Part shown: piece after piece, positions 1-27,826 of the stretch
Position numbering within the stretch: the first letter of the stretch is position 1
Layout of the letters: each line of letters opens with the position of its first letter
NCBI GenBank assembly: GCA_041640655.1
Contig: JBEPZV010000033.1
Coordinates: 1 to 27,826, forward strand
Source: a bacterium
Lineage (GTDB): Bacteria; Acidobacteriota; Blastocatellia; HR10
Reading direction: 5' to 3'
Length of the DNA: 27,826 nucleotides
The notes under the pieces: generated by a model
Database searches by the model: none
What the model was told of the DNA's origin: nothing
Seen by the model: the letters and a program-made list of their open reading frames with translations, nothing else
Position numbers and translations under genes: made by a program

Positions 1-311
1 ATATCGTAAGCGCCACGCGCGGCCAGCAGGCTCCGCTCATTGGCCTGAACGGCCATGCGCTCGATCTGGATCTGATTGTTGTTCTCGAGCGCCTTCAAGA
101 TCGCATCGTGCAAGGAGAGATAGAGCAGCTGATCCGGATTCACGCCGACGCGCGGCACCCGAAGCGGTTGCACGCGTTCCAAAATGACCTGGGGTCGAGG
201 GGTCTGCTGCGTCCCCGGCGCGGACGACGGCTGCTGCGCCCACACCGTCCCCAGCATCAGGACCAGGCTCCCGACCCCAGCGAACAGTCGCCGACTCCTC
301 CTATCCCGCAT
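1..311 (-). CDS. TolC/outer-membrane efflux family protein, N-terminal part (runs off the window edge)
   Basis: Not in the ORF track. Manual translation from ATG at 311 gives MRDRRSRRLFAGVGSLVLMLGTVWAQQ...LSLHDAILKALENNNQIQIER...ARGAYD. This has a signal peptide and the 'LSL.DAI..ALENN' start typical of TolC proteins. Purine-rich RBS upstream. Confidence 0.8.
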   Translation of the reverse strand, partial: MRDRRSRRLFAGVGSLVLMLGTVWAQQPSSAPGTQQTPRPQVILERVQPLRVPRVGVNPDQLLYLSLHDAILKALENNNQIQIERMAVQANERSLLAARGAYD

Positions 312-566
312 AGGCCTTCCCCTTCCCGATGGAATCATGCCCGTAATTACGCTGATGCGCGCTACGAAGTTTCAAGAGATCGCCAGCCACCCGCGCGAGC
401 GATCGCTCCCTCCACCTCGCGAAGGCAGAGCGAGACGCCCCGGCGGCCGCACAACGGGGGAGATCGAAATCCAGGACTCGCCGCTTGAGCCTCACCCGAT
501 CACCTCAGCTTGAACACTCGCATCGCTCGCGTGCTCACGTGCATCGCGAATTCGCGCGATAGCGTA

Positions 567-1439
567 TCACACCGATGCTGCAGAAGCAACCCAGGCCCTC
601 ACGCGCGCGAGATTGCGCCGATCGTCCTCGAGCGACCGCCTCGGCGTTTCGAGGATGAACGAACGCGCGGGGAAGAGCGCACCACTGACGATTCGGCGAA
701 AGGCCTCCGCGCCGATGTGCCCCTCGCCCACGTGCCAATGCCGATCCACGCGCCCGCCGCGCGGCACGCGCGTATCGTTCAGATGCAGGACATGCACGCG
801 CTCCATCCCGACCGTTCCCCGTATCTCGGTGAGCATCCGGGCGAGCCCCGCTTCGGTCACCAGATCATACCCCGCGGCGAACGCATGCGCGGTGTCCACA
901 CAGACCCCGATCGGCACGTCCTCCAGCTCATCCAAGAGCGCGGCCAGATGCTCGAATCGCCATCCGATCTGATGCCCCTGACCCGCCGTGTTCTCCAGAA
1001 GAAGGCGCAGAGCGCCCATTCGCATCCCCCGCACCGCCCGCCGAATCGCGCGCGCGCACGCGCTGATCCCCTCCTCCAGAGAGCAACCACGCGCGCTCCC
1101 CGGATGGACGACGAGATAATCGGCCCCCAACCGAATGGCGCGTCGAATCTCCTGCCGGAAGGCGCGAACGGATCGTTCGCGCACTGCGGGATCCACCGCC
1201 GCGAGATTGATCAGATAGGGCGCGTGAATGATGATCGGGTCGAGCCCCAACCGCTCGCGCTCTCGACGAAACGCCAGGACCTCTGCCCGTGCGAGAGCGC
1301 GCGCTCTCCATCCGCGAGGGTTCCGGGAGAAGAGCTGCACCGTCTGGCAGCCCAGTTCGGCCGCCTCCCGCAGCGCATGGGCCAGCTCTCCGGAGATCGA
1401 GGCGTGTATGCCGAGGCGAATCCCGTCCTCTGCGATCAT
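567..1439 (-). CDS. nfo: Endonuclease IV (AP endonuclease 2)
   Basis: Motifs GIHASI, QLFSRNPR, HAPYLINLA, VVHPGS, LENTAGQG, DTAHAFAAGYD, HLND, DRHWH and ILETP. Confidence 0.95.
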   Translation of the reverse strand: MIAEDGIRLGIHASISGELAHALREAAELGCQTVQLFSRNPRGWRARALARAEVLAFRRERERLGLDPIIIHAPYLINLAAVDPAVRERSVRAFRQEIRRAIRLGADYLVVHPGSARGCSLEEGISACARAIRRAVRGMRMGALRLLLENTAGQGHQIGWRFEHLAALLDELEDVPIGVCVDTAHAFAAGYDLVTEAGLARMLTEIRGTVGMERVHVLHLNDTRVPRGGRVDRHWHVGEGHIGAEAFRRIVSGALFPARSFILETPRRSLEDDRRNLARVRAWVASAASV

Positions 1440-1442
1440 GCC

Positions 1443-1601
1443 TCACCGCACTCCAGGCGGCCGCGTGTCGCTGGCTCTTGGCCGATCCTCGGCGCACGAG
1501 GGCCGCCCGAGTCAAGTCGGCACGCCCAACCGAGGAAGAACATACCGCATGAGGAGGACGTACCCGATCGCGAGAAGGACGAACGACAGAAGGTCTGTCA
1601 T
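1443..1601 (-). CDS. Small single-TM protein; 29 aa to UGA at 1514-1512, or 52 aa if that UGA is read as selenocysteine
   Basis: GAGGAG RBS 8 nt before ATG 1601. Translation MTDLLSFVLLAIGYVLLMRYVLPRLGVPT*LGRPSCAEDRPRASDTRPPGVR*. The second stop (1445-1443) lies 3 nt from the nfo ATG. Confidence 0.6.
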
Positions 1602-1725
1602 CCGGCTGCTCCTCTCATCGTTGTCGCGCGCCCGTATACCCCCTCACCTTCGGCGCCGAGGCGCGAGGACACCGCACGCCCCTCTTTCGTGGTCGTGCGC
1701 TCCTCGGCGCGCAGGCGGATCACGT

Positions 1726-2142
1726 TCACTCTGCCGTCTCCAGCGGCCGCTTCACGCTCTGTCGCACCGTCGAGACGATCTGCTCCAGCAGCGTCCCGGG
1801 CAGGAAGACTTCCGCCACGCCCAGGGCCTTCAGCTTCGGAATATCCTCCTGCGGGATGATTCCGCCGACGAAGACGACGACATCCTGTAACCCCTTCTCC
1901 CGCAGCAGCTGCATCACCCGGGGGACGAGCGTCATGTGCGCTCCGGAGAGGATGGAGAGGCCGATGACGTCCACATCCTCTTGGAGCGCGGCCGTGACGA
2001 TCTGCTCCGGCGTCTGCCGCAGCCCCGTGTAGATCACTTCCATGCCCGCATCGCGCAAAGCCCGCGCGACGACTTTGGCGCCTCGATCATGCCCGTCCAA
2101 TCCGGGCTTCGCGATGAGGACTCGAATCTTTCGTTCTCCCAT
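1726..2142 (-). CDS. icmB: Cobalamin-binding small subunit of acyl-CoA mutase (IcmB-like)
   Basis: B12-binding motif [10 protein letters not shown] (DxHxxG), SILSGAH and VGGIIP; directly downstream of the large subunit. Confidence 0.9.
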
Positions 2143-2187
2143 AGCTCGTCGGCGAGGCCACGATCGCCGAGGCCTCGGATGATGGGC

Positions 2188-3867
2188 TTAAAACGGCGGC
2201 TCTTGATATTCGCCGAAGACCTCCTTCAAGGCCTCGCAGATCTCCCCGAGCGTCGCATACGCGCGCACGCACTCGAGGATATACGGCATCGTGTTCTCGG
2301 TGCCGCGCGCGGCCTCCTTCAAGGCCTCCAGCGCGCGCCGCACCTTCGTGTTATCCCGCCGCGCGCGCAGGCGCCGCAACCGCTCCTTCTGGATCTCCGC
2401 CACCGACTCGTCAATGTAGAGGATGGGGACCTCGACCGGCTCCTTCTCGACCACGTATTCGTTGACGCCGACGATGATCTTCTCCCGCCGATCCACGGCC
2501 TGCTGATAGCGATAGGCCGCCTCCTGGATCTCTTTCTGTGGGAAGCCTCGCTCGATGGCGGCGATCATCCCTCCCATGGCGTCAATCTTCTCGAAGTATT
2601 CGTAGCAGCCCTGCTCCATCTCGCTCGTCAACTTCTCGACGAAGTAGCTTCCGGCCAGGGGATCCACCGTGTTCACGACCCCCGATTCATGCGCGATGAT
2701 CTGCTGCGTGCGGAGCGCGAGCATGGCCGTGAATTCCGTGGGCAGGGCCAGAGCTTCATCGAGGGCATTCGTGTGTAGGCTCTGCGTCCCCCCGAGCACC
2801 GCCGCCAGGGCTTGAATCGTCGTGCGCACGACGTTGTTGTACGGCTGCTGCGCCGTCAGACTGCATCCAGCCGTCTGCGTGTGGAACCGACACATCCAGG
2901 AGCGCGGATCGCGCGCGCCGAATCGCTCCCGCATGACGCGCGCCCAGACTTTGCGCGCCGCGCGGAACTTCGCGATCTCCTCGAAGAAGTCATTGTGGCA
3001 ATTGAAGAAGAAGGAGAGCCGCGGCGCGAATTCGTCCACGTGCAACCCCGCCTGAACACACCACTCGACATACTCGATCCCATCGCGCAGGGTGAACGCC
3101 AGTTCCTGCAACGCCGTCGAACCCGCCTCGCGGATGTGATAGCCCGAGATCGAGATGGGATGCCAGCGCGGCACCTCCCGCGTGCAGAAGGCGATCGTGT
3201 CCACGATCAACCGCATCGAGGGCCGAGGGGGATAAATCCACTCCTTCTGCGCGATGTATTCCTTCAGAATGTCGTTCTGGATCGTCCCCGAGATCTTCTT
3301 CCAATCCGCGCCTTGCTTCTCGGCGACCACCAAATACATGGCGAAGATGACGGCCGCCGGCGCATTGATCGTCATTGAGGTCGTCACCTCTTCAAGCGGA
3401 ATGCCGTCGAAGAGGACCTCCATGTCCTCGAGGCTGGAGACGGCCACGCCGCACTTCCCCACTTCGCCTTCGGCCAGGGGATGATCCGAATCCAGCCCCA
3501 TAAGCGTCGGCAGATCGAAGGCGACCGAGAGCCCCGTCTGCCCTTGCTCCAGGAGATACCTGAACCGCTTATTGGTGTCGAAGGCCGTGCCGAAGCCAGC
3601 GAACTGCCGCATCGTCCAGAGCTTCCCCCGATACATCGTCGGATGAATGCCCCGCGTGAACGGATACTCGCCGGGGAAGCCAATGTCCCGCTCGAAGTCG
3701 AGATGCTGAATGTCGAGCGGCGTGTACAACCGCTGGATCGGGCGCAGCGAGGTCGTCGTGAACTCCGCCGCGCGCTCGGGCAGACGCGCGAGCGTCGGCT
3801 TGAGCGTCTGTTCCTCCCATCGGGCGAGGGCTTCCTCCAGATGGCTGGTGGCTTCTCTCGTCGTCAT
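2188..3867 (-). CDS. icmA: B12-dependent acyl-CoA mutase large subunit (methylmalonyl-CoA mutase family), probably isobutyryl-CoA mutase
   Basis: Motifs [56 protein letters not shown] and GGTQSLHTN. Start set at ATG 3867 after a GGGGGAG RBS. The Phe/Gln specificity pair matches ICM. Confidence 0.85.
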
Positions 3868-3925
3868 AGATCTCCCCCTTCCCTGACGTCGGAGTGTAAA
3901 TGGTAGGGCAGCGCGCCAGACAGTG

Positions 3926-5185
3926 TCAAACGCTCGGCCAACGCGCGTCGCGCGCCTCAGATCCAATTCGCCCGAGCAGAGCGGCGCTCCTCGCGATGCG
4001 TTCCTCGAGCGAGCGGGCGTGAACCCATCGCGCCCAGGTGGCGAGCGCCCCGAAGAACAGGAAGCTCACGCCGTAATCGGCCAGCGAGAGATCGAGCCGT
4101 CCGGCTTGAACCGTCGCGAGGATGAGCCCACCAATGATGGGGAACGCGAGTATCAATGTCCCATCTCGAAAGAGAGCCTTCACGTCGGCATGCGCCCGCG
4201 CACGGGCGAGCGCATACCCCCCAGCCACCAGCGGGAGGAGAAGGCCCGCGTGAGCGAGGATCCCCTCGAAGCGCGCGAACTTGTTCTGCATGAGGAAAGG
4301 CGAAAGCCCATGCGGATCGTGAAGGGCGAAGGGAAGCGTGACTCCCACAAGAACACCGCTGGCGAGCCCCACAAGCCCAAGCGCCGATCGCCGCCCGATC
4401 TTCCGATCCAGCAAGACGTAGACAAGTGGGATCAAGAGCACGAAATTCACCCGCCACGCCCATGCGAGCCCCAGCAGGAGAGCCACGACCGGTCTCCACC
4501 GACAAGAGGCGCCAAGTAACAGCCAACAGAAGGTCAGGACAGCGATGCTGTTGGCCGGGAGGTCGCCACCGGTGATGATCTGCTGCAGGAGGACAGGGGA
4601 GAACAGCAGAAGGCTCCACAGCAGGAGCAGTGCCTGCCGGGTATCGCCCAGGACCTCTCGCGCGACCAGGAAGAAGATGGCCAGCCAGAAGAAATTCTGA
4701 TAAGCGCTGTTCCCCAACACGACGAAGGGGAGGGAGAGCAGGAGGCCTCCGGGGAGCGGAGCGATCGGATTCCCTAAGTAGGTGGTGACGTGGTACGGGC
4801 ATCGTCCTTGAAGAAGCTCTCGGGCGCCGAGGTTCAAGGCATCGTCGCGGTCACCCCCGCCACCGATGATCCCCGCATCGGCTATGGGATAAAGGGCGGA
4901 GAAGAGTATAAAGAGCACGAGCCCTGTCGCCAGGGCGAGTCCGCAAGCCCAACGTTCCGGCACGAGAGCTTCCACCTTGCGCAGGAGCCGATGCGCGACG
5001 CTCCAAAATCCCAAAACCAGGAGGACGTAGAAAAGCGTCCCCCACATCCCGACATATTTCTGCACCTGTCCCAGGGAGGGGACGACGAGAGTGAAGCCCA
5101 CCCCAAGGGCCATGTATTCACCACGGCTCCGCAGGCCCGCCCACTTCTGCGGGAACGTCCGCGGCAGAGCCGAGCGCCACCTCAT
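3926..5185 (-). CDS. Polytopic membrane protein, possibly a GT-C fold glycosyltransferase (GT87-like)
   Basis: About 10 hydrophobic segments, with an acidic loop DRDDAL...LLQGRCPY...PLPGGLLL after the N-terminal helices. Start uncertain (5191/5185/5113). Confidence 0.55.
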
Positions 5186-5210
5186 GCGCACTGTCCGCGC
5201 GGAGGGAGAC

Positions 5211-6428
5211 TCATGCTCCAGCGAACCGATTCGGAGCCGTTCGGATCGGACAGGTCCTCACCGATCCGAGCCCGGAGGTCGAGCAATCTACAGCTCCATC
5301 GGCATTGACCGGCAAGCCAGTTCCCCCTCCCGCCGGCCCCGCGCAGTTTGATCCCGCGGCTTCAGGGCACGTGGAATTGCCGGGAGCAGGGTCTTCAGCT
5401 GAATCCGGCCCTGTGCTCGCTCCCCAGTAGTTATTCCGCGCGTCCAACGTATAGGTCCCCCCGGCGAAGTAGAGTCCCACAGCACCGGCGACGCGACACG
5501 CAGCCAGACCCGTGCACGTGATGTTGTTGTCGTTGATCACAGGAGGCGCTGTCCCGCTCGATGTCGTCGTATCTACCGCGATCCCGACGCCATTATCCTG
5601 AAGGTGATTGGCCAGGATCTTGCTCCCCGGCGAACCATCCACGAGAATCCCCGTGCCGAAATTCAAGATCGTGTTGCGCTGTACGGTGACCCCAGTACTC
5701 CCCGGATTGAGCAGGATCCCCACCGCTCCTCTCCCCAGGTCTCCTCCATCCAGGACATTCCGCTCGATCACGACCGAACTCCCCGATGGGATATCCGAGA
5801 CGATGATCCCAGCCGTCACATCGCTCCCGACGCGATTCCCGCGCACGATCGCCTGCAACGGCTGAGCGCCTCGACCATCAACGAGGATGGCCGCACTCAC
5901 CAACTGATTCGTGATCTGATTCCCCTGGATGAGGAACGGTCCTCCGAACTCATTCACCAAGGCGATACCGGAGAAGAGCGCCGATCGGTCACGTCCGACG
6001 AGCCGACAATCCCGCACAGTCAGGGGACGCCCACTATCGCCGGAGAGAATGCCGTAACACCCGGGGGGAACTTCGATCGTGATCCCGACGATCTGAACGC
6101 GCCCCTGCCGGCCTCGCGCATCAATGACGGCCAGATTCGGCGGGCACGTCTCCAGGGTGATCACTGCGGGGATCCCCCCATTCGCCTTCCCGATCAAGGT
6201 GACCCCACCAGGGGCCAGGGAGAAGTTCACAGCCCCCTCGACCTTCCCAATGACCAGCAATGTGTCCCCATTTCGCGACTGCGCTAAGGCCTCATTCACC
6301 GTCGCATAGGTCCGCCGCAACCGCGGGTTGTACACGCGTCCTGTTCCCTGCGTGAAGACGAGCCCCGGCAGGATGAGCCCGCCCAGAATCCCCACCACCA
6401 TCAACCACGCGAACACGTTCGACCGCAT
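5211..6428 (-). CDS. Secreted right-handed parallel beta-helix (pectin lyase-like) protein
   Basis: AGGAGG RBS before ATG 6428; signal peptide; 'YATVNEAL...GDTLLV' N-cap; repeated I.GN.I / V.RN.I rungs; LDARNNYWG motif; Cys-rich C-terminus. Confidence 0.75.
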   Translation of the reverse strand: MRSNVFAWLMVVGILGGLILPGLVFTQGTGRVYNPRLRRTYATVNEALAQSRNGDTLLVIGKVEGAVNFSLAPGGVTLIGKANGGIPAVITLETCPPNLAVIDARGRQGRVQIVGITIEVPPGCYGILSGDSGRPLTVRDCRLVGRDRSALFSGIALVNEFGGPFLIQGNQITNQLVSAAILVDGRGAQPLQAIVRGNRVGSDVTAGIIVSDIPSGSSVVIERNVLDGGDLGRGAVGILLNPGSTGVTVQRNTILNFGTGILVDGSPGSKILANHLQDNGVGIAVDTTTSSGTAPPVINDNNITCTGLAACRVAGAVGLYFAGGTYTLDARNNYWGASTGPDSAEDPAPGNSTCPEAAGSNCAGPAGGGTGLPVNADGAVDCSTSGLGSVRTCPIRTAPNRFAGA

Positions 6429-6610
6429 GATCGTCCACCTCCTTTCCGAAAACGTTCGCTCGCTCCGGCACATGCGCGCGCACACGCGCCGACGACTTCA
6501 GCTTGTCATCCGCACGACACCCAGCATGGGAATGCGGACGAGGACATGGCCCCGAAGATGACTTCTCAAAGAGCTTCTCCCGCGACTCCGCACTGTTGTC
6601 GCTATCGGCG

Positions 6611-6639
6611 AGTGTAGTCGAAGTGGAAAGCCCTGTCAA
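6611..6639 (-). promoter_or_regulatory. Sigma70-type promoter for the beta-helix gene
   Basis: On the minus strand, TTGACA (6639-6634), a 17-nt spacer and TACACT (6616-6611). Confidence 0.65.
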
Positions 6640-6696
6640 GCCGAGGTTAGAACCGCTGTCCGCTCGCTACGGTCGGAGCCTCCAGCACGCGTGACG

Positions 6697-6725
6697 TTGA
6701 CAACTCGCAGGAGGGAGCCTATGAT
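6697..6725 (+). promoter_or_regulatory. Sigma70-type promoter for the tRNA-Pro/acyP/apt unit
   Basis: TTGACA (6697-6702), a 17-nt spacer and TATGAT (6720-6725), 16 nt upstream of the tRNA. Confidence 0.8.
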
Positions 6726-6741
6726 TGTGAATCTGCTGTAT

Positions 6742-6819
6742 CGGGGCGTAGCTCAGCCTGGTGAGAGCGCACGGTTCGGGACCGTGAGGTCGGTGGTTCA
6801 AATCCACTCGCCCCGACCA
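6742..6819 (+). tRNA. tRNA-Pro (anticodon CGG)
   Basis: Acceptor stem CGGGGCG/CGCCCCG, D arm GCTCAGCCTGG, anticodon arm CACGG-TTCGGGA-CCGTG, GTTCAAATCC T loop and encoded CCA. Confidence 0.97.
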
Positions 6820-6840
6820 GTTCTTGTTCTTTCTTTTCTT

Positions 6841-7116
6841 ATGCGCATTGCGCGCCGCTTTTTGATCAGTGGGATTGTGCAAGGTGTGGGCTACCGATAT
6901 TTCGCCCTCCGCGCGGCCGAACGCCATGGGATCGTCGGCTACGTGCGCAACCTGCAGGACGGGCGTGTGGAGGTGGTCGCCGAGGGCGAATCCGAAGCCA
7001 TGGAGGCCTTCAAACGCGAATTGTATCGCGGCCCGGCCGCGGCTCGCGTGACGCATATTGTCGAAGAGGTTCTTGAGCCGACGGGTCGCTATCCTCATTT
7101 CGGCGTCGCCTATTGA
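6841..7116 (+). CDS. acyP: Acylphosphatase
   Basis: Motifs GIVQGVGYR and [17 protein letters not shown]...GP.AARV. The true start is ATG 6841; the ORF-track start overlaps the tRNA. Confidence 0.93.
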
Positions 7117-7154
7117 GACGGCCGCCCGAGGAGAGCGCGAGCGGAGTGACGTTC

Positions 7155-7676
7155 ATGGAGAGACTCAAACGCCTGATCCGAGAAATCCCGGATTTCCCCA
7201 AACCCGGCATCCTCTTCTACGACATCACGACGCTTTTGAAAGATCCCGAGGGGTTCCGCACGACGGTGGATCTGCTCTCGGAAGCGTTCGCGGGCGAGCG
7301 CGTCGATCGCGTCGTCGGCATCGAAGCGCGCGGATTCATCTTCGCGCCCGCCCTGGCCTATAAGCTCGGCGCCGGCTTCATCCCGATGCGCAAGTCGAAT
7401 AAACTCCCGGCTCCCACCGAGAGTGTGACCTACACGCTCGAATACGGAACCGATCGCCTGGAGGTTCATAAAGATGCCATCGAACCGGGCCATCGCGTCC
7501 TGATCATTGACGACCTGTTGGCGACGGGAGGGACGGCGAAAGCGGCGATCGAATTGGTGGAGAAGCTCGGCGGACACGTCGTCGGCGCGGGATTCGTCAT
7601 CGAGTTGGAGTTCCTCAAAGGACGCGAGCGGCTGGCTGGCTATCGTGTCGTCTCCCTGCTAAAATACCCGTCGTGA
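7155..7676 (+). CDS. apt: Adenine phosphoribosyltransferase
   Basis: Motifs [28 protein letters not shown] and the PRPP loop [11 protein letters not shown]. Confidence 0.96.
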
Positions 7677-7680
7677 CGGT

Positions 7681-7754
7681 GCTCCCGTAGCTCAGTTGGA
7701 TAGAGCGAGCGCCTCCTAAGCGCTAGGTCGCAGGTTCGATTCCTGCCGGGAGCA
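7681..7754 (+). tRNA. tRNA-Arg (anticodon CCT), CCA not encoded
   Basis: Acceptor stem GCTCCCG/CGGGAGC, anticodon arm AGCGC-CTCCTAA-GCGCT and GTTCGATTCC T loop. Confidence 0.95.
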
Positions 7755-7783
7755 TTTTCTCCTATCGGCGGATAAGGATGTCC

Positions 7784-7868
7784 TCATTCCACGGTGACCG
7801 ATTTGGCGAGGTTTCGGGGTTGATCCACATCGCAACCGCGTCGCCGCGCGATGTGATAGGCCAGAAGC
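7784..7868 (-). repeat. 85-bp direct repeat, copy 1: detached glmS 3' end ([27 protein letters not shown])
   Basis: Identical to 8664-8748 except one synonymous change (7787 vs 8667, GAA/GAG in the last Glu codon). Confidence 0.95.
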
Positions 7869-7914
7869 GGCGGCGGGGCGATGACCAACCGTGAGGGGAC
7901 CGCTGGCATGCCAC

Positions 7915-8298
7915 TCACCTCGTGGTGATCTCCAAAATGCCGACTGGATAATCAATCACGGTTCGAAAGTGCCTCAGGAAGCTCAAGCCGAGCAACCCCT
8001 CGATCCCGGCCAGCTCAGGAATGTCATGGCAGACGACGTCAACGCCTCGCACGGATAACTCCGCCACATGAATGGCTTCCACAGTGATCAACGGCGCCTC
8101 GATGACCCCATTGGCGGTGATGATCGGCATCCGGCGTTCGGAAACAGCCGGATCGTACCCGATGTCCTTGGCGACATCCCAGGCGATGACCGTGTAAACC
8201 GCGCCTGTGTCCACCAATACGTCAATTTCGCGAATACCCGAGGGACCACAGATCGCCACCCGCCTCAAGACGATAGGGATGGTCAGAGGCACCTGCAT
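7915..8298 (-). CDS. Retropepsin-like (clan AA) single-domain aspartic protease
   Basis: Catalytic LVDTGA motif, flap-like ITANG and C-terminal GLLGLSFL. Confidence 0.88.
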
Positions 8299-8522
8299 CA
8301 GAGGATCACCGCATAGCCGGGCTTCACCACAGGGCCTGCGAAAGTGATGTACGCCCGCTCCACCTTCTTCTCCCGAAGCTTCCGATGGAGCTCTCTCCGG
8401 TCGGGATCATGAGCGATCACGTGACCGAGCACTTCTCCGGTAGGGGTCTCCTCACTGACCAAAAAGGCCAGCCACTGGCCAGCATACTGTCGCTTCGCTT
8501 GCTCTAAGCTCACCTTCTCCAC
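8298..8522 (-). CDS. Small hypothetical protein (about 74 aa, DUF5678-like), translationally coupled to the protease
   Basis: GTG start at 8522 after GGGAG; 'Y.GQWLAF...VIAHD.D..EL' pattern; TGATG stop/start overlap at 8300-8296. Confidence 0.7.
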   Translation of the reverse strand: MEKVSLEQAKRQYAGQWLAFLVSEETPTGEVLGHVIAHDPDRRELHRKLREKKVERAYITFAGPVVKPGYAVIL

Positions 8523-8663
8523 ACTTCGCTCTCCCGGCGGGTAAGGTAACATGCATCGGCGCCGTGACTCAAGGGAGAGCGCGCTGTTCTCAACCCGCTC
8601 TCAAGGCGACAGGCCCATCTGACACCGAGTGGGGAGCCGAGTCTTCCTCATCGAGCGCCCCGT

Positions 8664-8748
8664 TCACTCCACGGTGACCGATTTGGCGAGGTTTCGGGGT
8701 TGATCCACATCGCAACCGCGTCGCCGCGCGATGTGATAGGCCAGAAGC
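8664..8748 (-). repeat. 85-bp direct repeat, copy 2 (the 3' end of intact glmS)
   Basis: Matches 7784-7868 at an offset of 880 bp. Confidence 0.95.
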
Positions 8749-10490
8749 TGCAATGGGATGATGGCCAATAGCGGCAGCAGCCAGCGATGCGCCGAGGGGA
8801 TGGCCAGAATCCGCGCTCCCGCCTCCTCCCGACAGGCCCGAATGGCCTCCTCATCCTCCTCATTCACCACCGCGATCGCCGGTGCGCCGCGCGCCCGTAC
8901 CTCCAAGAGATTGGCGAACGTCTTCTCGTACAGCACCCGCCCCAACTCCTCCCTCCGATCGTACGGCAACAGCACCACGACGGGCAGTCGCTCCTCCAGC
9001 AGCGCATTCACCCCATGCTTCATCTCCCCGGCCGCGCACCCTTCTGCGGGAATATAGCTCAGCTCCTTCAACTTCAATGCCCCCTCCAGCGCGATCGGAT
9101 ACAACACCCCTCGCCCCAGATAAAGCACATGGTGCGCCCGCCACAATCGCCGCGCCAGCTCGGCGATCTCCCCCTCCCGCTCCAAGATCCGCTCCATCCG
9201 CAGGGGCAGATGCGTCAACTCGTGCAGTCGCTCCCGTACCGCCGCCTCCGTCAGCGCCCCTCGCTGCCGCCCTAATTCCAGCCCGAGCCGCAGCAGCATC
9301 ACCATTTGAGCCACAAAGGTCTTGGTGGCCGCCACTCCAATCTCTGGCCCGGCCCGCGTTCGCATCACCATGTCGGCCTCTCGCTCCGCGCTCGATCCCG
9401 GCACGTTCGTCAGCGCCACCACGCGCGCTCCTCGCTGCTTCGCCTCCCGCACCGCCCCTAGCGTATCGGCCGTCTCCCCCGATTGCGTAATCGCCACCAC
9501 CAGAGTCTTCGCCCCCACCACCGGCCGCCGATACCGAAACTCGCTCGCCACCTCCACCTCCACTCGCACCCTGGCTGCTTCCTCTATCACATACTTCCCG
9601 TACAGCCCCGCATGATAACTCGTCCCGCAGCCCACCAGCACAAGCTCCTCCACATCCTCCAGCCGAATCTCCTCGTACGCGCTCGCCGTCTCTCGCACCA
9701 CGCGCGGCTGCTCGTGAATCTCCTTCAACATGAAGTGGGGATACCCCCCCTTCTCCACCCACAGCGGATCCCACCCGATCCGCTCCACCCGCAGAGGACG
9801 TTCCCGACCCTCCTCGTCCCATACTCGAACGCCATCGGGTCTGAGCTCCACCAGCTCCCCATCCTCCAGCACCCGCACCCGCCGCGTGAAAGGCACAAGA
9901 GCCGCCATATCCGAAGCCACCCACGCCTCCCCTTCCCCTACGCCGATGACCAACGGCGCTCCCCGTCTCACCCCCACCACGACCCCAGGTTCTCCTGTCC
10001 ACACCAGCGCGAAGGCGAAAAGCCCCTCCAGCCGCGCTGCCGCTCGCCGCACCGCCTCCGAAAGCGAGGCCTTCCTCAGCTCCCGCTCCACCAGATGCCC
10101 GATCACCTCCGTGTCCGTCTCCGATATGAACCGATGTCCTTCTTGCTCCAACTCACGCCGCAGCGCGAGATAGTTCTCGATGATACCGTTGTGCACCACC
10201 GCCACTTGTCCCCTACAATCCCGATGTGGATGCGCATTCTCCTCGGCCGGCCGCCCGTGTGTCGCCCACCGCGTATGCCCCACGCCAAAGGTCCCCTCCA
10301 TCGCGCGCCCTTCCAGCACTTCCTCCAACTGCCGCACCTTTCCCACGACCCGAACCACCTCTAATCCCCCTCGTTCATCCCCCACGGCTATCCCCGCCGA
10401 ATCATACCCTCGATACTCCAGGCGCCGCAGCCCTTCCAACAGCACGGCCACGGCCGACCGGCTCCCCGTATATCCGATGATCCCGCACAT
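8664..10490 (-). CDS. glmS: Glutamine--fructose-6-phosphate aminotransferase (isomerizing)
   Basis: N-terminal MCGIIG (catalytic Cys), EYRGYDSAG, GHTRWATHG, HNGIIEN, QSGETADT, EGALKLKE and C-terminal [11 protein letters not shown]. Confidence 0.97.
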   Translation of the reverse strand: MCGIIGYTGSRSAVAVLLEGLRRLEYRGYDSAGIAVGDERGGLEVVRVVGKVRQLEEVLEGRAMEGTFGVGHTRWATHGRPAEENAHPHRDCRGQVAVVHNGIIENYLALRRELEQEGHRFISETDTEVIGHLVERELRKASLSEAVRRAAARLEGLFAFALVWTGEPGVVVGVRRGAPLVIGVGEGEAWVASDMAALVPFTRRVRVLEDGELVELRPDGVRVWDEEGRERPLRVERIGWDPLWVEKGGYPHFMLKEIHEQPRVVRETASAYEEIRLEDVEELVLVGCGTSYHAGLYGKYVIEEAARVRVEVEVASEFRYRRPVVGAKTLVVAITQSGETADTLGAVREAKQRGARVVALTNVPGSSAEREADMVMRTRAGPEIGVAATKTFVAQMVMLLRLGLELGRQRGALTEAAVRERLHELTHLPLRMERILEREGEIAELARRLWRAHHVLYLGRGVLYPIALEGALKLKELSYIPAEGCAAGEMKHGVNALLEERLPVVVLLPYDRREELGRVLYEKTFANLLEVRARGAPAIAVVNEEDEEAIRACREEAGARILAIPSAHRWLLPLLAIIPLQLLAYHIARRRGCDVDQPRNLAKSVTVE

Positions 10491-10557
10491 CGCTCCCTCG
10501 CCAAAAGCACACTCACTGTACCGGCAGGGACTCACCGCGTCAAGAACGGGATCCACC

Positions 10558-11580
10558 TCAGCGAGTCGAAAAGAGTTGAGGGCGCCGTTCCTGCATCCGA
10601 TCCCGAAGCTCGCTCTCCATGAGGCGGCGATGGTGAGCGATCACGCGCTTCAGGATCTCCTCAAGACGAACCATCGGCCGGTACCCGATGAGCGTCCGAA
10701 TCTTGGTGAGATCGGGCACGCGCCGCGGCATATCCTCGAAGTCCTCCCCATAGATCCGATCATACGGGACGAAGACGACCTCCGACGAACTTCCGGTCAG
10801 TGCTTTGATCCGCCAGGCGACATCCACAATGCGCACCTCCTCATCGCTCCCGACGTTGAAGACCTGCCCCACAGCTTCCGGATGTTCGGCCAGAGCCGCC
10901 AGAGCGCGCACCACATCCCCCACCCAGCAGAAGCTCCGCGTTTGCCGCCCATCTCCGTGCACGGTGATCGGCTCCCCACGCAAGGCCTGCCGGACGAACG
11001 TCGGAATGACCATCCCGTAACGATTCGTCTGCCGCGGCCCGACCGTATTGAACAGCCGAACGATCACCACCGGCACCCCATACGTCCGCCAATACGCCAG
11101 AGCGAGAAACTCCCCCAATGCTTTCGAGCACGCATAGCCCCATCGGGGCCGCCACGTCGCCCCCAGGACCAGATCATCGTCTTCCCGAAAGGGCACCTTC
11201 GAGGTCTTGCCGTACACTTCGCTCGTGGAGGCGAACAGCACCTTCTTCCCCCTGGCCGCCGCCATCTCCAGGACGACCTCCGTCGCGCGCACGTTCGTCT
11301 CCATAGCCCGAATGGGCTCCTCGACAACAAGCTTCACTCCGACAGCCGCTGCCAGATGAAAGATGACGTCCGCCCACTCCACCAGCTCTGCCATGAGCCG
11401 ACGATTCAGGACGGTGTCCAGAACGAATCGGAATCGCACCTCCGATTCCAAATGCGCGATGTTCGCCAGGTTCCCCGTCGAGAGATCATCAATGACGGTC
11501 ACCGCATGACCGGCGCGCAGCAATTCCTCGGCCAGATGGGAACCGATGAATCCAGCCCCTCCCGTGATCAAGCAGCGCAT
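10558..11580 (-). CDS. NAD-dependent nucleotide-sugar epimerase/dehydratase (extended SDR)
   Basis: Motifs TGGAGFIGSH, STSEVYG, YACSK, RLFNTVGPRQ and G.QTRSF. Confidence 0.92.
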   Translation of the reverse strand: MRCLITGGAGFIGSHLAEELLRAGHAVTVIDDLSTGNLANIAHLESEVRFRFVLDTVLNRRLMAELVEWADVIFHLAAAVGVKLVVEEPIRAMETNVRATEVVLEMAAARGKKVLFASTSEVYGKTSKVPFREDDDLVLGATWRPRWGYACSKALGEFLALAYWRTYGVPVVIVRLFNTVGPRQTNRYGMVIPTFVRQALRGEPITVHGDGRQTRSFCWVGDVVRALAALAEHPEAVGQVFNVGSDEEVRIVDVAWRIKALTGSSSEVVFVPYDRIYGEDFEDMPRRVPDLTKIRTLIGYRPMVRLEEILKRVIAHHRRLMESELRDRMQERRPQLFSTR

Positions 11581-11762
11581 ATCGGCATCCCTCCTTCATC
11601 AGCGCGAGCAGTCTTTATCGCATGGAGTCAGAGGAGAGAGCGCGCCCGAACTGCTGCCCATCGGGCGCCCTTCGTATTTCCTCCCCCTTCACATGTTTCA
11701 GCGGAAAGGGACCGCCGTGATCGGCGCGCTTCCCCGCATCTTCCGATCTCTCTGCGACCGAC

Positions 11763-12905
11763 TCAGGACGCGCCGGACGACAAGGTGCCGAGTGCGCGCC
11801 CGCATCGGCGATTCCGAACCGAGTGGAAGACCTCCTCCAGTTTCAATCGAACCCTCGCCGGAGCGTGAACCGTGAGATAGCGTCGCCGCGCGTTCTCCTG
11901 GAACTGTCGGAGCAAAGCGCGATGGGTGATCAAGACGTCGAGCCGCTCGACCAATCCTCGAATATCCCCGGGTGCGACCGTGAACCCCACCTCCGCATCG
12001 GGGAAAAGCTCCGGCAACGGATCGAAGTTCGAGACGATGACGGCGCACCGATGGGCCATCGCCTCAACAGCGGACAGGGCATACGTATCGGCATGTGTGG
12101 GCAACACGAAAAGATCGGCGTCGCGCATCAGCTCGAGCACGCGCTCATGGGGGAGCGGAGGATGAATCCGAATCCCCTGCGCCCGCAACGAATCGTTCCG
12201 CTTCTTCCAATCCTCCGACGCTCGCGTCACGACCTCCAGCCGAAGATGGGGATGCTTCCTCCTCACCTGCTCGTAAGCTCGCAGCAGCTCGGGCAGCCCC
12301 TTCAGGATAGGATCGAGCCCGACAAACAGCAACCGGATGATCCCGTCCGTCTGCGAGGGTTTCCATTCGACATCTCGCGAAGGAGCGATGACCGGGACCG
12401 GAACGACGTGGACTTTCGCCTCCAGTTCAGGGCACCACCGGAGGAGAGTCCGCGCCCCGGATTCCGTGGCGATCAGCAACGCATCCGCCCGCGGGCCGAG
12501 CAGGCGATAGAGGAAAACGACATCCTCCAGGGTCCATCGCCCGCCACCTTCGTAATACGGCGCCGGCACAATTCCCTGCGAGCTCCAGATCACGGGGACA
12601 GGCGGCTGCGGGAACGGAAAGCAGATATGAGAGAGGATGAGATCCATGTCGCGAGCGGCGCCCGGAGGAAGAACGAGCGCGCGAGCGGCGACATGAAGCA
12701 TCTGCCGAACGCGCGCCGGCTCCCACGTTCGGGCGAGCTTCTCGCACGCTTTTCGCACAACGGCTTGCGCCCGCCGCCGCCACGATGAGGGGAGCAGGTG
12801 GAACCGGAGACGCTCGTCGCTCAAGCGCATCCAGTTTCGATAGAGCGCGAGATCGCCTCCCGGTCCGTGAAGCTCTCCGGCCGTCACGTTCAACAGGACG
12901 CGCAT
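11763..12905 (-). CDS. Glycosyltransferase family 4
   Basis: LLFVG...KGLPELL and ADLFVLPT..DTYALSAVEAMA. Confidence 0.85.
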   Translation of the reverse strand: MRVLLNVTAGELHGPGGDLALYRNWMRLSDERLRFHLLPSSWRRRAQAVVRKACEKLARTWEPARVRQMLHVAARALVLPPGAARDMDLILSHICFPFPQPPVPVIWSSQGIVPAPYYEGGGRWTLEDVVFLYRLLGPRADALLIATESGARTLLRWCPELEAKVHVVPVPVIAPSRDVEWKPSQTDGIIRLLFVGLDPILKGLPELLRAYEQVRRKHPHLRLEVVTRASEDWKKRNDSLRAQGIRIHPPLPHERVLELMRDADLFVLPTHADTYALSAVEAMAHRCAVIVSNFDPLPELFPDAEVGFTVAPGDIRGLVERLDVLITHRALLRQFQENARRRYLTVHAPARVRLKLEEVFHSVRNRRCGRALGTLSSGAS

Positions 12906-12914
12906 GGTCGGTCG

Positions 12915-16830
<3,916 letters not shown>

Positions 16831-16834
<4 letters not shown>

Positions 16835-18039
16835 CGTGCATCCCTCCTTTCCTCTCCGCCCGCGGAGAGATCACGCGGCGTCTGACGCACGACCTCTGCG
16901 TAAAGGCTTTCCAGTTGCCGCACCGGCTCATCCCAGGAGAGCGCCTCCCGTAATTGAGACGCATGTTCGGCGAAGCGTCGGCGCTGCACCTCATCCTCCA
17001 ACAGGAGGCGCAAGGCGCGCTTCAAGGCCTCCTTCTCCGGCTCGATCACGATCCCGGCGCGCCCTTCGACCAAAGGAGCCACCCCGCACCGATTCGTCAC
17101 GATGACGGGCGTCCCACAGGCGAGGGCCTCGACCACCACGTTGCCGAAATTCTCGTGGATCGAAGGCAAGACCATCACATCCGCATCCACGAGCGCGCTT
17201 ACCCGCTCGCGCCCATAGAGCGGTCCCAGCACCCGAACGGCATCCCCCAGACGCGCGCGCGCGATCGCGCGTGCGATGGCCGAACGCGTTCCGTCCCCAT
17301 CGTCCGGACCGATGATCAGAAGCACGGCCCCCGGCCCGCGCGCTTCGGCGAAGGCCTCGATCAGAAGCGGAACGTTCTTCTTCACCGCGAGCCGACCCAG
17401 ATAAAGCACCACGCGCTGATCCTCTCTGATGCCCAGGCGCGCGCGAAAAGTCCCGCGCGGCGGCAGCGGATCGAACTCCGAGAGATCGAGCCCATTCCGA
17501 CGCACGACGATCTTCTCGCGGGGAATCCCCCAGGCGTGGGCCTCCTCCGCCTCCTGCACCGACGTCACGATCACGCGCGCAGCCCGCGCCAGGAGCGCGC
17601 GTCCGAAGAGCCGGTCGTACGCGCGCTTCTTCCGAAGACTCCGACCGATGGGCACGAGCATCCCCATCGGTTCCACGACGTAGGGGAGACCACGTCGCCG
17701 AGCCGCCCAACAGACGACCGTCGAGAGGAAATCCCTCACGCCGTAGACGTGAATGAGATCGAACCCCGCGAGTGCGCCAAGGTGCCGGAAGATGTCCGGT
17801 TGCACCCCATCCCACCGATACCGCACGACGGTGTGGAAGTAGACGACGCGAACTCCCTCCCACTGGCTCATCCGCGTCCGATCCGACAACCGCCGGGTGG
17901 CATCCAGGAGATTCGAGGTGTAGACGGTTACCTCATGCCCGCGGCGAACTAACCCGCGCGCCAGATGAGCGACCGTCTGACTCATCCCCCCTCCAGCCAG
18001 AGCCGGATAGAAGCAGCGCGTGATCTTCAAAATGCGCAT
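16831..18039 (-). CDS. Glycosyltransferase family 4
   Basis: Start at MRILKI (18039); YLGRL..KKN and PS.HENFGNVVVEALACGTPV. Confidence 0.9.
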
Positions 18040-19186
18040 CGGAGTCTCCGTCGCCGAACGGATGGATGATCGCGCGGCGGGACCCACCGCCACGCCCCTC
18101 AGAAAGCGCCATCTCCCTCAGGATCGCCGCCAGGTTCCGTCGAAATCGCTCGAGCGTGAAGTCTCGCCACGCGCGCTCGCGCGCGCGCTCACCCAAGGAC
18201 CGCCGCCGCGCCTCATCCTGCATGAGCGTGAGGATCGTCCGAGCGATCTCCCCCGGATCGGCCGCATTGACGAGCACACCGGTCACGCCATCGAGAACGG
18301 CTTCGGCACTCCCCCCCTCGCGACCCGCGATGGCCGGCTTGCCGAAAGCCGCCGCCTCCAGATACGCAATCCCAAAGCCTTCGCCCTCGCAGGGGTCCTC
18401 CAACCGCATCCGACTCGGCATCACGAAGAGATCGCAACTGCGGTAATAGGCGGGAAGCCACGCATCCTCCACGTCGCCCGCGAAGTGGATGGCCTCGCCG
18501 AGTCCCAACTCGACAGCCAGCCGTTCCAAACGCGGCCGATCATCTCCGTCGCCGACGATCACGTAGACGACCTCGGGCAGGACGCGTCGAACCTGAACGA
18601 GAGCGCGCATCACGACCTCGTGCCCCTTGTAGCGTCCCCGCGTCGTCAGACGACTGACGGTGAGAAGCACGCGCTTGCCGCGAAGCCCGTGCCGCTCGAT
18701 CACCCGCTGTGGCGAGACCGGCGAACGAAGAAGTTCGGGATCAAGAGCCGGTGGGAGGAGCCGGATCCTCCGCGCCTCCACACCATGTCGGCAGATGAGG
18801 CGCTCGGCCGTGAAGCGGCTGACGCTGAGCACGGCGTCCGCAGCTCGGAGCGCATATGATGGCGCGCTCCCCCATACCTCGTCCCCATGCGCGAGGACGA
18901 CGTACGGGATGCCCCAAATCTCCTTCATGACCGTTGCCACGCGCGCAATCCCCACATGCGTGCTGATGATGAGCGACGGCGGCCTCCGTCGCACTTCGCG
19001 AATCACCGAGCGAACGAATGCGAGCTTCTCCCGAAAGCCCGGCGGAGCGGTCGTCCTCCAGAGGAAGAGCACGCGCACGGCCCCGGGTCCGCACAGCGCG
19101 CGAAGGCTCTCCACCAGGTGCCGCGCGTATCGTTGTATCCCCCCACGCGTCTGAGCATCCGTGGCCAGGACGAGGAGGTCGGGCAT
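17933..19186 (-). CDS. Glycosyltransferase family 4 (PimB-like)
   Basis: GGIQRY, AHGDE, LTVSRL...YKGH, FVMPS...EGFGIAYLEA and DGVTG. The C-terminal tail overlaps the next gene by about 107 bp. Confidence 0.9.
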   Translation of the reverse strand: MPDLLVLATDAQTRGGIQRYARHLVESLRALCGPGAVRVLFLWRTTAPPGFREKLAFVRSVIREVRRRPPSLIISTHVGIARVATVMKEIWGIPYVVLAHGDEVWGSAPSYALRAADAVLSVSRFTAERLICRHGVEARRIRLLPPALDPELLRSPVSPQRVIERHGLRGKRVLLTVSRLTTRGRYKGHEVVMRALVQVRRVLPEVVYVIVGDGDDRPRLERLAVELGLGEAIHFAGDVEDAWLPAYYRSCDLFVMPSRMRLEDPCEGEGFGIAYLEAAAFGKPAIAGREGGSAEAVLDGVTGVLVNAADPGEIARTILTLMQDEARRRSLGERARERAWRDFTLERFRRNLAAILREMALSEGRGGGSRRAIIHPFGDGDSDAHFEDHALLLSGSGWRGDESDGRSSGARVSSPRA

Positions 19187-19204
19187 TCCGCTCCCCTCCG
19201 GAGA

Positions 19205-20854
19205 TCAGACGGTGAGCGCTTCCGGCCTTCCTCCGGCCAGCTTCGGCAAGCGAAAGAGCATGCCGACGAGGAACCAGTGATAGGCGTTGTTCACGTAGTT
19301 CTGGTACACGGACATCCCCAAGAAGAAATAGGGGACGTGCAGAAGCGCCAGAAAGAGCACGAGCGCCACGGCGAGCCCGAAGAATCGGGAGGGCGCCAGC
19401 CGTCGCGCCATGCGTCCGGCGACCCATATCAGGGCCAGCGTCCACCATACCCAAAGCCCGACCCCGACGATCCCCCACTCCCAAATGACGGAGGCATATC
19501 CGCCCTCGACGCGATAGGGCGACCACGTCGCCCCGGAATAGAAGTCGTCCAGACCGTAGAGATAGGTGAGCCCGAGCGAAGCCGTCCCCGTCCCATGCCC
19601 GAAGGCGCGCGATTCCCGCAGCGCCACGAGGATGTCCGTCCAGTAGACCTGAGGACGCCATGTCACTTCTGATTCCCGCGCCACGGGCGAGAGCGTCTCC
19701 GCGCAAAACCGGTAGAGGGCGACCAGACGCTCCGCGTGAAACACAGCCAATCCCGAGAGCGCGAGCGCCATCCCCACTACGATCTTCCCCAGCGGGAAGG
19801 CCGATCTCCGGCACCGAGCGATCCAGGACGCGAACCGCTCGCGACATGCCACCCCCACCAGGACGAGGAGCGCCGCGCCCGCCAGTACGAGCGCAGCGCG
19901 TTGCGCGCTCACGATGAGCCCCGCGCTGATCATCCCAAATGCGATCCACACCAGACACTCCTGACGGCGCAGCGCCGACGGCGTCCGCCGCATGAGCCCT
20001 AAGAGCGCCCGCATCTCACGACGGTCGCGTCCGGTCTCCTCTCCCCCTCTTCCCCGCCCCTCTCGCTCGCCTCGAAGGGCGTGCCAATAGGAGATCGCGC
20101 CCAGCCCGAGGAAGAACAGGATGAAGAGATAGTGGGCGAACCGCCCGGCGTCCACGAAAACCGACGTCGGCCGAGGGACAGCCATCTGACTCTCCGGAGC
20201 CACGCGAATCAGCTCCAGTCGAAGCCCGGGGACGAACCCCTTCGGATTCAGGAAATCCAATCCGATCACGGCTTGGATCACCCCGAGTCCGGAGACCACG
20301 CTTCCGAGCGCCAGAGTGAACAGAAGGAAGCGGCGCAGCCGCTCCTCGGAGTCAATATATGCATAGCCGAGATAGAGGAGCGGGACGTAGAAGAAATACA
20401 TGCGCATCCCGATCACGGGCATCAGCGGATGCTCGATCTGCGGATTGAAACATTCGGCCACCGCCAGTGCGATCAGCGCGATCAGCGGCGCGCGGATCGG
20501 AGTGCGAAAATCCCAAGGTCGCCGCCTCACCGCTTGAGCGAAGAGGAAGCTGACATAGGTCAGCCCGATCAACACATCCTTCGCTCCATAGAGGATGATC
20601 CGATTGCCGAGGTACTTTCGGATCGCATCCTCCAGGACGATCCACACGAAGAAGCTCACGATGCCGAATCGCCAATCCCTCAGGATTTGAAGGCCCACCA
20701 CCCCGGCCCCGACGAAGATGAAGGCGATGACCGCCGTCCTCCAATCGGCCCGGAGCAGAAGATGCGCCAGGCCAAGCCCCGCGAGCACGGCGATGGCGAA
20801 GGTCGCCGCCGAGGCTCGGATCAGGAATCCATGATGGGGAGTCGCCCGCAGCAT
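19205..20854 (-). CDS. Wzy-like polysaccharide polymerase / O-antigen-ligase-fold membrane protein
   Basis: About 12 TM segments, R.TSVF, SAQRAA, FGHGTG and EGGY...WEWGIVG; located among GTs next to a flippase. Start uncertain. Confidence 0.65.
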   Translation of the reverse strand: MLRATPHHGFLIRASAATFAIAVLAGLGLAHLLLRADWRTAVIAFIFVGAGVVGLQILRDWRFGIVSFFVWIVLEDAIRKYLGNRIILYGAKDVLIGLTYVSFLFAQAVRRRPWDFRTPIRAPLIALIALAVAECFNPQIEHPLMPVIGMRMYFFYVPLLYLGYAYIDSEERLRRFLLFTLALGSVVSGLGVIQAVIGLDFLNPKGFVPGLRLELIRVAPESQMAVPRPTSVFVDAGRFAHYLFILFFLGLGAISYWHALRGEREGRGRGGEETGRDRREMRALLGLMRRTPSALRRQECLVWIAFGMISAGLIVSAQRAALVLAGAALLVLVGVACRERFASWIARCRRSAFPLGKIVVGMALALSGLAVFHAERLVALYRFCAETLSPVARESEVTWRPQVYWTDILVALRESRAFGHGTGTASLGLTYLYGLDDFYSGATWSPYRVEGGYASVIWEWGIVGVGLWVWWTLALIWVAGRMARRLAPSRFFGLAVALVLFLALLHVPYFFLGMSVYQNYVNNAYHWFLVGMLFRLPKLAGGRPEALTV

Positions 20855-21987
20855 CGCTCTGGATTCCGCGCGATGTTTCGCCACCGCCAGTAGGTCCGAA
20901 TCCCGTGCCATTTCCCCATGAACGCCGCGCGCGCCTGCTCGCGCCATGAGGAGCGAGGGGAGCGCACCATCGCCCAGAAGAGCGTCGCCAGCCCCGGCGA
21001 TCGTCGCTCCCCTCTCACGAAGAAGTAGAGGAGAAACGCGAGCTTCCGCAAAAGCGGCAGATGCTTCAGCATGAGATACGTGTGATTGTGACTGTAGGTG
21101 TAGATCAGCCGCGCGAGATCCTCGCGGGCTTCCTCCGGGATGGGGCGCGGAGCTTCAAAATGGTGCACGCGACACTCGGGAGCAAAGAGAATGCGGTAGC
21201 CGAGCCGTCGAACTTGAAGAGCGAGGTCCAGCTCGAACTGCATGCCATAGCCGATGACCCGCGTGTCCACGTCAATGTGCTCAAGCAGCGCGCGTCGGAT
21301 GGCGGCATTGCCGCCTTGAAATCCGGCGACCGGCATTGGTCCGCGCGCGTCTCCCGGCCGGTCAAATCCCCCAACGTATCGGCCATACCAGGTGAGCTGC
21401 CCGACGCGCTTCACCGGAGGTGAGATCGCCGGACGGCCATCCCGATACGAGATGAGGCGACCGGCGACAATCCCGACTGTCGGATCGGTGAAGTGACGGC
21501 TCCCTCGCTCAATCCACTCCGGCTCCGCCGCGGCGTCATCATCTGTGACGAAGACGAGATCAATGTCCGCGCGCGCGCGAAGGGCCTCGATCCCCCGCTT
21601 GAAGGCCCATACCGGACCGGGCAGCGCGACGCTCACCATTTGAATCTCCACGCCCGATCCCCGGAAGTGCCGCGAACTCTCGGATGAATGTGGATGGAGA
21701 TCCGGCGAAGCGACATCCGTCGCCCCTCTCTCGTGCGCCTCTGCGTGAAATCGGCGCACAACCGCCTTGGACTCCTCATCCTCCTCGCGCACGACGATGA
21801 CGATACAGTGTGGACGATACGTCTGATGAAGGACGGCGCGCAGGCAACGCTCCAAATACGCCGGCCGACGATATGTGGGGATGAGGACGGCGACGCGCGG
21901 AGCACGTCGCGCTCGTCCCTCCGAGGATTCCGCGCGCCGTTCCCTGGCCGCCTCGCAAGAGCGCTCTGTGCTGGGCGACGGCGGCAC
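20821..21987 (-). CDS. Glycosyltransferase family 2
   Basis: VLIPTYRRP..L.RCL, FVTDDDA (DxD), GGNAAIRR and FELDL. Probable GTG start at 21987, 8 nt after AGGAG; the longer ORF-track start lies inside the flippase gene. Confidence 0.88.
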   Translation of the reverse strand: MPPSPSTERSCEAARERRAESSEGRARRAPRVAVLIPTYRRPAYLERCLRAVLHQTYRPHCIVIVVREEDEESKAVVRRFHAEAHERGATDVASPDLHPHSSESSRHFRGSGVEIQMVSVALPGPVWAFKRGIEALRARADIDLVFVTDDDAAAEPEWIERGSRHFTDPTVGIVAGRLISYRDGRPAISPPVKRVGQLTWYGRYVGGFDRPGDARGPMPVAGFQGGNAAIRRALLEHIDVDTRVIGYGMQFELDLALQVRRLGYRILFAPECRVHHFEAPRPIPEEAREDLARLIYTYSHNHTYLMLKHLPLLRKLAFLLYFFVRGERRSPGLATLFWAMVRSPRSSWREQARAAFMGKWHGIRTYWRWRNIARNPERCCGRLPIMDS

Positions 21988-21998
21988 CTTGCTCACTC

Positions 21999-23483
21999 CT
22001 ACTCGAGCGGTGAGACGACTCTCGGCGAATTCGACCGCCATACCCGCAGATGTCGAAAGAGCGGTTCTCCGACCTCGCTCCATCCTCCGACGGCGAGGAC
22101 ATAGACGGCGCTCCCCAAAGCCGCTGCTGCGATCAACTCCGCCAAGCTGGAGATATGAGGACTGAGCCCATGCAGAACGCCACCCACGATTCCGCCGATG
22201 ATCACCGGCTTGCCCACCACCTCCCCGAACCTCAGGCGCGCGCCGCGCTGTGACAAAAGCGCATTCACCCGGTGCGCGAGCCAGAACGCCGGAGGCCACA
22301 CGGCGAGAGCCGAAGCCGCAGCGATGCCAGAGAAGCCCAGGCGAAGCGCCAAGACCAAAGCCAGTCCCACCTCCAGAGCCGCCCATGCGGCGACCGTCCT
22401 CGATGCGAGACGAAACTGCCCCATTCCGTTCGCCAGGAAGACGAAGAGGCTCAGCAGACCTCCGCCGAGCATCCGCATGCCGAAGAGATACAGGGCCGGA
22501 AGAGCCGGCGCCCATTTCTCCGTATACACCACGGCCACCACAGGATGCGCTAACCCCAGCAGGAGCGTGAGCAAGACCACCAAGATGCTCGTCAACGCCG
22601 ACACCATCCCTTCGATGACCCGACCGATCGAAGGCGATGGCGAGCCCTCCGATGATCGCGCCATGAGCGAGAATCCGACGCGCGTGAACGCGGAGGCGAA
22701 GATATAGTGGCCCACGTAAGTGAGATTTCGCGCCCACACCAGGTACCCCACGGCAGTCGGTCCGAAAATCGGTCCGGCGATCAACGGAGGCGTCTGCTCG
22801 CGAAGGAATCCGAGCAGATCCGTGAGCTGGCAATACCGCCCGCGCTTCATCACTTCCCCAAGGAACGCCCTCTCGATGCCCAAGCCGAGCGGCCAACGGG
22901 CCAGGCGCAGGCTCACGAGCGCGCGCCCGACGCCAGCGGCGAGCGCTCCCACGACCAAGCTCCAGAGGCCGAATCCGCTCCACGCCAAGATCACCGCCAC
23001 CGTCATCTGAAGCCCGCCCCCCACGAGCGAGATGACACTGAGGGTGCCATAGGCCATCCGACGTTCCAACACGGCGCTGGAGACCCGCTCCAGAGGTGCC
23101 ACGATCACCAGCGGCAGAGACCAAACCAGCGCGCGAACGAAATCCGCGCTCAGATCGAACGCCCGCGCCAGGGGTCGAGCGAGCGCCTGCAAAAGGAGCG
23201 CCATCGAAGCCGCTCCAATGAGCTGGACGGTGAATGCCGTTCGCCATTCGCCCGCTCGCGGCTCCTGAGGCCGTTGCACGAGCACCGTCCCCTGGCCGAA
23301 ATCACTCAACACCTGCATCAGCGCGATCAGGAACAGGACTATGGCGAACGTCCCGAACTCGGTCGGGCCCAATCTCCGCGCGAGGATCACACTGCCCGCG
23401 ACTTGGAGGACGAGCCCCGCCGCTTGACCGAGGACGATCGCAATGACGCCAGTGACGGCTCTCCGGCTCAGGGAGGACGACAT
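21999..23483 (-). CDS. wzx: Wzx-family polysaccharide flippase
   Basis: ILARRLGPTEFG, DFG.G..LVQ, LER.M.Y, G.GLWSLV, FG..AVGY and VY.EKW.PA; many TM segments. Confidence 0.88.
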   Translation of the reverse strand: MSSSLSRRAVTGVIAIVLGQAAGLVLQVAGSVILARRLGPTEFGTFAIVLFLIALMQVLSDFGQGTVLVQRPQEPRAGEWRTAFTVQLIGAASMALLLQALARPLARAFDLSADFVRALVWSLPLVIVAPLERVSSAVLERRMAYGTLSVISLVGGGLQMTVAVILAWSGFGLWSLVVGALAAGVGRALVSLRLARWPLGLGIERAFLGEVMKRGRYCQLTDLLGFLREQTPPLIAGPIFGPTAVGYLVWARNLTYVGHYIFASAFTRVGFSLMARSSEGSPSPSIGRVIEGMVSALTSILVVLLTLLLGLAHPVVAVVYTEKWAPALPALYLFGMRMLGGGLLSLFVFLANGMGQFRLASRTVAAWAALEVGLALVLALRLGFSGIAAASALAVWPPAFWLAHRVNALLSQRGARLRFGEVVGKPVIIGGIVGGVLHGLSPHISSLAELIAAAALGSAVYVLAVGGWSEVGEPLFRHLRVWRSNSPRVVSPLE

Positions 23484-23517
23484 CACGTGAGGAGATTCCC
23501 TCTGCGCGCGAGCCCGA

Positions 23518-24456
23518 TCACCGCGCGTGTGTGGCAAAGAACTCCACCGTGCGGCGCAGTCCCTCCTCGAACGAGATCTGCGGACGATAGCCAAGCTTCC
23601 GCTCAGCCTCGCTCAGGTCCGCCTGCGTGTGGCGCACATCACCCGGCCGAGGAGGGGTATGCCGCGCCGGAAGCGGGCGGCCGAGGATCTGCTCCAAGTG
23701 AGCCTTCACCTCGAGCACGGAATAGCGTCGCCCGCACCCGATGTTGAACACCTCGCCGGCGAGGCCGGGCAGCACCGCGGCTCGAAGGTTCGCGTCCACG
23801 ACGTTCTCCACATAGGTGAAATCCCGCGACTGATGACCATCGCCATGAATCTCCAGCGGCTCCCCGCGCAGCGCCGCGAGGATGAAGCGCGCGATCACCG
23901 CAGCGTATTCCGAACGAGGGTCCTGTCGCGGTCCGAAGACGTTGAAATATCGCAGGCTCACGGTCTCCAGTCCATAGAGCTTCGTGAAGACCCGACAATA
24001 GTGCTCCCCCGCGAGCTTCGAGACGGCATACGGCGAGATCGGACGCGGCGGCTGCGATTCACGCAGCGGCAACTCCAACGCCTCGCCATACACGGATGAG
24101 GATGAAGCGAAGACGACGCGCCGCACGCCCGCTTCGCGCGCCGCCTCCAACAGAGTCACCGTCCCCAGCACGTTCACCTCCGTCGTCGTCACCGGGTCTT
24201 CGACCGAGCGCGGGACCGAACGCAGCGCCGCCTGATGCAAGATGTATTCCACATCCCGAACGGCGCGGCGCATAAGCGCTGGATCGCGCACATCCCCCTC
24301 GAGGAACTCGATCCGATCCCACACCGATGCGAGATTCTCCTTCCGTCCCTCGGAGAGGTCATCAAGGACGCGCACCCGATGTCCCAACGCCACCAATCGC
24401 TCCACCAGATGCGATCCGATGAACCCCGCGCCTCCCGTGACCAAATACGTCGCCAT
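23518..24456 (-). CDS. NAD-dependent UDP-hexose/HexNAc 4-epimerase (WbpP-like SDR)
   Basis: TGGAGFIGSH, HQAAL.SVPRSV.DP, ASSSSVYG, SPYAVSK, RYFNVFGPRQDP and RDFTYV.NVV.AN. Confidence 0.9.
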   Translation of the reverse strand: MATYLVTGGAGFIGSHLVERLVALGHRVRVLDDLSEGRKENLASVWDRIEFLEGDVRDPALMRRAVRDVEYILHQAALRSVPRSVEDPVTTTEVNVLGTVTLLEAAREAGVRRVVFASSSSVYGEALELPLRESQPPRPISPYAVSKLAGEHYCRVFTKLYGLETVSLRYFNVFGPRQDPRSEYAAVIARFILAALRGEPLEIHGDGHQSRDFTYVENVVDANLRAAVLPGLAGEVFNIGCGRRYSVLEVKAHLEQILGRPLPARHTPPRPGDVRHTQADLSEAERKLGYRPQISFEEGLRRTVEFFATHAR

Positions 24457-24513
24457 AGGGGGGTATCCTACACGGGCTCAGCGCTGCCGAACAAGAGCGG
24501 CTTCCCGCCCGGA

Positions 24514-24525
24514 CAGGCTACCGCC
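24514..24525 (-). promoter_or_regulatory. ops-like element (RfaH/NusG-paralogue loading site)
   Basis: GGCGGTAGCCTG on the coding strand matches the consensus GGCGGTAGnnTG; intergenic, 57 nt upstream of the epimerase ATG. Confidence 0.55.
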
Positions 24526-24569
24526 GATCAGGCCAACGACCTGCCTCACGCGCATGCGATGCGCTCCCT

Positions 24570-25985
24570 TCATCGCCCGCGATCCAGGCGCAGGAGCACG
24601 ACAAGCAGGCTCAGGAAAACAAGCCCGTTCGCCGGAACCCGCAGCCCGAAGTCCACGATGCTGTGAATCAGGATCGCGAGGATCCCCACGCTCGCCCCCA
24701 CAGCGGCGGGCTCCGCCGCGCGCGAGAGCGAGCGCCGTATGGTTCGAACCAAAAGACTGAGAAAGGCTGCGCCGATGAGGCCGCCCACGATCCCCACCTC
24801 GGCGAGCAGCTGCAAATAGTCGTTGTGCGCTTCAGCCGTGTACCGCAATCCAGGGCTCGCATCATAGCGCGGATACACGGTCGCGAAGGCTCCGAGTCCG
24901 ACGCCGAAGACGGGATGTTCGCCGATCATCCGAAGCGTCGCTCGCCAGATCTCACCCCGAACGGCGAGCACCTCCTCGCGGAATCGCTCCAGGACGCGTT
25001 CGCGCAGGGACTCGCCTCCGATCCATACCCCCCCGCCGATCGCCAGACTCATGAGCACACACACGCGGAGAAAAGTCGAGCGGAGATGCGCTCGGCCTCT
25101 TCCCCTCCACACGAGCCAGGGCACCACCACCCACTGCAGGGCGGCGAGTACTATCCCCGCTCGCGAAGCCGCTACGCCAACGGCTGCCCCCATGACGACG
25201 AGAGCCGGCACCAACAACAATGAGGCGCCTCGACGCGCCCATCCCTCTGAGGACACGCGCGCCAGTCCGAGCGGCATGATCATCTCCATCAGCGCGGAGA
25301 AATGCGCGCGATTGGCATAGGGACCGAACGATGGCGATCCCGGGGAGAACGACCAGATGATCGGCCCCGTCGCGGAGAGGGCATTCAGGAGACCGAGAAA
25401 AGCCAGGACCGCGCCGTTCCCAAGAAGCGCCATCTCGAGCGCCCGCAGGCGCGCTGCGGAGCTCGCGCTGAGCATCAACAGGGAGAAATACGCCAGCATG
25501 AGCACGAGTCTCGCCATCGCCGCCACCGTCGCCGCCGGATCGCGCGTGAGCCGATTCCAGGAGAGGATCTCTCCCTCAGGCGACGGGATGCGCTCCACGG
25601 ATACGGGCAGAGGCACGAGCTGCAGCAGCGCGAGGCCGAGAAGAAGCAGCCCCCCCACCTGCGCCCACGACCACGCCCATCGCCCCTCTCCGGCCAAGGC
25701 GATCTGCAGAATCCACAGCAGCCAGAGTCCCCCCACGCCGAACCCGAGCCCCACAAGAGCCCCCGCATGGTCGGAGCCATAGCCCCAGGGAGCCAGCAGA
25801 AGCAGCATGAGCGCCCCACCGAAGATCACACGATCGCAGACGCGCGCGGCCATGGCCGCCAGCTCAAGACGCCTCCACTCCCGGAGCGAGGACAAGCGCG
25901 CGGGCGTGCCGCTCTCCTCCCGCGCGTTCGCGATCGCAGCGTCTTCAACACGATGTGACGCCGCCCCCCTCCAGATCCCCCTCAC
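24570..25985 (-). CDS. O-antigen ligase family membrane protein (WaaL/Wzy_C)
   Basis: FGPYANRAHF, SRAG, R.EIW...L.MI.EHP.FGVGLGAF and AHNDYLQLLAE.GIVG. Probable GTG start overlaps the upstream stop (GTGA). Confidence 0.85.
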   Translation of the reverse strand: MRGIWRGAASHRVEDAAIANAREESGTPARLSSLREWRRLELAAMAARVCDRVIFGGALMLLLLAPWGYGSDHAGALVGLGFGVGGLWLLWILQIALAGEGRWAWSWAQVGGLLLLGLALLQLVPLPVSVERIPSPEGEILSWNRLTRDPAATVAAMARLVLMLAYFSLLMLSASSAARLRALEMALLGNGAVLAFLGLLNALSATGPIIWSFSPGSPSFGPYANRAHFSALMEMIMPLGLARVSSEGWARRGASLLLVPALVVMGAAVGVAASRAGIVLAALQWVVVPWLVWRGRGRAHLRSTFLRVCVLMSLAIGGGVWIGGESLRERVLERFREEVLAVRGEIWRATLRMIGEHPVFGVGLGAFATVYPRYDASPGLRYTAEAHNDYLQLLAEVGIVGGLIGAAFLSLLVRTIRRSLSRAAEPAAVGASVGILAILIHSIVDFGLRVPANGLVFLSLLVVLLRLDRGR

Positions 25986-27388
25986 GACGTCTCCCTCTCT
26001 GCTGGTCGAGCCCCCTCCCCGATGGGACGAATCGAGAACGCATCGAACCACAGGCGCCCCTTCACGAAATCGGCGAGCGCATCCGCCGGCACGCGCCGAA
26101 TCCGCAGAAGCACGAGCGACGTCTCCGGCGGAGTTCTGAAGACCTCGCGCACGAGCGTCCATCCGGTGCGACCCGCCTCTCGCGGGAGCGACCACCGAAA
26201 GAGCACGCCGTTCTCCTCAGGCACACCGCGGCGTGCTCCCACGACCTCCACGACCACGCGCGGATCGCCGCGCACCTCGGCTTTGTACGCGAAGCGCACT
26301 TCGTAGGTCGCCGCCGGACGAAGAAGCACAAGCTGCGTGACGCCGGAGAAGCGAACGTTCTCAGGCCGGGTGAATTCGATCCGCAGCACCCGTTCTCCCT
26401 CGTAGGGCTCTTCACGCGCGATCCTCGTCAGGACGCCCGCTTCGTCCTCGATCCTCCAATCGAAATCGCGATCGAGAACCGCGAATTCCTCGCTCATCCC
26501 CAGCGTCGAGAGCGACGAAGCGGGGACCATCTCCCGAAGCGGAGCAAGTTCGAAGCCCCCATTCCAGACAAGATCGTGCGAGCATGCCGCGCGCTCAGAG
26601 AGGTGCGGCCACAGAGCGCACCACAGCGCACGCGCCAACGCGTATTGTTCGGTGCCGATCCCGCGTGCGATCAGAGCGCGCGCGAGCCCCAGCTTCGCTC
26701 TCTCACTCCAATCGAGATCGCGCCAGAGAGAGACGGCCTCCGAGAGTGATCCCCGCGAGAGCAAGAAGGCGCACAGGCGCGCCCGAACACCCGCCTCGGG
26801 CACCAGACGGGCGAGCTGCGCGATGCGCTCCTCATTCTGGAGCAGCGCGGCGATGTTGGCGGCGGCCTCCGGATGGGCGCGAGCCGCGCGAGCGAAGGCC
26901 TCGAGCGCCCGCTCGAGCTCCCCGTGTTTCAGGAGAAAATTCGCGTAGAGCCAGTGCGGGAGGAAATACCCGGGCGCACCCGCGATGGCCTCGCGATAGG
27001 CCGCTTCCGCACGCGCGCGATCGCCCACAGCTTCGTATCCTTGACCGAGGTGCATCCAGTTCCGATAGTCGAAGGGGCTCTCGCGCACGGCGCGCCGCAG
27101 ATGCTCCAGGGCGCGCGGCGGATCGAAGATCGCGGGATCGTAGAGATAGCGCACGCCCAAATCGGCGCGCATTGAGGAGGGGAGAAGGGGTATCCGAGCA
27201 AGTGTCGCCTCCACGTCCTCGGCGCGCAGACTGCTCGAGCGCACAAGCACCGCGCGCGCATGGGGATACCCCCAGAGGAGGAGCAGCCCGCCGAGCGCTG
27301 CGCCAAGACCCACACTCAGCCGCACCCACCACCGGCGAATGCGGAACGCGACCTCTCGAACCCCTGCTCTCGCCATGCCCGCACTCAC
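25982..27388 (-). CDS. Membrane-anchored TPR protein with C-terminal carbohydrate-binding-like (NGGFE) domain
   Basis: N-terminal TM helix; TPR-like helices (W..LG..YE..GD...AE.AY..A, YANFLL..G); LVWNGGFE...FDW...WFDAFS beta-sandwich signature. Confidence 0.7.
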   Translation of the reverse strand: MSAGMARAGVREVAFRIRRWWVRLSVGLGAALGGLLLLWGYPHARAVLVRSSSLRAEDVEATLARIPLLPSSMRADLGVRYLYDPAIFDPPRALEHLRRAVRESPFDYRNWMHLGQGYEAVGDRARAEAAYREAIAGAPGYFLPHWLYANFLLKHGELERALEAFARAARAHPEAAANIAALLQNEERIAQLARLVPEAGVRARLCAFLLSRGSLSEAVSLWRDLDWSERAKLGLARALIARGIGTEQYALARALWCALWPHLSERAACSHDLVWNGGFELAPLREMVPASSLSTLGMSEEFAVLDRDFDWRIEDEAGVLTRIAREEPYEGERVLRIEFTRPENVRFSGVTQLVLLRPAATYEVRFAYKAEVRGDPRVVVEVVGARRGVPEENGVLFRWSLPREAGRTGWTLVREVFRTPPETSLVLLRIRRVPADALADFVKGRLWFDAFSIRPIGEGARPAERETS

Positions 27389-27445
27389 ATGAGCTCGCGC
27401 ACGAGCGCGATCTTCCGCTCTCGAAAGGCGCCTTCGCCCCAGGAC

Positions 27446-27826
27446 CTACGCGAGATCCCTGCCCTCTATGATCGCCTTCGGATTCTCGATGAAAAGAGCA
27501 CGAGCAACAGCCTCACCATATGCGCGGACGACGTCCTCCCATGCGCGCCGCAGCTTGGGTGGACGCGCGCGCAGACCATGCGCATCGGAAGCGACGACAT
27601 GGACCAGTTCGGCTTCGATCCACCGGAGCGCTGCTCGTCGCGCCTCCTGTCCATGATCCCCCAGCAACGAGGGGGCATCCACCTGAACGTAGCATCCCCG
27701 TTCCACGAAGTGGCGCAGCCGTTCGGGTCGGCGCCGTATCGCCGAATTCCGTTCGGGATGCGCGAGGACTGGTCGAACTCCGACAGTCAACAACTCAAAG
27801 AAGAGCCGCTCGACACCCGGAGGAAT
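27446..27826 (-). CDS. CpsB/CapC (YwqE-like) PHP-family protein-tyrosine phosphatase, C-terminal part
   Basis: PVLAHPERN, QVDA.SL.G, HVVASDAH...RPP and ENP. The frame is open to the window edge. Confidence 0.9.
   Translation of the reverse strand: MPPGVERLFFELLTVGVRPVLAHPERNSAIRRRPERLRHFVERGCYVQVDAPSLLGDHGQEARRAALRWIEAELVHVVASDAHGLRARPPKLRRAWEDVVRAYGEAVARALFIENPKAIIEGRDLA

Follow-up and report, generated by a model that had tools for sequence, protein, structure and literature searches.

A 52-residue membrane protein with an in-frame UGA, very probably a selenoprotein, and its uncatalogued family in Acidobacteriota and a second bacterial phylum

The window analyzed here, i.e., a 27,826-nucleotide stretch of an acidobacterial contig (JBEPZV010000033.1), carries on its minus strand a small gene at positions 1601..1443, which comprises 52 codons when its in-frame UGA is read through. 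A Shine-Dalgarno sequence, GAGGAG (1614..1609, minus strand, as read from the sequence), is located 7 nt ahead of the ATG start codon (1601..1599), and similar purine-rich stretches are present upstream of the ATG in most of the loci of 22 relatives described below. According to the ORF translation, codons 1 to 29 (1601..1515; MTDLLSFVLLAIGYVLLMRYVLPRLGVPT) encode an N-terminal transmembrane helix and the motif M-R-x-V-L-P-R-x-G-V-P-T. They are followed by the UGA (1514..1512), whose reading as selenocysteine (U30) is based on the TGA of homologues, on Cys-containing homologues and on the selA, selB, selD and tRNA-Sec genes of the genome. Beyond the UGA the frame remains open for 22 codons (1511..1446; LGRPSCAEDRPRASDTRPPGVR), the product of which begins with LGRPSCAEDR, where the cysteine is residue 36, and continues as a variable hydrophilic tail. 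Translation and locus comparison identify the Cys36 codon, TGC at 1496..1494, as the partner of U30 in a U-x5-C pair (position +6), while a SECIS-like hairpin with comparative support, GCCGA-GGA-UCGGC, occupies positions 1493..1481 and starts 18 nt past the UGA. The 52-codon frame is terminated by a TGA at 1445..1443, 3 nt ahead of the ATG of its downstream neighbor, an nfo-like endonuclease IV gene (567..1439, minus strand; Pfam PF01261, AP_endonuc_2, E 1.5e-51). Both subunits of methylmalonyl-CoA mutase are encoded upstream according to Pfam, the upstream neighbor being the B12-binding small subunit (1726..2142, minus strand; PF02310, E 8.6e-28). An earlier, sequence-only reading of this region had listed the ribosome binding site, the 29-codon ORF, the UGA, the 22 further open codons, a cysteine six residues past the UGA and the end of the readthrough frame 3 nt before nfo (ATG at 1439), all of which are indeed present on the minus strand.

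An AlphaFold2 model of the 42-residue core, based on the alignment of these relatives, predicts a helix spanning residues 2-24, with a pLDDT of ~91 over residues 1-20, while the remainder following the helix is a poorly defined, low-confidence turn. From the positive-inside rule we infer an N-out, C-in topology, since acidic residues precede the helix while R19 and R24 lie after it. In metatranscriptome data, one run contains contigs over positions 1243-2400, one of which connects the small gene with the beginning of nfo. A contig that spans 1243-1617 and carries two differences documents no more than presence in an RNA library, as such contigs reveal neither strand, transcript ends nor translation; two further RNA runs of the same study gave no match to the region. 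A plus-strand open frame of 449 amino acids (510..1859) lies antisense over nfo and the small gene, and is a shadow frame of a kind that is common in GC-rich DNA and that is also found in the loci of relatives. The window furthermore harbors genes for tRNA-Pro (CGG; 6742-6819, plus strand) and tRNA-Arg (CCU; 7680-7755, plus strand). It is the conservation of the whole arrangement in relatives, rather than the sequence of the window alone, which indicates that the arrangement exceeds chance.

A search of 61 genomes of the window's class, using the 52-residue readthrough form as query, returned 23 rows at E <= 0.011 from 22 genomes, all with an in-frame TGA and an alignment that continues beyond it. 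From these, 22 loci were extracted (alignment A1; a second match in one genome, G026, being without a locus). In all 22 an ATG is located 29 or 30 codons ahead of the TGA and the frame stays open for 17-36 codons after it; they share the sequence M-R-W/Y-V-L-P-R-x-G-V-P-T before the TGA, possess a cysteine at +5 or +6 in 20 cases, and are invariant at positions M1, P23, G26, T29 and U30. A profile derived from A1 was searched against 401 genomes of the window's phylum, including one marked unpublished (G083), which is not a carrier, and matched in 114 of these with 115 rows, of which 103 were flagged as TGA. Among the twelve rows flagged as 'none', eleven have a TGA directly past the aligned part, and the twelfth (locus L059 of genome G398) represents a Cys form with TGT at the U position, continuing as C-MSGAC-KV. 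In a second phylum, i.e., that of a Planctomycetales MAG, 20 of 201 sampled genomes matched, 19 of them flagged for an in-frame TGA, the remaining one being a Cys form; because carriers are related to each other, the counts in both phyla overstate independence.

Reading 65 Sec-type loci codon by codon showed that the U position is TGA in each of them, as opposed to TAA or TAG, a pattern which the sequence-only reading had named as a check, whereas the terminal stops of the extended frames are a mixture of TGA (38), TAG (17) and TAA (9), with one frame running off its locus. The Thr codon preceding the UGA varies (ACC in 34 loci, ACG in 19 and ACT in 12). At least 17 open codons follow the UGA in all 65 loci; the other two frames of this GC-rich DNA are also often open, with at least 15 open codons in 53 and 40 of the 65, respectively. 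The first cysteine after the UGA is found at +5 in 37 loci and at +6 in eight (45 of 65 together), and its codon alternates synonymously between TGC (41) and TGT (17) when all first Cys codons are considered; the retention of open frame and second cysteine constitutes the coding conservation past the UGA that had likewise been proposed as a check. The far tail beyond the hairpin varies among relatives in both sequence and length. The U-x5-C pair described from the window holds for the window's genus, while U-x4-C is the usual spacing in the family as a whole. Since a cysteine is absent from the tail in seven of the 65 loci and lies 11-26 residues away in a further 13, mostly from a second subfamily, the U-x4-C pair cannot be the whole story. 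This second subfamily comprises 18 loci (L075-L092) that display U-[AG]-V-P-x-P-x-G-x-R after the UGA, and in most of these the cysteine is 11-26 residues off or absent.

The same profile was searched against 1.84 billion cluster representatives, and yielded 1305 matches at E <= 0.001. Among the best 150 of these 1305, 65 proteins end exactly at T29 and one ends as GVPS, while position 30 is occupied by Cys in 62, mostly within T-C-MSGAC, by Trp in 17, by Gly and Leu in two each, and by Ser in one. The [U/C]-x4-C spacing also occurs in the Cys forms of this set, in which no Cys-at-U homologue of the second subfamily was encountered. Because the W and G forms retain the hairpin-encoded residues of the Sec forms, they are read as products of a gene caller that translated the TGA under another genetic code, which would fit with one 90%-identity cluster that contains both 52-aa W forms and 29-aa stumps. 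All clusters examined bear the source name 'hypothetical protein'; an odd member among them is P0156, a 492-aa 'hypothetical protein' of a Chloroflexia MAG that clusters at 90% with 29-aa stumps. Cys at the UGA position, another of the proposed checks, is therefore documented by the 62 representatives as well as by L059 and four further Cys-form loci (L095-L098). In two of the latter, L095 and L096 from Bryobacterales MAG records, the U position is TGC and a hairpin-like sequence persists at the SECIS position, a putative relic which points to Cys having replaced Sec recently; nothing comparable to this hairpin is present in the Cys form L059.

A 29-aa protein of identical sequence has been recorded publicly from six contigs, and a word-indexed protein search retrieved only the window's own stump and one relative with 97% identity. 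The suggestion that the gene is invisible to gene callers therefore needs to be narrowed: the 29-aa stump has been called publicly, and it is the extension that has been missed. In Pfam and NCBIfam no family was found for the stump, the readthrough form, the 22 Sec forms or 15-24 Cys, W and other forms. At E <= 10, the 29-aa and 54-aa forms of the window's protein and 15 relatives matched no selenoprotein model of NCBIfam, the only matches being to unrelated models at E >= 0.049, far below their cut-offs. An Rfam scan of positions 1380-1700 at E <= 10 produced only three chance-level matches, and the ESM Atlas contained one unnamed cluster (score 0.85), which adds nothing.

The sequence-only reading had assigned the SECIS role to a hairpin beginning right after the UGA (CUCGGGCG/CGCCGAG). 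This hairpin exists, with a predicted energy of -11.2 kcal/mol, but it folds no better than shuffled sequences (z -0.44, with 64 of 200 shuffles folding as well) and is not conserved, the relatives of the genus reading CUCUCGCG at this position, and it was therefore rejected as a functional element. The more general expectation of a stem-loop 3' of the UGA was borne out by the adjoining hairpin at 1493..1481. In the window alone this hairpin is only weakly stable (-7.5 kcal/mol, z -1.8) and has to compete against the stronger local fold just described; its support is comparative. In an alignment of 47 sequences of the main subfamily (A2, with a helix of eight pairs), 79.7% of cells are paired, seven of the eight pairs show changes on both sides, and the covariation score amounts to 0.399 versus 0.208 in shuffles (reached by none of 500) and at most 0.185 in slid-partner controls, while RNAalifold returned the same hairpin core unprompted. 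The hairpin of the second subfamily (alignment A3) is a different one, frequently in two tiers, whose loops read, for instance, AGGUC or CGGGC; here, 83.7% of cells are paired, changes on both sides occur in five of six pairs, and the covariation score is 0.420 versus 0.131. Across loci the loop reads GGA, GUC, GUU, AGGUC or CGGGC, with a G in the apical loop.

The selD gene of the window's genome (L001, G000:C2:48263-49189) is itself a selenoprotein gene with an in-frame TGA (GAG-U-ACKLSQ). This TGA is followed by a hairpin, GGACCU-GGUCG-AGGUCC, the loop of which starts at +27, and the geometry of the small-gene hairpin, with its GGA loop from +24, matches that of the selD element. The residues that follow the cysteine in the small protein (V/A-E-D/S-R) are encoded by the hairpin itself, and part of the conservation of 'EDR' is thus explained by the conserved hairpin sequence. 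In a relative from the same family, L034 (G007:C19), the hairpin GCCGCGGAUCGGC is kept but lies 2 nt nearer to the UGA, because of which the tail is read in another register, and lacks a cysteine.

The Sec machinery, whose presence had been a further check, is encoded by the window's genome, in which selD (365 bits), selA (587 bits) and selB (372 bits) all score above the NCBIfam cut-offs and in which ARAGORN detected a tRNA-SeC. In the window's phylum, selA is found in 301 of 401 genomes (75%) and in 111 of 113 carriers of the TGA form, the two exceptions being G272, which has selB, and G369, which is 64% complete; in the second phylum, the corresponding values are 147 of 201 (73%) and 17 of 19, the other two carriers possessing selB. 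Neither gene was detected in the 64%-complete genome, the sole such case among the TGA-form carriers found. In the two Cys-form genomes that were tested, G398 (99% complete) and G439, neither selA nor selB was found above cut-off. These counts are consistent with the selenocysteine reading, and not proof of it: with selA widespread in both phyla, co-occurrence alone discriminates only weakly, and the genomes are, moreover, related to each other. Taken together, the comparative tests proposed by the sequence-only reading that were run support its selenoprotein interpretation.

The genomic surroundings of the gene differ between lineages. The setting between mutase and nfo is limited to the eight loci of the window's own family, to which the coupling with nfo that had been proposed from the window applies; elsewhere in the gene family it does not hold, and nfo was thus rejected as a family-wide partner. 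Among the seven loci of this genus, at most about twelve nt separate the stop of the extended frame from the likely nfo start, and in five the stop precedes an ATG or GTG by 3 nt. In L030 and L036, and also in L026 and L028, a gene of 62-70 aa for a YgaP-like_TM protein (PF11127) begins directly where the extended frame ends; in the former two, the stop overlaps the ATG as ATGA. Such an abutting stop is in keeping with ribosomes continuing past the UGA, and makes a selenium-dependent coupling to the next gene conceivable. In other loci the next gene is at least 20 nt away or on the opposite strand, and no downstream partner is common to the family. A DUF302 protein directly adjoins the gene in 11 of 46 loci, and a YgaP-like_TM gene is located within 1.5 kb in 13 of 59. 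Other recurring neighbors include ArsR, OsmC, Usp, TauE, an ArsP_1 permease, OEP (outer-membrane efflux), Redoxin, thioredoxin, DsrE, YeeE-type Sulf_transp, rubrerythrin with prismane, and TerB, the common thread being redox, sulfur/selenium/tellurium and metal stress.

Two candidate relationships involving YgaP-like_TM were rejected. A seemingly shared, frame-shifted downstream ORF ('cluster 14') proved to be the shadow of a real YgaP-like_TM gene, such neighbor genes matching PF11127 at E 3e-15 to 5e-13. Homology of the small protein itself to YgaP-like_TM had been suspected from its G-x-x-T ending, but PF11127 was matched by none of the 22 Sec forms (at E <= 10) and by none of 24 Cys forms (at E <= 1).

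Based on these comparisons, it is highly likely that the in-frame UGA at 1514..1512 is decoded as selenocysteine, and the region 1601..1443 on the minus strand very probably represents one gene encoding a 52-residue single-pass membrane selenoprotein. At the level of sequence, all of the features by which bacterial SelB/bSECIS recoding is recognized are present, and the family is very probably one of genuine, uncatalogued selenoproteins, decoded by a known mechanism. In the proposed sequence of events, ribosomes would start at the ATG at 1601 and synthesize the 24-residue transmembrane helix and the LPRLGVPT turn, upon which SelB with Sec-tRNA(Sec) would be recruited at the UGA by the hairpin at 1493..1481, with its G-first apical loop at +24 nt. 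Following insertion of Sec, translation would proceed past Cys36, along a tail that is charged and probably disordered, until the stop at 1445..1443, while failure of Sec insertion would release the 29-residue helix alone. The U-x4/5-C pair, positioned at the cytoplasmic face of the membrane, may then cycle between selenol/thiol and selenenylsulfide, or may bind soft metal or chalcogen species.

The simplest alternative, namely that the UGA is an ordinary stop, that only a 29-residue membrane peptide is made and that the conserved downstream hairpin has some other task, for example in stabilizing the mRNA or controlling the next gene, is considered very unlikely. It could account for the 29-aa product given by public gene callers on six contigs and for the 65 of the best 150 representatives that end at T29; the true stops of these loci, too, are most often TGA (38 of 64), and the tail past the hairpin is poorly conserved. 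However, the codon is TGA in 65 of 65 loci, as compared with a 38/17/9 mixture at the true stops, and the Cys forms continue in the same frame to a conserved second cysteine, whose codon in the Sec-type loci changes synonymously. Moreover, the Cys forms tested reside in genomes without selA and selB, and the TGA forms in genomes with these genes. Readthrough without selenocysteine, in which a near-cognate tRNA would insert Trp, Cys or Arg with stimulation by the hairpin, would equally explain a conserved downstream frame, and the identity of the inserted residue as Sec is deduced here from comparison. Even so, this explanation is regarded as the least probable of all, and extremely so, given that the hairpin shares its place and G-first loop with the selD element of the same genome, that the carriers possess Sec-specific genes with a single, 64%-complete exception, and that the natural alternative residue is Cys, the usual counterpart of Sec.

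A third possibility accepts Sec insertion but considers the UGA and hairpin to be mainly regulatory, such that selenium would gate ribosomes onto the next gene (nfo in the window, YgaP-like_TM elsewhere) and the peptide itself would matter less. In its favor are the 3-nt distance from the stop to an ATG or GTG in five of seven genus loci, the overlap of the stop with the ATG in L030 and L036, and a tail whose variable sequence and length are reminiscent of a spacer. Against this, the next gene of other loci is at least 20 nt off or on the opposite strand, without a partner common to the family, and the Cys forms keep C-x4-C although they have no recoding step, which argues for selection on the peptide itself; a mainly regulatory role is thus judged improbable, if slightly less so than an ordinary stop. 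A broader proposal would combine both aspects: a phylum-spanning group of ~45-70-residue selenoproteins, with Sec at the cytoplasmic end of the helix, would double as a selenium-dependent switch, giving a full-length redox-active form and delivery of ribosomes to the abutting gene when selenium is available, and a bare 29-residue helix when it is not. As part of this same proposal, the family would have been overlooked because gene callers terminate at the UGA and short ORFs are removed from catalogues. This combined scenario is speculative, and we consider it unlikely, though somewhat less so than a purely regulatory role.

Returning to the reading of the family as membrane selenoproteins, a tentative function can be proposed from the redox, sulfur, selenium, tellurium and metal thread among the neighbors: a selenol/thiol pair tethered to the membrane would help, with varying partners, to handle redox, reactive-sulfur/selenium or metal stress. 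This is possible rather than probable, and amounts to a guess, as the neighbors differ between lineages and none is universal. If the selenoprotein reading is correct, the selenoproteomes of two large environmental phyla have been undercounted, the gene being present in about a quarter of the genomes sampled from one (114 of 401) and in about a tenth of those from the other (20 of 201); more than 1000 metagenome sequence clusters belong to the family, and hundreds of 29-aa 'hypothetical proteins' would be stumps of longer genes. It would also point to a methodological blind spot, in that selenoprotein discovery misses microproteins, and would make a membrane-surface selenol available for study, with Sec form and natural Cys form side by side.

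A literature search (covering Acidobacteria selenoproteins, SECIS, small membrane proteins, DUF302 and motif strings) retrieved no description of this family. In the parts of the deep-Sep study consulted, the single Acidobacteriota genome used for testing is reported to contain no new selenoprotein gene, and its Table 3 presents nine new families, with no comparable small membrane peptide among them (PMC12013277). BSepDB, as far as its consulted sections describe, searches for known families only, and ORFs need to be at least 200 nt long to pass its ORF-prediction step (PMC13326102). A 2026 inventory lists 119 prokaryotic selenoprotein families, with no small transmembrane T-U-x4-C entry among them (PMC13188914, Table 1). 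It is the family, absent from Pfam, NCBIfam and this inventory, that is new, the decoding mechanism being already known.

The small redox-motif selenoproteins of that inventory, i.e., the dual CXXC motif small protein OS_HP3, the UGSC-containing protein and the LULAxC-motif protein TsoA (PMC13188914), resemble the present family in being short, in exchanging Sec and Cys within a Sec-Cys motif, and in having a function inferred as redox or metal binding. The present proteins differ from these in their spacing, which is U-x4/5-C and not UxxC, CxxU or U-x3-C, and in their architecture, with a transmembrane helix at the N-terminus and without a thioredoxin-like fold; the model for the nearest motif of the inventory, LULAxC (TsoA, NF045695), was not matched by any of 17 family proteins at E <= 10. 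The YgaP-like_TM/DUF2892 proteins (PF11127) are likewise small membrane proteins with a conserved cysteine near a G-x-x-T/K end, but the present family has one helix rather than two and is not a member. SELENOK and SELENOS are small single-pass membrane proteins that carry Sec near the C-terminus, in a disordered cytosolic segment, and that depend on a eukaryotic 3'-UTR SECIS. They are alike in outline by analogy only, Sec in the present proteins directly following the helix, and to our knowledge no sequence relation is to be expected.

The closest parallel is bacterial SelB/bSECIS recoding, the prototype of which is E. coli fdhF, where a UGA is followed by a stem-loop with a G in its apical loop. 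The features in common are the in-frame UGA, a stem-loop within ~20 nt with a G in the apical loop, the existence of Cys homologues, the presence of selA, selB, selC and selD, and an equivalent element in the selD gene of the genome. What sets the present family apart is a very short hairpin core, with 5-9 bp and a loop of 3-5 nt (GGA, GUC or GUU), within a gene so small that the hairpin fills much of the remaining frame and dictates the residues which follow the cysteine.

Follow-up and report, generated by a model that had tools for sequence, protein, structure and literature searches.

The closest described counterparts of the locus analysed here are restriction-modification systems that have entered genomes by insertions which leave a long duplication of the target. 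Furuta, Abe and Kobayashi (2010; PMC2853133), in the part of their report that concerns these events, give a length of 46-423 bp for the flanking repeats, which often span the start or the stop of the target gene; the same part cites Nobusato et al. (2000, Gene 259:99) for such insertions, and suggests that double-strand breakage by the restriction enzyme drives them. A second body of work deals with displaced gene ends: the relevant section of Kirchberger et al. (2017; PMC5361080) describes orphaned 3' gene ends that lie in strings at Rhs, CDI and T6SS effector-immunity loci, and cites de Vries and Wackernagel (2002) and Prudhomme et al. (2002) on homology-facilitated illegitimate recombination. 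Furthermore, elements that are flanked by att sites and devoid of an integrase can be mobilised in trans or in cis (compare ICEberg 2.0, PMC6323972).

The present locus lies in a 27,826-nucleotide stretch of acidobacterial DNA, hereafter the window (contig JBEPZV010000033.1 of assembly GCA_041640655.1). Self-comparison of the window sequence showed that the last 85 nt of glmS occur twice in direct orientation (7784-7868 and 8664-8748), with a start-to-start spacing of 880 nt and an insert of 795 nt between them. The two tails are identical at 84 of 85 nt, the sole mismatch falling on nt 4, where the distal tail reads TCATTC and the one joined to glmS reads TCACTC; it corresponds to a last codon GAA (distal) or GAG (proximal), both encoding Glu, and is synonymous. 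The original prediction, which was derived from the sequence alone, had claimed an 85-bp duplication of the glmS end at a distance of 880 bp with one synonymous difference, and between the tails only a two-gene module with short spacers; re-comparison confirmed the former, while ORF and domain searches bore out the latter. The locus is composed of the following features:

8664 to 10556, minus strand: intact glmS (glutamine--fructose-6-phosphate transaminase), 630 aa, matched by TIGR01135 (763 bits) and NF001484 (788 bits) of NCBIfam and by Pfam SIS and GATase.
8664 to 8748, minus strand: proximal repeat, i.e., the functional glmS tail of 27 codons plus stop, with GAG as its last codon, followed by insert DNA.
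8553 to 8663, minus strand: insert leader of 111 nt, from the glmS stop to the first ATG of the companion gene, with an imperfect inverted repeat (8575-8586 and 8591-8602).
8298 to 8552, minus strand: companion gene, an ORF of 84 aa from the first ATG with a weak DUF5678-like match.
7915 to 8298, minus strand: gene of an aspartic protease of clan AA (retropepsin-like), which is 127 aa long and has the active-site motif D30-T-G-A33 (PF13975, PF13650, TIGR02281).
7869 to 7914, minus strand: insert trailer of 46 nt, the last 24 nt of which (7869-7892) form a diverged, in-register glmS-like extension (LVIAPPP against LAIIPLQ).
7784 to 7868, minus strand: distal repeat, i.e., the displaced native glmS tail with GAA as its last codon, running into the native spacer and tRNA-Arg.
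7756 to 7783, no strand: native spacer of 28 nt that separates the original glmS stop from tRNA-Arg, defined by alignment with the congener G002 (few differences).
7680 to 7755, plus strand: tRNA-Arg(CCT), which adjoins the target site on the right and is undisturbed (ARAGORN; Rfam RF00005, 72.6 bits).

The two overlapping minus-strand genes and the spacers of 111 nt and 46 nt account for the entire insert, and the stop codon of the distal tail is situated 28 nt from tRNA-Arg(CCT). A 44-aa ORF at 7784..7918 contains the distal tail, and its GTG overlaps the protease stop. The repeat is no product of chance: in the 3.13-Mb assembly the 85-mer is present in just these two copies, in addition to a 79% match that ends a second glmS paralogue on contig C18. 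On one side the similarity between the tails stops exactly at the stop codon, while on the other side, beyond the 85 nt, the distal tail remains weakly glmS-like in register at 14 of 24 nt (58%), a level reached by 36 of the 55604 window 24-mers in a fixed-register control. No further glmS remnant was found next to the distal tail past this extension of approximately 24 nt, and free local alignment of the corresponding arms (P against B) was not significant, with 524 of 2000 shuffles as good. The leader arm likewise shows no similarity beyond chance to the native spacer (P' against B', 289 of 2000 shuffles as good), and the evidence for a foreign tail therefore consists of 24 nt and one codon.

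Base composition does not mark the insert as foreign (GC 0.58-0.60, against 0.60-0.62 in the left flank). A promoter scan returned no sigma-70-like promoter, two terminator-like sites inside the companion gene are at about chance level, and an Rfam search returned only the two tRNAs. Window self-comparison and an assembly search showed that tRNA-Arg is not duplicated, and no repeat array was found between positions 5000 and 11000 of the window.

That the duplication results from an insertion is apparent from related genomes. The site is empty in all six congeners examined (G001-G006), each of which possesses one glmS tail beside tRNA-Arg with 2-30 nt between the glmS stop and the tRNA 3' end, an arrangement that the original prediction had anticipated with a distance of about 30 bp. 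When aligned with G002, window segments 6600-7888 and 8664-10600 share the same 105 nt of the empty site; this genome is ~94% identical overall, flanks on both sides included, yet it lacks the insert. The native spacer and the TCATTC of the distal tail match G002 and G005, both of which have GAA, unlike the proximal GAG. Furthermore, a 1.25-Mb metagenome contig (L070) is collinear with window positions 12292-3917 at 96.96% identity over 8386 columns and carries both tails; judged from this comparison, the insertion is older than the split between the lineages of the window and L070. Evidence from public runs on the locus came from Logan contigs and unitigs: in run X7 the unitig depths were 144.7 for the flank, 149 for the element, 283.4 for the repeat and 143.9 for glmS, i.e., 1x/1x/2x/1x. 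This run looks to be derived from one organism only, bearing the L070-type allele.

Two further observations from the public runs concern other matters. A 'joint' from 7834 to 8911 in the public-run contigs was rejected, as it belongs to the second glmS paralogue, and no conclusion can be drawn from a gap in the cover of run X4 at 7457-7627.

An explanation that dispenses with a mobile event, by which the glmS end was duplicated locally in tandem or by slippage, a tandem paralogue decayed, or the region was mis-assembled, is very improbable. A cargo-free tandem duplication of the glmS tail over 130 nt does exist in another genome of the phylum (G379), but the DNA between the present tails is foreign: the only close copy of the protease in the window's genome is at this locus, and of 401 genomes of the phylum only 3, among them that of the window, possess the companion-protease pair. 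In addition, glmS homology ends after ~24 nt, all six congener sites are empty, and the filled structure is borne out by independent assemblies and by unitig depths. An assembly artefact and the remnant of a tandem paralogue were the two outcomes that the original prediction had named as fatal to it; the filled site in L070 and the X7 depths speak against the first, and the ~24 nt of weak extra similarity with no glmS remnant beyond against the second.

Viewed against the properties by which Furuta et al. delimit their insertions, the locus has direct repeats longer than 30 bp (85 nt, 84/85 identical), both of which align to the single copy of the empty site in 6/6 congeners, and an insert shorter than 20 kb that is free of mobility genes (795 nt, two genes), while restriction and modification genes are absent from its cargo. 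The cargo being a protease and its partner, the locus is therefore a variant of the phenomenon rather than a member of the restriction-modification set. As far as the consulted part of that description extends, the two have in common a small selfish gene complex, the lack of a transposase or integrase, repeats that are longer than the target duplications of transposons, align to one empty-site copy and can recombine later, and a repeat that spans the stop codon of the target so that the gene stays intact. The double-strand-break driver cannot apply here because the cargo contains neither a nuclease nor a methylase. Also unlike those insertions, the present one has the glmS tail as its target, a highly conserved sequence that has been hit repeatedly in this phylum, and the inner arm has diverged target homology, which points to pairing with a foreign homologue. 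Among the titles listed for papers that use 'long target duplication', none concerns a toxin-antitoxin-like cargo.

The reading that we favour, with a probability of roughly 0.55, is thus a homology-driven, integrase-free 'insertion with long target duplication'. Incoming DNA from another organism, in which a glmS tail already lay beside the module, would have been paired by the general recombination machinery of the host with the resident tail, either in a single crossover of the Campbell type, the molecule being circular or concatemeric, or in homology-facilitated illegitimate recombination of a linear fragment, which fit equally well; neither an element-encoded nor a dedicated site-specific recombinase would be needed. 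The cargo has been placed exactly behind the glmS stop along with a second 85-nt tail, glmS being kept intact with a last codon and downstream DNA that are now insert-derived; the original tail has been pushed to the tRNA-Arg side, and gene conversion has since kept the tails alike. In principle, the tails could recombine, whereby the module would be deleted or freed as a circle of ~880 bp, and such a circle could re-enter wherever a similar tail exists; an addiction or defence pair would help a module without mobility genes to persist.

As far as it is set out in the source consulted (PMC5361080), homology-facilitated illegitimate recombination shares with this proposal a conserved stretch that anchors the incoming DNA, the remainder being joined alongside. 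The Rhs, CDI and T6SS loci, in the portion of the text that treats them, likewise collect displaced resident 3' ends downstream, comparable to the glmS tail in the window and to the Bac_transf fragments at locus L055 (see below). Unlike at those loci as described there, the resident gene is here restored exactly and the cargo is not an allele of the target, and the route is one that we infer. Against this reading stands the fact that an 85-nt and probably diverged stretch of homology is a poor substrate for RecA-type recombination, and that, in the same part of that source, homology-facilitated illegitimate recombination is reported to be rare (PMC5361080).

ORF, Pfam and NCBIfam searches detected no recombinase or other mobility gene in the insert or elsewhere on its contig, C33, which, together with the empty congener sites, upholds the earlier description of a non-autonomous insertion. 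Five Phage_integrase hits are present in the genome, on C1, C4, C6 and C12 and none on C33; as the genome is 89.8% complete, absence of a cognate integrase is not proven by this count. An integrase-bearing element at the glmS tail was found neither in the six congeners nor in G211, G315 and G379, three genomes of the phylum in which the tail is also duplicated. These results bear on a second, less likely explanation, i.e., site-specific integration of a miniature element (cis-mobilizable or pseudo-SCC-like) or of an island of which a stripped remnant is left, whose attP would have comprised the glmS 3' end and which would have been served by a tyrosine or serine recombinase, in trans or since deleted. 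The anatomy is that of classic 3'-end integration, with the gene restored by element DNA, the original end displaced and 85-nt direct repeats; on one side the stop codon is exactly where similarity ceases, and the five Pfam hits indicate that the genome encodes tyrosine recombinases. However, there is no integrase in or beside the insert and no pseudogene debris, the non-coding DNA amounting to only 111 + 46 nt, and neither the congeners nor the other tail duplications harbour such an enzyme at glmS. Under this explanation, a recombinase of this kind could still excise or accrete the unit.

Cis-mobilizable elements of streptococcal ICEs and pseudo-SCC elements at rlmH depend on a known recombinase family and a defined att site. 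The insert resembles them in that it is non-autonomous, lies where a conserved gene has its 3' end, and is bounded by direct repeats, with the possibility of a circle; unlike for them, no such element or recombinase is tied to the glmS site in the genomes examined. Tn7 generates a 5-bp duplication, inserts downstream of the glmS stop codon and carries tns genes, and it is the conserved C-terminal coding DNA of glmS that makes attTn7 recognisable and safe. While the insert occupies the same glmS-downstream neighbourhood, it displays no 5-bp duplication and no tns genes; the earlier statement that this is not a normal Tn7 insertion holds, given the 85-nt duplication and the two-gene cargo. A search for the TniQ family gave no match here, nor did it in any control genome.

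Integron gene cassettes include toxin-antitoxin cassettes in chromosomal arrays. They are comparable to the pair in that it forms a promoter-poor unit of ~1 kb without mobility genes, occurs across phyla and, in some relatives, lies in arrays. They differ in that no attC-like hairpin was seen in the window, the contig C33 has no intI (no integrase hit), and the flanking repeat is host coding sequence; inverted repeats are absent from the 46-nt trailer, and the leader has one, of 12 nt and imperfect. Two pair-bearing genomes, G417 and G419, do encode integron integrases (above 400 bits), on contigs other than that of the pair, and locus L094 has an integrase ~2.4 kb from the pair, which are points in favour of the site-specific explanation. 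Some relatives of the pair are indeed found in cassette-like arrays: at locus L051 (G417) a repeat is present at each junction, although by eye these junction repeats have no classical attC core sites, and a search for an empty site in relatives of G417 found only neighbouring genes. Given such arrays and the integron integrases of two such genomes, site-specific routes may therefore also move the pair.

The window's locus is not the only one of its kind in this genome. On contig C3, a repeat of 58 nt at 93% identity (9824-9881 and 10681-10738, 857 nt apart) encloses a toxin-antitoxin-like cargo that consists of a DUF433-like gene and a frameshifted DUF5615-like gene, and the empty site is present in G002. 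Its inner arm represents the target in diverged form (44 nt at 86%; none of 2000 shuffles as good), and its P' arm against the B' arm is not significant (263 of 2000 shuffles as good). A further candidate, C1:11825-11907 with 16271-16353 as an att pair, was rejected, the two segments being paralogous integrase genes. A scan of 401 genomes of the phylum returned close same-strand pairs of glmS tails in three other genomes, with no integrase in the inserts:

G211: tails 2414 nt apart, 123 nt at 77% identity, lipoprotein-like cargo.
G315: tails 1038 nt apart, 61 nt at 84% identity, repetitive cargo.
G379: tails 130 nt apart, 50 nt at 100% identity, tandem, no cargo.

The congeners of G211 are too diverged for its empty site to be judged. 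The C3 module and these three duplications follow the same integrase-free pattern, which supports homologous recombination; that C3 uses a different repeat is, furthermore, a point against site-specific integration.

The pair itself was next considered in other genomes. Bracketing being defined by direct repeats of 40 nt or longer that flank the pair on either side no more than 700 nt away, 12 of 45 loci, corresponding to 12 of 34 distinct contexts, were bracketed, as compared to 1 of 81 shifted control positions at the same loci. The remaining 22 of 34 contexts have no bracketing repeat, so the signature is frequent rather than universal. The repeats vary by locus, being unrelated sequences of 40-430 nt at 80-100% identity that include 5' gene fragments. 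Some are pieces of neighbouring genes, arranged as a single crossover predicts: L073 has a DegT 5' fragment upstream of the full gene, L074 an epimerase 3' fragment downstream of the full gene, and L055 three Bac_transf 3' fragments. The repeats of L056 and L066 are dispersed host repeats, and an orthologous empty site for these loci was not found in relatives of G420 and G418, respectively. Because the pair is elsewhere bracketed by unrelated host sequences with no common att site, homologous recombination fits best among the three routes offered originally, while a trans-acting recombinase and the remnant of a larger element fit less well. A single att specificity, as the site-specific explanation would have it, does not account for such unrelated brackets.

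At the level of the sequences compared, the pair is seen to have spread horizontally and widely. Its proteins are 70-86% identical across Chloroflexota, Deltaproteobacteria, Bipolaricaulota and Acidobacteriota, among others, and the same range includes a Tepidanaerobacteraceae genome, WOR-3, Spirochaetales, Methylomirabilota and Altiarchaeales. Linkage of the two genes was observed in 96 of 100 loci, and nucleotide similarity among pair loci ends at the coding ends; the resulting lack of conserved non-coding ends is a further argument against a site-specific element. Of 138 ORFs flanking pair loci, one is a Phage_integrase. No copy was detected in 72,556 plasmids or in 50,697 phages (protease tblastn, E <= 1e-10), nor in the viral contigs; of the 100 loci that were fetched, L070 alone has the pair beside glmS, no donor being found.

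Comparison of the window with L070 also illustrates the subsequent history of the repeats. The two sequences differ at 8715/7835 and at 8694/7814, in both tails simultaneously, and the edge of the identical block is shifted by 5 nt, which indicates that the tails evolve in concert, through gene conversion. Their near-identity consequently gives no indication that integration was recent. The simultaneous changes, and an edge of identity that shifts, speak for general recombination at work on the repeats, which again argues against the site-specific explanation. The 58% extension, the absence of the insert from G002 and the GAG codon further indicate that the second tail was probably not copied recently from the glmS of the host itself.

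A third explanation is decidedly less likely than site-specific integration: the arrangement of tail, module and tail could have arisen long ago in a diverged relative, by a mechanism on which the local sequence does not report, and could have entered the ancestor of this strain and L070 ready-made, by double-crossover allelic replacement in or beside the glmS tail. The distal extension looks decayed (PPP for the conserved PLQ), which would suit a long history elsewhere, and both flanks are at an ordinary 94% identity to G002, with the insertion predating the split of window and L070. However, no donor lineage was found in the six congeners, in the 401 genomes of the phylum or in the 100 loci that were fetched, both crossovers would have to fall in or right beside the 85-nt blocks, and the question of origin would merely be moved elsewhere.

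The homology-driven insertion would have delivered a cargo of which one member can be assigned to a family. The 127-aa protein matches PF13975 (1.6e-15; 57.9 bits, cut-off 28.2) and PF13650 (2.7e-14) of Pfam and TIGR02281 of NCBIfam (59.5 bits, cut-off 57.95), and residues D30, G32 and A33 are invariant in 29 sequences. A profile score above the cut-off and the catalytic D-T/S-G-A motif together identify it, by sequence criteria, as a clan AA retropepsin-like aspartic protease; it also matches the PADLOC candidate PDC-M08B at 1e-10 and the Ddi1 protease domain at 2e-3. Its start overlaps the stop of the companion (TGATG). The companion is 84 aa long when read from the first ATG, its relatives measure ~74 aa, and an in-frame GTG is located at 8520-8522. 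A total of 163 companion homologues was found; the match to Pfam PF18929 (DUF5678) has an E-value of 1.2e-3, below the cut-off of that family, and a protein atlas gave only a 0.79 DUF5678 lead. NCBIfam, PADLOC and PHROGs returned no match for the companion, and its AF2 model (pLDDT 73.6) had no Foldseek match in the PDB at E <= 1e-3. Literature searches found nothing relevant on DUF5678 and none that joins prokaryotic retropepsin-like proteases with toxin-antitoxin systems.

For a complex of two protease copies and one companion the predicted score was 0.90, against 0.00 for the best control; 116 of 157 solved complexes reach this mark, as do 2 of 215 mismatched pairs, counts that hold only roughly here, as a guide, because our own alignments and three chains were used. 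Three runs had at least 96% of contacts in common, with a partner pLDDT of at least 84, and the predicted contacts join companion residues 64-84 with protease residues 30 and 32-35 of both copies. The prediction thus has the companion bound to the protease dimer, its conserved C-terminal tail lying close to the catalytic aspartates, as either an inhibitor or a substrate. The cargo is most likely an addiction- or defence-type pair, a function that we infer. A type II toxin-antitoxin or addiction module would comprise two small co-transcribed genes with products that bind each other, of which one is harmful and the other neutralises it; in the present pair the genes overlap, are linked (96/100 loci) and encode products with predicted binding, and the PADLOC match is to a candidate, PDC-M08B, only.

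The movement of toxin-antitoxin-like and defence modules between distant genomes without mobility genes is poorly understood. The locus described here combines a clean empty site with an intact target gene; a second, independent assembly of it exists, as does another example in the same genome. The locus presents the long-target-duplication route, known for restriction-modification systems, with a nuclease-free cargo, which argues against DNA breakage made by the cargo and in favour of recombination by the host on conserved sequence. Besides being a Tn7 target, the glmS tail emerges as a recurrent landing site for integrase-free insertions in this phylum. The cargo is, moreover, a very widely transferred and uncharacterised pair, in which a protease matching a candidate phage-defence family is accompanied by a partner predicted to reach its active site. 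A broader and distinctly tentative proposal is that the pair could be a pan-phylum selfish module without a mobility gene. It would carry along, or acquire, a stretch of whichever conserved or repeated host sequence adjoins it and use this as a homology anchor for entry at the corresponding place of a new genome, thereby giving rise to a long target duplication; it would exit as a circle of ~1 kb through recombination of the duplicates, and be retained because the protease and its partner, an inhibitor or a substrate, serve in addiction or defence. If this is true, 'insertion with long target duplication' would represent a general, recombinase-free life cycle of addiction modules that extends beyond restriction enzymes, its preferred landing pads being polysaccharide-gene motifs and highly conserved ends of genes, of which the glmS tail is one.

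The 3' end of glmS occurs twice in the window as direct 85-nt copies (7784-7868 and 8664-8748) spaced 880 nt apart, and the single mismatch between them is a synonymous change in the last glmS codon (GAG versus GAA). Sequence comparison thereby confirmed the original observation of an 85-bp direct duplication of the glmS tail that encloses a two-gene module, the locus being arranged as follows:

7680-7755: tRNA-Arg(CCT), 28 nt past the distal tail copy
7915..8298, minus (glmS) strand: clan AA aspartic protease, 127 aa, whose start overlaps the companion stop
8298..8552, minus (glmS) strand: companion ORF, 84 aa from the first ATG (relatives about 74 aa)
Insert spacers, minus strand: a leader of 111 nt and a trailer of 46 nt, the sole other content between the copies
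8664..10556, minus strand: intact glmS, 630 aa (TIGR01135 at 763 bits), whose 3' end is the copy at 8664-8748

A proposed search for further tail copies returned only these two in the whole 3.13-Mb assembly, save for a 79% match to the 85-mer in the tail of a second paralogue of glmS, located on contig C18. This paralogue (G000:C18:38929-40827, where G000 is the window genome) is diverged (56% identical), is likewise present in five congeners (G001-G005), and its frame is open for ~1140-1176 aa if one TGA is read through. Within the locus itself, the displaced tail (7784-7918, minus strand) reads as an ORF of 44 aa. The GTG start of this ORF and the stop codon of the protease overlap (GTGA), and the ORF could be translated as a putative third cistron of the module. 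The leader upstream of the companion gene contains an imperfect 12-nt inverted repeat (8575-8602), possibly an operator or an RNA hairpin.

Window positions 6600-10600 were compared with the orthologous region in six genomes of the same genus. In all six, the left flank and glmS align onto overlapping positions of a single glmS tail, which abuts tRNA-Arg with a spacer of 2-30 nt; the predicted empty site, with the glmS stop near tRNA-Arg, was thus observed in every congener, in support of a non-autonomous insertion. The distal copy is the native sequence, with its last codon as in G002 and G005 and its spacer as in G002, and the proximal copy is followed directly by insert DNA. The filled structure also agrees with independent data. 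Locus L070, which comes from a metagenome contig of 1.25 Mb, carries both tail copies and aligns collinearly with window 12292-3917 (8386 columns, 96.96% identity), Logan unitig depths in public run X7 were 144.7 for the flank, 149 for the element, 283.4 for the repeat and 143.9 for glmS, and the element was also found in contigs from runs X3, X4 and X6. Because of these data an assembly artefact is rejected, and the tail-module-tail structure is a real insertion. A simple target-site duplication or tandem duplication is also excluded, since a 24-nt stretch beside the distal copy shares no more than 58% identity with the resident glmS, which rules it out as a recent copy of that gene. Local duplication or artefact is considered a very improbable origin of the two copies.

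The best-supported reading, to which we assign a probability of roughly 0.55, is that insertion at glmS was integrase-independent and homology-driven. Incoming DNA carrying the pair beside a glmS tail would have paired with the resident tail and been joined in, either by a Campbell-type crossover, if it was circular, or by homology-facilitated illegitimate recombination, if it was linear. Either route would produce a tail-cargo-tail arrangement in which glmS remains intact with an insert-derived last codon and downstream DNA, while the native tail is displaced. Past the identical block, the distal copy retains in-register likeness to glmS at 14 of 24 nt (LVIAPPP versus LAIIPLQ), a fixed-register match equalled by only 36 of 55604 window 24-mers; when the arms outside the repeat were subjected to free local alignment, their similarity was not significant. 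This stretch may represent either a foreign glmS tail on the incoming DNA or old, decayed sequence imported with the module. The signal suggestive of a foreign tail amounts to these 24 nt and one codon, which is a main weakness of the homology-driven reading, as is the shortness of the shared homology at glmS.

Comparison of the window with L070 identified two differing repeat positions, each changed in both copies (8715/7835 and 8694/7814), at which L070 has the state of G002 and G005; furthermore, the identical block of L070 extends 5 nt beyond the edge seen in the window. These paired changes and the shifted edge indicate that the tail copies evolve in concert by gene conversion, which makes their near-identity uninformative as to age. 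The insertion is older than the split between the window lineage and L070, and it is absent from G002 (94% identical). It is unlikely that the ready-made arrangement was imported from a diverged relative by ordinary allelic replacement. A search for a donor with the pair beside glmS found none, L070 being the only one of 100 fetched loci with that neighbourhood, which is a further weakness of the homology-driven reading.

A scan of the window genome for direct repeats of 40-600 nt, spaced up to 6 kb, returned a second case on contig C3 (9824-10738, corresponding to L161:1825-2739). Here, 58-nt repeats at 9824-9881 and 10681-10738 (93% identical, 857 nt apart) enclose a DUF433-like gene and a frameshifted DUF5615-like gene, with no integrase. 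The site is empty, with a single copy, in G002. On the right-hand copy, the inner arm corresponds to a diverged version of the target (86% over 44 nt; none of 2000 shuffles scored as well). When 401 genomes of the phylum were scanned for the conserved glmS-tail coding pattern, close same-strand tail pairs were found in three genomes besides that of the window: G211 (L177, C12; spacing 2414 nt, 123-nt repeat at 77%, three lipoprotein-like ORFs), G315 (L179, C39; 1038 nt, 61 nt at 84%, repetitive non-coding DNA) and G379 (L178, C3; 130 nt, 50 nt at 100%, no cargo). None of these three inserts contains an integrase. Three unpublished genomes in the sample (G173, G053 and G077) enter the tallies only.

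The pair itself is widespread. Homologues with 70-86% protein identity occur, mostly on short contigs, in metagenome-assembled genomes (MAGs) of many phyla, with host names including Chloroflexota/Anaerolineae, Deltaproteobacteria, Thermodesulfobacteriota, Bipolaricaulota, Acidobacteriota, Tepidanaerobacteraceae, WOR-3, Spirochaetales, Methylomirabilota and Altiarchaeales; in its own phylum, the protease is present in 3 of 401 sampled genomes, the window genome included. Of 100 fetched loci, 96 have the companion immediately 5' of the protease, and nucleotide similarity of other loci to the window ends at the limits of the coding region. No copy was found in plasmid, phage and viral-contig collections. 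The 138 ORFs of 170 aa or more that flank the pair include one Phage_integrase, three IS200-like transposases and one DDE transposase. As cargo, the pair is promiscuous and lacks ends of its own. Of note, it very often lies inside polysaccharide-biosynthesis clusters (DegT, Bac_transf, Polysacc_synt_2, epimerases, GT4, GT1, UDP-GlcNAc 2-epimerase), and often beside other toxin-antitoxin pairs (AbiE, HepT/MNT, PIN, DUF3368), as observed without a control set in L051, L055, L056, L063, L068, L072-L074, L093, L096, L105, L110, L115, L116, L119, L134, L135, L141, L148 and window 10558-12905. The last of these, just past glmS, holds an epimerase gene and an ORF named glycosyltransferase-like from its sequence alone. 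Heptamer-like direct-repeat runs adjoin the pair in the flanks of L051, L053, L054 and L056, from several unrelated MAGs, one form being AAACCA[AG]AT-like and another CTCGTCTAT-like.

At 12 of 45 loci the pair is bracketed by direct repeats of 40 nt or longer, with a copy no more than 700 nt away on either side. These loci make up 12 of the 34 distinct flank contexts, or 11 of 33 if L070 is left out, compared to 1 of 81 shifted control positions at the same loci; the remaining 22 of 34 contexts have no such repeat. The repeats vary between loci, and some are pieces of neighbouring genes. For example, L073 has a complete DegT aminotransferase gene downstream of the pair and a 5' piece of it, 151 aa long, upstream (431 nt at 90%), L074 has an epimerase gene upstream with a 3' piece of it on the downstream side (296 nt at 86%), and L055 has three 3' fragments of a Bac_transf sugar transferase around the pair and around a second small-protein/protease pair. 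Such a topology is expected if a resident gene and a partial copy on incoming DNA undergo one crossover. In L055:3500-9064, three or four orphaned Bac_transf 3' fragments alternate with cassettes, of which that at 3852-4490 is the second, different pair, a small protein and a DTGF-type aspartic protease.

Other bracketing repeats belong to dispersed host repeat families (L056 and L066) or are junction repeats of a cassette-like array (L051), where the two copies flanking the pair are 96% alike and resemble the other junction copies at ~75%. Since two array-type host genomes encode true integron integrases on other contigs (two such genes in G417), in some hosts the pair may also travel by site-specific means. 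At glmS, a site-specific event, mediated by a recombinase in trans or by one since lost, is a less probable alternative. Of the routes first proposed, homologous recombination is favoured, and a trans-acting recombinase or the remnant of a larger element is retained only as its rival. An excised circle and a second attTn7, also suggested at first, are putative. In G417, locus L160 (G417:C51:20000-39999) is a 17-kb array of toxin-antitoxin-type cassettes with a conserved hairpin motif and a GGGGACAGGCT box at nearly every junction, in which no classical attC site was discerned by eye.

The protease carries a D-T-G-A active-site motif, with D30, G32 and A33 invariant in 29 sequences, and its profile matches the Ddi1 retropepsin domain (2e-3) and the PADLOC candidate defence protein PDC-M08B (1e-10). 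The companion matches only DUF5678, below threshold, and is modelled as a small alpha/beta fold (pLDDT 73.6), with a conserved yet poorly modelled C-terminal tail and no Foldseek match in the PDB. A predicted complex of two proteases and one companion scored 0.90 against 0.00 for the best of three controls; 116 of 157 solved complexes attained this mark, as did 2 of 215 mismatched pairs, although this calibration is rough for three chains and our own alignments. At least 96% of contacts were common to the runs, partner pLDDT was at least 84, and the predicted contacts involve companion residues 64-84 and, in both protease copies, residues 30 and 32-35, which form the catalytic site. The model thus supports binding of the companion to the protease dimer, and the pair may be an addiction- or defence-type module in which the companion either inhibits the protease or serves as its substrate. 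Literature searches by name for DUF5678, and by keyword for retropepsin-like proteases in a prokaryotic toxin-antitoxin context, returned nothing related.

Candidate identities as a cis-mobilizable element, an integron cassette or a Tn7-type insertion were each rejected, as a defining feature was sought and not found. Furuta et al. 2010 (PMC2853133), citing Nobusato et al. 2000, describe insertion with long target duplication for restriction-modification systems that come 'with no other mobile elements', the repeats of 46-423 bp often lying across the start or stop of the target gene, and suggest DNA breakage by the restriction enzyme as the common cause. Relative to that description, the glmS insertion likewise has repeats longer than 30 bp, an alignable empty site and no mobility genes, but differs in its cargo, as no restriction or modification genes are present at glmS. 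A protease cargo argues against cargo-made DNA breakage as the cause and for host recombination on conserved sequence. A second parallel is provided by Rhs, CDI and T6SS effector-immunity loci, whose strings of orphaned 3' gene ends are attributed in PMC5361080 to homology-facilitated illegitimate recombination. Among the listed titles of papers on long target duplication, none concerns toxin-antitoxin-like cargo. Insertion with long target duplication is thus known for restriction-modification systems, and the glmS locus presents the same phenomenon with a protease pair as cargo: a clean example, accompanied by a second case in the same genome, with cargo that is uncharacterised and widely transferred.
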